Shown piece by piece: positions 1-64,000 of a DNA stretch of 64,000 nucleotides. How positions within the stretch are numbered: the stretch's first letter is position 1; every line of letters starts with the position of its first letter. Made by a program: the position numbers and the translations under genes. The notes under the pieces are model-generated. The model was not told the origin of the DNA, did not search any database, and saw nothing but the letters and a program-made list of their open reading frames with translations. Source of the DNA: Bacteroidia bacterium (GTDB taxonomy: Bacteria > Bacteroidota > Bacteroidia > UBA8524); assembly GCA_965222995.1 (NCBI GenBank), contig OZ244977.1, positions 384,152 through 448,151 of the forward strand, in the 5' to 3' direction.

Positions 1-2
1 GG

Positions 3-1475
3 GCTAAAAAAGACCGACTTGAAAAAGAGCTAATGGGCTTTATTACAGGCAAGCAGGCAGCAGGTATAAGAAAGGATTTGATTTTTGTAAACGGTATGAT
101 TCGCTCGCTTGAAAACGATTCTATTGAAGAACAAAAGAAACTTTTGGGTGCTAATGTTACTACCACTACCACAGATAAAAATTCAGGTAAAGAAATAGAA
201 CAAGTTACAAACCCTGCTAATGGAACAATAACCTACTTTAAAGATAATACCCCTTGGTATGGTTACGATTGCGGCCCACAGGTATTCTTTTTAGAAACAA
301 AATCGGTGAAAACCACTTTTGAGCACAATAATAACGATGAGTCTAACAAAACGGTTGATAATAAAGTAGACAATAGTAAATTGCTGCAAGCCTTAAGAGC
401 AAAGAAAGACAGGCTTGAACGAGAGCTAACTGGTCTTGTTTCCTCAGGGCCAACCAAAGCAAAAAAACTAGACTTAATTTTTACTCAACGCCTAATTGAA
501 TCTATGGAGAACGATTCTATTAAAAAGGCTCAAGAGGTTAGCAACAGAAAGTCTACCACCACAACCACAGACAAAATTACTAATGATGAAATAAAAACTA
601 CCCTTGAACCCAATGGCGGTAAAAAAACCACTACAGGAGTGAAAGAAGAGGTTACTACCGATGGTGATAAAGTATTGAAAGTATACACTTATGATGGGCT
701 GAATAAAGTAGTTAATTCAGCATTTATATTTTCAGGAGGCGATACTGTGGGAGTAACTTATGATATGGGGAAAAGTTCTATTGTTATGCGTTCCAGCTCA
801 ATGGTAATGGACTACGGTCAAGCACAAATGGTATACGAGTACGATGCAGCCCCCAGTGTGGTTAGAAGTATTGTGCAAGAAGGTTCTGATAATGTTGGGG
901 TAGAGTATGATGCAGTGCACAGAGTGATGCGTGTAACACCAAACTCAAAATTTGTTGCTGATAGTTTAGAGGCTATGGGGCCTGCCATGGTAAACGGGCA
1001 AATGTTCATAAACGGGGCAACAGAAATTAATAATAACCTTGTAGTAAATGGTAATGTGAGCAAGTTCGGCGGAACATTTAGAATAGACCATCCACTTGAC
1101 CCTGAAAACAGGTACCTAACCCACTCATTTGTTGAGTCGCCTGATATGATGAATATTTATAACGGGAATGCTACAACCGACAAAGAAGGTAAGGCAACTA
1201 TAACAATGCCTACATATTTCCAAGCACTTAACATGGATTTTCGTTACCAGCTCACTTGTATTGGTCAGTTTGCACAAGCAATAGTGCTAAAAGAAATTGA
1301 GAACAATACATTTACTATACAAACGGATAAACCCAATGTAAAAGTAAGCTGGCAAGTAACAGGTGTGAGGCAAGATGACTGGGCTAATGATAATCGTGTG
1401 ATACCCGAACAACATAAAGAACCCTCAAAAAGAGGAAAAAGAATGTATACCCCTAAAAAACAACAAACACAATGA
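3..1475 (+). CDS. Large fibre/adhesin-like protein, 5'-truncated at the window edge; internal repeats and a conserved C-terminal FxIDHPLDP...HSFVESPDMMNIYNG domain
   Basis: The frame is open from base 3 (AKKDRLEKEL-MGF...), and this motif recurs at nt 399, so ATG33 is internal. The C-terminal domain is one I recognise at the end of long bacterial surface/fibre proteins. Confidence 0.7.
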   Translation, partial: AKKDRLEKELMGFITGKQAAGIRKDLIFVNGMIRSLENDSIEEQKKLLGANVTTTTTDKNSGKEIEQVTNPANGTITYFKDNTPWYGYDCGPQVFFLETKSVKTTFEHNNNDESNKTVDNKVDNSKLLQALRAKKDRLERELTGLVSSGPTKAKKLDLIFTQRLIESMENDSIKKAQEVSNRKSTTTTTDKITNDEIKTTLEPNGGKKTTTGVKEEVTTDGDKVLKVYTYDGLNKVVNSAFIFSGGDTVGVTYDMGKSSIVMRSSSMVMDYGQAQMVYEYDAAPSVVRSIVQEGSDNVGVEYDAVHRVMRVTPNSKFVADSLEAMGPAMVNGQMFINGATEINNNLVVNGNVSKFGGTFRIDHPLDPENRYLTHSFVESPDMMNIYNGNATTDKEGKATITMPTYFQALNMDFRYQLTCIGQFAQAIVLKEIENNTFTIQTDKPNVKVSWQVTGVRQDDWANDNRVIPEQHKEPSKRGKRMYTPKKQQTQ

Positions 1476-1990
1476 AAGTATTAATAAGTATTGTGCTCTT
1501 TTTTGTTGTTACAATAGCTATAGGGCAAACTAAAAGTACAAATTATCAATCCTACCAAAACGGACAGTTTTTGCATGGACAAATGGCTTCGGGCGCTAAT
1601 ACCAATAACTTAGCCATTAATACTTGGACGGATAGTATTAGGGTAAGTTCTGTCAATTACAGTAGCACGGGAACCCAAGGAGCAGGGCTGGGGTTTACAT
1701 TTAATCCACCACCACCACCCTTATCTTCACCTGTAATTTCTTCTATTGAGGGAATAAATATATATCCTAACCCTTTTTCAAATGAAATTAGGCTGGATTT
1801 TGAAGGTATAGATGCTGCTAATATTGAGGTAAACCTAGTAAATATGTTAGGTCAAACTGAAGAAGTTAACCAACAAACTTTTGTTGGAAATATTAGCCTA
1901 AATACCACACAATTAGGTATTGGTACTTATATGCTACAGGTTAAAACCAAAAAAGGTATAGCAGTTTATAAAGTAATTAAAGCCCAATAA
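1472..1990 (+). CDS. Small T9SS type A sorting domain protein
   Basis: Signal peptide, PPPPP linker, C-terminal IYPNP...G.Y.L...KVIK CTD motif. Overlaps the upstream stop (ATGA). Confidence 0.85.
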   Translation: MKVLISIVLFFVVTIAIGQTKSTNYQSYQNGQFLHGQMASGANTNNLAINTWTDSIRVSSVNYSSTGTQGAGLGFTFNPPPPPLSSPVISSIEGINIYPNPFSNEIRLDFEGIDAANIEVNLVNMLGQTEEVNQQTFVGNISLNTTQLGIGTYMLQVKTKKGIAVYKVIKAQ

Positions 1991-1998
1991 GTTTCTGC

Positions 1999-2006
1999 TA
2001 TTTTTG
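1999..2006 (+). promoter_or_regulatory. Bacteroidota sigma-A -7 element TATTTTTG
   Basis: Matches TAnnTTTG, 10 nt before ATG2017. Confidence 0.6.
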
Positions 2007-2016
2007 CATCCGCTAT

Positions 2017-2520
2017 ATGATAGAACTGGATGTGAAAATAGATGGGGTAGAGTATATAAAGCTTAATTACAGGTTAGTATATAGTAACCCAGCCCTACTT
2101 ATAATTTTTTCAGGAGTAGTAGCAATAGTATTAGGTTCAATATTTACAGGTCGCCTTGATTTTACTAACCTTTTAACTTCTCCTATCCCTTCGTTGGGCT
2201 TGTTGGTTATTTTTTATTTGGTATTGATTTTACCTGTATCCTTGTTTTACCGAGCGAGATATTTTTATAATAACCATGCAGCATTACACGAACGCGTGCA
2301 GTATTCCATTAACGAAAAAGGACTTACCCAAAAAGGGGAAACCTTTACTGAAAAATTTGTGTGGAAAGACTTTTTAGTTGTTCGTCAAACTGACAAATGG
2401 TTACTGCTGCTAAAAGGGAGAAGTGCAGGTGTTTTTATTCCAAAATCAGCATTTAAAAAAGAAGAAGATTTAGACTTTTTGCTCCAAATGGCTAAGGAAA
2501 ATAAGTTAATTAGAAATTGA
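2017..2520 (+). CDS. YcxB-like membrane protein
   Basis: Two TM helices followed by a W..F..V.....LLL......FIPK.AF C-terminal domain. Confidence 0.75.
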   Translation: MIELDVKIDGVEYIKLNYRLVYSNPALLIIFSGVVAIVLGSIFTGRLDFTNLLTSPIPSLGLLVIFYLVLILPVSLFYRARYFYNNHAALHERVQYSINEKGLTQKGETFTEKFVWKDFLVVRQTDKWLLLLKGRSAGVFIPKSAFKKEEDLDFLLQMAKENKLIRN

Positions 2521-2586
2521 GGTTAAAAAGATTTAAACCCTTTAAAACAAAAAATGTCTAAAACATAGCAACTACCAAATTTTTGG

Positions 2587-2594
2587 TAACTTTG
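2587..2594 (+). promoter_or_regulatory. -7 element TAACTTTG upstream of tatA-gatA
   Basis: Exact TAnnTTTG match, 15 nt before ATG2610. Confidence 0.65.
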
Positions 2595-2609
2595 CACACT
2601 ATTTAAAAT

Positions 2610-2843
2610 ATGACTTTTAATATTCTTCTTATGGGTATGCCGGGTTTGCCCGAATGGATTATCATTATAGTGGTAGTTCTTTTATTGTTTGGCGGCAAAA
2701 AAATTCCTGAATTGATGCGAGGTCTAGGTTCAGGTATTCGTGAGTTTAACGACGCCAAAAACAAAGTAAAAGACGAGATACAGGAAGGAATGAAAAATTC
2801 TCCTAAAGGCGAAAAAGAGAAAGAAACTAAAGAGAACAAATAG
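2610..2843 (+). CDS. tatA: Twin-arginine translocase TatA/TatE
   Basis: [32 protein letters not shown] signature. Confidence 0.95.
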
Positions 2844-2854
2844 GCGAAACTTTA

Positions 2855-4270
2855 GTGGCTTCTAAAAAATTTCAATCTTTAGAGCAAGTACAGGCAGAAA
2901 TTTCAGCAGGTAAAACTACTTGCGTGGAAGTGGTACGTTATTATCTAAACCGTACCGAGGAAAAAAAACATCTTAATGCTTTTTTAGAAGTTTGGGGGAA
3001 TGAAGCTATTGAGCGCGCCCAAATTATTGATGAGAAACTTAAAAATAGTACTGCTGGTAAATTAGCCGGGATGGTAATTGCCATTAAAGACAATATTTGC
3101 TACAAAAACCATAAAGTTAGTGCTTCATCAAAAATACTTGAAGGTTTTGTATCTCCCTATTCATCAACAGTTGTTGAACGTTTACTAGCTGAAGATGCTA
3201 TAATTATTGGTCGCACCAATTGTGATGAGTTTGCAATGGGGGCAAGCAATGAAAACAGTGCTTACGGTAATGTATTAAACGATGTAGATAATACCAGAGT
3301 AGCCGGAGGTTCATCAGGGGGTGGTGCTGTGGCTGTGCAAGCCGATATGTGCTTGGCTGCTTTTGGTAGCGATACAGGTGGTTCAGTTCGTCAACCTGCT
3401 GCATTTACAGGGAGCTATGGATATAAACCTTCTTACGGAATGGTATCGCGCTGGGGTTTGTTGGCTTATGCTTCATCGTTTGACCAAATAAGCCCGATAA
3501 CAAACAATATTGCAGATATGCAATTGTTGATGAGTGTTATTGCCGGCAAAGATGAGTACGATGCTACACTTACCCAACAAGAAGCACCTATTTTTAATAT
3601 CCCAACTGATACAAATAAAAAGCGAATAGCTTATATAAACGAAACACTATATTCTGACGGAGTAAGTAAAGAAGTACAAGAAGGTACTTTGGCTGTAATA
3701 AACAAGTTAAAAAGTGAAGGGCATACTGTTGAAGCTATTGACTTCCCTTTAATTAATTATTTGGTGCCTTGCTATTATGTACTTACCACTGCCGAAGCAT
3801 CAAGCAATCTATCGCGTTACCAAGGCTTACAGTATGGATATCGCAGCCCAAATGCTACTGATTTAGAGAGTACTTTTAAAAAATCAAGAAGCGAAGGTTT
3901 TGGCGAAGAAGTGAAACGCCGTATAATGTTGGGTACCTTTGTATTGTCATCAGGGTACTATGATGCATATTATACCAAAGCACAAAAAGTGCGAAAAGTA
4001 GTGCAGCAAAAAACAGAAGAGATTTTTAATGACTACGATTTTATACTTTCTCCTACCACACCTACTCCTGCTTTTAAAATAGGTGAGAAAGCTGCCGACC
4101 CTGTGTCTATGTATTTAGCCGATATTTTCACTGTTCAGGCTCCAATAGCAGGAATACCTGCCATTACTATCCCTGCCGGAACTAGTAGCGAAAACTTACC
4201 GTGGGGGGTACAGCTAATGTCTCCTAAAAATACTGATGCTCAGTTGCTGGCTTTCGCAGCTACTTTATAA
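2855..4270 (+). CDS. gatA: Asp/Glu-tRNA amidotransferase subunit A
   Basis: Amidase signature (IKDNI, GGSSGG, GSDTGGSVRQPA) and EVKRRIMLGTFVLSSGYYDAYY. Confidence 0.97.
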   Translation: MASKKFQSLEQVQAEISAGKTTCVEVVRYYLNRTEEKKHLNAFLEVWGNEAIERAQIIDEKLKNSTAGKLAGMVIAIKDNICYKNHKVSASSKILEGFVSPYSSTVVERLLAEDAIIIGRTNCDEFAMGASNENSAYGNVLNDVDNTRVAGGSSGGGAVAVQADMCLAAFGSDTGGSVRQPAAFTGSYGYKPSYGMVSRWGLLAYASSFDQISPITNNIADMQLLMSVIAGKDEYDATLTQQEAPIFNIPTDTNKKRIAYINETLYSDGVSKEVQEGTLAVINKLKSEGHTVEAIDFPLINYLVPCYYVLTTAEASSNLSRYQGLQYGYRSPNATDLESTFKKSRSEGFGEEVKRRIMLGTFVLSSGYYDAYYTKAQKVRKVVQQKTEEIFNDYDFILSPTTPTPAFKIGEKAADPVSMYLADIFTVQAPIAGIPAITIPAGTSSENLPWGVQLMSPKNTDAQLLAFAATL

Positions 4271-4332
4271 ATGTGGGCAAGTATTTTACCTTATTTAACG
4301 TTTAGGTATTAATTCTGTAAGTAATTATACCC

Positions 4333-5454
4333 ATGAGGCAGATGTATAAAATTTTCAGTGTCGGTTTTCTTGTAGTATTTTGTATTAGTAGTAACGCTCA
4401 AACAGGTTCTCGCTATGCCGGTAAATTTAAACAGGCAGATACTTTGGGAATAACGTATGGCGGTAATGCTGATGAATTAATTGATGATTTTATCAGTGAT
4501 GGAGGAGCAACAGCACAAGCCATTAGCAGGTATAACCACTACAAACCTATGGTAGATTCTGTATGTACAACCTATAAGATACCTAAACAAGTAGGGTTAT
4601 TGATACTTGCAGCTTCAAATGCCGACCCTTTTTACAGCGACAAAAACGGAAATTCAGGGCCATGGGCTATGCAATATAAGGTAGCCAGAATGTATGGCTT
4701 GAAGATGAATACCTATGTTGATGAGCGTAGGGATATTAGAAAAACAACGGATATTTCAGCCAAGTTCTTGAAGGAACTTTTTCTAATCTACAACAGTTGG
4801 TCTATGGCTTTTGCGGCATATTCCACATCTACATTAACTGTAAACAAGTACATCCGTTTAGCAGGAAATAAGTTTAACTATTGGGAAATGTACGACAGCT
4901 TGCCACAAGCTGCAAAGGATGTTGTTCCTGCCTATATAGCTGCCACTTATATTTATAATTATTATAATGAGCATGATATTACTCCAAAACCATATAAGCC
5001 TATACCATACGATACTTTAACTTTAAATAAGTGGATGTCTTTTGAGATAATGGCACCAACACTCAGAACAACCATACCTGTATTACAAATTCTTAACCCG
5101 ATTTTTAAGAAAGGTGTTGTCCCACTTTCTGCTAAACGCTATGTACTTAAGCTACCACTAATTAGCAAACCTTGGTTTAAAGATGTGGATACGCTTGAGT
5201 ACAAACCCTATAATACCAACCCTTACGTAGAAGAGGATAAAATAACCGAAAAAAATCTTAATACTCCCAAACAGGTTAATAAAGTATATACGGGTGGCGA
5301 CACACTTTACCATACTGTGAAAAGAGGGCAGGGGCTAGGCATTATAGCCCAGAAGTATGGAGTTTCGGTAGATAATATTAGAAAATGGAATAGAATAAGA
5401 GGGTATATGATACACCCTAACCAAAAGCTACTTATTATAAGAAAAGAAGAATAA
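4333..5454 (+). CDS. MltD-like lytic transglycosylase (SLT + LysM), probably catalytically degenerate
   Basis: YGL...VDERRD, AAY, YVP-like and LNP motifs, plus a C-terminal LysM. The ES motif reads AS. Confidence 0.8.
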   Translation: MRQMYKIFSVGFLVVFCISSNAQTGSRYAGKFKQADTLGITYGGNADELIDDFISDGGATAQAISRYNHYKPMVDSVCTTYKIPKQVGLLILAASNADPFYSDKNGNSGPWAMQYKVARMYGLKMNTYVDERRDIRKTTDISAKFLKELFLIYNSWSMAFAAYSTSTLTVNKYIRLAGNKFNYWEMYDSLPQAAKDVVPAYIAATYIYNYYNEHDITPKPYKPIPYDTLTLNKWMSFEIMAPTLRTTIPVLQILNPIFKKGVVPLSAKRYVLKLPLISKPWFKDVDTLEYKPYNTNPYVEEDKITEKNLNTPKQVNKVYTGGDTLYHTVKRGQGLGIIAQKYGVSVDNIRKWNRIRGYMIHPNQKLLIIRKEE

Positions 5455-5456
5455 TT

Positions 5457-6593
5457 TTAAGGATAAGCTACGGCTATAGTTCCGTTGGTTATTTCAATAT
5501 CCTTAAAATTACCATTAGTATTAAATACTCTGCACTTAAAACTTAAATTAACCTGCTGGGTTTTTTCTCCCCTTTCATTAGGCTGATAATTATTGTGTGA
5601 AAGTATGTTAAAGAATGAACCTACAGGCTGCTCAGCTAAATTACTTTCATAAACATCTCCATTGTCAGCAGTATAGCGTATTATGGTTTTTGAAATAAAA
5701 GCAGGAGGAATAATGGTAACCTGTGGGTTTTTATATTCCATATTAGCTAAACAGTTAAAAAACGGGTCGTTAATATTTATCAACTTGCAGTATTTATGCG
5801 TATTGGCTACTGTATTAACAGTAAGGCATACCGTGTATAAACCGGGTAAAGCATATAAATGTTCTGGGTTGTATGCTGTAGACGTGTTTCCATCGCCAAA
5901 CTCCCATAAATAGGATAAACCGAATGATGTATTTTTAAACTGAACGGTTCTATCTATAATAAAATCAAACCCTGGAGGAACACTATCTCCCTCATCCACT
6001 TTAAAAGGGTTAAACTCATTACAAACAGTGCGTGAACAATTGCCATCGCTCACAATTAAGCATACATTTTTAGGCGAAGCATTATCAAAGGTATATGTGG
6101 GGTTGCGAAGTGTTGAAGAATCACCATTTAGTGCACCAAACCTCCACAAGTATTTAGGGTTTGTGAAGCCACTATCCTGAGCTACAAAATTTACAATATA
6201 TTTTTTATCTACGCCGCGTACAGGGTCATCAAAAGTAATAGTACTGCTTAAAGCTTTATCAATATCAGTTGGAGTTGCTCCTGTTGGTCTGCCAACATCA
6301 CTAATAATAACTTCAATAGCTTCACAGTTACCACAATTTACTTTTTCCAGTTTTCCCGAGAATCGAAAAATCGAATCAATAAAAGGTATCTCATAACTGG
6401 TAAACATATAATAATCGTTAACACCAGCCAATAACTGTAAAGGTTTTCCATCTACAGTACCTGTTAAAGAAAAAACAGGGTCTCCCACATTATCAAACGG
6501 CTCCTCGGGAGGCTTACAATTACTAAGCCCTAACAAACCGATTGTGGCTACTACTGCAAAACCTTTATATATTTTAAAACCTGATGAAATCAT
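5457..6593 (-). CDS. PKD-domain lipoprotein
   Basis: Lipobox-like LGLSN-C, and two PKD motifs (YLWRFG/YLWEFGDG...NP.H.Y...G.YTVCL). Confidence 0.8.
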   Translation of the reverse strand: MISSGFKIYKGFAVVATIGLLGLSNCKPPEEPFDNVGDPVFSLTGTVDGKPLQLLAGVNDYYMFTSYEIPFIDSIFRFSGKLEKVNCGNCEAIEVIISDVGRPTGATPTDIDKALSSTITFDDPVRGVDKKYIVNFVAQDSGFTNPKYLWRFGALNGDSSTLRNPTYTFDNASPKNVCLIVSDGNCSRTVCNEFNPFKVDEGDSVPPGFDFIIDRTVQFKNTSFGLSYLWEFGDGNTSTAYNPEHLYALPGLYTVCLTVNTVANTHKYCKLININDPFFNCLANMEYKNPQVTIIPPAFISKTIIRYTADNGDVYESNLAEQPVGSFFNILSHNNYQPNERGEKTQQVNLSFKCRVFNTNGNFKDIEITNGTIAVAYP

Positions 6594-7968
6594 ATTTAAT
6601 ATATAATTGTAAACGGCTGTTTCTATTAAAGACAGTGGTATTGTAATAATTGTTTCTACTCACATCAAGTAAACCTGAGTTTGCCAGTAAACCTATGTGC
6701 AAATTATTGTTTATTTTATATTCAACACCTAGTTGCAGTTGCACATCAAAAGGGGAGATGCCTTTTTTATACTGACTTTCTTTGGTTTGGGTGGGTACTT
6801 GCTTTCCGCCTAATGTAGTAAATCTTGTTCTATCTATCGTACTGTTGGTGTTTAACAAATAAGAAATATTAGCACCACCAACTACGCTTAAATTATTAAA
6901 TGCTTTATACCGAGCCAGTACGGGTAATTCAATATAATGGAGTCTGCTGGTATTTATTGTTGTTGTTTCGGTAGTTAACCCAAACGAGTATTGCTCTTTT
7001 TCATATTGTTTTTCCAGCCCGTTAGCACTTACATAGCTGTATCCCAATCCTGTATTAAACTGCCATTTTTGATTAAGCTGATACTGGTATTGCAGACCAA
7101 AATACGGAGTGTTAATGTAATTGTTGCCACCGGCTTCAATCAGTTTACTGTAGTTTGTTCCTGCTAATACGGAGAAACTGTTTTTAACTAAAATTTGCTT
7201 TGGCGGTTTGGTATTGTTCTGCTCTTCTTCTTTTTTATTTTCGTCAGTTGTGTTATTACTATTACTCACAATTTCTTTAGATGGGGTTTCAGGTTTATCT
7301 ACTGAAATAACTGTTTCGCCCACAACCGTATTCTTAAGTATTGGTTTTGTTTTAGCAACAGGAACATCTTCCTTTTTATCATTATCTGTATAGTTCTTAT
7401 CAAGTTCAATAATTATATCTTCTTTTGAAGAAGAGTTTTTAGCTAGAGGAGGCACATTACCTATATCAGCTTGATGACTTTCTTTTACCTGATGTTTGTT
7501 ATTCTCTTTACGAGTCTCAGAGTTCTTAGTATTTACTGTACCTGTTTTTAATTTAGTTTCAGGTACATTTTGATAGTTGATACCCGCATTTGCATTCTTA
7601 TTATCCAATATATTCCCTTCTGCTTCGTTATGGGTTTGTGGCTCAACCTTACTAACTGAAGTTTTTGGTTCTACAGTTTCATTAATATTATTTGAAGCCG
7701 TATTCTCTTCAGCAGACTTTGATATATTTATACTTGCTCCGCTTTTATGAAGAGCAGTAGTAGTTTCAGGGGTAGCCCACCGTATAATACCCGCAGTTAT
7801 TATCAAAACAGGAAGAGTTAGCCATATAGTTTTAAACTTGTAGGCATCACCTGCTTGTTTTGCATCAAGCATTGCTTCTGCTGCAGCCCAATGGTCAGGG
7901 TTATACTCAAACTCTTTGTTGTTGAGTTGCTGACGCAGTTTTTCTTCGTTTTTACTTAACCTATTCAT
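6574..7968 (-). CDS. Putative anti-sigma factor with N-terminal ASD, TM helix, long disordered linker and C-terminal outer-membrane beta-barrel
   Basis: EEKLRQQL...P..W N-terminus, hydrophobic WLTLPVLIITAGII, low-complexity K/E/N/T linker, PorT-like strands (YIELPV..RY) and a terminal Phe. Overlaps the sigma gene. Confidence 0.75.
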   Translation of the reverse strand: MNRLSKNEEKLRQQLNNKEFEYNPDHWAAAEAMLDAKQAGDAYKFKTIWLTLPVLIITAGIIRWATPETTTALHKSGASINISKSAEENTASNNINETVEPKTSVSKVEPQTHNEAEGNILDNKNANAGINYQNVPETKLKTGTVNTKNSETRKENNKHQVKESHQADIGNVPPLAKNSSSKEDIIIELDKNYTDNDKKEDVPVAKTKPILKNTVVGETVISVDKPETPSKEIVSNSNNTTDENKKEEEQNNTKPPKQILVKNSFSVLAGTNYSKLIEAGGNNYINTPYFGLQYQYQLNQKWQFNTGLGYSYVSANGLEKQYEKEQYSFGLTTETTTINTSRLHYIELPVLARYKAFNNLSVVGGANISYLLNTNSTIDRTRFTTLGGKQVPTQTKESQYKKGISPFDVQLQLGVEYKINNNLHIGLLANSGLLDVSRNNYYNTTVFNRNSRLQLYIKYDFIRF

Positions 7969-8530
7969 TTTTTGCCACTTTAGGTGTATGGTAATGTTTA
8001 ATCATATGCTGTAATTTTTTTCTTGCATCAAACAGTTGAGATTTTGATGTCCCCTCAGAAATGCCCAGCATTTCAGCAATTTCTTTATGGGGGTAACCGT
8101 CTACCACATATAAATTGAATACACGTTTACACATAGGGGGTAATAAATGTATCAGTTTATAAATATCCTCTGCTTCAAGCATCCACTCAGCTTCATTTCC
8201 GTTTTGAGGACGCTCTATAAAATCGGGCGAAGCCATATCTGTATATTGTATAGTCTCACGCAGTTTTTTGGTTTTTCTAAAACTATCAATAACCGTGTTA
8301 ATGGTTATTCTTCTCACCCACACTTCAAAAGGAGCTTCTCCTTTATAGCTTTTTAAATTCATTATTATTTTCAAAAAGCTTTCGTTATGTGCTATCAGCA
8401 CATCATCTTTAGACTTATAATAACGGTAACATATACCCATAATAAAGGAATAGCAAGCCTTATAAAGCTCTTGCTGAGCCTTTCTGTCATTGCTTATGCA
8501 CCTTTTAAGTAAGTCTTCCTCTATACGCAT
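7961..8530 (-). CDS. ECF RNA polymerase sigma factor
   Basis: Sigma-2 region (F..W.RRI.IN..ID..RK) and sigma-4 region (LP...VFNLY..DGY.HKEIAEMLGISEGTSKSQL). Confidence 0.95.
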   Translation of the reverse strand: MRIEEDLLKRCISNDRKAQQELYKACYSFIMGICYRYYKSKDDVLIAHNESFLKIIMNLKSYKGEAPFEVWVRRITINTVIDSFRKTKKLRETIQYTDMASPDFIERPQNGNEAEWMLEAEDIYKLIHLLPPMCKRVFNLYVVDGYPHKEIAEMLGISEGTSKSQLFDARKKLQHMIKHYHTPKVAKNE

Positions 8531-8561
8531 TAATGGCCTCGTATACGCCTAAGTTTATTTT

Positions 8562-8596
8562 AAAAAGCGAGGCTTTTTTTAATTATAGCCCCGCTT
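8562..8596 (-). terminator. Probable intrinsic terminator after the PKD/T9SS gene
   Basis: AAGCGAGGCT...AGCCCCGCTT stem followed by a U-run on the minus strand. Confidence 0.55.
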
Positions 8597-8629
8597 AAGA
8601 AACCTATACCTGTTATATTTATTTTAAGT

Positions 8630-11377
8630 CTACTTGGTTACTCCCAGTCTGGCAACGTATAACGTATTTTGAGTTTTAATTGTAACTAAGTACAACCCAC
8701 CGGTAAGGCTGCTTGTATTTATAGTTACGGCATTATTTCCTGTTGATACATTGTTTTGCCAACTTAATATTGTTTTACCTGCTAAATCCATTATTGCTAT
8801 ATCTGCAATTCCATTCTTATTACTATTAAATACGGCTGTAGTATTGCTATTGGTTGGGTTGGGATATAAATTTAATTTACCCTTGGTTAATTCAACAATA
8901 TGAGTTGTTTTTTTAATTAGTGTTACATCTTTAGTGTTAACTTCAAAGTTCCCGTCGTAATCTTTGGGTTTATTTGCATCAATGGTTACTGTATATTCAT
9001 CGCTAGGTTTGCCAAGTTCATCAACTACAACAGTATAATCTCCATAGGCTATGTTGTCAAACTCATAGTTACCGTTTATATCCGTTTTTGCAAATGCAAA
9101 TGGAGAACCATCAGCATTAAACAGTAATACTGTGATTTTTTGTAGTGGGTCTCCAGCTGTTTTGTTTGCACCTTGTTTAACTAAACCACCTATAAAACCG
9201 GCCCCACCGGGGTTGTTGCCTGAACGTAATACTACATCTGTTGAAACACAAGGCTTATTAACAGTAACTTTTTTGGCTTTATCCCAACGTGTTTCTTTAT
9301 CATAATATGTAGGGAGGCGGTTGCTATAAAATGCCGCACCTGAATCCAATGCTGCTTTTATTAAATAATCACCTGAAGGTACATTGTTAAAGCTATAAGT
9401 TGCGTTTGTAGATGAGTTGAAAAAGGCAGAATCTATAGCAGTGAGAATAGTATCATTGGTTAGCGAATCAATGGTTATACTAATTAGCCACACCCTACCT
9501 GAATCTGCTTTTTGATTATTGTTTCTATAGATAGTTCCGTTAATACTATTTAATATGCTAATTGTTTTGCAAACAGTATCTGTACAAGTATTGGCAGTAT
9601 CGGTAGCAATTAAACATACCGTATAGTTACCACCTGTATTGTATGTAGTATTTGGGTTTTTTACAGTTGAAGTTTGCGAGTTACCAAAATCCCAACTAAA
9701 ATTTGTTACTGCTGATGAACTGGTATTAGTAAAAGTTATACTCCCGCATGAGTCAGTATATGTAAAACCTGCGTTCAAATAATCTGAATTAAAAACAACA
9801 TACTTACTTATTGAGTCTTTACAATTATTTAAAGTGTCTTCTGCTATCAGACTTACTAAATATGAAAATCCACAACCCCTTGCATTGTAAGTATGAGAAG
9901 GGGCTTTGAGTACAGAGGTATTTAAGTCCCCAAAATCCCACTTAAATTTATTTGCCGTACTTGAGGATGAGTTAGTAGTATTAAAAGTTGTTCTGTACGT
10001 TGTGTAGGTAAAGTCAGCCTTAAAACCAATACATAGAGAATTATTGTAAGTTGTTATTACTTTACATATTGAATCTTTACAACCACTTATTGTATCGGTA
10101 GCAACAAGGCATACCGTATAAACTCCTCCGGTATTATATATATGAGTTGGGTTTTTAGCAGTTGAAGTTTGTCCGTTACCAAAAGTCCAAGAAAACTTGT
10201 GTGCAGTATTAGAGCCTGTATACGTGAAATGTGCAGTATCAGAACGTATGCTATCACTAAAACTTGCAGAAAAACCGGCACATGGATTAGGAGTGGTTAT
10301 GGTTATTTGTCTGCATATAGAGTCTGAACAGCTATTGATTGTGTCTTGTACAAATAAACATACTGTGTAAACCCCACCTGTATTATATATGTGAGTTGGG
10401 TTTTTTGCAGTAGAAGCTTGTCCATTTCCAAAAGTCCAGAAAAATTTGTTAGCTCTAGAAGAACCATTACTAATAAATGTTGCAGTATCAGTCCTAATAC
10501 TATCAGTAAATGAAGCGTTGAAACCAATACATGGATTAGCGGAAATGACAATATTCTTGCAGGTAGTGTCTCTACAACCATAAACAGTGTCTGATGCAAC
10601 CAAACATACTGTATATGTACCTGAGCTATTATATAATGTGGAGGGATTTTTTGCAGTAGATGTTTTGCCATTTCCAAAGTCCCAATAATAGCTGTTAGTA
10701 TTAGGGGGTGATGTATTAGTGAATACTACAGCTGAGCTTCCAAGAGTATTTGAAAAACTAGCTGTAACCAATGAACAATTGCGTGTTCTGTCTACAGAAC
10801 GGCAAACGGAATCTTTACAACCTTTTATAGTATCAATAGCAACTAAGCAAGCAGTATAGTTTGCATAGGCACTGCTATAATTATGTGCAGGGTGCTTAGC
10901 AGTTGAAGTTTGACCGTCACCAAAGTACCATTTAAATTTATTTGGATTTCCCTGAACTGATAAATTGGTAAATATTGTTCTCTTACCATAAGAAGAGTCT
11001 ATAAAATTAGCTTGTACGTTACATGTATCGCAATATTTAAAGTTAACCTTTAATGTATCGGGTCCTATTTTTAAAGTATCATAAAAACCTTGCTGTGTAA
11101 GCGTATCAAAAGAACTTTTACACCCTATCATATTAACAGTAATAGGGTAATAACCACAAGTGTATGCAATTGAAAGTGAAAAAGAATATTTACCTGAAGT
11201 GTCTGTTAAGGTAGAGTCTTTAATGTTGCAAGTAGATGGTGAGCTGAAAAAGTTTATCCAAACTTTTTGATTTGCTGTCTTTTTATCAATTTGGCCACAT
11301 ACAACAACTGTTCGTTGAGCTTTTAGTGCCATACTTCCTAAAAACAATGTGAAGAGAATTAGTATTAATTTTTTCAT
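8630..11377 (-). CDS. Secreted Cys-rich multi-PKD protein with carboxypeptidase-regulatory-like domains and T9SS CTD
   Basis: Signal peptide, six W.FG.G..ST...P repeats, and a C-terminal LYPNP...GLY.V CTD. Confidence 0.88.
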   Translation of the reverse strand: MKKLILILFTLFLGSMALKAQRTVVVCGQIDKKTANQKVWINFFSSPSTCNIKDSTLTDTSGKYSFSLSIAYTCGYYPITVNMIGCKSSFDTLTQQGFYDTLKIGPDTLKVNFKYCDTCNVQANFIDSSYGKRTIFTNLSVQGNPNKFKWYFGDGQTSTAKHPAHNYSSAYANYTACLVAIDTIKGCKDSVCRSVDRTRNCSLVTASFSNTLGSSAVVFTNTSPPNTNSYYWDFGNGKTSTAKNPSTLYNSSGTYTVCLVASDTVYGCRDTTCKNIVISANPCIGFNASFTDSIRTDTATFISNGSSRANKFFWTFGNGQASTAKNPTHIYNTGGVYTVCLFVQDTINSCSDSICRQITITTPNPCAGFSASFSDSIRSDTAHFTYTGSNTAHKFSWTFGNGQTSTAKNPTHIYNTGGVYTVCLVATDTISGCKDSICKVITTYNNSLCIGFKADFTYTTYRTTFNTTNSSSSTANKFKWDFGDLNTSVLKAPSHTYNARGCGFSYLVSLIAEDTLNNCKDSISKYVVFNSDYLNAGFTYTDSCGSITFTNTSSSAVTNFSWDFGNSQTSTVKNPNTTYNTGGNYTVCLIATDTANTCTDTVCKTISILNSINGTIYRNNNQKADSGRVWLISITIDSLTNDTILTAIDSAFFNSSTNATYSFNNVPSGDYLIKAALDSGAAFYSNRLPTYYDKETRWDKAKKVTVNKPCVSTDVVLRSGNNPGGAGFIGGLVKQGANKTAGDPLQKITVLLFNADGSPFAFAKTDINGNYEFDNIAYGDYTVVVDELGKPSDEYTVTIDANKPKDYDGNFEVNTKDVTLIKKTTHIVELTKGKLNLYPNPTNSNTTAVFNSNKNGIADIAIMDLAGKTILSWQNNVSTGNNAVTINTSSLTGGLYLVTIKTQNTLYVARLGVTK

Positions 11378-11406
11378 GATTACAGTAATTGTTTGTAGTA
11401 GTAAGT

Positions 11407-11429
11407 ACGTAAACTAATTTAGATAGGTT
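11407..11429 (-). promoter_or_regulatory. ECF-type promoter AAC-N17-CGT
   Basis: Minus strand reads cAAC-ctatctaaattagttta-CGTa, about 30 nt before ATG11377. Confidence 0.6.
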
Positions 11430-11451
11430 GGGAACTTAGTAACTAAAGATA

Positions 11452-12372
11452 TTATTTTTTACTTAATTGTTGCGCAACGCTTCGTGGATGATACAACGCT
11501 ATAACCGATTTTAAGTATTCTCTATCTAGGTGGGTATAAATTTCAGTGGTAGTAATACTCTCGTGCCCTAACATTTGTTGTACGGCACGTAAATCCGCTC
11601 CACCTTCTACCAAGCTTGTTGCAAAGGAGTGGCGAAATGTGTGCGGGCTTATTTTCTTCTTAATTCCCACAGTGGCAGCTAACTTTTTAATGATTAAAAA
11701 AATCATTACGCGTGAAAGTCTTCTACCTCTTCGATTCAAGAAAACAATATCTTCCTCTCCATGTTTCGGAGCAATTAGTTTACGGTGGTGATTTATATAT
11801 AGCTCAATACTTTTAATGGCATTTTCTCCAATTGGTACTAAGCGCTCTTTGTTTCCTTTACCTACCACTTTTATAAATTCATCATCAAAAAACAAGTTAC
11901 TTATTTTCAGTTCAACAAGCTCTGTTACACGTAAACCACAACTGTAAAGTGTTTCTAGTATTGCTTTGTTTCTATGTCCTTCAGGCTCACTTAAATCTAT
12001 AGCAGTAAGCATTTTATCAATTTCTTGCACATTAAGTACAACGGGCAGTTTTCTACCCAATTTAGGCATTTCAATCAATTCAGTAGGGTCGGTATCTACT
12101 TCATCTTCAAGCAATAAATATTTATAGAAAGCTCTTATACCTGAGATTATCCTAGCCTGCGAATTGGGTGTCATCCCCAATTCGGTAATCCATTTAAGAA
12201 AGTCTTTAAGGTTATTTGCAGTTACTTCTGAGGGGTTGGGAGACAGCTTGTTTATCTCAAAAAAATAGGTAAGCTTTTCAATATCGTGTTCATAAGCAGC
12301 AATAGAGTTTTGCGATAAAGATTTTTCTAATTGTAAAAACTGTTTAAAACCCTTTATTGTGCTTTGCCACAT
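11452..12372 (-). CDS. xerD: Tyrosine recombinase XerD
   Basis: LYSCGLRVTEL, GKGNKER, HTFRHSFATSL, LGHESITTTEIY. Start moved to ATG12372, 6 nt after TACATTTG (12379-12386). Confidence 0.93.
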   Translation of the reverse strand: MWQSTIKGFKQFLQLEKSLSQNSIAAYEHDIEKLTYFFEINKLSPNPSEVTANNLKDFLKWITELGMTPNSQARIISGIRAFYKYLLLEDEVDTDPTELIEMPKLGRKLPVVLNVQEIDKMLTAIDLSEPEGHRNKAILETLYSCGLRVTELVELKISNLFFDDEFIKVVGKGNKERLVPIGENAIKSIELYINHHRKLIAPKHGEEDIVFLNRRGRRLSRVMIFLIIKKLAATVGIKKKISPHTFRHSFATSLVEGGADLRAVQQMLGHESITTTEIYTHLDREYLKSVIALYHPRSVAQQLSKK

Positions 12373-12416
12373 TAAACACAAATGTAACTAATAGTATTTT
12401 GTGTGCCTATAAACTA

Positions 12417-12442
12417 AAAAGGAGGGCAAAAGCCCTCCTTTT
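12417..12442. terminator. Intrinsic terminator (bidirectional-type) after omp28
   Basis: Perfect hairpin AAAAGGAGGGC-AAAA-GCCCTCCTTTT. Confidence 0.85.
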
Positions 12443-12462
12443 AAAATCTGTTTATTTAAAGT

Positions 12463-13332
12463 TTATTTCACCTTTGTTTCAATTACATGGAGCACTTCTT
12501 CTTCTCTATGCACAAAGAATATAATCTCGCAATTCTCTGCTTTCCACTCAGGTTTTAGCTCTAATGTAAAAGACTTTTCAACTACACGGTTTGCAACAGG
12601 TAAAGTAATGCCTTGTGGTAAAAGTGTTTGCTTAAATGCAGGCATTTCTCTCAATACATGGTCGTGCTCATAGTCAGGTTCTATTTGCCCGGGTTTTGAC
12701 GAAGCCTCATCTTGCTGTGGGCTAATAATTTTGCTTTCGGCAATGGCAATACTAAAAAACGGTGGAGTACCTAAACTATCTGTAAAAACAGCTCTAACTT
12801 TTACTTTTAAATTTCTAGAGCCCTCATCGTACTCATGCTCTATGTATAAGTTTACAGGAGTTTTTTCAGCCAAACGTTGTGTAACGAAAGTTTCCCAAAC
12901 CCCTGCAGTTGATGATTTTAATATTCTATCTACCGTTCCGAAAGGCAACCCTGTGGGGCGACCAACAATATCTAATATTTGTGCTCCGTATTTGGTGCGT
13001 AAGTCTTCTTCACCGGCAAACGGAGTAGTAAACCCTTGGTATTCCGAGCTATGTATTCCCAAAGCACTTACCTTACCCGGATATTTATTTCGCAAGCTTT
13101 TTATAACTCTATGTCCCTTAGGGCAGTTTTTGCATCTAACTCCGGTAAAATCTTCAATTAAAACACCCTTGTTTTGTGCAGTCTCAGGCTGGGTAGTAAT
13201 ATAAGTTGAGTCTGTAAAGCTAACAGCGGGTTTTTCTAATATAATACCGGGATTATCTTCTTTACAAGCTGTAAAAGCTAAAACCAAAGAAAATAATGGT
13301 AACCAATGTTTATATGATAATTTCATGAGCAT
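12463..13332 (-). CDS. Omp28-related outer membrane lipoprotein (thioredoxin-like CxxC)
   Basis: Lipobox FTAC, VLIEDFTGVRCKNCP, Y.H.HVLR. Confidence 0.9.
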   Translation of the reverse strand: MLMKLSYKHWLPLFSLVLAFTACKEDNPGIILEKPAVSFTDSTYITTQPETAQNKGVLIEDFTGVRCKNCPKGHRVIKSLRNKYPGKVSALGIHSSEYQGFTTPFAGEEDLRTKYGAQILDIVGRPTGLPFGTVDRILKSSTAGVWETFVTQRLAEKTPVNLYIEHEYDEGSRNLKVKVRAVFTDSLGTPPFFSIAIAESKIISPQQDEASSKPGQIEPDYEHDHVLREMPAFKQTLLPQGITLPVANRVVEKSFTLELKPEWKAENCEIIFFVHREEEVLHVIETKVK

Positions 13333-13349
13333 CTAATATACATTAAAAG

Positions 13350-13372
13350 ACGTAGTTTTTTAAAATGTTGTT
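13350..13372 (-). promoter_or_regulatory. ECF-type promoter AAC-N17-CGT
   Basis: cAAC-aacattttaaaaaacta-CGTc just upstream of omp28. Confidence 0.5.
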
Positions 13373-15018
13373 GTAACAGCTACCCTAACACCATTAAAAG
13401 CAGGTTCAACACGGCATATACCACCTGTACAATTTACCCCCGCCACTTGTTTTTTATATTCGGCAGTAAAGCGGGTAGTGCCTTGCAGGTATGAAGCAAA
13501 AAAGGTGTAGTAGTGTATTTGTTCTGACGAAATAACTTCTTGTGGGGTGCCGGGAGTACGTACAGGGTCTGTATTTACCATATCACCAACAGCAAATGAA
13601 AGTTTAGGAGCTATATTGTACTCTAAAACAGCATTTACAAAACTACCTTGGTCTCCATCGGTTTGCAGGTACTGCCACTCAAATCTAAGTGATTGTTTAC
13701 GGTTAATCTTATAGTTAAACTCTCCAAAAGGAGTAAGTGTTTCAACATTTGGGGCTAATGAGTTTAACTCATAAATTTTTTGGTTGTAGAATACACTTTG
13801 GAAACCTAATTTCATTTTCCATTTTTTATTAAGTTTCAATAGCATATCTACATAATACTCTCTAAATAATTGAGTTGTTTTTCCCGGTACTACAGCATCA
13901 CTTTGTACGTAAGAGTAGTTCCCTGTAAAAGATACTTTTTTATTAGGCGTCCATATAAAATCAGCTTGTATTCCTTCTTCACCTAGTTCCTGTGCAAAAG
14001 GATTATACCTGGCTAATAATCTGTAGGTATTTTGACGGGTTAAGGCGGGTAAATAAGTAATTATTCCATTAAGCAATAAAGCATTAGGAGAACTTCTAAA
14101 TTGGAAACTCTCTATTTTTCTGGCTTGTACATTTATACCGAAACCTTTTGTAGCAAACGATGCACTTGCCGAATATATTCTTCCATCGCTGCCAAATAAA
14201 TCTGCGGTTAATGCATTACGCAGGGCCTCAGCAGTTTTGTAAGCATACTCAAAGTTTAGGTTCAGCCTTCTAAATATATTTATTGAGGTGTAACCTGTAA
14301 AAGCGTATGTGTTGTATTTAGGAATAAAACGTTCTTCAAGCGGTTTGTTATTTATTTCAGTAACCAAACGGTTCATAGTGGCATCGTCTAACGTACGGTT
14401 AACGGCACCTGCACCAAGATTAAAATTGAAGTTTTTGCTTATTCTAAATCCTTTTTCAGCATTTGCCCCAGAAATTGATTGTCTCGAAAACTCAAAACGG
14501 GTGTCTTCAAGGGTTGTCGGGTCGAAAAACCCTTTTTGATTTCCTGTAAAAGCTTTTACAAAAAAATCATCACTTATCTGATATTTCAGTCTTGCACCTT
14601 GCACAGCATAATCAATACCAATCAAACGGTCTTCAAAAGCACGGAATATTAGCCCTGAACCAATTTGGTCGTAAAAGCTACCCACGGTAATGTTTAAGTT
14701 TCTTATGTCCTTGCTTACACTCCAAAAACCTATACCATGGTTACTATAAGAAGCGAAAGGAGCAAGAAGAGGAGTGTTAGAGAAAAAATCGTAACGTAGA
14801 TTAAAATCAAACCCTCTTACCTTATAATTAAGGAACAAAAAACTCTCGTTACTTGATAATTGCTTGGTGTATTGGGGGGGTAGTTGCCCTAATTTTTCAT
14901 CTTTAATATAGAAGTTGCTGCTGGTTTGAAAGTTGCCCGATAGCTGACCATAATCTTGAGCGAAAGCAGTGCCTACAATAAAAAATAGTAGGGTAGTGGT
15001 TAGTAATTGTTTTAGCAC
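13360..15018 (-). CDS. Outer-membrane beta-barrel protein, DUF6029-like
   Basis: Signal peptide, G.FY.Q.GSGLIFR.FEDR..GID, C-terminal AG..C.GGICR..PAF.G. This family typically sits next to omp28. Confidence 0.8.
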   Translation of the reverse strand: MLKQLLTTTLLFFIVGTAFAQDYGQLSGNFQTSSNFYIKDEKLGQLPPQYTKQLSSNESFLFLNYKVRGFDFNLRYDFFSNTPLLAPFASYSNHGIGFWSVSKDIRNLNITVGSFYDQIGSGLIFRAFEDRLIGIDYAVQGARLKYQISDDFFVKAFTGNQKGFFDPTTLEDTRFEFSRQSISGANAEKGFRISKNFNFNLGAGAVNRTLDDATMNRLVTEINNKPLEERFIPKYNTYAFTGYTSINIFRRLNLNFEYAYKTAEALRNALTADLFGSDGRIYSASASFATKGFGINVQARKIESFQFRSSPNALLLNGIITYLPALTRQNTYRLLARYNPFAQELGEEGIQADFIWTPNKKVSFTGNYSYVQSDAVVPGKTTQLFREYYVDMLLKLNKKWKMKLGFQSVFYNQKIYELNSLAPNVETLTPFGEFNYKINRKQSLRFEWQYLQTDGDQGSFVNAVLEYNIAPKLSFAVGDMVNTDPVRTPGTPQEVISSEQIHYYTFFASYLQGTTRFTAEYKKQVAGVNCTGGICRVEPAFNGVRVAVTTTF

Positions 15019-15041
15019 AGTAGGTTATTTTGTGTTTTTAG

Positions 15042-15064
15042 ACGTTCAATATTATTGAAATGTT
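15042..15064 (-). promoter_or_regulatory. ECF-type promoter AAC-N17-CGT
   Basis: tAAC-atttcaataatattgaa-CGTc, about 25 nt before GTG15018. Confidence 0.6.
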
Positions 15065-15086
15065 ATTGAAAATCCGTGTTTTAACA

Positions 15087-16337
15087 TTAACCAAATAGAA
15101 TTTTAAAATAAAACAACGGATTTTGGAACTTTGCCCGCATGTCTAAATCTTCAAACATGCATGAAATGGTTTCTTGTAAAGTCTTATTTTTTGAAGCTTT
15201 GTTTACTACCATGTTGAACAACCACGGGTATTTACAAAGTTTTTGCATGGTATGGCTAAGTTTTAACTCGCTCCATAAATAACGGTATACATCCTCGTCG
15301 TATGATGCTAATGTGGCGGCACTAAAATTTTTTACTGCTAATCCTTTTTTTACCACCTCAGCTGCAAACCTTCCACATATCATAGCGTTGCCTATACCTT
15401 CACCCGTAAACGGGTCTATTAAGCTTCCCGCATCGCCGGTAAGTAAAAAATTATCTCCGCTTAGCTTTCTTTTTTTAGAGCCTAGGGGTAAGCCCCAGCC
15501 CTGTATTTTACCTTCTAAAGTTGCATTGGCAAAACGAGGGGCTATTTTTTGGTTCTCATTTATTATTTTCAGCATCCCTTCTCGCAAATTCACCTTCTTT
15601 TTACTAGCTGATTTACTTAAGATACCTGCACCAATATTTGCCATTCCGTTAGGCAATGGGAAAATCCAGAAATAACCGGGTAGCAACTCATCTAAAAAAT
15701 GAAGTTCTATATAATTTTGAGGGTGCATACCCTCAACACCTTTGTAGTAAGCTCTTATGCCTGCACAATAATGGTTAGGCTCCATTTTTATGCCCCCAAG
15801 TTTTTTGCCCACAACACTTCTATCGCCTTCAGCACCAATAAGTAGTTTTGTGAAGACAGTGATTTCTTTTCCTTCTTTTTTCAAATGAACTACATGTCCA
15901 TTATCAGCAGTAACAATATCTTTAAGTTCAGTGCCTTGCCAAAAGGTAGCATATTGAGGGCTGATTTTGCTAACCAAAAAATTATCAAAATCTAAACGTT
16001 TCGATATAAAGCCGGGGGCATGTTTTTCTTTACTAATATCACTTTTAAAAGGAATATCTATGTAGTTGTAGTTTGGAGCTACAAACTTTACACCCCAACT
16101 GGGTGTATATTCAGTAGGAATCGTAGCTATTTCTTCAACAATAGAAGGGTCTAGCTTTTTAAATACTTCAACTACTTTTCCGCTTAGTGCATCACCACAA
16201 ATTTTATCTCTGGGGAAAGTAGCTTTATCAATGATAATGTGCTCTATACCCTCTTTTGCCAGAAAAAGAGAAGTAGTTGCTCCGGCAGGTCCTGCGCCTG
16301 CTATTAAAACATCGGTTGTATAATCGTAAGTGCTGAT
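15087..16337 (-). CDS. Geranylgeranyl reductase-family FAD oxidoreductase; longer than the ORF track, probable ATC start
   Basis: Hand translation extends the frame 120 codons upstream of 15977: (I)STYDYTTDVLIAGAGPAG...FPRDKICGDALS...RLDFDNFL. Downstream motifs include GYFWIFP and GDAGSLIDPFTGEGI. Confidence 0.85.
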   Translation of the reverse strand: MSTYDYTTDVLIAGAGPAGATTSLFLAKEGIEHIIIDKATFPRDKICGDALSGKVVEVFKKLDPSIVEEIATIPTEYTPSWGVKFVAPNYNYIDIPFKSDISKEKHAPGFISKRLDFDNFLVSKISPQYATFWQGTELKDIVTADNGHVVHLKKEGKEITVFTKLLIGAEGDRSVVGKKLGGIKMEPNHYCAGIRAYYKGVEGMHPQNYIELHFLDELLPGYFWIFPLPNGMANIGAGILSKSASKKKVNLREGMLKIINENQKIAPRFANATLEGKIQGWGLPLGSKKRKLSGDNFLLTGDAGSLIDPFTGEGIGNAMICGRFAAEVVKKGLAVKNFSAATLASYDEDVYRYLWSELKLSHTMQKLCKYPWLFNMVVNKASKNKTLQETISCMFEDLDMRAKFQNPLFYFKILFG

Positions 16338-16341
16338 GCGG

Positions 16342-16349
16342 CAAAAATA
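16342..16349 (-). promoter_or_regulatory. -7 element TATTTTTG, 4 nt before the ATC codon
   Basis: Minus strand reads TATTTTTG-ccgc-ATC. Confidence 0.65.
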
Positions 16350-16371
16350 GTTTTTTGCAAGCTTTGTAATA

Positions 16372-18687
16372 CTACTTTATCAAAGAAACTCTTTGCACCG
16401 TATTAAACTCACTGCTATTACTAAGTGTAACAAAGTATACACCAGCCTTTTGTGTTTCTAGATATAAGGTATAGCTGGCGACATCATTTTGTAACGTACC
16501 TTGATAAATGTCTCTACCCAATATATCGGTAACATGTATGGTTAGCACACCACTATATTGTTGTAAATCACGGGTGATGGTAATTGCGCCTGTTGTAGGG
16601 TTGGGAAAGAGTTGAATGTTGAGTTTTTTTGTAATTGTTGGTATGCTGTTACTTTTCTTTCTGGTATTTAAGAAATTAATTCCACCCCTAAAATTCCCCA
16701 TCATAAGAATGGGTCTTGCATTTGTGCTATCGCTAAGCAAAGGTGCAGCAGGGATAATTCTTGAGCCAAAGTCAATCCCGTCAAATTTTTCGGTAATATC
16801 ATTTAACACAAACTCTTTAGTTTCTATAAAAGAGTCGTTAATGTTCTTAATATCTGAATATAACCAAAGTTTTCCGCTTTCAGCACCTACCACTAAATCC
16901 CAGTTGCCGTTATTATCCAAATCAGCAAAATAAGGGGCAGCAAACCCCGTAGTAGAGTATTGCAAGGTTGAATCTTCTATTTCGGCCGTAGTGTCATTTA
17001 ATTTATATTGCCAAAACGGTTCTGCTACAAGCACTTTACCTAATGAATCTATGGTTGGAGTGCTTGAAAACTGTGGAGAAGTGGCAGTACCGGTATTTTT
17101 ATAAAAGGCTAAAAATCCGTTTCCTTTTCCTATTACTAAATCTATAAGGTTATCCTTATCCAAGTCTACCAGCTGTGGTACGGCAGCAGTACCCACATCT
17201 ATGTCCATATATTTTTTTACAGGGGCAGCAAACGATAAACTATTAGTAATTGAATTGTTTTGATAATAATATAGTTGTCCTTCTGCATTGCCAATTACCA
17301 TATCCTGCTTCCCATCATCATTCAAATCTCCAAAAGTGGGCTTTAAATCACGGATACTGTCTTTTATTAAATCTAAATAGTCAAACACATTATCATGAGT
17401 GAATTCAGCGTTGGTTTTGCCTCCGGTATTTTTAAAAAGTGAAATTCTATCAGCTTTGTTAAATGTTTCAGTAAACTCACCCCTGTGTGCTACCAGCATA
17501 TCCAAATCACCATCACCGTCAGCATCTACAAATCTTGGTGTTACGCCTGAGCCGAAATCTAAAGTCAGTTCTTGTAAAAAATTGGTTCTTTCAATTACAA
17601 AGTCAGGCTTAATATTGGTGCCATTATTCTTATAAAGCCAAATTTGCTTTTTGTTTTTCACACCAGCATCGGCATTGGGGGCAACCACTAAATCTTTGGC
17701 GTTTGAACCAATATTAGCATCAATATAAAATGCTGCGGGGAATGTTGATATATCTATAGGGTTTAGCTTGGGAAAAACAGTATCGTACTGCACAATTGAA
17801 TCAATTGGATGCGAAAAATCGCTTTTGCCGTTATACAACAAGGTTAGTTCATCGTAGGTAGCATCCCCTAATAGTAAATCTTTGTCATTATCATCATCTA
17901 CATCAAGCAATAACATGGTAGAGCCTGCATGCACTGCCGAAGTATAGTACCTGCCACTAAAACAAGGGACACCCAAAGTTATTGAACGGTCTTGGTTGCT
18001 TTCACTAAAGCCTCCCCAACAACCGTCATAAAACCTAAATGTTAAACTGTCAAGCGGGTAACCCTTTTCTTTTGCTTCATTACCATATAAAGTAATGAGT
18101 GTGGTTGACGAGTTGAACGATAAGATATCTAAATCACCATCGCCGTCAACATCATCAATAGCTGAAATATCATCAGCAATCCAAAAAATGGGTGCTTCAG
18201 GTAATGCAGGATCATTTTGGTCTGCTGTTAATTCTTTTTCAACCAGTTGAAACTTTGGGATGCCTCCCGTAGATATATTTTTGTATACTGCTACTGCTTG
18301 CGGATGGAAATAGGCATCAGCAGCAGTAAAAATATCTTCTTTTCCATCGCCGTTATAATCTGCCAATAATGCCCATGAATGCATATTGGGGAAAGCAAAT
18401 TCATACCCGGGAGCATAAATCCAATTTGAACCTTGTCCATTGGGATGTAGAAAAGTTAGTACCTTGTTGCTAGACCTATCAAAAACAAAAAGGTCTTTCT
18501 TTCCATCTGCATCTAAGTCTATATTAGAAAACTGCGGCGAAATGAAACCACCTACAAAGGGATATGGTATAGTATTATTTGAAGCACTATTAAATACAAG
18601 GGAATTATTTAAAAAATACCTAGGGCTTTGTGCTGATGCAATTAATACAATACTTAAGAAGCTAAGTAGTAAAAATAATTTTTTCAT
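16372..18687 (-). CDS. FG-GAP/VCBS-repeat beta-propeller protein with T9SS CTD (paralog A)
   Basis: Repeated D.DGDGD.DL Ca-binding motifs and LFPNP CTD. Confidence 0.88.
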   Translation of the reverse strand: MKKLFLLLSFLSIVLIASAQSPRYFLNNSLVFNSASNNTIPYPFVGGFISPQFSNIDLDADGKKDLFVFDRSSNKVLTFLHPNGQGSNWIYAPGYEFAFPNMHSWALLADYNGDGKEDIFTAADAYFHPQAVAVYKNISTGGIPKFQLVEKELTADQNDPALPEAPIFWIADDISAIDDVDGDGDLDILSFNSSTTLITLYGNEAKEKGYPLDSLTFRFYDGCWGGFSESNQDRSITLGVPCFSGRYYTSAVHAGSTMLLLDVDDDNDKDLLLGDATYDELTLLYNGKSDFSHPIDSIVQYDTVFPKLNPIDISTFPAAFYIDANIGSNAKDLVVAPNADAGVKNKKQIWLYKNNGTNIKPDFVIERTNFLQELTLDFGSGVTPRFVDADGDGDLDMLVAHRGEFTETFNKADRISLFKNTGGKTNAEFTHDNVFDYLDLIKDSIRDLKPTFGDLNDDGKQDMVIGNAEGQLYYYQNNSITNSLSFAAPVKKYMDIDVGTAAVPQLVDLDKDNLIDLVIGKGNGFLAFYKNTGTATSPQFSSTPTIDSLGKVLVAEPFWQYKLNDTTAEIEDSTLQYSTTGFAAPYFADLDNNGNWDLVVGAESGKLWLYSDIKNINDSFIETKEFVLNDITEKFDGIDFGSRIIPAAPLLSDSTNARPILMMGNFRGGINFLNTRKKSNSIPTITKKLNIQLFPNPTTGAITITRDLQQYSGVLTIHVTDILGRDIYQGTLQNDVASYTLYLETQKAGVYFVTLSNSSEFNTVQRVSLIK

Positions 18688-18718
18688 AGTTTCATAAACC
18701 TTTGTTGCGGGTGTGAGT

Positions 18719-21052
18719 TTACTTAATTAAAGAAACTCTCTCCACGGTTCTAAACTGTCTACCATCGCTAAGGGTAATATAATACACGCCTGCCATTTGG
18801 TTTTGTAGTGAAAGGGTGTAATTGCTAATCCCTTCTTGTAATGTTCCGTAATAAACTTCACGCCCAAGAATATCATTAATGTGAATTACCAACTCACCAT
18901 CGTATTGCTGTAAATCTCGGGTTATATTTACCATGCCCTTAGTAGGGTTTGGGAATATATTGACGGCAAGTTCTTCAACAATTTCAGGTACGCTTATAGA
19001 TAATTTGGTTGAATCTCTTTCAGCATTTAAAAAGTTTAAACCACCTCTAAAGTTACCAATCAAAATTACGGGTATTGCATCTGCACTATCACTTAGTAAT
19101 GCTGCCTCGGGCAGCACTCTAAATCCAAAGTCTATTCCTCCAAACTCTTTGCTTAAGTTATCGTACACAAATGTATCTATCTCTACAAAAGAGCCATTCA
19201 GGTTGTTATCAATATTCTCAAACAACCATATTTTTCCGTTTTGGCTACCCAAAATCAATTCACGCTCACCATCTTTGTCAAGGTCGCCAATATAAGGCGC
19301 CGCAAAGCCACTAAAATCATAAGTTTTAACAGAGTCTATAATCTCACCTGTAACATTGTGTAATACATAGTACCAGTAAAAATCATTCACATATACATTC
19401 CCCAGTGTATCAATTGTTGGTAGAGAATCGAATTGAGGTGCAGTTTTAGTGCCCTTATTCTTATAAAAGTTTATAAAACCACCACCAGTGCCTATAACCA
19501 AATCAAGTAGGTCATCATCATCCAAATCTATAATTTGGGGTGCGGCACTAAACCCCACATCAATACGCATATAGTCTTTAACCGGCGATGCAAAAGATAA
19601 ATTACCTGTAGTATTATTTTGATAATAGTGTAGTCGTCCGTCAGCATCGCCAATTAGCATATCCTGTTTTCCGTCTCCGTTTAAGTCTCCAAAAGCAGGT
19701 TTCATATCGCGGATACTGTCTTTTATTAAGCCCAGATAATCAAATGTATTATCCTGCGTAAACTCAGCATTGGTTTTATCACCTGTATTTTTAAAAAGCG
19801 TTATTCTATCAGCTTTGTTAAAAGACTCTCTAAACTCACCCCTGTGTGCTACCAAAAGGTCTAAATCTCCATCGGCATCTACATCTAAAAATCTTGGTGT
19901 GGCTCCAGAGCCAAAGTCAATTGTCCATTCTTGTAAAAAGTTAGTTTTTTGTAGTGCGAAAATCGGTTTAGTGTTAGAGCCATTATTTCTATACAACCAT
20001 ATTTGGTTGGTATTTTTTCCGCCGGCACCTATGTTAGGTGCCACTATTAAATCTTTTGAAGCAAAACCGGTATTAGCATCTACATAATAAGCAGCGGGGA
20101 AATTATAAATTTTAGCTTTTGTAGTGCCTGTAACGGGGAAAACTGTGTCGTATGCAATCATAGAGTCATACGGCCAGTTCATATCACTTTTACCGTTGTA
20201 TACAATAGATAACTCATCAAACGATGCGTCGCCCAATATTAAATCTTTGTCGTTATCGTCATCAACATCAATCAGCAACATGGTAGAGCCTGCATGTGCC
20301 CCTGCTTTGTAATATCGCCCACCAAAACAAGGTACACCCAAAGTAATTGAACGATCTGTAAAACTTTCTCTAAAACCGCCCCAACATTCATCGTAGGTTC
20401 TAAATGTTAAGCTGTCTAAAGAATAGCCTTTCTCAACAGCCTCATTGCCATACAGGGTAATTGATGCCGCCGAAGCATCAAAAGATAAAATATCTAAATC
20501 TCCGTCTCCATCAACATCATCAATGGCTGAAATATCATCTCTAATCCAATATACAGGGGCTTCAGGAAGTCCTTGAATATTTTGTTCGGCAGTAAGTTCA
20601 GCCGCTACCAATTGAAACTTTACATTATTACCAACTGAAACATTTTTGTAAACTGCTATTGCTTGCGGATATAAATTAGCATCAGCAGCAGTGAAAATAT
20701 CTTCTTTTCCATCACCATTATAATCTGCCAATAACGCCCATGAATGCATTGAAGGGAATCCCATTTCATAGTCAGGGGCATAAACCCAATTGGTCATTGG
20801 ACCTTGTGCATTTAAAAAAGTTAATACTTTGTTTGTAGCTCTATCAAAAACAAAAAGGTCTTTTTTGCCATCACCATTTAAATCAATATTTGAAAATTGA
20901 GGAGATATAAAGCCCCCCATAAACGGATAAGGAATGGTAGAGTTATTAGCTCTTTTAAATGTAAGAGAATTATCTAAAAAGTACTTAGGGCTTTGTGCAA
21001 ATGAGAAAATATAGCAAGCCACTAAGGCAAACAAAAGTGTAAGCTTTTTCAT
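18719..21052 (-). CDS. FG-GAP/VCBS-repeat beta-propeller protein with T9SS CTD (paralog B)
   Basis: Same architecture, collinear with the neighbour from end to end. Confidence 0.88.
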   Translation of the reverse strand: MKKLTLLFALVACYIFSFAQSPKYFLDNSLTFKRANNSTIPYPFMGGFISPQFSNIDLNGDGKKDLFVFDRATNKVLTFLNAQGPMTNWVYAPDYEMGFPSMHSWALLADYNGDGKEDIFTAADANLYPQAIAVYKNVSVGNNVKFQLVAAELTAEQNIQGLPEAPVYWIRDDISAIDDVDGDGDLDILSFDASAASITLYGNEAVEKGYSLDSLTFRTYDECWGGFRESFTDRSITLGVPCFGGRYYKAGAHAGSTMLLIDVDDDNDKDLILGDASFDELSIVYNGKSDMNWPYDSMIAYDTVFPVTGTTKAKIYNFPAAYYVDANTGFASKDLIVAPNIGAGGKNTNQIWLYRNNGSNTKPIFALQKTNFLQEWTIDFGSGATPRFLDVDADGDLDLLVAHRGEFRESFNKADRITLFKNTGDKTNAEFTQDNTFDYLGLIKDSIRDMKPAFGDLNGDGKQDMLIGDADGRLHYYQNNTTGNLSFASPVKDYMRIDVGFSAAPQIIDLDDDDLLDLVIGTGGGFINFYKNKGTKTAPQFDSLPTIDTLGNVYVNDFYWYYVLHNVTGEIIDSVKTYDFSGFAAPYIGDLDKDGERELILGSQNGKIWLFENIDNNLNGSFVEIDTFVYDNLSKEFGGIDFGFRVLPEAALLSDSADAIPVILIGNFRGGLNFLNAERDSTKLSISVPEIVEELAVNIFPNPTKGMVNITRDLQQYDGELVIHINDILGREVYYGTLQEGISNYTLSLQNQMAGVYYITLSDGRQFRTVERVSLIK

Positions 21053-21176
21053 GTAGTTTATAATCCGGATGTATATTTATAGAGTGTGATTTTTAATAAT
21101 ATGTTGCCCAAAATAACAAAAATAATAAGGGCAAAGTTTTTAAATCCATAAGAACTGCTAATCTTGCACAAGTAAT

Positions 21177-22496
21177 ATGCAACAATTATCATCCATAGAA
21201 CAATTGTATAGGTTATACAGCCAACAGTATAGGGTATGTACGGACACCAGAAATATATTGCCAAACAGCATTTTTTTTGCTTTAAAAGGAGCAAATTTTA
21301 ACGGGAATGCTTTTGCCGTGGAGGCACTAAATAAGGGTGCAGCGTATGCAATTGTTGATGAAGGTATAAATACTACTAATGATAGGGTTTTAAGAGTGCA
21401 AAACGTACTGCAAACTTTGCAGCAATTGGCAAATTATCACCGCAAGCAATTAAGTATTCCGTTTATAGCTATTGGGGGAAGTAATGGAAAAACCACCACC
21501 AAAGAGCTACTTAATTCTGTATTGAGTCAAAAATTTACAACCTATGCTACTAAGGGGAATTTAAACAATCATATAGGTGTACCGCTTACCTTGTTAGCTA
21601 TTAAACCCGATGTGGAAATGGCAATTATAGAAATGGGAACTAACCAACCCGGTGATATGGAAGAGCTTTGCAATATTGCCGAACCTGATTACGGTATAAC
21701 TACAAATATTGGTAAAGAGCATTTAGAAGGCTTTGGCAGCCTTGAAGGGGTTGCCAAAGAAGAAAGTGTACTCTATTTACATTTAATGAAAAATGGTGGG
21801 CTTGCTTTTGTAAATGCTAATGACGAGTGGCTTACCCGCATGGCATCTCGCTTAGAAAAGGTTTACAAATACGGCTATAATACCACTGATAAAAAAATAG
21901 TTAATGCTGATTATATAGGAGAGTTAATCACAGCCAATCCTTTTATAGAGTGTAAACTGCCAAATATTAATGAGAAAGTAAAAGCACAATTAAGCGGTGA
22001 GTTTAATTTCCAGAATATAATAGCAGCGGCTGCTATCGGTAATTATTTTGAAGTTGGAGGTGAGCAAATAAAAACAGGGATTGAAAGTTATGCCCCTACG
22101 AATAATCGTTCACAAGTAGTTGTAAAGGGTAGCAATACTTTATATATGGATTGTTACAATGCCAACCCCAGTAGTATGGAAGTAGCATTAAAAAACTTTG
22201 CCTCTTTTGAGCACAAAAATAAAATTGTGGTTTTGGGCGATATGTTTGAGTTGGGAGAATTTGCCGAAGCTGAGCACAAAGCCATAATGGAATTATGCAG
22301 AGAACTGGGTTTTGAGAATGTATACACTGTGGGAGAATTGTTTACCCCCTATGCTGATATAGTAAAAGCAAAAACCTTCAAAACCTCAACAGAGCTGGCA
22401 GAAAACTTTAAACAACACCCACTTAAAGATACTTATATACTATTCAAGGCTTCACGGGGCATAGCTTTAGAAAAAGCTGTTGAGGGAATTTCTTAA
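21177..22496 (+). CDS. murF: UDP-MurNAc-tripeptide--D-Ala-D-Ala ligase
   Basis: DTR, GSNGKTTTKE, GNLNNHIGVPLTL, DCYNANP, LGDMFELG, KASRG. Confidence 0.96.
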   Translation: MQQLSSIEQLYRLYSQQYRVCTDTRNILPNSIFFALKGANFNGNAFAVEALNKGAAYAIVDEGINTTNDRVLRVQNVLQTLQQLANYHRKQLSIPFIAIGGSNGKTTTKELLNSVLSQKFTTYATKGNLNNHIGVPLTLLAIKPDVEMAIIEMGTNQPGDMEELCNIAEPDYGITTNIGKEHLEGFGSLEGVAKEESVLYLHLMKNGGLAFVNANDEWLTRMASRLEKVYKYGYNTTDKKIVNADYIGELITANPFIECKLPNINEKVKAQLSGEFNFQNIIAAAAIGNYFEVGGEQIKTGIESYAPTNNRSQVVVKGSNTLYMDCYNANPSSMEVALKNFASFEHKNKIVVLGDMFELGEFAEAEHKAIMELCRELGFENVYTVGELFTPYADIVKAKTFKTSTELAENFKQHPLKDTYILFKASRGIALEKAVEGIS

Positions 22497-22503
22497 CCTG
22501 CCT

Positions 22504-22526
22504 AACATTTCACTTTTTGGCTACGT
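22504..22526 (+). promoter_or_regulatory. ECF-type promoter AAC-N17-CGT upstream of the desaturase-KSIII operon
   Basis: tAAC-atttcactttttggcta-CGTt. Confidence 0.5.
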
Positions 22527-22547
22527 TTTACTGTTAATGCAACTGAA

Positions 22548-22593
22548 TTGCAGTTTTTGCAAAACACAATACTCACGTATGCAAAAACTGCAA
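22548..22593. repeat. Perfect 14-bp inverted repeat (operator or hairpin)
   Basis: TTGCAGTTTTTGCA (22548-22561), 18-nt spacer, TGCAAAAACTGCAA (22580-22593). Confidence 0.8.
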
Positions 22594-22633
22594 ATTTAGC
22601 GTTGTAGCAAAGGATTATTTTTGCTTAATCTAG

Positions 22634-23353
22634 GTGGATTTAAAATTTAAAATTATTTACCAGTTGCCTTATTGGCAAATTACCTTATTAACCATTGGGT
22701 ATTTTTTACTGCTATATTTTGGTTTGGGATATGTTTTTAACAGCTGTTGTAAGTGGCTGTATAAAAAGAAGTGGATTAACAAAATTGAAGAGAAAGACCC
22801 TAACCCAACCCAAATTAAGAGAGAGATAAAAAACTCGATAATATCCATACTTGTATTTGGATTTTCAGGGTTGCCTATAGTTTATTTATTAAGGAAATCA
22901 TATATAACTGTTATTCCTGATACTTTTTTAAATGTAGTAGTGGGTTTGGTTATTCTAACGTTGTGGAATGAAGTGCACTTTTTCATTATCCATCGATTGT
23001 TACACACACCTTACCTGATGAGAAAAGTACATTTTAAGCATCATGCCTCAACAACACCTACAATTTATAGTATTTATAGCTTCCATTGGTTTGAAGCACT
23101 ACTATTAAGCACTGTTCCCTTAAGTGTTTTGTGGATGGGGAGTTTTCCAATAATGGCTTTCGCTTTGTTCCCCATAGTAAGTATACTTTTAAATTTTGCA
23201 GGACACTGTAATTACCGGTTCGGAAATGGCAAAGGCAATGCTTTAAGTCTTTTTGCTACACGCCATAATGAGCACCATACCAAAAGAGCTAAAAACTATG
23301 GTTTTGCTCTGTTTCTGCTAGATAAACTGAATAAAAAAATTAACAAACTATGA
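22634..23353 (+). CDS. Sterol desaturase / fatty-acid hydroxylase superfamily membrane enzyme
   Basis: His boxes HRLLH, HFKHH, GHCN, HNEHH and NYG, with TM helices. TATTTTTG -7 box at 22616-22623. Confidence 0.9.
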   Translation: MDLKFKIIYQLPYWQITLLTIGYFLLLYFGLGYVFNSCCKWLYKKKWINKIEEKDPNPTQIKREIKNSIISILVFGFSGLPIVYLLRKSYITVIPDTFLNVVVGLVILTLWNEVHFFIIHRLLHTPYLMRKVHFKHHASTTPTIYSIYSFHWFEALLLSTVPLSVLWMGSFPIMAFALFPIVSILLNFAGHCNYRFGNGKGNALSLFATRHNEHHTKRAKNYGFALFLLDKLNKKINKL

Positions 23354-25197
23354 ATAATGTATATATAAATGCTATCGGAGCCTTTTTGCCCGGGGACCCA
23401 ATTGATAATGAAGCTATTGAGCAACATTTGGGTAGGGTACATAATAAACCCAGTTCTTTAAAAAACAGAATCTTAAAGCAAAACGGCATTAAAACCAGAT
23501 ATTATGCTTTAGATAATAAACAACAAAGCAAGTACAGCAATGCTTCCCTTGCTGCCAACGCAGCCAAAAATGCCATTGAAAAAAGCAAGCTTTCACTAAA
23601 AGATATTGAACTTTTGGCTACAGGCACTACACAAGGAGATTTACCTGTGCCCGGTTTTGCCAGTATGGTGCATGCACAATTAAGCATTCCCCAATGTGAA
23701 GTGGCAAGTTTTCAAAGTGTATGTTCAAGCGGTATAATGGCAATAAAAGATGCCTACTCGCAAATCAGGATGGGGGAAAAGCAAAATGCTTTGTGTATTG
23801 GTAGTGAGTTTGCCAGCAGAATGTTTAAAAGCAGTCGTTTTGAAGGGCAAAAAGCAGAGGCTTTGCCTTTTGATACTGAATTTTTGCGCTGGATGCTTAG
23901 CGATGGTGCAGGGGCTTTAGTATTGGAGAATAAAAAGCGGGATGGTAGTTTATCACTAAAAATTGATTGGGTAGATTTACGTTCGCACGCCAATGATTTT
24001 CCTTTGTGCATGTATACGGGGAAGAATGATAACAAAAACGAAAATGAACAAACTTGGCTGGATTACCCTGATTATGAAACAGCAGCAAAGGCAGGAGCAA
24101 TCAACCTGAAACAAGATGTGCGATTACTTAATGATGTGATAAAAACAGGTGTAGCACATTTTTTTGAATTGATTGACAAAGGAAAAATTGAAGTAGACAA
24201 TATAGATTGGTTGTGTTGCCATTACTCATCAGAGTATTTTAAAAAACCTATTCAAGAATTATTAATTAAAGGAGGAGCTAATATTCCAGAAGAAAAATGG
24301 TTTAGCAACCTTACTATAAAAGGTAATACAGGGGCAGCATCTATATTTATTATGCTTGAAGAATTATTCTATTCAGGCAAATTAAAAGAAGGCGATACTA
24401 TTTTATGTATGGTTCCCGAGAGTGGCAGGTTTATTACCTCATTTATGCAACTTACCGCTGAAGGAGCTACCCAAAAAAACAATAAATATGCTATACGGCA
24501 ACCCGAAGCCCCCGAACTGAATATTGAAAAACGACCCCAAGCCGAATGGTTGGTGAGACAGCTTACCCAAATATGGATTGCCTTTGAGACCGACCTGTTG
24601 AAAGTACCTATTATAAAGAAGATACATGACGGGCAACTTTCTATAGAAGACTATAAGCTGTTGCTGATTGATTTAAGGCAACAGGTTATTGATGGTTCAC
24701 AATGGATAGCTCGAGCAGCTTCAAATATTGATATTAAGTTGTTTGATTTGCGTTCGGCATTTATAAAACATACAGCTACAGAACACAAAGACTACCAAAT
24801 GCTAGAGAAAAACTTTGTAGCTCTGGGCGAGAATTTGGCAACAATACAAAGTGGTGAAAAAAATATAGGTAGTGCAGCACTTTCATCATTTATGTTTCAG
24901 CAAGCCAGTAAGCCTAACCCTGTTGATTTACTGGGTTCAATGTTTATTATAGAAGGTATAGGGAAACGGTTGGCTGCCTTTTGGGGTAATATGATTAAAG
25001 AACAATTGAAATTAACTAAGGAGCAAGTTTCGTTTTTTACCTACCATGGTGAAGCCGATGAACACCATTTTCATAATTTAGAGCAAGCACTTAACCATCC
25101 TAAATTAACCATGGATATTGCTAAACAGATAGCAAAGACGGCAAAAACAACAGCGAAACTTTGGAAGATGCAGTTAGAAGAATTGGGTAATTATTAA
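23350..25197 (+). CDS. DarB/StlD-type beta-ketoacyl synthase III fused to a C-terminal heme-oxygenase-like diiron (iron-containing redox enzyme) domain
   Basis: KSIII triad Cys (SVCSSG), His (CHYSS), Asn (GNTGAAS), and DarB-like FLRWMLSDGAGA and VPESGRF. The C-terminal ~230 aa carry EHKD, IIEG and HGEADEHH ligand motifs. Confidence 0.85.
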   Translation: MNNVYINAIGAFLPGDPIDNEAIEQHLGRVHNKPSSLKNRILKQNGIKTRYYALDNKQQSKYSNASLAANAAKNAIEKSKLSLKDIELLATGTTQGDLPVPGFASMVHAQLSIPQCEVASFQSVCSSGIMAIKDAYSQIRMGEKQNALCIGSEFASRMFKSSRFEGQKAEALPFDTEFLRWMLSDGAGALVLENKKRDGSLSLKIDWVDLRSHANDFPLCMYTGKNDNKNENEQTWLDYPDYETAAKAGAINLKQDVRLLNDVIKTGVAHFFELIDKGKIEVDNIDWLCCHYSSEYFKKPIQELLIKGGANIPEEKWFSNLTIKGNTGAASIFIMLEELFYSGKLKEGDTILCMVPESGRFITSFMQLTAEGATQKNNKYAIRQPEAPELNIEKRPQAEWLVRQLTQIWIAFETDLLKVPIIKKIHDGQLSIEDYKLLLIDLRQQVIDGSQWIARAASNIDIKLFDLRSAFIKHTATEHKDYQMLEKNFVALGENLATIQSGEKNIGSAALSSFMFQQASKPNPVDLLGSMFIIEGIGKRLAAFWGNMIKEQLKLTKEQVSFFTYHGEADEHHFHNLEQALNHPKLTMDIAKQIAKTAKTTAKLWKMQLEELGNY

Positions 25198-25217
25198 AAG
25201 CTAAAAAGTGTAATGCA

Positions 25218-26132
25218 ATGACAAAAGATTTTTTAAATATAGAAAAGCACGATAACCGAGACCCTAACCCTTGGTTGGCTATGTATTTGGATAATAGTAT
25301 CCCTTTTAATAAAGATACTAAAGAGGCTTTAATGCGAGATAACAACTCACGCTCAACAAAATACCTGTTGCCCTTTATAAGCCTATGGTCTAAAATAACT
25401 ATGTTCTTTATTCATGTTTTAAAGTTCTTTTTCCCAAAGCTTATTGATTCATCAAAAACATTGCATAGGATTTTGGCTTGGGGGCTAAAGCGGTTTGTTA
25501 GCCCTGATGCTAATTTGCTTATTTTCAGGCATTTTCATGTAGGTAGTGAAATACTGCAGTTTATAGCAAAAAATATTGATGGTGTTGATATACCCACAAG
25601 CCCTATTAAGCCTAAAAATTTTCAGGATGTAAAAGATGATATTTTTTTAAAGCACGATTTAAACCTATACAACTTTGTAATTAACCTAAACAAACAATTG
25701 GCTGATAACAAAGTGGAACTGAAAGGGAAAGAAAACCTTAATTTAAGTATGATTACCGAGGGAAGGTTTGACCATATAGAATTCCCAAAAAAATGGACAA
25801 ACGTTCTAGACTTACGTTCAGCTATTGAATTATTTACTCCTTTTTATCAATTATTCCTTACTGCTAACGATTTTGTGCGTGCAACTAATTCATTACAACT
25901 GGATGAAACAATAGGTATTTATGCCTCTAAAATACTAAATAGTCCCGCACATTTAGGGCTTATAAATAACCGACATCCTATGGTCCCACTAAATACTTAT
26001 AGTGCCGCTTTTAGGTTGGTGTTGCATGGGCTGGCGGCTGAAACACTGCATGCTGTTTTAGTGAGTATTAAACAAAACAAAAACCGCGATGGTATTATAG
26101 TTAATGCAACGCTTAATAAACAAGATAATTAG
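25218..26132 (+). CDS. Conserved uncharacterised protein (DUF6999-like) of KSIII/redox-enzyme clusters
   Basis: DPNPWLAMYLD, RHFHVGSE, HDLNLYNF, NSLQLDET motifs. The family name is from memory, not searched. Confidence 0.6.
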   Translation: MTKDFLNIEKHDNRDPNPWLAMYLDNSIPFNKDTKEALMRDNNSRSTKYLLPFISLWSKITMFFIHVLKFFFPKLIDSSKTLHRILAWGLKRFVSPDANLLIFRHFHVGSEILQFIAKNIDGVDIPTSPIKPKNFQDVKDDIFLKHDLNLYNFVINLNKQLADNKVELKGKENLNLSMITEGRFDHIEFPKKWTNVLDLRSAIELFTPFYQLFLTANDFVRATNSLQLDETIGIYASKILNSPAHLGLINNRHPMVPLNTYSAAFRLVLHGLAAETLHAVLVSIKQNKNRDGIIVNATLNKQDN

Positions 26133-28090
26133 GCACCTAGGTTTCTCCAGCCTCGCAAAACAATATTTATATCATTTGCTACACTATAGTCTTTAGCATA
26201 AAAGAAATTTAGTTTTTCAGGAGTTATAAAATCGGCGTTGTTAGCAGGAATGTTATTTAAGGGCGAGAGTAATCCCTCTTTAATTTTCGGGAGCACATCA
26301 ATATTATCTGCCTTAGCATAACCTACTAAAGATTTTTTCCCAATAACGGTATTTAATAACCCAATAAAAGCTTCGGCAGGTTCCTTCAATAGCCACCCTA
26401 AAATTGGAAATAATACTATAAGTATTATGGAAGTTATAATATCAAAAACACGTTTGTTTGCAGCCAATGCAGGGTCGGCAATATTAAGCTTTAAATCTAC
26501 CGTATAAAGTTCCCCATTGGTATTTTTACTATTGCTGCCAATAATATAAAAGCTGTTGCGCGGCACTATTTTAAAATTAATCTGTTCATTGTCCATACGT
26601 GTCATCCAACCCATAATTTTATCGGCAGGTATATCACGTGCGCAAAAAATAACTTCGGTTATATCAAACACCTCACATATTTCTTTCAGGTGGTTCATAT
26701 TACCCAAATACTTGTCAGCATCCTTAAAAGCCCCGTTTACAGATACAAAACCTTTAAAAGTATGCGGTGCATCGGTTTGTTTCAGTAATTCATAAACGCG
26801 GTAGGCTTCTTCTTCTTCTCCAGCAATTACCGTATTGTAAGCAAACTGTTGTCCATAATTAATGCTGCGGTATTTGGCAAAGTATACCAGTAATCGCCAG
26901 CCTACTAAAAATACAACTCCCCAAAGAGCCCCTAATATTATCAAGGCGCGTGAAAAGCGTAATGAATCAGGCAAGAAAGCATATACTACACTTATCATCA
27001 CAGTGCCTAAAAACAAACCTTGCAGTATATTTTTAAGCTTGTGTTTTTTGTCATACCCCCCGCTAAGGTAAATACCCAGTAGCCAAAGTAAAACGTATAG
27101 TGTACCGTTAAACCACATATAAATAGCCGGATATTCTCCGCCCAAAACGTACCTGTGGTTTTGTTCCCAATATGTTTTCACGTAGTGGTGCCCTGCAAAA
27201 AGTACTATAGCATCAGCAAGGGCATGTTTGGTTTTGTCCCAAAACCGCCACGCCAATGCTAAAGCTGCTCTAAACCAAATAGCAATATTTATAAATAAGC
27301 TAAACCATTTGGCATTACTGCCTTTGTAGTGTTTTTGGGCAAATATTACCATGGCCCTATAAAACACAAATACATAGTTTACACTGGTTTTCTTAGTGCT
27401 CTCGCCTTTGTAGTGTATTATAGTAGTATCGGCAAAGTAGTAGTTTCTATATCCAGCCTGGGTTATGCGATAACTTAAGTCTATATCTTCACCATACATA
27501 AAAAAGGTTTCATCAAGCAAACCAATTTTATCTAAAGTTTCCTTGCGGATTAGCATAAAAGCACCAGCAAGTATATCTACTTCATTAGTCTCATGCTCGC
27601 TTAGGTACTTTAAGTGATATCGCCCGAATACTTTTGATTTTGGAAAGAGTTTAGCTAGTCCACACATCTTATAAAAAGCAACCGAAGGTGAAGGCAGCCC
27701 ACGTTTAGATTCAGGTAAAAATTTACCTTTACCATCAATCATTCTAACCCCCAAGCCACCTGCATCAGGTGTGGCATCCATAAACGCTACAACTTTTTCA
27801 AAAGTAGTTTCCTCAACTACAGTGTCGGGGTTAAGAAGTAAAACATACTTCCCTGTACTTTCTTTTATGGCTTGGTTATTGGCAGCAGAAAAGCCTACAT
27901 TTTTTTTATTGGCAATAAGTTTCACCTCAGGAAACTTTTCACGTACCATTTCTACACTTCCATCTACCGAATCATTATCAACCACAAAAACCTCTGTAGG
28001 TACTTTTTGGGCAGCCTTTTGCACGCTTAAAAGAGCTTGCTCTAAAAAAGCTTTTACATTGTAGTTAACTATAATTACGGATAACTTCAC
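26129..28090 (-). CDS. GT2 glycosyltransferase fused to membrane, CoA-binding-like and degenerate sugar-transferase domains
   Basis: SVIIVNYN, VVDNDSVDGS, LLLNPD, FFMYGEDIDL, then TM region and KRVFDI. Confidence 0.85.
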   Translation of the reverse strand: MKLSVIIVNYNVKAFLEQALLSVQKAAQKVPTEVFVVDNDSVDGSVEMVREKFPEVKLIANKKNVGFSAANNQAIKESTGKYVLLLNPDTVVEETTFEKVVAFMDATPDAGGLGVRMIDGKGKFLPESKRGLPSPSVAFYKMCGLAKLFPKSKVFGRYHLKYLSEHETNEVDILAGAFMLIRKETLDKIGLLDETFFMYGEDIDLSYRITQAGYRNYYFADTTIIHYKGESTKKTSVNYVFVFYRAMVIFAQKHYKGSNAKWFSLFINIAIWFRAALALAWRFWDKTKHALADAIVLFAGHHYVKTYWEQNHRYVLGGEYPAIYMWFNGTLYVLLWLLGIYLSGGYDKKHKLKNILQGLFLGTVMISVVYAFLPDSLRFSRALIILGALWGVVFLVGWRLLVYFAKYRSINYGQQFAYNTVIAGEEEEAYRVYELLKQTDAPHTFKGFVSVNGAFKDADKYLGNMNHLKEICEVFDITEVIFCARDIPADKIMGWMTRMDNEQINFKIVPRNSFYIIGSNSKNTNGELYTVDLKLNIADPALAANKRVFDIITSIILIVLFPILGWLLKEPAEAFIGLLNTVIGKKSLVGYAKADNIDVLPKIKEGLLSPLNNIPANNADFITPEKLNFFYAKDYSVANDINIVLRGWRNLGA

Positions 28091-28102
28091 TTATAACAGT
28101 AG

Positions 28103-28708
28103 TTATATTTGGTAGGGAACACGGTTTAGTATGGAACGGCCCAAAGTAATTTCGTCAGCGTATTCTAGTTCACCACCAACTGAAATACCTTTTGATAAAG
28201 TAGAAATATTTACTCCCAAGTTTTTTAATTTTTTGCTCAAGTAAAAGACAGTTGTATCACCTTCAACAGTTGCATTTAGTGCCATTAACACTTCTTTTAC
28301 ACTATTTTTTTCAATACGCTGGGGTATGCTTGCCATATTTAAATCATCAGGACCAATACCGTCGGCAGGGGCTATCATACCACCTAAAACATGATAAATA
28401 CCGTTGTATTGGGCAGTATTTTCTATAGCAATTACATCACGTAAGTCTTCTACTATACAAAGTGTTGAAGTATCACGATTATGGCTGGCACATATTTCAC
28501 AAATAGTATCGTCGCTTACATTACCACACTCTTGGCAGTAGCGAATTTTTTCTTTTAATGATGAAATTACTTCGCCCATTTCGTGCACTTCCATGTCAGG
28601 CTGTTTCAGTAGAAACAATGCCATGCGTAGGGCAGTTTTTTTACCTATGCCGGGGAATTTTGCAAACTGATTCACTAACTGTTCAAGCGTTTGCGAGGGA
28701 AATTGCAT
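28103..28708 (-). CDS. recR: Recombination mediator RecR
   Basis: PGIGKKTA.R, C4 zinc finger, YHVLGG, Toprim EGDTT, GGELEYADEITL. TAACTTTG at 28714-28721. Confidence 0.97.
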   Translation of the reverse strand: MQFPSQTLEQLVNQFAKFPGIGKKTALRMALFLLKQPDMEVHEMGEVISSLKEKIRYCQECGNVSDDTICEICASHNRDTSTLCIVEDLRDVIAIENTAQYNGIYHVLGGMIAPADGIGPDDLNMASIPQRIEKNSVKEVLMALNATVEGDTTVFYLSKKLKNLGVNISTLSKGISVGGELEYADEITLGRSILNRVPYQI

Positions 28709-28891
28709 ACGGGCAAAGTTAGAGTTTTGAAATAGATTTTGTATTTATAACCTAATTTGACAGATTAAAGCAATAGCTAATCCTTATTATAAATTATTTC
28801 TTTTGTTTAAAGATGGCGGTTTTTTTAATTTGTAAAAGGTTGCTAAACTTAGGAAAGAGCTAGCAAAAAGAGCAAAGAAAATTTATTGAAG

Positions 28892-30361
28892 ATGGATAAC
28901 AACATGATGTACGAAATGTTTTTTCAGCAGATGCCTGATGCTGTTTTTGCTATTGAAAGAGACGGTACAATACTTCAAGCAAGTGATAAAGCTCTTCGGC
29001 TTTTTGGTTGGAAAAAGGAAGACTTGTTAAAACTGAAAATGGATGAATTACTTGTGAATGAGGTGCCTGACTGGAACAAGTATTATAGTGAACAGTATGA
29101 AGCAAAATCTTCTATCAAAAAAACTAAAAAAGAGTTTAGCACTGTAGCACAGCGAAAAAATGGAGAACAATTTTCTGCTGAAATAACAATCAATTCAGTC
29201 GATATTCAAAAAACTTCCTCCATTTTTTTAGTTTCCGTTAAAGACATTACTAAAACCAAAGAAATTTATAATCAGCTAAGTGTTAGTAATGAGCAGTTTA
29301 AAGGTGCTTTTGAATACTCAGCTATAGGTATGGCATTAGTGTCTGTAGAGGGTAAGTGGCTTAAAGTTAATAAAAGTTTATGCCATACTTTGGGATATAC
29401 AGAAGAAGAGTTGATGAAAAAAACATTTCAGGATATTACCCATCCTGATGATTTGGAGTTAGACCTTGAACATGTTGGAGAAATGCTACGCGGCGAAATT
29501 GAATCGTACCAGATGGAAAAACGGTACTTTCATAAAAACGGTTCAATAGTGTGGGTGCTACTGGCAGTATCATTATCAAAAGATGTAGAAGGCAAGCCTC
29601 TCCATTTTGTTTCTCAGATAAAAGATATTACACAGCGGAAAGAAAAAGAAGAAGAGCTTTTACAGTCGATTAACATTATTAGCAGGCAAAATGCAAGGTT
29701 AATGAACTTTGCACATATAGTATCTCATAATCTACGTTCACATACAGGGAACTTTCAGTTATTGGTAAACATGCTTGAAGAAGATGAGGAGGATAGGAAT
29801 TATGTGTTGAGATTATTAAAAGAGAGCTCAAAAACACTAAATGAAACTATTGAGCATTTGAATGAAGTAGTGCAGATACAAACAAATCCTAACATTAGTA
29901 GAGAAGATGTTTCACTACAAAAATATATTGACAAAACTATAGATGTATTGGCCGGTGAGATAAACCTACATAAAGTAAAAGTAAAAAATAATGTATCTTC
30001 TTCAGTACTTCTAAATTATAACCTTGCGTACCTCGAGAGTATATTGTTAAACTTTTTGTCTAATGCTATTAAATACAGGCATAAAGAGCGAACACCTGAA
30101 GTTGAGTTTAACACAAAAGGAGAAGGTGAAAACTTTTTGCTAGAGATAATAGATAATGGGGTAGGAATAAATTTAAAAAGGCATGGGGAAAAACTGTTTG
30201 GGCTATATAAAACCTTTCATAGAAATAGTGATGCAAGAGGTGTTGGTCTTTTCATCACCAAAAATCAGGTTGAAGTTATGGGGGGTAAAATTGAGGTAGA
30301 AAGTGAACTTAATATTGGTACAACTTTTAAAATATATTTTAATCAATCTGAGCAAGGTTAA
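28892..30361 (+). CDS. PAS-PAS sensor histidine kinase
   Basis: Two PAS/PAC domains, SHNLRS H-box, NAIKY, DNGVGI, GVGLF. Confidence 0.92.
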   Translation: MDNNMMYEMFFQQMPDAVFAIERDGTILQASDKALRLFGWKKEDLLKLKMDELLVNEVPDWNKYYSEQYEAKSSIKKTKKEFSTVAQRKNGEQFSAEITINSVDIQKTSSIFLVSVKDITKTKEIYNQLSVSNEQFKGAFEYSAIGMALVSVEGKWLKVNKSLCHTLGYTEEELMKKTFQDITHPDDLELDLEHVGEMLRGEIESYQMEKRYFHKNGSIVWVLLAVSLSKDVEGKPLHFVSQIKDITQRKEKEEELLQSINIISRQNARLMNFAHIVSHNLRSHTGNFQLLVNMLEEDEEDRNYVLRLLKESSKTLNETIEHLNEVVQIQTNPNISREDVSLQKYIDKTIDVLAGEINLHKVKVKNNVSSSVLLNYNLAYLESILLNFLSNAIKYRHKERTPEVEFNTKGEGENFLLEIIDNGVGINLKRHGEKLFGLYKTFHRNSDARGVGLFITKNQVEVMGGKIEVESELNIGTTFKIYFNQSEQG

Positions 30362-30389
30362 AAAAACTTTAAATAAGAATTTAACCTAT

Positions 30390-31310
30390 TTGAGAAGGAT
30401 ATATATTTTAACAATAACACTTTTACTCTTTTTTGTTAGTGATGCACAAACTATTGACAGTGTAGCAAATAAAAATGAGAAATCTTTTTTTAAAGGGTGG
30501 CGGATTGCAGGGTTTAGTATTGGTATAGGCGTGTGGCAAAATTTTGATAAATCTTCCGGACTATCATTATTTCAAAATACAACCTCATCAAACGTTTCTG
30601 AAACCAAGCTTAACAATGATTTAGAAAATATTAAAAACTACTCAAATTGGTCAGTGGATTTTGACAGCTATGGAGAAAATGTTACCGTTCCATTACGCAT
30701 AGTTTTAAAGCCCAAAAAAATTGAGCACGGTAAACTTAAAAGCTATGTTGAATTAAATTTGGCATTATTATACAGCCTTCAACATCATACTACCTACCTA
30801 GAAGGGTGGGAGTCTACATCTTCTACAACAAAAAGCTATAACACATCTTACAGAGTAGAAACAAGAAACTTCGCTATAGATGGATTAATAACCTTGCAAA
30901 CTCCCGGTATTTTTTCTTTGTTCTCATTATATAGCGGTATTGGTGTAAACGTAGGTGGTAATTTTGATAATTTTGTTTATTCAAGTGCTTCTTTAGAGAG
31001 AGAACGAGATAACAATCCTTTCTCAACAAGTACATCTAAAACAATTATTTCTTCAACCAACAGTTTTTATTTGCCTGTAGCTTCTTTTGGTTTTTATACT
31101 CCTTTAGGTTTAAAGTTAAATATCTCTAAACACAGCAACTTGTTTATTGAATATACTTTTAGCAGAAAAACTTTGGTTTTTAGTGATTTGTATCCAAAAT
31201 CGTTTTGGTATAAAGGTTTTGGTGTAGGCTACCGTTATAAAATCTCAAAAAAGAAGAAGAAAAAGATACCTATAAGTACGCCTGCAAAATCGCCTAAACC
31301 ATTTTATTAA
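30390..31310 (+). CDS. Hypothetical outer-membrane beta-barrel-like protein
   Basis: Signal peptide if started at TTG30390, alternating beta-strands, GVGYRY near the C-terminus. Confidence 0.55.
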   Translation: MRRIYILTITLLLFFVSDAQTIDSVANKNEKSFFKGWRIAGFSIGIGVWQNFDKSSGLSLFQNTTSSNVSETKLNNDLENIKNYSNWSVDFDSYGENVTVPLRIVLKPKKIEHGKLKSYVELNLALLYSLQHHTTYLEGWESTSSTTKSYNTSYRVETRNFAIDGLITLQTPGIFSLFSLYSGIGVNVGGNFDNFVYSSASLERERDNNPFSTSTSKTIISSTNSFYLPVASFGFYTPLGLKLNISKHSNLFIEYTFSRKTLVFSDLYPKSFWYKGFGVGYRYKISKKKKKKIPISTPAKSPKPFY

Positions 31311-31354
31311 CAGTACAGTTGTGCATTGCCAACTTTATACTATTTTTACGCGCA

Positions 31355-32542
31355 ATGGATTCATACACCACCCTTTTGGTTCTGTGCTGCTTGGTTGTAC
31401 TGTCGTACTTATTTGATATTGTGGCGAGAAAAACCCGTTTTCCATCGGTAATATTACTAATGCTGGTAGGTGTAGGCATGCAGTTTATTTTACCTGAAGA
31501 TATACTTTCAAAAAACATTGGTAATCTATTGCAAGTACTAGGAACCGTGGGACTTATTTTGATTGTTTTGGAAGGGGGGATGGATGTACATATAACTAAG
31601 GAGAAGAAGTGGCTTATACTCAGGTGCTTGCTCTCCTCCCTTATAGTACTGTTAGCCTCGTCGTTTCTATTGGCAGGAGTTTTTTACCTGTTAGTAGATG
31701 CACCATATTACAGTTGTTTTGTAAATGCTGTGCCATTATCAGTTATTAGTAGTGCCATTGCTATACCTAGTGCAGCTAGTTTATCACCAGAAAATAAGGA
31801 GTTTGTAGTTTACGAATCTACATTTTCAGATATTTTGGGTATTATTCTATTCAACTTTGTTGTAACCAACGATAGTATTGATTTTGCTGCGTTTGGAGGA
31901 CTTTCTCTACAAATAGTATTGGTAACAATTCTGTCAGCAGCTTTTTCATTGGTTCTATTTAAAATGATTGAGCAAATTACCCATAAAGTAAAATTCTTCT
32001 TAATTCTGGCATTGCTTATAATAATGTATGTATTGGGCAAGAACTATTTGCACTTACCTTCACTATTAATGGTGTTCATATTCGGGTTGCTGCTTAGCAA
32101 TAGAGAAATGTTTATTCTTCCCCAAATAAAAAAATATTTTAATACTGATGGTTTCGACGGACATTTTAAAGAGTTTTTCTTGATAACAGCAGAAAGTGCT
32201 TTTATTATCAGAACATTCTTCTTCGTAGTATTCGGTTTCTTTGTGCCTTTAGATTCTTTGGTACATGGTACAGTGCTATTGCTAGGTGTTCTGGTTTTTG
32301 GGGTAGTACTTTTAGTACGCTATATATATATGTTGGCTGCCAAAGCAGAGCCTGTAAATATTCTAACGCTTATAGCACCAAGAGGCTTAATTACAATTTT
32401 ACTTTTCTTGCAATTGCCAGATAGGTATAAAATTGTAGATGTAAATGAGGGGGTACTTTTTATTGTAATATGTTTATCACTGGCGGCACTTACTGCCGGC
32501 ACAATGATAAGTGGCAAAAAACCACCTGAAAGTATTACTTAG
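31355..32542 (+). CDS. Cation:proton antiporter (CPA1-like)
   Basis: About 12 TM helices, ISSAIAIPS, YESTFSDILG, PRGLIT. Confidence 0.88.
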   Translation: MDSYTTLLVLCCLVVLSYLFDIVARKTRFPSVILLMLVGVGMQFILPEDILSKNIGNLLQVLGTVGLILIVLEGGMDVHITKEKKWLILRCLLSSLIVLLASSFLLAGVFYLLVDAPYYSCFVNAVPLSVISSAIAIPSAASLSPENKEFVVYESTFSDILGIILFNFVVTNDSIDFAAFGGLSLQIVLVTILSAAFSLVLFKMIEQITHKVKFFLILALLIIMYVLGKNYLHLPSLLMVFIFGLLLSNREMFILPQIKKYFNTDGFDGHFKEFFLITAESAFIIRTFFFVVFGFFVPLDSLVHGTVLLLGVLVFGVVLLVRYIYMLAAKAEPVNILTLIAPRGLITILLFLQLPDRYKIVDVNEGVLFIVICLSLAALTAGTMISGKKPPESIT

Positions 32543-33453
32543 AGCAAGAGTAAGTACAATAGAATTAGAACTCCCCACTGTATTAGCATCATACCATCAA
32601 CTATTAAATCATAAAACCACCAATAAGTAGTCTTTACTTTGCCACTACTAATTAGTATTAGTAGTAAAAAAACAACAGTGTTGGCTACCTGTAGGTATAA
32701 ATCAATAGTAATTAGCCAACTAGCTACAATAGATAGCAGGCTCATTACAATCAATACATTATGGGTTCTTTTTATACCCCACTTTACAGGCCATGTGCTA
32801 ATTTTTCTCACTGCATCAATATGGTAATCCCGCACATCAAACAGCACACAAAGTATTAGCATAAATACAAACTGTATAGCAAGAATTACCCAATCGTTAA
32901 AATCTAATATATTATCAGCATCACCCCATAAATCACTTGCCCAACCTTTTGCCACACCATAAGCGCCCAAATACCACCATACAAAAGTGAGGATAATAGG
33001 CTTTAAAAAACCCCACTCGCGCAAGGCAACAAAACGCCCTTTGTAAGGTATTAGAGGTAGCTCGTACAATACAGTAACCAAACCCACCCCTGAGCCAAAC
33101 AAGGCCATAGTTAAAAAAGTATAGAAATGTGTATAAGCAAATACGCCTAAAATTATTGTTACTACAAAACCTGTTATATAGAATCTTAGTAAATGATTCT
33201 GTATCCATTTCTGCCTATCGTTATATGCTTTTTTTACTCCTTTTAGGCTGTAATAAATAAATGGTAATACATATAGTAAATAGCCGGCAAGCATTAGCAT
33301 TATAGAGTATGAGTAAATCTCTATCTCATTAAAGAAAAATAAAAACGATGCTTGCGTATATCCCAGCACACATAGTGCAACCCATATTCTGCTGAATATT
33401 AAGGTTCTAAACCCCTCTTGAAGCAAATTATATACGGTAAAAGGTTTATCCAC
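32539..33453 (-). CDS. UbiA prenyltransferase-like membrane protein
   Basis: Multi-TM, LRE.G.LKP, FDVRDY..D....STWP..WG, DG motif. Confidence 0.7.
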   Translation of the reverse strand: MDKPFTVYNLLQEGFRTLIFSRIWVALCVLGYTQASFLFFFNEIEIYSYSIMLMLAGYLLYVLPFIYYSLKGVKKAYNDRQKWIQNHLLRFYITGFVVTIILGVFAYTHFYTFLTMALFGSGVGLVTVLYELPLIPYKGRFVALREWGFLKPIILTFVWWYLGAYGVAKGWASDLWGDADNILDFNDWVILAIQFVFMLILCVLFDVRDYHIDAVRKISTWPVKWGIKRTHNVLIVMSLLSIVASWLITIDLYLQVANTVVFLLLILISSGKVKTTYWWFYDLIVDGMMLIQWGVLILLYLLLL

Positions 33454-33552
33454 TATGGGGGTGTGTAATCAGGTATATTAATTTATCTAAGCGTAACAAT
33501 AAGGTAAAACTCACTTTAAACCTTCGTGTCACATTCGCAAATTAATATAGAT

Positions 33553-34419
33553 ATGGGCAAGCGACAAGTTGAAATATGCGTAGTATCTGATGTACATTTA
33601 GGTACTTATGGTTGTCATGCAAGAGAGTTAGATAAGTATTTAAAATCAATTGACCCCAAAATATTGATTTTAAATGGAGATATAATTGATGTGTGGCAGT
33701 TTAAAAAACGCTATTGGCCCGAAAGCCATATGAAAATTGTGCAGCGAATTGTAAAAATGATAAATCGAGGCACTAAGATTTACTACCTTACCGGCAACCA
33801 TGATGAAATGCTACGCCGGTTTGCTGGCTTTAGACTAAACAATTTTATTATTGATAATAAATTAGTACTTGAGGTAGATGGTAAGAAGATGTGGTTTTTC
33901 CATGGCGATGTTTTTGATATTACTATGAAACATAGTAAATGGCTGGCTAAATTAGGTGGCTGGGGTTATGATATGCTGATATTACTAAACCGTTTCGTAA
34001 ATTTTATTTCTGAAAAAATATTGGGCAAAGGAAAAGTCTCACTTTCTAAGAAAATAAAAAACAGTGTAAAGCAGGCAGTGAAGTTTATTGATGATTTTGA
34101 ACAAACTGCTGTGAATATAGCTATTGATAATAAATATGATGTTGTAGCTTGCGGACATATACACCAACCTACACTTAAAGAAATAGAAACCGAAAAGGGT
34201 AATATTACGTATATTAATAGTGGTGACTGGATTGAGAACCTTACTGCTTTAGAGTACAATTTCGGTAAATGGAAAATCTTTAACTACTTTAAAGATTTTG
34301 AAACTGAAAACGAATTAGGTGCGGAAGTTGAAGTGGATGAAGAAGAACTTAATGCCATGATGATACCTAAGATAGAAAACCTTTATGAAGATATTATACG
34401 CCATACAGGGAACAGGTAA
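33553..34419 (+). CDS. UDP-2,3-diacylglucosamine diphosphatase-like metallophosphoesterase
   Basis: SDVHLG, LNGDIID, GNHD, HGD, CGHIH, NSGDW. Confidence 0.9.
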   Translation: MGKRQVEICVVSDVHLGTYGCHARELDKYLKSIDPKILILNGDIIDVWQFKKRYWPESHMKIVQRIVKMINRGTKIYYLTGNHDEMLRRFAGFRLNNFIIDNKLVLEVDGKKMWFFHGDVFDITMKHSKWLAKLGGWGYDMLILLNRFVNFISEKILGKGKVSLSKKIKNSVKQAVKFIDDFEQTAVNIAIDNKYDVVACGHIHQPTLKEIETEKGNITYINSGDWIENLTALEYNFGKWKIFNYFKDFETENELGAEVEVDEEELNAMMIPKIENLYEDIIRHTGNR

Positions 34420-35386
34420 CGGGCATGTGAGCCGTGCTAGAGAAATTATCCCTCATCTTGCTACACAAGGTGAGTTGGATATTTTAATTAGTGGTACACA
34501 AAGCGAAGTAGATGTTAACTATCCTGTAAGGTATAACCTTCACGGGTGGAGTTTCACATTTGGGAAAAAGGGTGGTGTTGATTTTTGGGATAGCTGGAAA
34601 CGAATGCGAACAGCTACTTTATTAAAAGACATTTACAATTTCCCAGTAAACAATTATGACTTAATAATTAGTGACTTTGAACCTGTAAGTACGTGGGCAT
34701 GTAAGTTAAGAGGAAAACCCTGTATAGCTATGGGGCATCAAGCTGCTTTTTTATCTAAAAAAACACCCAGGCCTAAAAAGGAAAGTCACTTTTTCGAGTT
34801 TGTTTTTAAGCATTATTCTCCTTGCACAGAAGCTATTGGGTTCCATTACGAAAGGTACGACGATTTTATTCGTACTCCTGTAATCCGTGGCGATGTTAGA
34901 AAGCTAGACCCTAAAAACTTAGGTCATATAACTACCTATTTACCTGCACATGATGATAGGTTTTTAGCCACCAAATTCAACAAAATAAAAGGGATGAAAT
35001 TTGAGGTGTTTAGCAAGCATACCGATAAACCCTATGTGGAAGGTAATACCCATGTTTTCCCGATAAATAGTGAGGCATATACCAAAAGTTTAGAGGGTTG
35101 TATGGGTTTAATAACTGCAGGTGGTTTTGAAGCACCTACAGAAGCTATTTATCTAAACAAAAAAGTAATGGTAGTGCCTATGATAGGGCAGTATGAGCAG
35201 CACTGTAATGCTTTGGGAGCAAAAAAAGCAGGCTGCACAGTAATTACTGAGATAAATGGCAATTTTTTAAACCAGCTAAACAGTTGGGTAGAATACGCAA
35301 ACCCTGTAACTATTAATTACCCTGATGAAACAGCAGAACTAATAGGTAATTTAGTAGCAAGGCATCGTAAGTTTGCAGAAGTTTAG
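34385..35386 (+). CDS. GT-B fold glycosyltransferase (GT28/GT1_3-like)
   Basis: MKILYAIQGTGNGHVSRA, ISDFEP, AGGFE, QYEQ.CNA. Confidence 0.88.
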   Translation: MKILYAIQGTGNGHVSRAREIIPHLATQGELDILISGTQSEVDVNYPVRYNLHGWSFTFGKKGGVDFWDSWKRMRTATLLKDIYNFPVNNYDLIISDFEPVSTWACKLRGKPCIAMGHQAAFLSKKTPRPKKESHFFEFVFKHYSPCTEAIGFHYERYDDFIRTPVIRGDVRKLDPKNLGHITTYLPAHDDRFLATKFNKIKGMKFEVFSKHTDKPYVEGNTHVFPINSEAYTKSLEGCMGLITAGGFEAPTEAIYLNKKVMVVPMIGQYEQHCNALGAKKAGCTVITEINGNFLNQLNSWVEYANPVTINYPDETAELIGNLVARHRKFAEV

Positions 35387-35387
35387 G

Positions 35388-36137
35388 CTACTCTATTCTT
35401 TCTTTCAATAACTTAGTAAAACCTTTTCTACTGTATGGCATGTGGGTTAAAAACTCGCCTTTATAAAATACGTTAAAAGTGCCGTAGGGGGTACTCATGC
35501 TTTGAGCTTCTTTTGCAGTTTCTAATTTTTTAGTAAAAACAGCTATACCCAATTCTTGGGCAGCAATACTCATTTCTTTTATATATAGGTTTAAAAAAGG
35601 GCACTGGTCGCTAAAGTACATAGTTATGCCGTCTTTATCACTGTCTTTCAGTCCCTTTGCGGTGTCAATAAACTTAGGGTCAGGTGCCTCTTTCTTGTAC
35701 TTCTTTACTAAAAGCTCAAAGTAAGGCTCAGCAGTATCACAAACCTCAAACCCTTGTTTCAAAAAGAACTTCTTATCGGTTAAAAAAGGTTTTTTACTGG
35801 TAATAACACAAACACCATCCATGTTTTCACTATCCTTTTCACAAGCCGCTAAAAGCTGTTTAGCATACCCATGCTTTTGGTGTTGACCTGAAACCCACAA
35901 ACAATGGATAAACATATAACCGTCTGCCTTCACAGGTCTCCAAGCATATTCAGCAGGTATATACTCAATAAAAACCTTACCGCGTATATCCATTTTTTTA
36001 AACTGCAAGCCTTCTTTAAACCTGTTAGTAAGCCACTTTTTCTTTAGCTCAACACCGCCTTGGTTTTTCTTATCAGAAATGGCACAGCAAATATGCTCTT
36101 GCTCTATGTTTTCTTTAGATAGTGTTATCATTTCCAT
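35388..36137 (-). CDS. GNAT N-acetyltransferase with YoaP domain
   Basis: EHICCAISDKK, KVFIEYIP.E.AW, CLWVSG, QCPF. Confidence 0.88.
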   Translation of the reverse strand: MEMITLSKENIEQEHICCAISDKKNQGGVELKKKWLTNRFKEGLQFKKMDIRGKVFIEYIPAEYAWRPVKADGYMFIHCLWVSGQHQKHGYAKQLLAACEKDSENMDGVCVITSKKPFLTDKKFFLKQGFEVCDTAEPYFELLVKKYKKEAPDPKFIDTAKGLKDSDKDGITMYFSDQCPFLNLYIKEMSIAAQELGIAVFTKKLETAKEAQSMSTPYGTFNVFYKGEFLTHMPYSRKGFTKLLKERIE

Positions 36138-36264
36138 AATACTTCAAAAATAATAGCTCAATCTTTCTCAAAATATGACCTTTGTTAAGTTGTGTACATG
36201 AGAATTGTCATTTTTAGCTCTTTATACTTAGAGTAATTTTGTTACAAAATAATCCCTTAAAATT

Positions 36265-36561
36265 ATGGTAATTAAAACAGCTTTAGAAGAATTAGAAAAC
36301 TCAAAACATCCTATTGCTAAAATTATGCATAATAATGGCGACTGTAAAACATTAGCCATAGTTTTTAGAAAAGGGATGGTATTAAAGGAGCATAAAACCA
36401 ATACACCTGCCACCTTAGTAGTTGTAGAAGGTGAAGTAGAATACAGAACAGCTAAGGAAAGTATTATTCTTAAAAAGTTTAATCAAACAGGTATTACAGT
36501 AGGCTTATTGCACGAGGTAGAAGCCAAAGCAGATTGTGTTTGCTTATTGATAAAAGGCTGA
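36265..36561 (+). CDS. Small cupin-domain protein
   Basis: LKEHKT..PA.L.V.EG.V, H.V.A. Confidence 0.8.
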   Translation: MVIKTALEELENSKHPIAKIMHNNGDCKTLAIVFRKGMVLKEHKTNTPATLVVVEGEVEYRTAKESIILKKFNQTGITVGLLHEVEAKADCVCLLIKG

Positions 36562-36600
36562 TTTATAAATCAAAAATTAATTAAAAATCTATCAATTATT

Positions 36601-37254
36601 ATGGGAGAAAATTCACACAAAATCCTTCTTTTCTTAAAGTTTGGTTCAGAGGAGAATATATTAGACCTTTATGAGAATGGTACAATATATATGAATACAG
36701 TCAGTTGGTTTAAAGGAGTTGATGATAATTATTTAAGGGGTGATGAATATGAGGGGCTATCTAAAATAGTGAATTACTCTAAAGGGAAATTCAGAATTGA
36801 AAGTATAAATTATGAAGGAAACTATGAAAAGCTGCAAATTAGGCAGTCTGATAAGAATACTAAAGGTAATATTTATAGTTTGTTTTGCGTGTCAAATTTT
36901 TTCGAGCCTAATCCTATGAATTTTAAAATAGATAAAAGGGTAGAAGAGTTTGGCTCTCATTGTTTGATAATTAAAAACTGCCCTAAGTTTTTATCTTTAA
37001 TGGAGGAAGGATTAAACGACTTAGGGTATAAACATAGCCATGGTTTTGTTAGGTATTATAATGCAGATAAGGTTAATGGTAACATTAATTTATTTCATAA
37101 AAGAGAAGAGTTTAAATACCAAAATGAATTTAGATTCTTAGTTACAAAGGATAAAGAAGAGTCTATAAAATTTCATATAGGTAGCTTAAAGGATATTTCA
37201 GAAATCGCAGTTTCAAGTGAAGCTAAATATCTTGAGCTAATATCTAAGAAATAG
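36601..37254 (+). CDS. Hypothetical protein, possibly DUF2971/AbiGi-like
   Basis: G.IYMN...F...D...RGD..EG N-terminus, V.YY and F.K...F.YQNEFRF C-terminal motif. Confidence 0.5.
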
Positions 37255-37309
37255 TTATCATAATATCAAATTTTCAAATCTTCAAATTCCCACGTATCTT
37301 GCACCCTGT

Positions 37310-38596
37310 ATGGCAACACAAGCAATGAACAGAGATACGGCAATCTTCGATTTAATTACGGAAGAAGGAAAACGTCAAGAATACGGTATTGAGTTAATAG
37401 CATCAGAAAACTTTGTTAGTAAACAAGTAATGGAAGCTATGGGTAGCGTGCTCACCAATAAATATGCTGAAGGCTTACCGGGCAAGCGTTATTATGGCGG
37501 TTGTGACGTGGTAGACAAGGTGGAGAACTTGGCCATAGAGCGTGTAAAACAATTGTTTGGTGCAGAGTGGGCAAATGTGCAACCTCATAGTGGTGCACAA
37601 GCCAATGCTGCTGTAATGCTAGCCGTACTTAAACCGGGTGATAAAATTTTAGGGTTCGACCTTTCGCATGGCGGGCATTTAACACACGGCTCACCCGTTA
37701 ACTTTTCAGGGAAACTATACGTTCCTTCTTTCTACGGTGTAGAAGAAGAAACAGGCTTAATAGATTTTGATAAAATTGAAGCGACTGCCGAGCGCGAGCA
37801 ACCTAAACTAATTATTTGTGGGGCATCGTCATACAGTCGCGATTGGGATTATAAACGCTTACGTGAAATAGCTGATAAAGTAGGGGCTTTATTATTAGCA
37901 GATATATCTCACCCTAGCGGGCTAATAGCCAAAGGATTTTTAAATAATCCTTTACCGCATTGCCATATAGTTACCAGTACAACCCATAAAACATTACGTG
38001 GACCTCGTGGGGGTGTAATAATGATGGGGCAAGATTTTGATAACCCTTGGGGTTTAAAAACACCTAAAGGAGTAGTTAAAAAAATGAGTGCTTTGCTTGA
38101 TGGGGCTGTGTTCCCGGGCACACAAGGCGGACCATTAGAGCATGTTATTGCTTCTAAAGCTGTTGCCTTTGGTGAGGCATTGACCGATGATTATAAAAAC
38201 TACTGCGAACAAGTAATTAAAAATGCACGTGCTATGGCAGATGCTTTTGTAGCTAAAGGCTACAAAGTAATATCTGGCGGTACGGATAACCACATGATGC
38301 TGATTGACCTACGTAGTAAAGACGTAAGCGGTAAACTAGCAGAGAATACCTTGGTTAAAGCAGACATTACCATAAACAAAAATATGGTGCCGTTTGATGA
38401 TAAATCTCCATTTGTAACCAGTGGTATGCGTATAGGTTCTTCTGCCGTAACCTCAAGAGGTATGAAAGAAGACGATGTAGTGAAAATTGTTGACTTAATA
38501 GACGAAGTATTGAGTAACCATGATAGCGATGCTGTTATCGCTGATGTACGCAAGCGCATCAACACGTGGATGGCAGACTTTCCATTATATGCATAA
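37310..38596 (+). CDS. glyA: Serine hydroxymethyltransferase
   Basis: [36 protein letters not shown]. Confidence 0.98.
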
Positions 38597-38610
38597 CTTA
38601 AAAAAACTCT

Positions 38611-38827
38611 CGCGTCATTGCGAGGTCTTCCGAAGCAATCTTTTTAGGTTTAGATAGATTGCTTCACTTTCTTGAATTTTTAAAGCAAAATAATTTGTCA
38701 AGCTCGTTCGCAATGACGTGTTAGCAGTCATATTGAGTAAAGTCGAAACATAGTGCAAGTGCGGTAGGTTGTCATTCCGAATTTATTTCGTAATCTATGT
38801 GATGTCATCCAGAGTGAAGTCGAAAGG
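38611..38827. repeat. Cluster of GTCA-initiated REP-like palindromic elements
   Basis: CGCGTCATTGCGA / TCGCAATGACGTG outer stem with inner GAAGCAATCT / AGATTGCTTC. Further GTCAT units at 38727, 38771 and 38804. Confidence 0.8.
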
Positions 38828-38840
38828 TGTGAAGGTGAAA

Positions 38841-39890
38841 TTAATTCTCTTCATCGTAATACACCTTGTAAAACTTTTTCCCAGTATCTTCATCATAGCC
38901 ACGTTCTATTAAGCTACGGTCACCATGTATGTATATATGGAAGTTTTTATCCAACTTTAGCACACTTTTAAAAACGCGCCCTTGCTTTTTTACTGCTGAG
39001 GTAGAAATCTCAAAATCTTCTGTAAAAGAAAAGTCGTTTTCACGCTGGTAGTTTTTGGTAAACGTGTCGAATGTATTCACTAAAGCAGGTTCTTCAAATA
39101 CCTCTTCGCTAAAGGTAGCAGTATCCATAGTATCACTTTTTTTAAAGAACTCTGCTGAGCGATTTAGTAAACCAATCTGGTCGGGTTTGGCAACCTCAAA
39201 CTGTTTAGGTAACTCGTTCATTACAAATTCTTTACACATACGCATGTAATTGGTGGTGTGGTAATAGGCATCTTGCTTTTGCTCTACACATAAAAAATCA
39301 TCTACCCAGTATTGCGCTTCGGTACTTCGGTTAGTATTGTCTACCACAGCTACATCCAAACCCTCATTATCCGTATTAAAAATAATGCAGCCTTTATCTA
39401 AATGCTTAGGGTCTATACCCTCTAAAAAGTTAATTTTTGATAAGCCTGTTTTGGTAAACTCTACATTAATAAACTTGTCTTTATTTTCTGATTTAAAAAT
39501 ACCCAAAGCATCTACAGGTTGGTTGTTTATATCACAGTCTTGTAACAGAGCTATATAAACCTCACCTCCTTTAATTTTTGGGTGGTCGCTACACTCATAC
39601 AAATGCTTGCAAATGTCTTTTGATAGACTTTGGAACAAGCTTTTATCAGCAAAAATTTTTTGAGCAAAGCTAAATACCTCATTCAAATCTAAGCTTGAGG
39701 AGTGGGTGAACCTAAACAATTCATCGGTATTAAAAGGTTTTAAGAAGAATTTCAGCAGTGTACGTTCATCATTACCACTTATCTCATTTAAAACATTGCG
39801 GTCGCTAAGTTTAATACCTTCTTCTTTATGCTTGTTACCTGAATAATGGATATTGAGTTGCGAAATTTTTGCTTCAGAAAAGTCTATCAT
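38841..39890 (-). CDS. Nucleoid-associated protein (YejK/NdpA family)
   Basis: H..GNK, HP.IKGGE.Y, GIFKSE, LDKGCIIFN, YW.DDFL, LKLDKNFHIYIHG. Start at ATG39890 after TATTTTTG. Confidence 0.9.
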   Translation of the reverse strand: MIDFSEAKISQLNIHYSGNKHKEEGIKLSDRNVLNEISGNDERTLLKFFLKPFNTDELFRFTHSSSLDLNEVFSFAQKIFADKSLFQSLSKDICKHLYECSDHPKIKGGEVYIALLQDCDINNQPVDALGIFKSENKDKFINVEFTKTGLSKINFLEGIDPKHLDKGCIIFNTDNEGLDVAVVDNTNRSTEAQYWVDDFLCVEQKQDAYYHTTNYMRMCKEFVMNELPKQFEVAKPDQIGLLNRSAEFFKKSDTMDTATFSEEVFEEPALVNTFDTFTKNYQRENDFSFTEDFEISTSAVKKQGRVFKSVLKLDKNFHIYIHGDRSLIERGYDEDTGKKFYKVYYDEEN

Positions 39891-39954
39891 GGTGAACAAA
39901 AATAAGTAATTGTTTAAGGGCTTTATTTCAAAATCTCACTTATTACATTTGTGT

Positions 39955-40809
39955 ATGCTCTCTTCCATAAAGAAACTACTACGCCGTGCACCTATATTTT
40001 TTCCCATTCGGTTTTGGTTAGTACTTACCAAACCTCAAAAAAAAGTGTTGGAAGAAGAGAACTACAACAGCTATAACCACAAAGAAGATATACCACAGGC
40101 CTTTTATACTGAAAACGAAAAAATGCAGGTGAAAGGTGAAACTACTTTTGAGCGAGCGTTACATATTGCTACTTACCTTAAAGGGAACTACCCCGGAGGG
40201 GCAAAAAACTTAGGCTATTCATCAGAGAAAACACTGCATACTTTACAAACCAAACCCGAAGGTACTTGTGGCGATTACTCGCAAGTGTATATACTGTTTT
40301 GTATTTTAAATTATATAAAAGTTCGCGAGTGGGGTGTACACGATAAAGTATATAAAAACACAGTCGGACATGTGTTTAATGAGGTCTATCTACCCGAACA
40401 AAACCAATGGATGTGTATTGATTTACACTTCGCTATTTACTTTAGAGATAAAGTCACACAACGGGTATTGTCCATGCCTGATATTATCCAAATGACAGCA
40501 GATGGTAATGAGGATAGCATAGAGATAGTACACTTTCTCCCCATTAAAGATAGTGATGAGGGTAGAGAGTATATTAAAAACATCTATTTCGGTCGGACTT
40601 ATTTATTCTTTCTGCTGACGAAGTATCACAACAAAAAAATGGATGATATGCTTAATAAGTTAAAAAAACTACCCATACCATTAGTGCATCTATTATTAAT
40701 TTTCAGGGGGCACTACTACAAGTATATGCTGGTATTTAGCCAAAAGACTGAAAAAGAAATAAACCAAAAACTAAAAGTTATTTTTAAGAGTTATAAAGCA
40801 TTAATATAA
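39955..40809 (+). CDS. Transglutaminase-like domain protein
   Basis: Cys-His-Asp triad: GTCGDY, GHVFNEVY, W..ID. Confidence 0.75.
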   Translation: MLSSIKKLLRRAPIFFPIRFWLVLTKPQKKVLEEENYNSYNHKEDIPQAFYTENEKMQVKGETTFERALHIATYLKGNYPGGAKNLGYSSEKTLHTLQTKPEGTCGDYSQVYILFCILNYIKVREWGVHDKVYKNTVGHVFNEVYLPEQNQWMCIDLHFAIYFRDKVTQRVLSMPDIIQMTADGNEDSIEIVHFLPIKDSDEGREYIKNIYFGRTYLFFLLTKYHNKKMDDMLNKLKKLPIPLVHLLLIFRGHYYKYMLVFSQKTEKEINQKLKVIFKSYKALI

Positions 40810-40812
40810 CCC

Positions 40813-43248
40813 TTGCCTTCAAACAAAAAAATACAACCCGCTATAGACTGGTTTTCTACCTTAGGGTGGCAGCCGCAAAAGTTTCAGCAAGAAACATGGC
40901 AAGCCTATTTATCAGGCAAAAGCGGTTTAGTTAATGCACCAACTGGGAGCGGCAAGACCTATAGTTTGGTAATACCCGCATTGTTGGAAGGTTTGGTAAA
41001 TGAAAGTAAAAGAACCAATCAGGGTTTGCAGCTAATATGGTTAACCCCCATAAGAGCCTTAGCTAAAGAGATATTTTTAGCTACCAATAGAGCTATAGAA
41101 AGCTTGGGAAGCAGTTGGGAAGTAGGTATCCGTACAGGAGACACCACTACCGCCCAAAGGGCAAAGCAAAAAAAGCAAATGCCCCAAATACTCATCACTA
41201 CGCCTGAAAGTTTACACTTAATGCTTTGTCAAAAAGGCTACGATAAAGTATTTAAAAACCTTAAATGTGTAGTAGCCGATGAGTGGCACGAATTGGTAGG
41301 GAGCAAAAGGGGAGTGCAGGTAGAACTTGGGCTAAGTCGACTAAAGCACATTACCAGATCAAAACTTAAGATTTGGGGGATATCTGCTACTATAGGAAAC
41401 TTGGAACAAGCCACAGAAATATTGATGGGTACAGACTATTACCCTAATGCCATTTCTATAAAAGCAGATATCCAAAAAGAGGTTATCATAGAAACAGTTT
41501 TCCCGGATGAGATTGAGAACTTCCCTTGGGCGGGGCATATGGGTACGAAGTTGCTGGAGAAAGTAATCCCCATAATTAATAATAGTACCAGTACACTGAT
41601 TTTTACCAATACCCGCAACCAAAGTGAAATTTGGTATCAACGATTATTGGCAGCGGCTCCGGAGTTATCGGGGATTATTGCCATGCACCACGGTAGCATA
41701 AGCCATGAGTTACGCAACTGGGTAGAAGAAGAACTACACCAGGGTAACCTTAAAGTGGTGGTGTGTACCAGCAGCTTAGATTTGGGGGTAGACTTTCGGC
41801 CCGTTGAAACTATTATACAAATTGGTAGTCCTAAAGGGGTTTCAAGGTTTTTACAACGAGCTGGACGTAGCGGACACCAGCCCGGTAAGCCTAGTAAAAT
41901 TTATTTTGTACCCACGCACTCACTAGAAATTATAGAAGGGGCAGCACTGCGGGAAGCCATGAAGCAGGGAATAATGGAAGACCGTATCCCTTTTGTACGC
42001 AGCTTTGATGTGCTTATACAATACTTGGTTACACTAGCGGTAAGCAATGGTTTTAAAGCTGATGAAATTTATGAGGAAGTAAAAACCACTTTTTGTTTTA
42101 GCAGTATAAGTCCAGAAGAGTTTGAGTGGTTATTGAGTTTTATAGTTAGTGGAGGAAATAGTTTAGAAGCCTACGATGAATACCATAAAGTAGTGCTGCA
42201 AAACGGATTGTTTAAGGTAGAAAGTAGGATGATAGCTATGCGCCACCGTTTATCTATTGGTACTATTGCCAGTGTACAGATGCTTAAGGTAAAATACATG
42301 AGTGGTAAGAGCTTGGGGAGTATTGAAGAGATATTTATTTCTAAGCTTAAACCCGGTGATACTTTTTGGATGGCAGGCAAGAACTTGGAGTTAGTCCAAA
42401 TAAAAAATATGGAAGTGTTGGTACGCAAAGGGAGTGGTAAAAAAGGCATTACACCCAGCTGGGGTGGGGGAAGAATGCCACTTTCGTCACAACTTTCAGC
42501 AATGTTGCGTAATAAGCTACATACGGTTGGGAGTAGCAAAGAGCAGGAGGTAAAACTTTTAGAACCTTTATTTGAGGTACAAAGCCAGCTTTCTATTGTA
42601 CCTAAGCAAAACCAATTTTTAATAGAAAAAATAAACGATAAGGAAGGCTGTCATGTGTTTTTCTTCCCTTTTGAGGGGCGTGCTGTGCATGAGGGAATGG
42701 CAGCACTATTGGCATACCGACTGGGGCACTTCAAAAAAATTACGCTTTCTATAGCCATGAACGATTATGGCTTTGAATTACTAAGCGACCAAGACATACC
42801 TATTGAAGAAGCTATAGATAGCGATATATTCACTACCGAGCATTTAACCAAAGATATTAAAGCCAGTATAAATGATACTGAGATGGCTAAGCGGCAATTT
42901 GCCCAAATAAGTAAAATTGCAGGTTTAATATTTCAGGGTTATCCCGGTAAGGCAATAAAAGAAAGGCATTTGCAATCCTCATCCCAATTATTTTTTGATG
43001 TGTTTTATGAGCATGAGCCTAACAATTTGTTATTACTCCAAGCCTACGAAGAAGTGTATGATTTCCAGTTAGAGCAAACCCGTATGCGAACGGCAATGGA
43101 ACGAATAAATCAGCAAGAAATTATTATTAATTACCCAACACAACCTACACCATTTGCCTTTCCTATTTTGGTAGATAGGTTAAGAGAGAAATTCACCAAT
43201 GAACCTATTGAAGAACGCATTAAAAAAATGAAATTAGCTTTTGACTAG
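40813..43248 (+). CDS. lhr: Ligase-associated DNA damage response DEXH helicase (Lhr-Core)
   Basis: APTGSGKT, TPIRALA, DEWH, SAT, HHGS, SSLDLGVD, QRAGRSGH. Confidence 0.93.
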   Translation: MPSNKKIQPAIDWFSTLGWQPQKFQQETWQAYLSGKSGLVNAPTGSGKTYSLVIPALLEGLVNESKRTNQGLQLIWLTPIRALAKEIFLATNRAIESLGSSWEVGIRTGDTTTAQRAKQKKQMPQILITTPESLHLMLCQKGYDKVFKNLKCVVADEWHELVGSKRGVQVELGLSRLKHITRSKLKIWGISATIGNLEQATEILMGTDYYPNAISIKADIQKEVIIETVFPDEIENFPWAGHMGTKLLEKVIPIINNSTSTLIFTNTRNQSEIWYQRLLAAAPELSGIIAMHHGSISHELRNWVEEELHQGNLKVVVCTSSLDLGVDFRPVETIIQIGSPKGVSRFLQRAGRSGHQPGKPSKIYFVPTHSLEIIEGAALREAMKQGIMEDRIPFVRSFDVLIQYLVTLAVSNGFKADEIYEEVKTTFCFSSISPEEFEWLLSFIVSGGNSLEAYDEYHKVVLQNGLFKVESRMIAMRHRLSIGTIASVQMLKVKYMSGKSLGSIEEIFISKLKPGDTFWMAGKNLELVQIKNMEVLVRKGSGKKGITPSWGGGRMPLSSQLSAMLRNKLHTVGSSKEQEVKLLEPLFEVQSQLSIVPKQNQFLIEKINDKEGCHVFFFPFEGRAVHEGMAALLAYRLGHFKKITLSIAMNDYGFELLSDQDIPIEEAIDSDIFTTEHLTKDIKASINDTEMAKRQFAQISKIAGLIFQGYPGKAIKERHLQSSSQLFFDVFYEHEPNNLLLLQAYEEVYDFQLEQTRMRTAMERINQQEIIINYPTQPTPFAFPILVDRLREKFTNEPIEERIKKMKLAFD

Positions 43249-43258
43249 CAAATAATTT

Positions 43259-43837
43259 CTATTCAAACTGTATAACCACTTTTTTCCGAAATAACTCTAT
43301 CGGGATTTTAGTTTTGTTTTTAGGGTCAGTAGAGAAGAAAACTAAGAGTAAAGGTTTGTCAATTTCTTCAATAGGAAAGATGGTTTTATTGTTGTCCTTA
43401 TCCATAAAACGTTCGGTAACCCTGGTGGCAAAAACAGTATCATTTTTTACTGTCAAATCTTTGTCGAATCTGTGCCAATCTAGTGAAGCGTCATAAAACC
43501 AATAATGTAACGTCTCATCATCAATTATAAGCATCTTCTTTTCATTAAAGTTATGCTCTACCATAGACTTAGCTCCAACATACTTAAAGTCTTTAAAATT
43601 TTCACTGTTCGGAGTATTATAATACAAACTGTCAAAAGAAGCACTTAAAAATACTCCCCTTAGTTTAACTAGCTTTATCTTAATTGTGAAAGGTTTCTTC
43701 TGTAAGGATATTACAGAACTATCATTTAAAACCTCTTTTACCAAAGTATCTTGCTGTATAAATATTTTAGCAGATTGACTACTCCCGTCAAATACATATA
43801 GAAGAGGAAGCAGCAGTAGAATATATTTTAACCTCAT
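43259..43837 (-). CDS. Hypothetical exported protein
   Basis: Signal-peptide-like N-terminus. No recognised motif. Confidence 0.6.
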   Translation of the reverse strand: MRLKYILLLLPLLYVFDGSSQSAKIFIQQDTLVKEVLNDSSVISLQKKPFTIKIKLVKLRGVFLSASFDSLYYNTPNSENFKDFKYVGAKSMVEHNFNEKKMLIIDDETLHYWFYDASLDWHRFDKDLTVKNDTVFATRVTERFMDKDNNKTIFPIEEIDKPLLLVFFSTDPKNKTKIPIELFRKKVVIQFE

Positions 43838-43908
43838 AACGTACTAATCTTGAAATACAAACATATTATATTTTAATAGCCCTCATCACTAAATTATCTT
43901 TGCTGCAA

Positions 43909-44544
43909 ATGCTCACCCATACCATCTGTGAAGAAGAGTTGACTTTACTACCCCAAAAAGCTATTTGGTGGGAAGCACAAAAGGCTGTAATAGTTTCAGA
44001 CTTGCATTTGGGCAAGGGGATGCATTTCCGCAAGGCAGGGTTGCCATTACCTTTGGTGAGCCACCAGAAAGATTTTGCCCAACTAATTGAGTTGTTAAAA
44101 ACTCCTAACTTAGAGCAAGTGATTTTTTTAGGTGATTTATTTCACAGCAGTTATAATAGCGATTGGGAGTTGGTAGGAGAAATACTAAAAGAGTTTAATC
44201 ACCTACGGCTTATATTAGTGCAGGGCAACCATGATATATTAAATAAACACCATTACGAACGTTTCAACTTCAATGTGTTTGATGTTTTACATTTAGGTCC
44301 TTTCGTGCTTTCACACGAACCCATAGAAGAGCCATCTGCTTATAACATTTACGGGCATATTCACCCTGGAGTAAAGCTATATGGCAAGGGGAGACAAAAA
44401 CTAAAATTACCTTGTTTCTTTTTTTCAAAAAACTATGCAGTACTCCCTTCATTTGGTAAGCTTACGGGGTTGTATGCTTTGCAGCCTAAAAAAAACGATA
44501 AAGTATTTGCAATTGCTGAAGGCAGGGTAGTGAGCTTAGCCTAA
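43909..44544 (+). CDS. pdeM: Ligase-associated DNA damage response endonuclease PdeM (metallophosphoesterase)
   Basis: SDLHLGK, LGDLFH, GNHD, HEP, GHIHP, LPSFG.LTG. Confidence 0.92.
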   Translation: MLTHTICEEELTLLPQKAIWWEAQKAVIVSDLHLGKGMHFRKAGLPLPLVSHQKDFAQLIELLKTPNLEQVIFLGDLFHSSYNSDWELVGEILKEFNHLRLILVQGNHDILNKHHYERFNFNVFDVLHLGPFVLSHEPIEEPSAYNIYGHIHPGVKLYGKGRQKLKLPCFFFSKNYAVLPSFGKLTGLYALQPKKNDKVFAIAEGRVVSLA

Positions 44545-44557
44545 AAACAAAAGAGGG

Positions 44558-45004
44558 CTAATTGCCCCCTTCTGCTAATTCTTTAAGTCTTGCGCCCTGC
44601 TTCATGGCTATTTTCTTGGTAAAGCCGGCAAACAGCTTCCCTAAAAAACGTGTAAAAGCATTATAGGTAGTAGTAATTACAGCATATTCTAAACGGGTTT
44701 TGCTGTCTCCTTCAGCAATAAGGTGATAGCTAATTTCCATAGCGAAAGATTTGCCGGCAAGTTTCATTACCAGTTTTTCAGGAGGGTTATATTCTAAGAT
44801 TTCTCCTGTATAGGTAGTTGTTCTTCCCCCTTCTTTCAAAGTATGCTTAAAAGGCTTACCTACAGGGTCATTCTCGTCGTAACCATCAGGGTATTCATTT
44901 CCCTGAAACTCAGGCACCCATTTTTTTAGGTTATCATCATCATAAATGCATTCAAATACCCTTTGGCGGGGTGCATTAATGTGGTGTGTCAGTTGTATTT
45001 CCAT
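44558..45004 (-). CDS. SRPBCC/START-like protein
   Basis: INAP...VF.....D...KW and LK.LAE C-terminus. Confidence 0.85.
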   Translation of the reverse strand: MEIQLTHHINAPRQRVFECIYDDDNLKKWVPEFQGNEYPDGYDENDPVGKPFKHTLKEGGRTTTYTGEILEYNPPEKLVMKLAGKSFAMEISYHLIAEGDSKTRLEYAVITTTYNAFTRFLGKLFAGFTKKIAMKQGARLKELAEGGN

Positions 45005-45006
45005 AG

Positions 45007-45396
45007 CTACTCAACTTTAGCAGGTTCCCACAATTCAATTTTATTACCTTCAGGATCTACTATCCAGCCAAATTTTCCAATACCTTCCATGTTTTCAGTT
45101 TCCTCCATCACTTGTACACCCTCTTCTTTTAAGGTGTTAAGCAGCCATTCAACATTTTCCACCCTAAGATTAAACATAAAAGCGTTTGAAGATGGGGCAA
45201 AGTATTGTGTATCAGCATTAAAAATAGAAAATACAGAAGTACCTCTTTTATCAGGTTTAGGGTCTTCATCCCAGTGCAAAGCACAATAAGTGTTACCACC
45301 AAAGTTTAAGCCCAAATGTTTTTCATACCATGCAGCTAAAGCTTTAGGGTCTTTTGCCTTAAAGAAGGCTCCGCCAATTCCGGTTACTCTTTTCAT
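45007..45396 (-). CDS. VOC/glyoxalase family protein
   Basis: VTGIGG.FFK..DP..L..WY..LG, GKFGWI.DPEGNKIELWEP. Confidence 0.92.
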   Translation of the reverse strand: MKRVTGIGGAFFKAKDPKALAAWYEKHLGLNFGGNTYCALHWDEDPKPDKRGTSVFSIFNADTQYFAPSSNAFMFNLRVENVEWLLNTLKEEGVQVMEETENMEGIGKFGWIVDPEGNKIELWEPAKVE

Positions 45397-45552
45397 AATA
45401 TTTTATTTTTGTTGTTAAAAATTCTGATGCAATAAACGCCAAAACTACTGTTTGCGTGCATCACCCATTTGGGTGATTTACATTTTTAAAATTAAAATAA
45501 TACAAAAAGGTGGTTTGTGTGAGAAAATATGTCATGAAAAAATTTGATAGAT

Positions 45553-46074
45553 ATGAAGTTTGATTTAACGAAAGCAATTTCAGTTTTAGAGCGTACACCA
45601 CAAGTACTAAATACATTACTTTTAGGACTGCATGAAGATTGGGTTTATAGCAATGAAGGCAATGATAGTTGGAGTCCTTATGATATTGTTGGTCATTTGA
45701 TACACGGTGAAATTACTGATTGGATACCGAGGTTAGAAATAATTTTGGCAAATGGTGTTGAAATTCCTTTTAAGCCTTTTGACAGGTTTGCACAGTTTGA
45801 AAACAGTAAAGGAAAAAGCTTAGAGCAGTTACTAGTTGAATTTGAGAAGTTAAGAAATAACAACCTTAAACACCTGGTTAGTATAGGTCTTACAGAGAGG
45901 CATCTTTCCCTTAAAGGTATCCATCCTGAATTTGGAGAGGTAACTTTAAAACAATTGCTTAGTACTTGGGTAGTACACGATTTAAGCCATTTAAATCAAA
46001 CTGCAAGAGTTATGGCAAAACAATACAACGAAGAAGTAGGAGAATGGAAGAAATACCTAAGTATTTTGAAATAA
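45553..46074 (+). CDS. DinB/YfiT family metal-dependent protein
   Basis: WSPYDIVGHL, HPEFG.VTL.QLL.TW..HD..H..Q. Confidence 0.9.
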   Translation: MKFDLTKAISVLERTPQVLNTLLLGLHEDWVYSNEGNDSWSPYDIVGHLIHGEITDWIPRLEIILANGVEIPFKPFDRFAQFENSKGKSLEQLLVEFEKLRNNNLKHLVSIGLTERHLSLKGIHPEFGEVTLKQLLSTWVVHDLSHLNQTARVMAKQYNEEVGEWKKYLSILK

Positions 46075-46182
46075 AGGGAATAAAAGAGCAAATATTTTCA
46101 TATTAGTTTAATTTTTTAATAAAATCTTTTAAAAAATTAGTTGTTTTTTCATAAATTGCAGTAAAAGTGTTGTGGGAACACA

Positions 46183-47604
46183 ATGGATAATCTAAATAAA
46201 GATAGCATAAAAGACTGGGGGGCTATCAATCCAGGGAAACTTTTGGAAGCCATTCACAAAGTATCGTCAGATGTTATTTACTTATTTGATTTAGAGACCC
46301 AAAGTAACATATATATTAGCAAGGGTATTGGAGATGCTTTAGGGTATAGCCCTAAAGAAATAAAAAAAATGGGTTCAAATCTACTCACTACTATTTTACA
46401 TCCTGATGATTTGGCAAGGGTACCCGAAGACCAAAAGATTTTAGAACAACTGAAAGACGGTGAAATTTATTATTCAAAAAGTAGGTTTAAAAAAGCAGAT
46501 GGAGGTTTGTTATATCTAAAATCAAGGCAAATGGTTTACTCTAGAGATGAGAAAGGGAAAGCCAAAATTATTTTAGGAGTAACACATGATATTACTGAGT
46601 TAGAGGAAAAGCAAATACGTTTGCAAGAGGTGGCGGTGATTGCTGAGAAAACCACTAATGCAATAATGATCACCAATGCTAATGATGAGATAGAGTGGGT
46701 GAATACTGGTTATGAGCAGCTTACAGGATACTCATTAGAAGAAGTAAAAGGAAAAAAACCAAATATATTTAAAAATATAAGCGAAGAAAATAATGCCACT
46801 ATAAATGAAATGCGGGAAAGTTTTGCCAAAGGCAATACTTATAGTGGAGAGTTAAAGAGCTATACAAAAAATGGAGAAGAGTTTTGGGTACGAGTAATTG
46901 CGGACCCTTTGGCAAATGAAAACGGAGTAGGTTTACGCTATATATTTATAGCACAAAATATAACTGAACTTAAAAGTAAAGAAGGTCGTTTGCTACAATC
47001 TTATGAACGATTGAAAAAGTATGCCTTTTTCACCTCGCATCAATTACGTTCACCAGTGGCAGATATACTCTCGATTTTAGATGTATACGATTATAATAAC
47101 CCTTCTAATCCTGATAATATAAAACTATTAAACGATTTGAAAACAGTGTCTTTGAAATTAGATAATACCGTGCACGAGCTTAATGAATTGTTATCGGTAG
47201 ATACAGCTAAGTTTTCCGATGACCAAAAAGCTCCTCAAAGCCTACAAAATATAATGTTGGTTGATGATGACAAAGTATTTATAAATATTACCAGCATTAT
47301 ATTAAAACGCTTTAATGAGGCGCTAGCCATAGAAAGTTATACCAATCCTATGCAGGCGTTAGAAGAATTGAAGAAAGACAGCAATCATCCTGATGCTATT
47401 TTCTTGGATATTAATATGCCTGATATTGACGGATGGAAGTTTTTAGAAAATATGGAAGAAATGGGTATAAGTACTAATGTATATATGCTTACTTCATCCA
47501 TAGATCCTTCAGATATGGAGAAATCAAAAACTTTTTCAAGTGTAAAAGGATATTTTACTAAACCCTTGACTAAGAAAGTATTAACAGATCACTTTTTCAA
47601 TTAG
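46183..47604 (+). CDS. PAS-PAS-HisKA-receiver protein lacking a HATPase domain
   Basis: Two PAS domains, SHQLRSP H-box, then directly LVDDD...LDINMP..DG...TSS...KP receiver. Confidence 0.85.
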   Translation: MDNLNKDSIKDWGAINPGKLLEAIHKVSSDVIYLFDLETQSNIYISKGIGDALGYSPKEIKKMGSNLLTTILHPDDLARVPEDQKILEQLKDGEIYYSKSRFKKADGGLLYLKSRQMVYSRDEKGKAKIILGVTHDITELEEKQIRLQEVAVIAEKTTNAIMITNANDEIEWVNTGYEQLTGYSLEEVKGKKPNIFKNISEENNATINEMRESFAKGNTYSGELKSYTKNGEEFWVRVIADPLANENGVGLRYIFIAQNITELKSKEGRLLQSYERLKKYAFFTSHQLRSPVADILSILDVYDYNNPSNPDNIKLLNDLKTVSLKLDNTVHELNELLSVDTAKFSDDQKAPQSLQNIMLVDDDKVFINITSIILKRFNEALAIESYTNPMQALEELKKDSNHPDAIFLDINMPDIDGWKFLENMEEMGISTNVYMLTSSIDPSDMEKSKTFSSVKGYFTKPLTKKVLTDHFFN

Positions 47605-47689
47605 TAGTGCTCATCTGCTAATAAATTAAACTTCATTCTTGCTCCTACCCCTCATTTTTATTAAATTTTTGAACAATTTTTTGTTCAAA

Positions 47690-48094
47690 ATGTCAACAAA
47701 AGAACATAAATACGATTTACCGATTTTGAGAGGTATATCAGCAGGGTTTCCATCTCCTGCCAGAGATTATTTGGAAGAAAGTATTAACCTGAATAATGAA
47801 TTAATACAAAACCCAAACTGGACTTTTTTAGGAGAAATTGAGGGGAATTCTATGCAAGACGCAGGTATATCCAATGGGGATGTTGTAGTGGTAGATAAAT
47901 CTTTGGATGCACGGAATGGAAGTATAGCCATTTGTAGTATTGATGGCGGATTAACTATAAAACGGTTGCACATGCATAATGATGAGTTATATCTTGTTTC
48001 AGCCAACGCTAAGTATAAACCTATAAAAATTACTGATGCCAGTAATTTCAGTATTTGGGGGGTAGTAACACATACCATTAAAAAAATGATATAG
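47690..48094 (+). CDS. umuD: Translesion polymerase V subunit UmuD (S24 peptidase)
   Basis: SAGFPSPA.DY, GNSM, T.KRL, IWGVVT. Confidence 0.92.
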   Translation: MSTKEHKYDLPILRGISAGFPSPARDYLEESINLNNELIQNPNWTFLGEIEGNSMQDAGISNGDVVVVDKSLDARNGSIAICSIDGGLTIKRLHMHNDELYLVSANAKYKPIKITDASNFSIWGVVTHTIKKMI

Positions 48095-49387
48095 ATGATT
48101 GCATTGGTAGACTGTAATAACTTTTATGCTTCTTGCGAAAGGGTGTTCCGTCCTGATTTAAGGGATAAACCTGTAGTAGTCCTTTCTAATAACGATGGAT
48201 GTGTAATTGCTCGTAGTTCAGAAGCTAAGGAATTAGGAATACCTATGGCAGAACCCGCATATAAAATAAGAGAAATAGTTGAAAGGGGAGAAGTAGCGGT
48301 TTTTTCTTCAAACTATACTTTGTATGGTGACATGTCAAACCGAATTATGAATACACTCTCATTATTTACACCTGATATTGAAGTATATTCTATTGATGAA
48401 TCTTTTTTAAATCTATACGGGCTAGAATACAAAGATATGAGGGCGTATGGGTTGCAAATGATAAATACGGTGGGTAAAAGTACAGGAATGCCTATTAGTG
48501 TGGGTATTGGGGCTACCAAAACCTTGGCCAAGGTAGCCAATCGCTTAGCAAAGAAAAACCCACATAGCAAAGGTGTTTGGGTAATACCCAATGACACATC
48601 AGAGTTGATGGAAACATTGAAACAAGTACCTATACAAAGTATTTGGGGAATAGGGCACAACTATGGAAAGTTTTTAAAAAACAGCAAAGTAGAAACAGGG
48701 TATGATTTTGTGCAAAAACCGCTTAGTTGGGTGCAAAAAAATATGAAAGTAGTGGGACTACGAACTTGGAAGGAATTACAAGGCGAACCTTGTATAGATA
48801 TGGAAGATGAATTAGTTGAGAAAAAAGCTATATGTACATCTCGCAGCTTTGGAAGGTTACTAAACGAAAGGGAATTGCTTGAAGAAGCCATAACCTATTT
48901 TGCTACTACATGTGCTGCTAAACTTAGGGCACAGCATAGTTGTGCCGCTGCAATGAAGGTGTTTGCATATACAAACCCTTTGCGTAGAGACCAACCCCAA
49001 TATAAAGCACGGGTATGGTATACTTTTCATACGCCTACTAATAACACAGTTGAAATGGTTAAGCAAGCCATTAACAATTTTAGGGCGGTGTACAAACAAA
49101 GGGATAGACACGGAACGCCTATATATTATAAAAATGGTGGGGTAATAGTGGCAGGTATAGTTCCACAAAATCAGGTACAGGGAAATATATTTAATGCTCC
49201 AAGTGACAGCAAACAAATGGAGTTGATGAAAGCTATTGATAAACTAAACAGCCATTTAGGAAAAACAGCTGTTACCATTGGTTCTCAAGGAAACATTACT
49301 GAAAAACAAGATTGGATGTTGCGTTGTGCCCATCGCTCGCCAAAGTTTACTACCCGATTGAAAGAAATAGTTAAGATTAAAGCCTAA
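48095..49387 (+). CDS. umuC: Y-family DNA polymerase UmuC
   Basis: [29 protein letters not shown]....SP.FTT. Confidence 0.95.
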
Positions 49388-49956
49388 GTGCTTAGTCCAT
49401 TTTCAATATAATCCATAAACGAGTGGATTACCTTTATATGGATTTCTTGGGCACGGTCTGCATATTTGCTGTGTGGTGCGCGTATTTCCACATCAACTAA
49501 ACTTGCCATCGCACCGCCGTTTTTACCGGTAAGCCCCACTACTTTCATTCCTTTTTTGTGAGCAGCATCAATAGCATTTAATACGTTTTTTGAGTTACCG
49601 CTGGTACTAATGGCTAGCAAAATATCGCCTTTGTTACCAACTGCCTGTACATAGCGAGAAAAAACGTGTTCATATCCGTAATCATTACTTACGCACGATA
49701 TATGTGAGGGGTCGCTAATAGAAATAGCCGCAATAGGTTCTCGGTTATCTTTAAAACGCCCTGTAAGCTCCTCGGCAAAATGCATGGCATCACACATACT
49801 GCCGCCATTGCCACAAGAAATTATCTTCTTTCCCGCCTTTAAAGCCTTAACCATCTCCTCACCGCCGGCAACAATATTTTTTATATTATCATCGTCGCTC
49901 AAGAAATTTTGCAACACTTGATGAGCCTCTAAAAAATTCTTACGAATTATCTCCAT
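49384..49956 (-). CDS. gmhA: D-sedoheptulose-7-phosphate isomerase
   Basis: CGNGGS..DA.HFAEEL.GR, NDYG, STSGNS, QEIH. Confidence 0.95.
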
Positions 49957-52136
49957 TATTTTTTATCGGCTTTTATGCCATGTCTTTTATTAAACAGTTC
50001 TTTTGCTCCATCTAAAAACTTAATAAATTCAGCTACATCGTAATCAGCCTGACGAGGTTCTGCCAATAGCTCTTCGTTATTATCTAATAAACAATAGTTG
50101 GGTTGTGCATTACTACCAAAATAACAAACTTGTATATCAGCATTTACACGCCCTATTGTTTTCTTCACCTTACCATCAGCTTTAGAGGTTACCCAATCGC
50201 TTTCAGGTAACTCGGTTCTATCATCTACATATAAGGCAACAACCACAAAATCCTCTTCTAGTCTTTTTAGTACTCCTGGGTCAGCCCAAACCTGTTCTTC
50301 CATTTTTCTACAGTTTACACAACCATGTCCTGTAAAATCTATAAATAATGGTTTTTTCTGGTCTATAGCGCATTGCATGGCTTGCTTATAATCGAAATAG
50401 CCTTTCAAGCCGTGAGGTAAATGCAGCTTCTCACCGTACTTAGGTTTTTCGCATAAAGTACCTTTACCCTCACCACGAATCATGGCAGGAATATTGAAAT
50501 CATGCGAGGTAGTTGGCGGTAGATAACCCGCTAAACCGGGCAAAGAAGCTCCCCACATACCGGGAACTAAGTATACTACAAAGCTAAATGTGATGATGGA
50601 TAAAAATAAGCGGGGAACACTTAAATAAGGTACATCACTATCGTGGGCAAACTTTAATTTCCCTAATAAGTATACACCCATTAAGGCAAAAATTACTATC
50701 CAAAGTGCTATATAAACCTCACGGTCTAGAATACCCCAGTGATAAGTTTGGTCGGCTACACTTAAAAACTTTAACCCGAAAGCTAACTCTACAAAACCTA
50801 AAACTACTTTTACACTATTAAGCCAACCACCTGATTTTGGTAAACCTTCTAACCATTTAGGAAAAATAGCAAATAAGGTAAAAGGTAATGCAAAGGCTAA
50901 TGAAAAGCCTAGCATACCCACTATGGGTCTTTGTACGCTACCTTGTGAAGCTTCAACCAATATACTACCCACTATGGGACCTGTACATGAAAAAGAAACC
51001 AGTACTAGCGTAAATGCCATAAAAAATACTCCAACTAGCCCTCCTCTATCGCTTTGCTTGTCTACTTTATTTACAAAGCTGCTGGGTAGTGTAATTTCAA
51101 ACAAGCCAAAGAAAGACATGGCGAAGATTACAAATACTAAAAAGAAAATAATATTTACAATAGCGTTAGTAGAGAACTCATTGGCTCCTTGTGCCCCAAA
51201 AAGTAAAGAGAATATGGTACCTATTATGGTATAAATAATAATAATAAAGGCACCGTATAAAAATGCGTTTCTTAATCCTTTTGCTTTGCCTCCACTTCCT
51301 TTTAAAAAGAAAGTAACCGTCATAGGTATCATGGGGAATACGCATGGAGTTAACAATGCCACCAACCCTGAAAGAAATGCTACGATAAAGAATAACCATA
51401 AGTTGTCATCTTCCTCCTTTGTCTCTACTATTCCGTCTTCACCTGCAAATTTTTTCACTTGGCAATCCCCACCCTCTAATATAGAGGTACTATGGTATGC
51501 TCCTGTATCTTTTTTTTCAGCTTCAGCTTGTGCTTTTGCAATGGAGTCTGCTTTAGCTAAACTATCTTCAGTTGTAATAACATCAGGTTGAGCATTTTCC
51601 GGTGTATCAACAACTTCTGTGGTTTTCGGTTCAACAGTAGTAGTACCACCACCTATGGTTTTAATGGTGGTTTGTAAATCTACCTCAAATTGTACACATT
51701 GCTCATCGCACATTTGGTAGTACAGGTTAACCTTTACTGTTGGGTTTGCCGAAAGTACCTTTAGCTTATGTCTAAACTCTGCCTTATGCTTAAAAAAAGT
51801 AACATCACCCTCCCATACATCATCGTATTCCTTTATTTGACCAATGGGTTTGGGTAAAGGGCTTAGTAATTTATAAGCGGTACTTTTTTCATAGGTAAAC
51901 TCAGCTTTTTGTGGGCCTTCTGTGGGGAAGTCATTAGAATATAAGTGCCACTTATCAGGTATATCGTTAGTTTTAAAAATCAGTTCAACCTCATCACCAA
52001 TTTTTACATTTTGTTTGGATACGGTAAGTTTCCAGGTAACCGGCTTTATTAGCTTTTGCTGTCCAAAAGATGAAAATGGCGAAACTAAGACTACAACTAG
52101 TATAAGCAGTAGTTTTCCTACAATACTCTTCTTCAT
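49956..52136 (-). CDS. dsbD: Thiol:disulfide interchange protein DsbD
   Basis: N-domain [17 protein letters not shown] and SCTGP, C-terminal thioredoxin GCVNCRKME. Confidence 0.93.
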
Positions 52137-52359
52137 ATATATGGGAACAAATTTAATCTAAATAGTGAACCTAAAAAGGCTTTTAAAAATGTGATATTCT
52201 CGTTTTTCATTCCAAAATCCAAACCAAACTGTATATAGTGCTACGTTTTTACTTTTTTGTCCAGTAGGCTATTAAGTGTTAATAAGTGAACAACTCCCAT
52301 TATTTAAGGTAAAAGCACTAAGATAATTTTGAGTTGATTTTACGTTATACAGGTATAAT

Positions 52360-54126
52360 ATGCATAAAAGAATAGTACTTTTATTTTTACTTTGTGAAGT
52401 AGTATTGGCGGGCTTTAGCCAAAAAAAGAAGACTACTGTACATGAGTATATTGAAACTTATCAGGAGTTGGCTGTGAGTGAAATGGAACGTACAGGAATA
52501 CCTGCAAGTATCACTTTAGCACAAGGAATTTTAGAATCAGCCAACGGAAATAGTAGGTTGTCTACTAAAGGAAATAACCATTTTGGGATTAAGTGTAAGA
52601 AAAACTGGACGGGTAATACTATTTATGCCGATGATGATGAACTAAATGAGTGTTTCAGGGCCTATAAATCAGCAAAAGATTCGTATATAGACCATTCTTC
52701 TTTCTTAATGGAGAATAGGCGTTACGCTTTTTTATTTGATTTGAAGCCTGATGATTATAAAGGTTGGGCAAGGGGATTAAAAAAAGCAGGATATGCTACC
52801 AACCCCAAATATGCAGATATACTGATTGTTTTGATTGAGCGACATGAACTGAACAAACTGGATAAGAAGGAGCGAATTAAGAAGAAGAAAAAAAAGAAAA
52901 AAGAAATTCCTGCATCTCGTCCCGACCCAATCTTAAAGAAAAAAGGAGAGCTATTTAAGTTTAACGGAATCCCGGCTACTATGGTAATGGAAGGGCAATC
53001 TGCAGTTTCTATTTCCACTACTTTTGGATTACGTCCAAAACAATTTTACCGCTATAATGATTTGAAAGCAGGTAGCGATGTTGTGCCCGGTAGTATAGTT
53101 TATCTTAAGCCTAAGCGTCGAAAAGCAAAAGAAGCTTACCATATTGTAACAGCAGGGCAAACTATGTATGCCATTTCACAGCAATTCGGCATAAAACTTA
53201 AACACCTTTACAAAAAGAACAGGATGAAACCCGGGCAAGAGCCGGCAATAGGGCAAACCATTTATTTAAGAAGAAAACGCCGTAGAGCACCTGAGCTAAG
53301 AGACCCATCAAAAGAAACTAAGGTAGCCGTCCCTACTGCTGATGCGGTAAAGAAAGAACCCTATAGTGAAAAACCGATGGTTACCATAGTACCGGGCGAA
53401 GGTGAAAATTATGAGGTTCCCAAAAAGGAGAATAAAACTGAACCTGTTGATTTAATTGAAGTAGATCCAAAATCGGAGTATAAAGTAGAGAAACCTAAAA
53501 AAGAAGAGAAAAAGAAAGAACCAAAGGATGTTTTTGTAGAAAAAGATGGAGATGAGAAATATAATGTTGAAATAGAAAATAAAAACAAAGAAACCAACTA
53601 CAACAAAATGCAGTTGGATGATGTACAGTACCATGAAGTGAAAAAAGGAGAAACACTATTTGCCATAAGTAGAAAATATGGTAAAAGCGTACAGCAAATA
53701 AAGGAGCTTAACGATTTGAAGAACTACAACCTAAGTGTAGGACAAAAACTTATTATAAACCAAAACTTTAAAGAGAAGCAACCCGATACGGAAAACACTA
53801 ACTTTTACCACGAAGTACAAAAAGGGGAGAGTTTATACAAAATAGCTAAACTGTATAATATGAGTGTCGATGCGTTGAAAAAACTAAATAGCATAAGCAG
53901 TGATGCGTTAAACATCGGGCAAAAGCTTTTAGTATCAAAAGCAGCGAAAACAACACAAAATAACACTGAAAAAGTAACCACAAATGTGGTTTACCATACT
54001 GTAGAAAAAGGAGATACTTTATACAGCATTAGCCGCAAATACAACGTGAAAGTTGCCGCTATAAAAGAATTGAATAAACTTAGTGATAACACACTAAGTA
54101 TTGGGCAAAAACTAAGAGTTAAATAA
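52360..54126 (+). CDS. GH73 glucosaminidase with multiple LysM domains
   Basis: GIPASITLAQGILES, NNHFGIKC, GYATNP.YA, and at least four LysM repeats. Confidence 0.93.
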   Translation: MHKRIVLLFLLCEVVLAGFSQKKKTTVHEYIETYQELAVSEMERTGIPASITLAQGILESANGNSRLSTKGNNHFGIKCKKNWTGNTIYADDDELNECFRAYKSAKDSYIDHSSFLMENRRYAFLFDLKPDDYKGWARGLKKAGYATNPKYADILIVLIERHELNKLDKKERIKKKKKKKKEIPASRPDPILKKKGELFKFNGIPATMVMEGQSAVSISTTFGLRPKQFYRYNDLKAGSDVVPGSIVYLKPKRRKAKEAYHIVTAGQTMYAISQQFGIKLKHLYKKNRMKPGQEPAIGQTIYLRRKRRRAPELRDPSKETKVAVPTADAVKKEPYSEKPMVTIVPGEGENYEVPKKENKTEPVDLIEVDPKSEYKVEKPKKEEKKKEPKDVFVEKDGDEKYNVEIENKNKETNYNKMQLDDVQYHEVKKGETLFAISRKYGKSVQQIKELNDLKNYNLSVGQKLIINQNFKEKQPDTENTNFYHEVQKGESLYKIAKLYNMSVDALKKLNSISSDALNIGQKLLVSKAAKTTQNNTEKVTTNVVYHTVEKGDTLYSISRKYNVKVAAIKELNKLSDNTLSIGQKLRVK

Positions 54127-54193
54127 CCGTTTCAAAGCTATACTCTCTTAATTCTAAACTATTTAGTACATTTGAGAGATAACACGCTTTCAA

Positions 54194-55036
54194 ATGAAAA
54201 ACTCTTATTTTCTATTTCTGCTATCCATACTATTTATATCAGTAAGTTCTTGTAAAAAAGAAACTATTGTTGCTTCAAAAGACACTACAGAAACACCACT
54301 GAAATGTACCGAGAAACAACCTTTTGCAGTTGTTGAACTGTTTACCTCACAAGGGTGTAGCAGTTGCCCCCCTGCTGAGGAAATGATTAATGAAATGGTG
54401 AAAACCGAAACAAGAAATGTTTTGTATATAGAAAACCATGTTGATTATTGGAATGGACCACTTGCCGGGCCGTGTGGGGTAAGTGCATGGAAAGACCCTT
54501 ATAGCAGCAAGTTTTATACTGATAGGCAAAGAAGCTTAATTAAAATATTTGGCACACAAGGTTTAATTACACCATGGTTCCAAATATCAACTCAATATGC
54601 CACATATACAGGTAATGGGGCAAATACTAAACGTATAGCTTTATCAAAAGCTGCTGTCATAGCTAAAAGAGATGAAGTATTATCACACCCTGCAAGTGCA
54701 GGAATTGTTTTGAAGCTAAAATCTATTGATGAAGCAAATAAAAGACTAAAAGTTGAGTTTGCTACTTTGGATGCTGACCCTAACCATAGTATTGAGTTTA
54801 TTTTATTGGAGAGTAAAATATCTACCAAAATAACATCGGGCGAAAACTGTAACTTAACTTTAGAAAGTAGTCATATAGCCAGAACTTGGGTGTCAGAGCA
54901 AGTTGCTGAACATGGGTTTGTAGAAATAGCAATACCGGATGATGCCAAGCTTGAACACTGCGAAGTAGCAGCCTTTATTAAAAACCCTGCTGACCAAACT
55001 GTTTCAGGAGCTACAAAAGGCTTTAAAGTAAAATAA
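54194..55036 (+). CDS. DUF1223 thioredoxin-like lipoprotein
   Basis: Lipobox SSC, VVELFTSQGCSSCPPA, HVDYWN, W.DPYS. Confidence 0.88.
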   Translation: MKNSYFLFLLSILFISVSSCKKETIVASKDTTETPLKCTEKQPFAVVELFTSQGCSSCPPAEEMINEMVKTETRNVLYIENHVDYWNGPLAGPCGVSAWKDPYSSKFYTDRQRSLIKIFGTQGLITPWFQISTQYATYTGNGANTKRIALSKAAVIAKRDEVLSHPASAGIVLKLKSIDEANKRLKVEFATLDADPNHSIEFILLESKISTKITSGENCNLTLESSHIARTWVSEQVAEHGFVEIAIPDDAKLEHCEVAAFIKNPADQTVSGATKGFKVK

Positions 55037-55716
55037 TGCAAAAGAGGCTTCTTATAGCAATTACTCTTTTAGCGTTCGCCACAACTGTAAAAGCTCAATT
55101 ACTTGAGTTTTCTAAAGGGGATACCATTTTATCTTCAAAACAATACCCTACATTATTTGCTACCACTTATTTGACTACAAAGTCTGCTTATGTGATACCG
55201 CAATGGAAGGTGAAAAAGACCAATTTACCCTCTAGTTGGGAGGTGGTAAGCCTTTGTGATAATGTACTATGTTACTTTGCTCCTATACCCACAGAAAGTA
55301 CGATGGATACCATCAAAAAAACGGATGGTACTACTGAAAATAAATTGGAGTTTACTTTAGATATTAAAGGCGACTATGATTCTATTGGGGTGATTGAATT
55401 AGAGGTTACCATACCTGATAGTAATTACACTAAAACATTATACTACGTTTTTAGTAGTTATAGCCTAAGCATTAATGAAGTACTGAATGATAACCCAACA
55501 GCGTGGGCTTATAAGCAAACTCTTTTCTTAAAAAATCCTACTTCAAAACCAGTGAAGTATAGTATTACCAATTATCTGGGGCAGTTAGTATTTAAAGAAA
55601 CTCTAAGAGCGGATAACTCAAAACAGATTACACTTAAATCAGGAGTTTATTTTGTTCAATTCCTATCTAAAGAAGAGAACGCTACAGAACCTCAAAAACT
55701 TCTTATTCAACCCTAA
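55036..55716 (+). CDS. Secreted protein with probable T9SS CTD
   Basis: Signal peptide, W...LCD..CY Ig-like motif, C-terminal N.LGQ.V...SGVYFV...KLLI. Confidence 0.75.
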   Translation: MQKRLLIAITLLAFATTVKAQLLEFSKGDTILSSKQYPTLFATTYLTTKSAYVIPQWKVKKTNLPSSWEVVSLCDNVLCYFAPIPTESTMDTIKKTDGTTENKLEFTLDIKGDYDSIGVIELEVTIPDSNYTKTLYYVFSSYSLSINEVLNDNPTAWAYKQTLFLKNPTSKPVKYSITNYLGQLVFKETLRADNSKQITLKSGVYFVQFLSKEENATEPQKLLIQP

Positions 55717-55769
55717 AGGCTTGTGTGGAAGTAAAGGAGGGAGAAAGGGAGGTGTTAATTAGAACTCTT

Positions 55770-56435
55770 TTACAAACCTCTATTTAAAAAGGCATCAAAA
55801 GGGGCAAGAGCTTTAAAAACATCGGTAGCGTAGTTTATAAAGTCCTTATCGGTTACAATTTTATCTGCTATGGGTTCGTGGGTAGCCAAAAAGGTTTTAA
55901 ACTTTAGTAGTTCAGCTTCTGGGTGTTCTTTATCAAAACCGCGAGGGACGTTTTTCAGTTTTTCACCTTTAATCTCTCCAAAGTACTTTATGAAGTCTTT
56001 GTTGTTAATGATTTTCTTTAAGTCAGCTGCGTTATAGTCAATCTCTTGGCGAATGGCTGTTATCCAAGGGGTAGGAGGTAAATAGGCTCCTCCTGCCAAA
56101 ACTGATTTACCTGGCTCTATGCGTACATAATATCCGGCTCTATCATGTTCGTTTTTTCTTCCTCCTCCGCCAATAATATGTCCGCCAATATAAGTTTGGT
56201 AAGGTGTTTTATCCTTAGAAAAACGTACATCTCTATAAATACGAAATACACTTTTTTTAGCCTCAACATCTTTTACGCTTGGGTCGAATTTGCTAATGTT
56301 AGTTATCAAGCCGTCCATTAACTCTATAAACTCAGCCTTACCTGCTTCATAGCGTTTTTTATTATCAGCAAACCACTCTTTGTTATTGTTTGCTGCCAGC
56401 TCTTTAAGAAATTTTATAGTCTCTTTACTTATCAT
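55770..56435 (-). CDS. DUF2461 family protein
   Basis: FL..LA.NNNKEWF..NK..YE, FRIYRDVRFSKDKTPY. Confidence 0.92.
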   Translation of the reverse strand: MISKETIKFLKELAANNNKEWFADNKKRYEAGKAEFIELMDGLITNISKFDPSVKDVEAKKSVFRIYRDVRFSKDKTPYQTYIGGHIIGGGGRKNEHDRAGYYVRIEPGKSVLAGGAYLPPTPWITAIRQEIDYNAADLKKIINNKDFIKYFGEIKGEKLKNVPRGFDKEHPEAELLKFKTFLATHEPIADKIVTDKDFINYATDVFKALAPFDAFLNRGL

Positions 56436-56440
56436 GGTTG

Positions 56441-56905
56441 TTAGTTTTTAGCTTCAACGTACTTTTTCAAACTCTCTAACATCTCACCACGCATTTTATT
56501 ATTCATGCGCTTCATCATAAGAGAGTTCATTAGCTTAACCATAAAGTTTTTAGGGTCGTAATGAGATGCTAGTTCTACATTAGTTTTGCCATCTTTATCA
56601 CTTAGTGAATATAGCATACCAAAATTGTTAAGCATTTTGGTAAATCCTAAAGTGTCATCGTACACTACCCAACCCAGTTTGTTATTTTCATCATACACTT
56701 CACAAACTTCATGGGTAGTTCCTTTTTTGCCATTGGCAACTACCTCACAAGAGCGTTTTGCATTAAGTGAAGATGTGGGGTTATCTACGTGTTTAATCAT
56801 ATCCACCCATTTGTGTAAACTGCTTGAGTCTGATATCGCAGCCCAAACTTTTTCTTTGGGTGCATTTATAAGTAGGCTATTGCATCCTTGTAATTTTCCT
56901 TTCAT
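56441..56905 (-). CDS. SRPBCC family protein
   Basis: INAPKEKVW..ISD, LESLKKYVE. Confidence 0.85.
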   Translation of the reverse strand: MKGKLQGCNSLLINAPKEKVWAAISDSSSLHKWVDMIKHVDNPTSSLNAKRSCEVVANGKKGTTHEVCEVYDENNKLGWVVYDDTLGFTKMLNNFGMLYSLSDKDGKTNVELASHYDPKNFMVKLMNSLMMKRMNNKMRGEMLESLKKYVEAKN

Positions 56906-56907
56906 AA

Positions 56908-57225
56908 TTATTTTAATGTTTTAGTAAACTGTAAAGCCATTTCGGCGAGAGTTTCCCAAAGGTTGCTTTCCGTTTCTTCTATTATGTACCAGCCTTTTAG
57001 TGGAGGCTTGGTTTTGAAGGGGCTTAATGGTTTTGCTGTTGTTATACCAAATTTTTCAATGTCAAAATCACCACCTAGTCTAAAGCCCATTCCTCCTTTA
57101 CCATAAAAGGCAAATACTTTATCGTTAACTTTCAATCCGGGCGAGCTCATCATTTTTCCTAGTATTACACCATCGTCTTGTGAGGTGAATTTTTCAGCTA
57201 TTTGGTTAAAAAGGATTTCACTCAT
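56908..57225 (-). CDS. TfoX-N/YjbR-like small protein
   Basis: KMMSSPGLKVNDKVFAF...MGFRL...KGW. Confidence 0.6.
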   Translation of the reverse strand: MSEILFNQIAEKFTSQDDGVILGKMMSSPGLKVNDKVFAFYGKGGMGFRLGGDFDIEKFGITTAKPLSPFKTKPPLKGWYIIEETESNLWETLAEMALQFTKTLK

Positions 57226-57227
57226 GG

Positions 57228-57611
57228 TTACAGGTTTTTCAATTCTTCTTTTAGTTTTTTGGATAGTGATTGCACTACAATATCATAAGCATGGTCTATA
57301 AGTTCGTATACCAGTTTATCGTTTACCGTACCATCCATATATACCGAGTTCCAATGTGTTTTGCTTTGGTGCCAACCTCCTTTAATAGAAGGGTATTGTT
57401 CTCGTAGTTCAATAGCACGTTCAGGGTCACATTTTAAGTTGATGAAATGAAACAGAGGAACTATTTCTTTGCCCATTTTCAAATCGTCGGTATTGGTTAG
57501 GCTAAACATTTTACCCATTACTTTTACCCAAATACTACCCGGACCCATAGGGCTTTCAATAGTAACACCCGGCTTAGCTTGGCAGTAGTTTATGTATTCT
57601 TCTAAAGTCAT
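57228..57611 (-). CDS. MmcQ/YjbR family DNA-binding protein
   Basis: KVMGKMF, NLKCDPE.A..LR..Y..I..G.H..K.HWN. Confidence 0.9.
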   Translation of the reverse strand: MTLEEYINYCQAKPGVTIESPMGPGSIWVKVMGKMFSLTNTDDLKMGKEIVPLFHFINLKCDPERAIELREQYPSIKGGWHQSKTHWNSVYMDGTVNDKLVYELIDHAYDIVVQSLSKKLKEELKNL

Positions 57612-57616
57612 TTTTT

Positions 57617-57643
57617 AAAAAAGGGAGGACAAATGTCCTCCCT
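57617..57643 (-). terminator. Intrinsic terminator after the VOC gene
   Basis: AGGGAGGACA / TGTCCTCCCT stem followed by a U-tract on the minus strand. Confidence 0.8.
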
Positions 57644-57669
57644 AATGATTTGCAAACACTAAGGGGTGC

Positions 57670-58035
57670 TTATCCCATTGAGTGAAAAGCTACACGGTTA
57701 CCTTCACTATCCATAAACATAGCTATGTTACCGTTTTCACCAATATTGGTTTTAGGCATAATTACTTTACCACCTGCAGCTTCAACACGACCTAAAGGCG
57801 TGTTTAAATCATCTCCACCGTTAAGGTAGATTAATGAACCGTCTGCCTGTGGAGTACTTCCGTTTCCTGCTACAATACAGCCGCCAACACCTTGTTGGTC
57901 TGATGGAAAGAAAGCCATTTGCGAGCCATTCATTTCCATTTCTTGTAATTCAGCATTAAGTACTTTGCCGTAAAACTCTTTTGCACGTGCGAAATTGTTT
58001 GCAGGTAATTCGAACCAGTTGATTGCGTTAGCCAT
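57670..58035 (-). CDS. VOC/bleomycin-resistance-like protein
   Basis: NWFELPA....RA..FY..VL, AGGKV..PK..I...G..A.F.DSEGN. Confidence 0.92.
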   Translation of the reverse strand: MANAINWFELPANNFARAKEFYGKVLNAELQEMEMNGSQMAFFPSDQQGVGGCIVAGNGSTPQADGSLIYLNGGDDLNTPLGRVEAAGGKVIMPKTNIGENGNIAMFMDSEGNRVAFHSMG

Positions 58036-58203
58036 AGTTTTAATTATTTAATGTTAGATAATTTGTTTTTGTTGAGACAAATGTATTGCATCCATCAAAG
58101 CACAAAACAATAAAAAACTAAAATTCGTAAGTTTCAAAACAATATATTTGAAATATAAATAATTGATTAAAAGATATATAATTAAATTTTTTGTAGTTTT
58201 TAA

Positions 58204-59658
58204 ATGGTTAAACAAGAACAACTTTTTGTATTGATACAATCGCTTAGTAGAAATGAGAAACGCTACTTTAAAGTGTTTTGTGGTAAAGAAAAAGGGGCTG
58301 CCAATTACTTAAAGTTGTTTGATACTATTGATAAGCAAGAAAGCTATAATGAAGCTGCTATAAAAAAAAAGTTTAAGGGGGAAACCTTTACTAAACAGCT
58401 TCATGTAACTAAAAATTACCTGCACAAACTAATTCTAAAATCGCTTAGAGATTTCCATACAGGTATTTCTAAAAATGCTGAATTGAAAGACTTACTACGC
58501 AATGTGGAGATACTATTTAACAAAGAATTGTATCAGCTAAGTATAAATGAGTTAAGGCGTGCAGAACAAATAGCTATTGATTTTGAATTGAACTATGGAT
58601 TAGCAGAAGTATACGAATGGAAACGCAGATTAGAGCAACAAGCTCGCCCCCATAACTATGCTGATTTTGAACAATTATTGACTTTGCAAAACGAAGCATT
58701 AAACCAGTTAATCAAAACCAATCATTATTGGCAACTTACTACTAATCTTACTTCAAAACTTACCTCAAGGCAACCGCTAGAAAGTGAGTATATGTATTTG
58801 TTGGGTAACCCTGAAAATGCAAAAACATTAGAAGAAACGGTACTCCATTACAATTCTTTATACTTTAAAAGTATTACCCAAAATAATATTGAGGGAGCGA
58901 AAGCAACATTATTAAAGTTGGTAGAGCTATTAGAACAAGACCCTAAGCGATTACGCCATAGTATGAGTTTGTATGCCTCATCAGTCAATAATCTTATTAG
59001 TTATTTGGTGTACACCAAAGCACATGAACAAGCTTTGGGGTATATAAGCAGAGCTAAGAATATATATGCACAATGGAAATTGGTTAGCGAGAACAAAACC
59101 ATTTTAAAACAAGTATTGCGTACTTACAATATAGAACTGGAAATATATAGAGACAATAAAAACTATAAGACAAACAAAGAATACATTGAAAGTATAGACC
59201 AATTTATTGCGGCTAACGAGAATAAGATGCCCAGCGAGTATAAACTCTCTACCTCATTTCAACTGGCATCAATACATTTTGTGCTGAAAAACTACAGCCG
59301 TTCTATGCACTGGATAAATGTAATACTAAACAATAAGTTTAAAGGACAGCGGCAAGATATTTTAGTACAAGCCCGATTACTTAACCTTATGGTACATTTA
59401 GAGCAACAAAATATGTTTGTATTACGCCACTTTGTTGAGAGTACTAAACGTTTTATAAATAAACTGGGAGAGATAGCCGAGTATCAAAAAATATTGTTGC
59501 GATTTTTCTCTAAAATTGGGCAAGCTTACCCTTATGAGTATAAAGAGTTGTACCAAGAATTATATAAGCAGTTGTTTCCTGAAAAAGGTGAATCACCCTT
59601 ATCACAATCGGCAATGGATTTTATTGATTACAAAACTTGGATAGGAGAGAAGCTTTGA
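58204..59658 (+). CDS. Conserved hypothetical all-helical/TPR-like protein
   Basis: LF.LI.SLS..EKRYFK N-terminus, K.YL...IL.SL..F, helical repeats, no signal peptide. Confidence 0.7.
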   Translation: MVKQEQLFVLIQSLSRNEKRYFKVFCGKEKGAANYLKLFDTIDKQESYNEAAIKKKFKGETFTKQLHVTKNYLHKLILKSLRDFHTGISKNAELKDLLRNVEILFNKELYQLSINELRRAEQIAIDFELNYGLAEVYEWKRRLEQQARPHNYADFEQLLTLQNEALNQLIKTNHYWQLTTNLTSKLTSRQPLESEYMYLLGNPENAKTLEETVLHYNSLYFKSITQNNIEGAKATLLKLVELLEQDPKRLRHSMSLYASSVNNLISYLVYTKAHEQALGYISRAKNIYAQWKLVSENKTILKQVLRTYNIELEIYRDNKNYKTNKEYIESIDQFIAANENKMPSEYKLSTSFQLASIHFVLKNYSRSMHWINVILNNKFKGQRQDILVQARLLNLMVHLEQQNMFVLRHFVESTKRFINKLGEIAEYQKILLRFFSKIGQAYPYEYKELYQELYKQLFPEKGESPLSQSAMDFIDYKTWIGEKL

Positions 59659-59663
59659 CCTTA

Positions 59664-59916
59664 AGATGTCAGATGTATGATGTCGGATGTCTGTAGTGTT
59701 TCTGTAGTCATTCTGAACTCGATACAGATCTGTCGGTGTGGGCTGTCATGCCGAGCGAAGCGAGGCATCTTTGTAACGGTGAATGAAGGGGTTGATATTG
59801 CGATTAAAGATTTTATCTCCCGATAAATATCGGGATTCGGAATGACAAGTAGGGATGTCATACTGAGCGGAGTCGAAGGAGCGTGGTGGTAGTCATGTTG
59901 AAATTTATTCAGTATT
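59664..59916. repeat. Second cluster of GTCA-initiated REP-like elements plus heptamer repeats
   Basis: (A/T/G)GATGT(C/A) x4 at 59664-59691, GTCAT units at 59707, 59745, 59857 and 59892, palindrome TCCCGATA-AA-TATCGGGA at 59818-59835. Confidence 0.8.
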
Positions 59917-60636
59917 TGTGTGAGGGTTGGAAAGCTGTTTTTGCACTTTCTCAACAAACTCAATCACCTCTTTTGCATCTTTCAGCAGAAACTCTCCAAT
60001 ACGCGTGCGGCAAAGGTTAGAAAGGTAAGCTCCACTATTAAGGGCTTTACCTATATCAAAGGCTAAACTGCGTATATACGTACCTTTACTGCACACTACT
60101 CTAAAATGTACATTGGGCATCTCAATACCTGTAATTTCAAATTCCTTTATTTCTACTTGGCGGGTTTTCAATTCTAAATTCTTACCCTCTCTGGCTGCTT
60201 TATAAGAGCGTTTCCCGCCTACTTTAATGGCAGAATAGGCAGGAGGCATTTGTTCTATTACTCCTGTATAGTTTTGGGCAGCCTCTTGTATCATTTCTAT
60301 GCTAATATGGTCGGTGGGAAACTCTTGGTCTATTTCCGTTTCCATATCGTAAGAGGGGCGGGTAGCACCTAAAGTTATTGTGCCTGTATATTCCTTTTCT
60401 TGTGCCTGAAACTCGTCAATACGTTTAGTAAACTTTCCTGTACAAATAATTACTAATCCGGTTGCTAAAGGGTCTAGCGTACCCGCATGTCCTACTTTTT
60501 TAGCTTTGGTGGCATAGCGTAGTTTGTTCACCACATCAAAAGATGTCCACTCTTTAGGCTTGTTAATCAGTAATACTTTACCCTCGTTAAATTCTTGGGT
60601 AACCGGATGTATAGAAAGGTCTTTTTTCTGATTCAA
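59905..60636 (-). CDS. truB: tRNA pseudouridine(55) synthase
   Basis: KP..WTSFDVV, KVGHAGTLDPLATG, PP.YSA.K..GKR.Y, CSKGTYIRSLA. Confidence 0.97.
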   Translation of the reverse strand: MNQKKDLSIHPVTQEFNEGKVLLINKPKEWTSFDVVNKLRYATKAKKVGHAGTLDPLATGLVIICTGKFTKRIDEFQAQEKEYTGTITLGATRPSYDMETEIDQEFPTDHISIEMIQEAAQNYTGVIEQMPPAYSAIKVGGKRSYKAAREGKNLELKTRQVEIKEFEITGIEMPNVHFRVVCSKGTYIRSLAFDIGKALNSGAYLSNLCRTRIGEFLLKDAKEVIEFVEKVQKQLSNPHTNTE

Positions 60637-60645
60637 GAAAGAAAA

Positions 60646-61446
60646 TTAAACAATACTCAACTCAATCCCTAAAAAGTAAAGAATAAGGATGGCTGCACCC
60701 ACAATTATACGGTAGTAGCCAAATACTTTAAATCCGTTTTTAGTAAGAAAGGTAATGAATGATTTTATGGCAATTGCGGCAACTATAAAGGCTATTACAT
60801 TACCAAAAGCAAATAGCGATATATTATGGCTGCTAAACTCAATGGTGCCTTCTTTATAGTGGTCGTAAAGGGTTTTGCAAGTGGCGCCAAACATGGTAGG
60901 CACAGCTAAGAAAAAAGAAAATTCTGCCGCTTGCTTTTTATTTAGCCCTTGTTGTAAACCTCCAATAATAGTTGCAGCCGAGCGAGACGTACCCGGTATC
61001 ATAGCTATTATTTGGAAGAAACCAATAATTATTGAGTTCTTATAGGTGATAGTTTTATCAGGGGCCTCTTCGCTATTTTTAAATATTTTGTCTACAAACA
61101 AAAAGAAAATACCACCTAGTAACAGCATTACTGCAACCACAATAACATTTTCTAAAAGACTGTCAATAAAATCAGAAAGTAAAAGCCCAAAAACCACGGC
61201 AGGTATAAAGGCTACAAAAAGTTTGTAATAAAAATCTAGTGATTGGAAAAAGCGCTTAAAGTACAGAAATACTACCGAAAGTATGGCCCCAAACTGGATA
61301 CCTACGGTAAATAGCTTTACAAAATCATCGTCGGCAATGCCCATTATTGACGATGCAATAATCATGTGCCCTGTAGAAGATACTGGCAAAAACTCGGTGA
61401 TACCCTCTACAACAGCAAGGATAAACGCCTGTAAATAATCCATCAA
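60646..61446 (-). CDS. uppP: Undecaprenyl-diphosphate phosphatase
   Basis: [42 protein letters not shown]. Confidence 0.96.
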
Positions 61447-61725
61447 TTAGTTTTTGGTATCTTCTTTAGGCTTTTTAAAAATAGCAAAAACTTCAATTAC
61501 AAATCCTGCTAACACTACAATAGGGGCAAGGGTTATACGACGGAATGAAAATATATCACCATCGTCAGGACCATACATTAGTGCAAAGCCTATAATTAAA
61601 ACTACCACACCAATTATCATTAGCATATAGTTTTCTCTGCCAAAAGCAAACTCTTGAGGGAAGTTTGAAGAATCTTCTTTCCCTTTTTTTACCGGGGCAG
61701 TTTTTCTTGTAGGTTTATTAGCCAT
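61447..61725 (-). CDS. DUF3098 membrane protein
   Basis: F...NY..M..G......GF.LM, IFSFRRITLAP. Usual ftsX-DUF3098-uppP-truB order. Confidence 0.9.
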   Translation of the reverse strand: MANKPTRKTAPVKKGKEDSSNFPQEFAFGRENYMLMIIGVVVLIIGFALMYGPDDGDIFSFRRITLAPIVVLAGFVIEVFAIFKKPKEDTKN

Positions 61726-61745
61726 TATTTATACTGTTCTAAATT

Positions 61746-62603
61746 TTAATACAATCTATCAACTTGCATACGCAAGTATTTGCGGGTAACAAATGTACTG
61801 CTTATTAGTGTGAGCAAAAAAGAAAAAACTACCAATGCACCTCCAATCATAGCATATTCAAGCCATGTAAGGTAGGTAGCCAATTCTTCTTGGTATATGT
61901 AGAACCCATATATCACAACACCTAATAATAATAGTGATACCAGCGTACCGTAAAAACCATGCACGATAGATTTTGATATAAACGGGCGCATTATAAAACC
62001 ATCGGTAGCACCTACCAACTGCATAGTTTTTATAGAAAAACGTTGGGCAAACAAGCCTAGCTTAATAGTACCATTAATTAAGGTTATAGATACTAAAAGA
62101 AAAATAATGCAGAGGGCTAAAAGTATGCCCCCAATTTTATTTACGTTCTCGTTTATCTTATCTAAAAGGTTGGCTTTATATACTATATCTCTAACACTGG
62201 TAAATTCTAGCAACGAAGATTTTACTTCCAGCAAATTAGCTTCCGAGGCATAGTCAGACTTAAAGTAAATACGCAGCTCGCCACCCAAAGGGTAGTAGCC
62301 AATGGTGCCAACAAAATCTTTCCCAATTTCATCAGAAAAGTTTTTGTTTACGGCTTCTTTATCAAGATATTCTATGCTTTTAATTTTTTCGTTTCCTTCT
62401 ACCAGTTGTTTCACCTTTTGCACTTCACTATCATCAGCATCAGGTTTAAACATTACAGTCATTTCTACATTTTCTAGCAATGCAATAGACTGTTTTCGGG
62501 CGGTAAACAATACAACCAATAGCAAACCCAACATAAAAAGCACCATAGAAATACTTATAACCGTAGGAATTGCAGATGTTGCGCTTTGTTTCTTTTTACC
62601 CAT
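61746..62603 (-). CDS. ftsX: Cell division permease FtsX
   Basis: One TM, periplasmic loop, three TM, with RF.IKTMQLVGAT..FI.RPF. Confidence 0.92.
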   Translation of the reverse strand: MGKKKQSATSAIPTVISISMVLFMLGLLLVVLFTARKQSIALLENVEMTVMFKPDADDSEVQKVKQLVEGNEKIKSIEYLDKEAVNKNFSDEIGKDFVGTIGYYPLGGELRIYFKSDYASEANLLEVKSSLLEFTSVRDIVYKANLLDKINENVNKIGGILLALCIIFLLVSITLINGTIKLGLFAQRFSIKTMQLVGATDGFIMRPFISKSIVHGFYGTLVSLLLLGVVIYGFYIYQEELATYLTWLEYAMIGGALVVFSFLLTLISSTFVTRKYLRMQVDRLY

Positions 62604-62782
62604 TTAAACTAGTAAGTGTATTTGCGAAAATAACATATAATACCTGCTAAGCAAAAAACAGTAACCCACACTAGGTTACATAGTCTTAAGGCGTTTTTTA
62701 TGTATTTTCGCACCCTTATTATAAACCCTAATGGCAGATAGGGTTCAAAAGTTTAAACTAGTTCAGAAAGAACACCAAGTTA

Positions 62783-64000
62783 ATGAGCAGCTACAATCCG
62801 CAAGAAATAGAAAAGAAATGGCAGCAGCATTGGAAAGATAACAATGCTTATAGAGTGGAAAACAAAAGCGATAAGCCTAAATATTATGTGCTGGATATGT
62901 TTCCATATCCTTCAGGTGCCGGCTTACACGTAGGGCATCCGCTGGGTTATATTGCCAGTGATATTGTAACACGCTATAAACGCCATAAAGGATTTAATGT
63001 GCTACACCCCATGGGGTTTGATGCCTTTGGTTTACCTGCCGAGCAATATGCCATACAAACCGGACAACACCCTGCCATTACTACAGTACAAAATATTAAA
63101 CGCTATAAAGAGCAACTTAATAACTTAGGGTTTAGTTATGATTGGGACAGGGAAGTACAAACTTGCGACCCCGATTACTACAAATGGACACAATGGATTT
63201 TTTGCCGATTGTTTGAAAGTTGGTACGATAAAACAGCAAATAAAGCAAAACCATTAAGCGAACTTATAGCTGTTTTTGAGAAAGAAGGGAACGCCAATGT
63301 AAATGCTCATTCTGATGAAACAGAAACCTTTAATGCTGATGAGTGGAAAGCTAAAAGTGAAGAAGATCAGCAAAAAACACTATTAAGCTACCGCCTTGCA
63401 TACCTTGCTAATAGTATGGTGAATTGGTGTCCTGAATTGGGAACTGTATTAGCCAACGAAGAAGTAAAAGACGGTTTGAGTGAACGTGGCGGTTACCCTG
63501 TATTTAAGGTAAATATGCGCCAGTGGTTTTTGCGTATCACTGCTTATGCCGACCGATTATTAAACGATTTAGATACGATTGACTGGACAGATGCGCTAAA
63601 AGAACAACAACGTAACTGGATAGGTAGAAGTGAGGGGGCAAGTATTAACTTTAAGTTAGACGGACACGACGATATAATAGAAGTATTCTCTACCCGACCT
63701 GATACCATTTTTGGGGCTACTTTTATGGTGTTAGCCCCAGAACATGAGTTGGTGGAAAAAATTACTACTACAGAGCAAAAGGAAGAAATTGAGAAGTATA
63801 TAGAGTATGCCGGCAAACGTAGCGAGCGCGACCGTATGAGTGAGGTAAAAACTATTACGGGTTGCTTTACGGGAGCGTATGCTGTAAATGAATTTACAGG
63901 CGAAAAAATTCCAGTTTGGATTGCTGACTATGTATTGGCAGGCTATGGAACTGGAGCTGTAATGGCTGTACCTGCCCACGATACCCGTGATTATGCTTTT
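62783..64000 (+). CDS. leuS: Leucine--tRNA ligase, 3'-truncated by the window and absent from the ORF track
   Basis: Hand translation from ATG62783: [14 protein letters not shown]...[22 protein letters not shown]...[17 protein letters not shown]...STRPDT...[13 protein letters not shown]. Confidence 0.97.

Follow-up and report, generated by a model that had tools for sequence, protein, structure and literature searches.

A putative biosynthetic cassette linking a StlD/DarB-type ketosynthase, a heme-oxygenase-like domain and DUF6999 in a Bacteroidia bacterium

A three-gene cassette was found in a 64,000-nucleotide stretch of contig OZ244977.1 from a Bacteroidia bacterium (the window), in which a ketosynthase (KS) of the StlD/DarB type is fused to a heme-oxygenase-like (HDO) domain and is followed by a gene encoding a DUF6999 protein. 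The invariable core of this cassette is KS, HDO and DUF6999, and the linkage among the three spans two phyla. In the literature searched, no paper describing the cassette or naming DUF6999 was found, and no heme-oxygenase-like or iron-containing redox enzyme was found paired with a ketosynthase, a ketoacyl synthase III or a resorcinol.

Organization of the cassette

The whole cassette extends from 22634 to 26132 and consists of three co-directional ORFs. The features of the locus are as follows.

21177-22496, + strand: murF, upstream neighbour, with Mur ligase domains
22543-22599, + strand: hairpin in the spacer between murF and gene 1, with perfect 13-base arms TGCAGTTTTTGCA and TGCAAAAACTGCA
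22634-23353, + strand: gene 1, 239 aa, GTG start, membrane protein of the FA_hydroxylase/sterol-desaturase family
23350-25197, + strand: gene 2, 615 aa, KSIII of the StlD/DarB type joined to a PF14518 domain
23350-24459, + strand: KSIII domain of gene 2, aa 1-370, StlD/DarB type, Cys125/His291/Asn326
24460-24534, + strand: KS-HDO linker, aa 371-395; the StlD match stops at aa 370 and the first model helix runs from aa 396 (domain residue 16)
24535-25197, + strand: HDO domain of gene 2, aa 396-615, helical, with candidate metal ligands H474/E478/D481, E535, H566, D570 and H573
25218-26132, + strand: gene 3, 304 aa, DUF6999
26129-28090, - strand: GT2 gene, convergent, downstream neighbour of gene 3

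Genes 1 and 2 overlap by 4 bases, and a gap of 20 bases separates genes 2 and 3. A sequence-only reading had placed an operon at 22504-26132; its tight coupling and its end were borne out, but position 22504 lies inside the 137-base spacer between murF and gene 1, whose earliest possible start codon is at 22634. Because all three genes are kept in the same order in many genomes, they are real genes and not chance ORFs. The spacer (22497-22633) folds at -32.2 kcal/mol (z -2.65), and 2 of 200 shuffled sequences were equally stable. The hairpin within it could be a murF terminator or an operator candidate, with a putative tie to the cassette; it was absent from the output of a simple terminator scan, and the promoter and terminator scans of the locus gave no signal above shuffle level.

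Distribution and synteny

Relatives of DUF6999 were detected in 451 species genomes. When 80 DUF6999 loci were compared, the KS-HDO fusion was located directly upstream of DUF6999 in 77, and the other three comprised two contig ends and one rearranged locus. In a 401-genome sample of the phylum, DUF6999 and the HDO domain were confined to an identical set of four genomes, and the two are adjacent in each. The neighbourhood search thus bore out the expected co-occurrence of the genes. A second, deeply diverged DUF6999 subfamily was present in Pseudoalteromonas, other Gammaproteobacteria and metagenomes. With this subfamily and the 451 species genomes, the operon, which had been regarded as an orphan, is in fact widespread. 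The order in this subfamily was His-rich membrane protein, KS, HDO and DUF6999 in all 43 metagenome loci reaching far enough, and KS and HDO were separate ORFs in 53 of 53 loci; therefore, the fusion in gene 2 constitutes a Rosetta-stone link between the two. In Caulobacter, matches to PF22523, PF14518 and the DarB model were obtained at E<=1e-80, and judging from these matches it probably carries the cassette. A 634-aa gene 3' of the cassette in Pseudoalteromonas was considered as a conserved partner and rejected (1 of 80 loci).

Conservation of the cassette proteins exceeds that of MurF: in the same genome pairs, the identities are 72, 71, 57 and 56% against 49, 50, 47 and 40%.

Ketosynthase domain

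The KS domain matched StlD (PDB 5gk0) with an E value of 5.8e-86 over aa 2-370 at about 50% identity. Its triad C125, H291 and N326 aligned with that of StlD, and the 5gk2 variant differs precisely at the aligned His. The three residues were invariant in 18 fusions with identities down to 33%. These results agree with the type and the intact triad originally read from the sequence. The domain scored 425.5 bits with NF005293 (StlD/DarB; cut-off 450) and 379.1 bits with NF053539 (DarB; cut-off 550), and FabH-type models gave 116 bits at most. As it falls below both NCBIfam cut-offs, a different condensation might be conceivable. In the tree, the cassette KSs formed their own clade apart from canonical DarB, and their DarB model scores were 368-403 bits versus 534-668 bits for the canonical proteins.

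The cassette thus shares with DarA/DarB and StlC/StlD the KS type and the Cys-His-Asn triad, and many dar loci likewise lack their own carrier protein or ligase. It differs in that there is no DarA/StlC aromatase, that the KS belongs to a separate clade below the family cut-offs, and that this KS is always tied, by fusion or adjacency, to HDO and DUF6999. DarB forms a cyclohexanedione acid, which the aromatase DarA converts with decarboxylation, according to the available part of PMC13748660.

As the sequence-only reading had stated, the operon has no gene for DarA, an ACP or a ligase, and ORF clustering over the 80 loci revealed none conserved beside it; the only conserved neighbours were FA_hydroxylase, DUF6999 and an optional FA_desaturase. 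The window's own genome has a single DarB-like gene and a single PF14518 gene, and a search of it with a presumed DarA gave no match; this probe had been picked by position and size beside a canonical darB and showed a weak flavodoxin match. The bartoloside and cylindrocyclophane pathways offer a precedent, in that resorcinol-forming enzymes are reportedly paired there with the non-heme dimetal halogenases CylC/BrtJ, which act on alkyl chains; a DarA homologue is retained in these pathways, unlike in the cassette, and the dimetal enzymes come from a different family.

Heme-oxygenase-like domain

The C-terminal domain of gene 2 had been suspected to adopt an HO-like fold, and both HMM and structure prediction were consistent with this. 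Haem_oxygenas_2 (PF14518) matched aa 491-605 with 31.5 bits (cut-off 28.9), and the AF2 model reached a pLDDT of 95.8 and a pTM of 0.92. The Foldseek search of the PDB returned 49 matches at E<=1e-3, and among the matches listed all were HO-like, TenA, CADD or UndA folds, including 3dde (TM 0.80), CADD 8vag (TM 0.78) and UndA 4wwj (TM 0.68). The closest solved relative is 3dde (Sden_3740 of Shewanella denitrificans; profile E 2.6e-15, TM 0.80-0.81, rmsd 2.1-2.3), with E535 and the HxxxDxxH motif aligned. It is a standalone structural-genomics protein with no assigned function, whereas the HDO of gene 2 is fused to a KS. At the sequence level, 3dde was the only PDB relative of the profile, and a relation to CADD was not detectable. 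The domain family is small, with 303 representative clusters at E<=1e-3 out of 1.84 billion.

All three motifs noticed earlier (EHKD, IEG and HxxxDxxH) were located in this domain, as E478-H479-K480-D481, I534-E535-G536 and H566-x3-D570-x2-H573. In the 18 fusions, H474, D481, E535 and H566 were invariant, but E478, D570 and H573 were not; D570 and H573 vary in the most diverged fusions and also in some standalone relatives. D481 aligned with a His of 3dde, and the helix-1 ligands are ambiguous. Among 25 diverse relatives of the domain, Y435 occupied one of just four invariant columns. The domain shares with HDOs of the UndA, BesC, CADD and SznF type the fold, PF14518, HxxxDxxH and a conserved Glu on a neighbouring helix, but differs from the class in its helix-1 ligands and in having uncharacterised 3dde as its only PDB sequence relative. 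The available text of PMC13108848 describes UndA and BesC as HDOs with oxidative C-C cleavage. The available main texts of the HDO review and of two HDO mining papers do not mention an HDO that is joined to a ketosynthase by fusion or shares an operon with one.

DUF6999 and the membrane proteins

Gene 3 matched DUF6999 (PF22523) over its full length (model positions 1-275 of 275; E 6.6e-119, 396.4 bits). Its AF2 model was all-helical with moderate confidence (pLDDT 71). The model gave no PDB match at E<=1e-3 with Foldseek, a best Z of only 4.0 in a wide VIA-align search and no usable match in the protein atlas, and the sequence gave 0 matches to the PDB at E<=1. Across both subfamilies (40 sequences), H105, H146, D147, D229, H270, E275, D25, D41, K69, R104 and R266 were invariant. 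Judging from these conserved residues, DUF6999 would probably be a metal enzyme, with a fold not seen before. The hhalign comparison with the HDO domain profile gave a probability of 0.15%, and an HDO relationship was rejected. A DarA type was rejected as well, with a probability of 3.6% against the presumed DarA, the identity of the probe itself being presumed. With no DarA similarity and no PDB match, the earlier idea that the third protein is a cyclase or a replacement of DarA remains a guess.

Gene 1 is a member of the FA_hydroxylase/sterol desaturase superfamily by its Pfam match (PF04116, E 3.9e-19), its His boxes (H115-x4-H120-x3-H124, H133-x2-H136-H137 and H211-x2-H214-H215) and its polytopic membrane topology, with 4-5 hydrophobic segments by hydropathy. 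In 12 cassette homologues, H115, H120, H124, H133, H136, H137, H151, H191, H211, H214 and H215 were invariant. An FA_hydroxylase gene was located 5' of the KS-HDO fusion in 62 of 80 loci and was absent from 12 loci with sufficient upstream sequence, so that the core chemistry does not depend on it. The "desaturase" of the sequence-only reading is thus present in the operon, but as an accessory member, and it is replaced in the gammaproteobacterial form, where its position is taken by a 185-aa His-rich membrane protein. This protein matched no Pfam family, and homology with FA_hydroxylase was rejected (hhalign probability 0.2%). An extra FA_desaturase gene was inserted in 10 of the 80 cassettes.

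Proposed pathway and alternatives

The cassette would be a self-contained, horizontally scattered biosynthetic unit with KS, HDO and DUF6999 as its core and, as its usual fourth part, a His-rich membrane protein, which in the window is the FA_hydroxylase-family enzyme. We tentatively favour a DarA-independent route, a genuine if unassured possibility. The KS would take two acyl thioesters derived from fatty acid synthase, a 3-oxoacyl and a 2-enoyl chain, and couple the two as DarB/StlD do, through Michael addition followed by Claisen closure, to a 2,5-dialkyl-cyclohexanedione carboxylic acid. The fused HDO, with O2 and a dimetal centre, would stand in for the DarA/StlC aromatase, most likely through an oxidative decarboxylation similar to that of UndA/BesC, which would add a ring double bond and yield a dialkylresorcinol. 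Further oxidation, of the ring or of the alkyl chains, would fall to DUF6999 and the membrane hydroxylase, along with the extra FA_desaturase in some genomes, and would yield an oxidised lipid or signal of resorcinol or quinol type that resides in the membrane. The general scheme proposed earlier, condensation followed by two oxidations, is plausible. A bolder version is more doubtful: DUF6999 would represent a new fold family of dimetal oxygenases (3 His/3 carboxylate) that, with KS, HDO and the His-rich membrane protein, makes novel oxidised dialkyl-carbocyclic lipids, such as alkylated hydroxyquinols or quinones, in many aquatic and soil Bacteroidota, Gammaproteobacteria and probably Caulobacter, and the HDO would carry out an aromatising decarboxylation of a polyketide-like ring, new to its superfamily.

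The ring could also never form. In the logic of PpyS/OleA, two acyl chains are joined head to head to a beta-keto acid or a pyrone. If the cassette KS performed such a condensation, a UndA-like HDO acting on the linear carboxylate would give long-chain ketones, enones or olefins, to which the membrane enzyme and DUF6999 would add hydroxyl groups or double bonds. The separate KS clade with scores under both the StlD/DarB and DarB cut-offs, the occurrence of UndA among the fold matches, and the common FA_hydroxylase together with the FA_desaturase of 10 cassettes, which suit aliphatic substrates, all fit this explanation. However, StlD and the StlD/DarB model are by far the best KS matches, and UndA is a weaker fold match than 3dde or CADD, which makes a linear product unlikely. 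An HDO acting before the KS, by making or modifying its substrate (an amino acid or a small acid) or by a CADD-like self-sacrificing release of an aromatic unit, would lead to something other than a simple dialkylresorcinol. CADD is indeed the closest functionally characterised fold match, Y435 is among the invariant columns, and most characterised HDOs use amino acids as substrates, as stated in the available parts of the HDO literature. Such an order is nevertheless improbable: the cassette has no conserved gene for amino acid handling, for a ligase or for a carrier, output would be restricted if each catalytic KS were tied 1:1 to an enzyme that turns over once, and the profile detects 3dde with no sequence relation to CADD.

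It is highly improbable that gene 2 is an ordinary DarB of the canonical dialkylresorcinol/flexirubin pathway, with DarA and the polyene genes at other genomic sites and with an additional domain and neighbours that are merely incidental. The available portions of the literature report antiSMASH-style "resorcinol" clusters in Fulvivirga kasyanovii and Marivirga lumbricoides, of cassette-bearing genera, although it is not established that these are the same locus. Canonical DarB is about 380 aa long, whereas the cassette clade is fused and scores lower on the DarB model; the search of the window's own genome with the presumed DarA gave no match; and the synteny with HDO and DUF6999, which spans two phyla and holds in 77 of 80 loci and, in the second subfamily, in 43 of 43, contradicts an incidental neighbourhood.

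Significance

HDOs are a fast-growing enzyme class that has so far been concerned mostly with amino-acid chemistry. The conserved, obligatory pairing of an HDO with a ketosynthase of the resorcinol type suggests that HDOs carry out new chemistry on rings derived from lipids and that aromatic lipids can be made without DarA. Genome-mining tools probably file cassette loci as plain "resorcinol" clusters, which masks the difference. The cassette is small (3-4 genes) and strongly conserved, occurs in hundreds of species, both cultured and uncultured, and probably also in the model organism Caulobacter, and is thus tractable for direct testing. If the proposal is true, it would provide the first function for DUF6999 and for the Pfam-less His-rich membrane protein of the gammaproteobacterial form.

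Organization of the cassette and its flanks

Three co-directional ORFs were found between murF and a convergent GT2-type gene, which confirmed the three coupled genes described for this interval in the sequence-only reading. The start assigned there to the operon (22504) falls inside the 137-base spacer 3' of murF and not in gene 1.

21177-22496, + strand, murF, upstream flank of the cassette
22543-22599, murF-cassette spacer, perfect 13-base inverted repeat (TGCAGTTTTTGCA ... TGCAAAAACTGCA), fold z-score -2.65
22634-23353, + strand, gene 1, 239 aa, GTG start
23350-25197, + strand, gene 2, 615 aa
25218-26132, + strand, gene 3, 304 aa
26129-28090, - strand, GT2-type gene, 653 aa, convergent downstream flank

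Genes 1 and 2 overlap by 4 bases, genes 2 and 3 are separated by a 20-base gap, and the G+C content is even (0.33-0.38) throughout the region. The Pfam search assigned gene 1 to FA_hydroxylase (PF04116, E 3.9e-19), gene 3 over its full length to DUF6999 (PF22523, E 6.6e-119), and gene 2 to KSIII domains followed by Haem_oxygenas_2 (PF14518, aa 491-605; 31.5 bits, gathering score 28.9). The inverted repeat in the spacer may be a terminator or an operator.

The stop codons of the GT2-type gene and the DUF6999 gene lie in a 4-base overlap. The product of the former has a GT2 glycosyltransferase domain (aa 4-234) joined to a region that matched a CoA_binding_3 domain and, of the polyprenyl glycosylphosphotransferases, only the N-terminal part (positions 3-276 of 445); their catalytic C-terminal part was covered by no match in the Pfam and NCBIfam scans. 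On the other side of murF, two tandem paralogous ORFs of 771 aa (16372-18687, - strand) and 777 aa (18719-21052, - strand) are very alike in sequence: their C-termini match, and both contain DxDGDG-type motifs in repeat. On visual inspection they resemble secreted FG-GAP/VCBS-repeat proteins that carry a type IX secretion tail.

Ketosynthase domain of gene 2

Among the NCBIfam models, the ketosynthase (KS) part was closest to the StlD/DarB subfamily (NF005293, 425.5 bits, under the cut-off of 450); it scored 379.1 bits with DarB (NF053539, under the cut-off of 550) and at most 116 bits with FabH-type models. The N-terminal 370 residues matched the solved StlD structure (5gk0, E 5.8e-86), whose triad was aligned with Cys125, His291, and Asn326, and these three residues were invariant in 18 full-length fusions with identities down to 33%.

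When 61 genomes of the class were sampled, the DarB-model matches fell into two groups. The canonical group scored 534-668 bits, with ORFs of 378-425 aa at 10 places in 9 genomes; the fused group scored 368-403 bits, with ORFs of 600-635 aa in 4 genomes, the window's own among them. A maximum-likelihood tree was built from 23 KS sequences (14 of the fused type, 6 canonical DarB, the split KS of Pseudoalteromonas, the copy from Nostoc, and a single FabH as outgroup), in which the very long FabH branch makes the root a drawing aid only. [quoted passage not shown] A DarB-like gene and a PF14518 gene are each present once in the window's own genome. Another cassette-bearing genome, G392, also holds a DarB-like frame of canonical length (contig C7, 61481-62620, - strand), 42% identical to the KS domain and broken by one TGA and one TAA, which is possibly a pseudogene.

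Heme-oxygenase-like domain of gene 2

A phmmer search of 1.84 billion representative proteins with aa 381-615 retrieved only 303 clusters at E<=1e-3, among them fused (about 615-640 aa) and standalone (about 230-260 aa) forms. The AlphaFold2 model of this domain, built on an alignment of 25 relatives, was confident and all-helical (pLDDT 95.8, pTM 0.92), and Foldseek returned 49 PDB matches at E<=1e-3, including 3dde, a structural-genomics protein described as heme oxygenase-like in its fold (TM 0.80-0.81, rmsd 2.1-2.3), Chlamydia CADD (8vag, 8va9, and 1rcw; TM 0.78), TenA proteins, heme oxygenases, and UndA (4wwj; TM 0.68). The heme-oxygenase-like fold predicted from the sequence alone was thus borne out.

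Only 3dde was reached at the sequence level by the domain profile (E 2.6e-15). In the profile alignment, E535 and H566-x3-D570-x2-H573 aligned with the Glu and HxxxDxxH of 3dde, whereas the first core helix carries D481 where 3dde has His. Across 18 fusions H474, D481, E535, and H566 were invariant and E478, D570, and H573 varied, and parts of HxxxDxxH were missing in some distant standalone relatives. Because of this mismatch, this variation, and the incomplete motif, the metal-ligand set read from these alignments is no more than probable.

DUF6999 protein

No PDB relative of DUF6999 was found by sequence. Its AlphaFold2 model, based on 25 shallow sequences, was all-helical with moderate confidence (pLDDT 71); Foldseek gave no PDB match at E<=1e-3 and the best VIA-align Z was 4.0, far under the chance level of helical bundles, so a known fold cannot be assigned. 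A protein atlas search also gave no match. The hydropathy profile showed a single marginal hydrophobic segment (aa 50-68). The polar residues D25, D41, K69, N99, R104, H105, N119, H146, D147, N224, D229, N251, R266, H270, and E275 were invariant in 40 sequences from both subfamilies described below. We infer that a helical scaffold bearing three His and no fewer than three carboxylates could meet the needs of a dimetal or mononuclear metal site.

A relation of DUF6999 to the HDO domain was not detectable. Likewise, no relation to DarA was detected on comparison with the ~300-aa protein encoded immediately upstream of a canonical darB and presumed to be DarA.

Fused form in Bacteroidota

Homologues of the fusion, and likewise of DUF6999, number in the thousands. 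For either protein the best 120 show 70-97% identity and span several named families and genera of Bacteroidota (Catalinimonas, Marivirga, Pedobacter, Flavivirga, Cyclobacterium, Aureibaculum, and Saprospiraceae among them); their annotation goes no further than 'beta-ketoacyl-ACP synthase III', 'hypothetical', or 'DUF6999 family protein'. The cluster, which had been taken for an orphan, is a single instance of a cassette that is widespread and uncharacterised.

When one genome from each of 185,579 species was searched by a pattern scan, 451 genomes contained a DUF6999 relative, and synteny was counted in 80 loci from these by tblastn with the window's proteins (E<=1e-10). KS and HDO stood immediately upstream of DUF6999 in 77 of the 80 loci, FA_hydroxylase upstream of KS-HDO in 62, and murF or the GT2 gene beside the cassette in none. 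Two of the three loci lacking KS-HDO are contig ends (L054 and L071), and the third (L072) has another arrangement, with an ABC transporter and an FA_desaturase gene before DUF6999; the 18 loci lacking the hydroxylase comprise 6 cut by a contig end and 12 with unrelated upstream genes. All-against-all clustering of the 2,204 ORFs in these loci recovered DUF6999 in all 80, the fusion at full length in 74, and the hydroxylase in 61, along with several shadow ORFs antisense to cassette genes and, in 10 loci, an FA_desaturase (PF00487) of ~266 aa between the fusion and DUF6999. No further conserved family occurred in more than 8 loci, and hence the cassette includes no ACP, ligase, DarA, regulator, or transporter.

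Of 401 genomes sampled evenly over the phylum, 4 contained DUF6999; the HDO domain occurred in the same 4, adjacent to DUF6999 every time. Among close relatives, DUF6999 was present in 2 of 41. The fusion was 72, 71, 57, and 56% identical in genome pairs whose MurF proteins were 49, 50, 47, and 40% identical. Higher conservation than MurF, a tree that ignores taxonomy, and 1% occupancy would fit strong purifying selection together with horizontal spread.

Flagellimonas algicola AsT0115 has two KS-HDO and DUF6999 pairs on separate contigs (L017 and L068), both lacking the hydroxylase gene. The labels of L013 (Glaciecola sp. MAG), L041 (Bifidobacterium sp. MAG), and L071 (Pseudomonadales MAG, 1.8-kb contig) clash with the Bacteroidota-type cassette that they carry, and these labels or the binning look doubtful; the 'phylum' sample around the genome of L013 gave matches identical in place to those of the sample drawn for the window's own phylum.

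Split form in Gammaproteobacteria and metagenomes

A tblastn search of plasmids found a DUF6999 copy, 26% identical, in Pseudoalteromonas sp. THAF3. It lies on the replicon pTHAF3_a, 801 kb in size (locus L097), where the annotated cassette genes are co-directional and translationally coupled.

L097:7621-8178, first gene, 185-aa hypothetical protein
second gene, 366-aa 'beta-ketoacyl-ACP synthase III', 50% identical to the window's KS domain
third gene, 226 aa, annotated 'iron-containing redox enzyme family protein', sharing 41% identity with the window's HDO domain
fourth gene, 280-aa DUF6999 protein (PF22523, 322 bits)

This DUF6999 subfamily had 797 relatives at E<=1e-10, of which the best 120 (64-99% identical) came from Vibrio rumoiensis, Rheinheimera, Halomonas, Simiduia, Endozoicomonas, Cellvibrionaceae, Methylococcales, and others. 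In 80 loci from a metagenome scan, HDO was upstream of DUF6999 in 76, KS upstream of HDO in 53, and the 185-aa gene was present in 43; since every miss was a contig ending within or just ahead of the preceding gene, the order holds in 43/43 loci long enough to show it. Separate ORFs encoded KS and HDO in 53/53 loci, FA_hydroxylase was found in 0 of the 80, and the 634-aa gene that lies downstream in Pseudoalteromonas recurred in 1.

In L097 and in the 43 metagenome loci (e.g., L103:5637-6185), KS is always preceded by the 185-aa protein, which is polytopic in the membrane, has invariant His/Glu/Asp motifs (DWxCH, HExxAHxDV, and WExHxH), and may be a small membrane metalloenzyme. It had no Pfam match, and a relation to FA_hydroxylase was not detectable.

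The conjugative plasmid pNFSY08 of Nostoc flagelliforme (L098:7831-10543) carries a degraded cassette adjoining a cytochrome P450 gene, in which the KS is intact (52% identical), the HDO is shifted to a different frame, and DUF6999 is truncated to its N-terminal half. In a control panel of named genomes, PF22523, PF14518, and the DarB model (E<=1e-80) all matched in Caulobacter vibrioides, so this model organism probably has the trio.

Proposed function

These comparisons showed that an StlD/DarB-type KS, a heme-oxygenase-like domain, and DUF6999 are inherited together in two deeply diverged subfamilies, KS and HDO being fused in one and split in the other; DarA is always absent and a His-rich membrane protein is usual. 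DarB-type enzymes join a 3-oxoacyl and a 2-enoyl thioester to a cyclohexanedione carboxylic acid, which DarA/StlC aromatises with loss of CO2 (PMC13748660); the HDOs UndA and BesC catalyse O2-dependent C-C cleavage and decarboxylation, leaving a double bond (PMC13108848). The reading we prefer is DarB-type resorcinol chemistry with HDO and DUF6999 replacing DarA. The HDO would stand in for DarA by oxidatively decarboxylating the ring acid, with the resorcinol as the direct product; further oxidations would fall to DUF6999 and the membrane enzyme, and fatty-acid synthesis would supply the substrates, so that a carrier or ligase gene would be unneeded. As a whole, this reading is tentative, somewhat short of an even chance.

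The KS may instead catalyse another kind of condensation, the HDO then acting like UndA on a linear acid. The UndA match of the HDO domain speaks for this and the closeness of the KS to StlD/DarB against it; we consider it unlikely. That the HDO acts upstream of the KS is more doubtful still. An ordinary DarB, from which the KS is separated in the tree and in the model scores, is very improbable.

Neither the KS-HDO fusion or operon nor a function of DUF6999 was found described in the literature covered (main texts of openly accessible papers). The genome papers of Fulvivirga kasyanovii and Marivirga lumbricoides report an antiSMASH 'resorcinol' cluster, which may correspond to the cassette, and give no product. 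With HDO and DUF6999 in place of DarA as the preferred reading, the cassette is of clear interest to enzymologists and is open to direct test.
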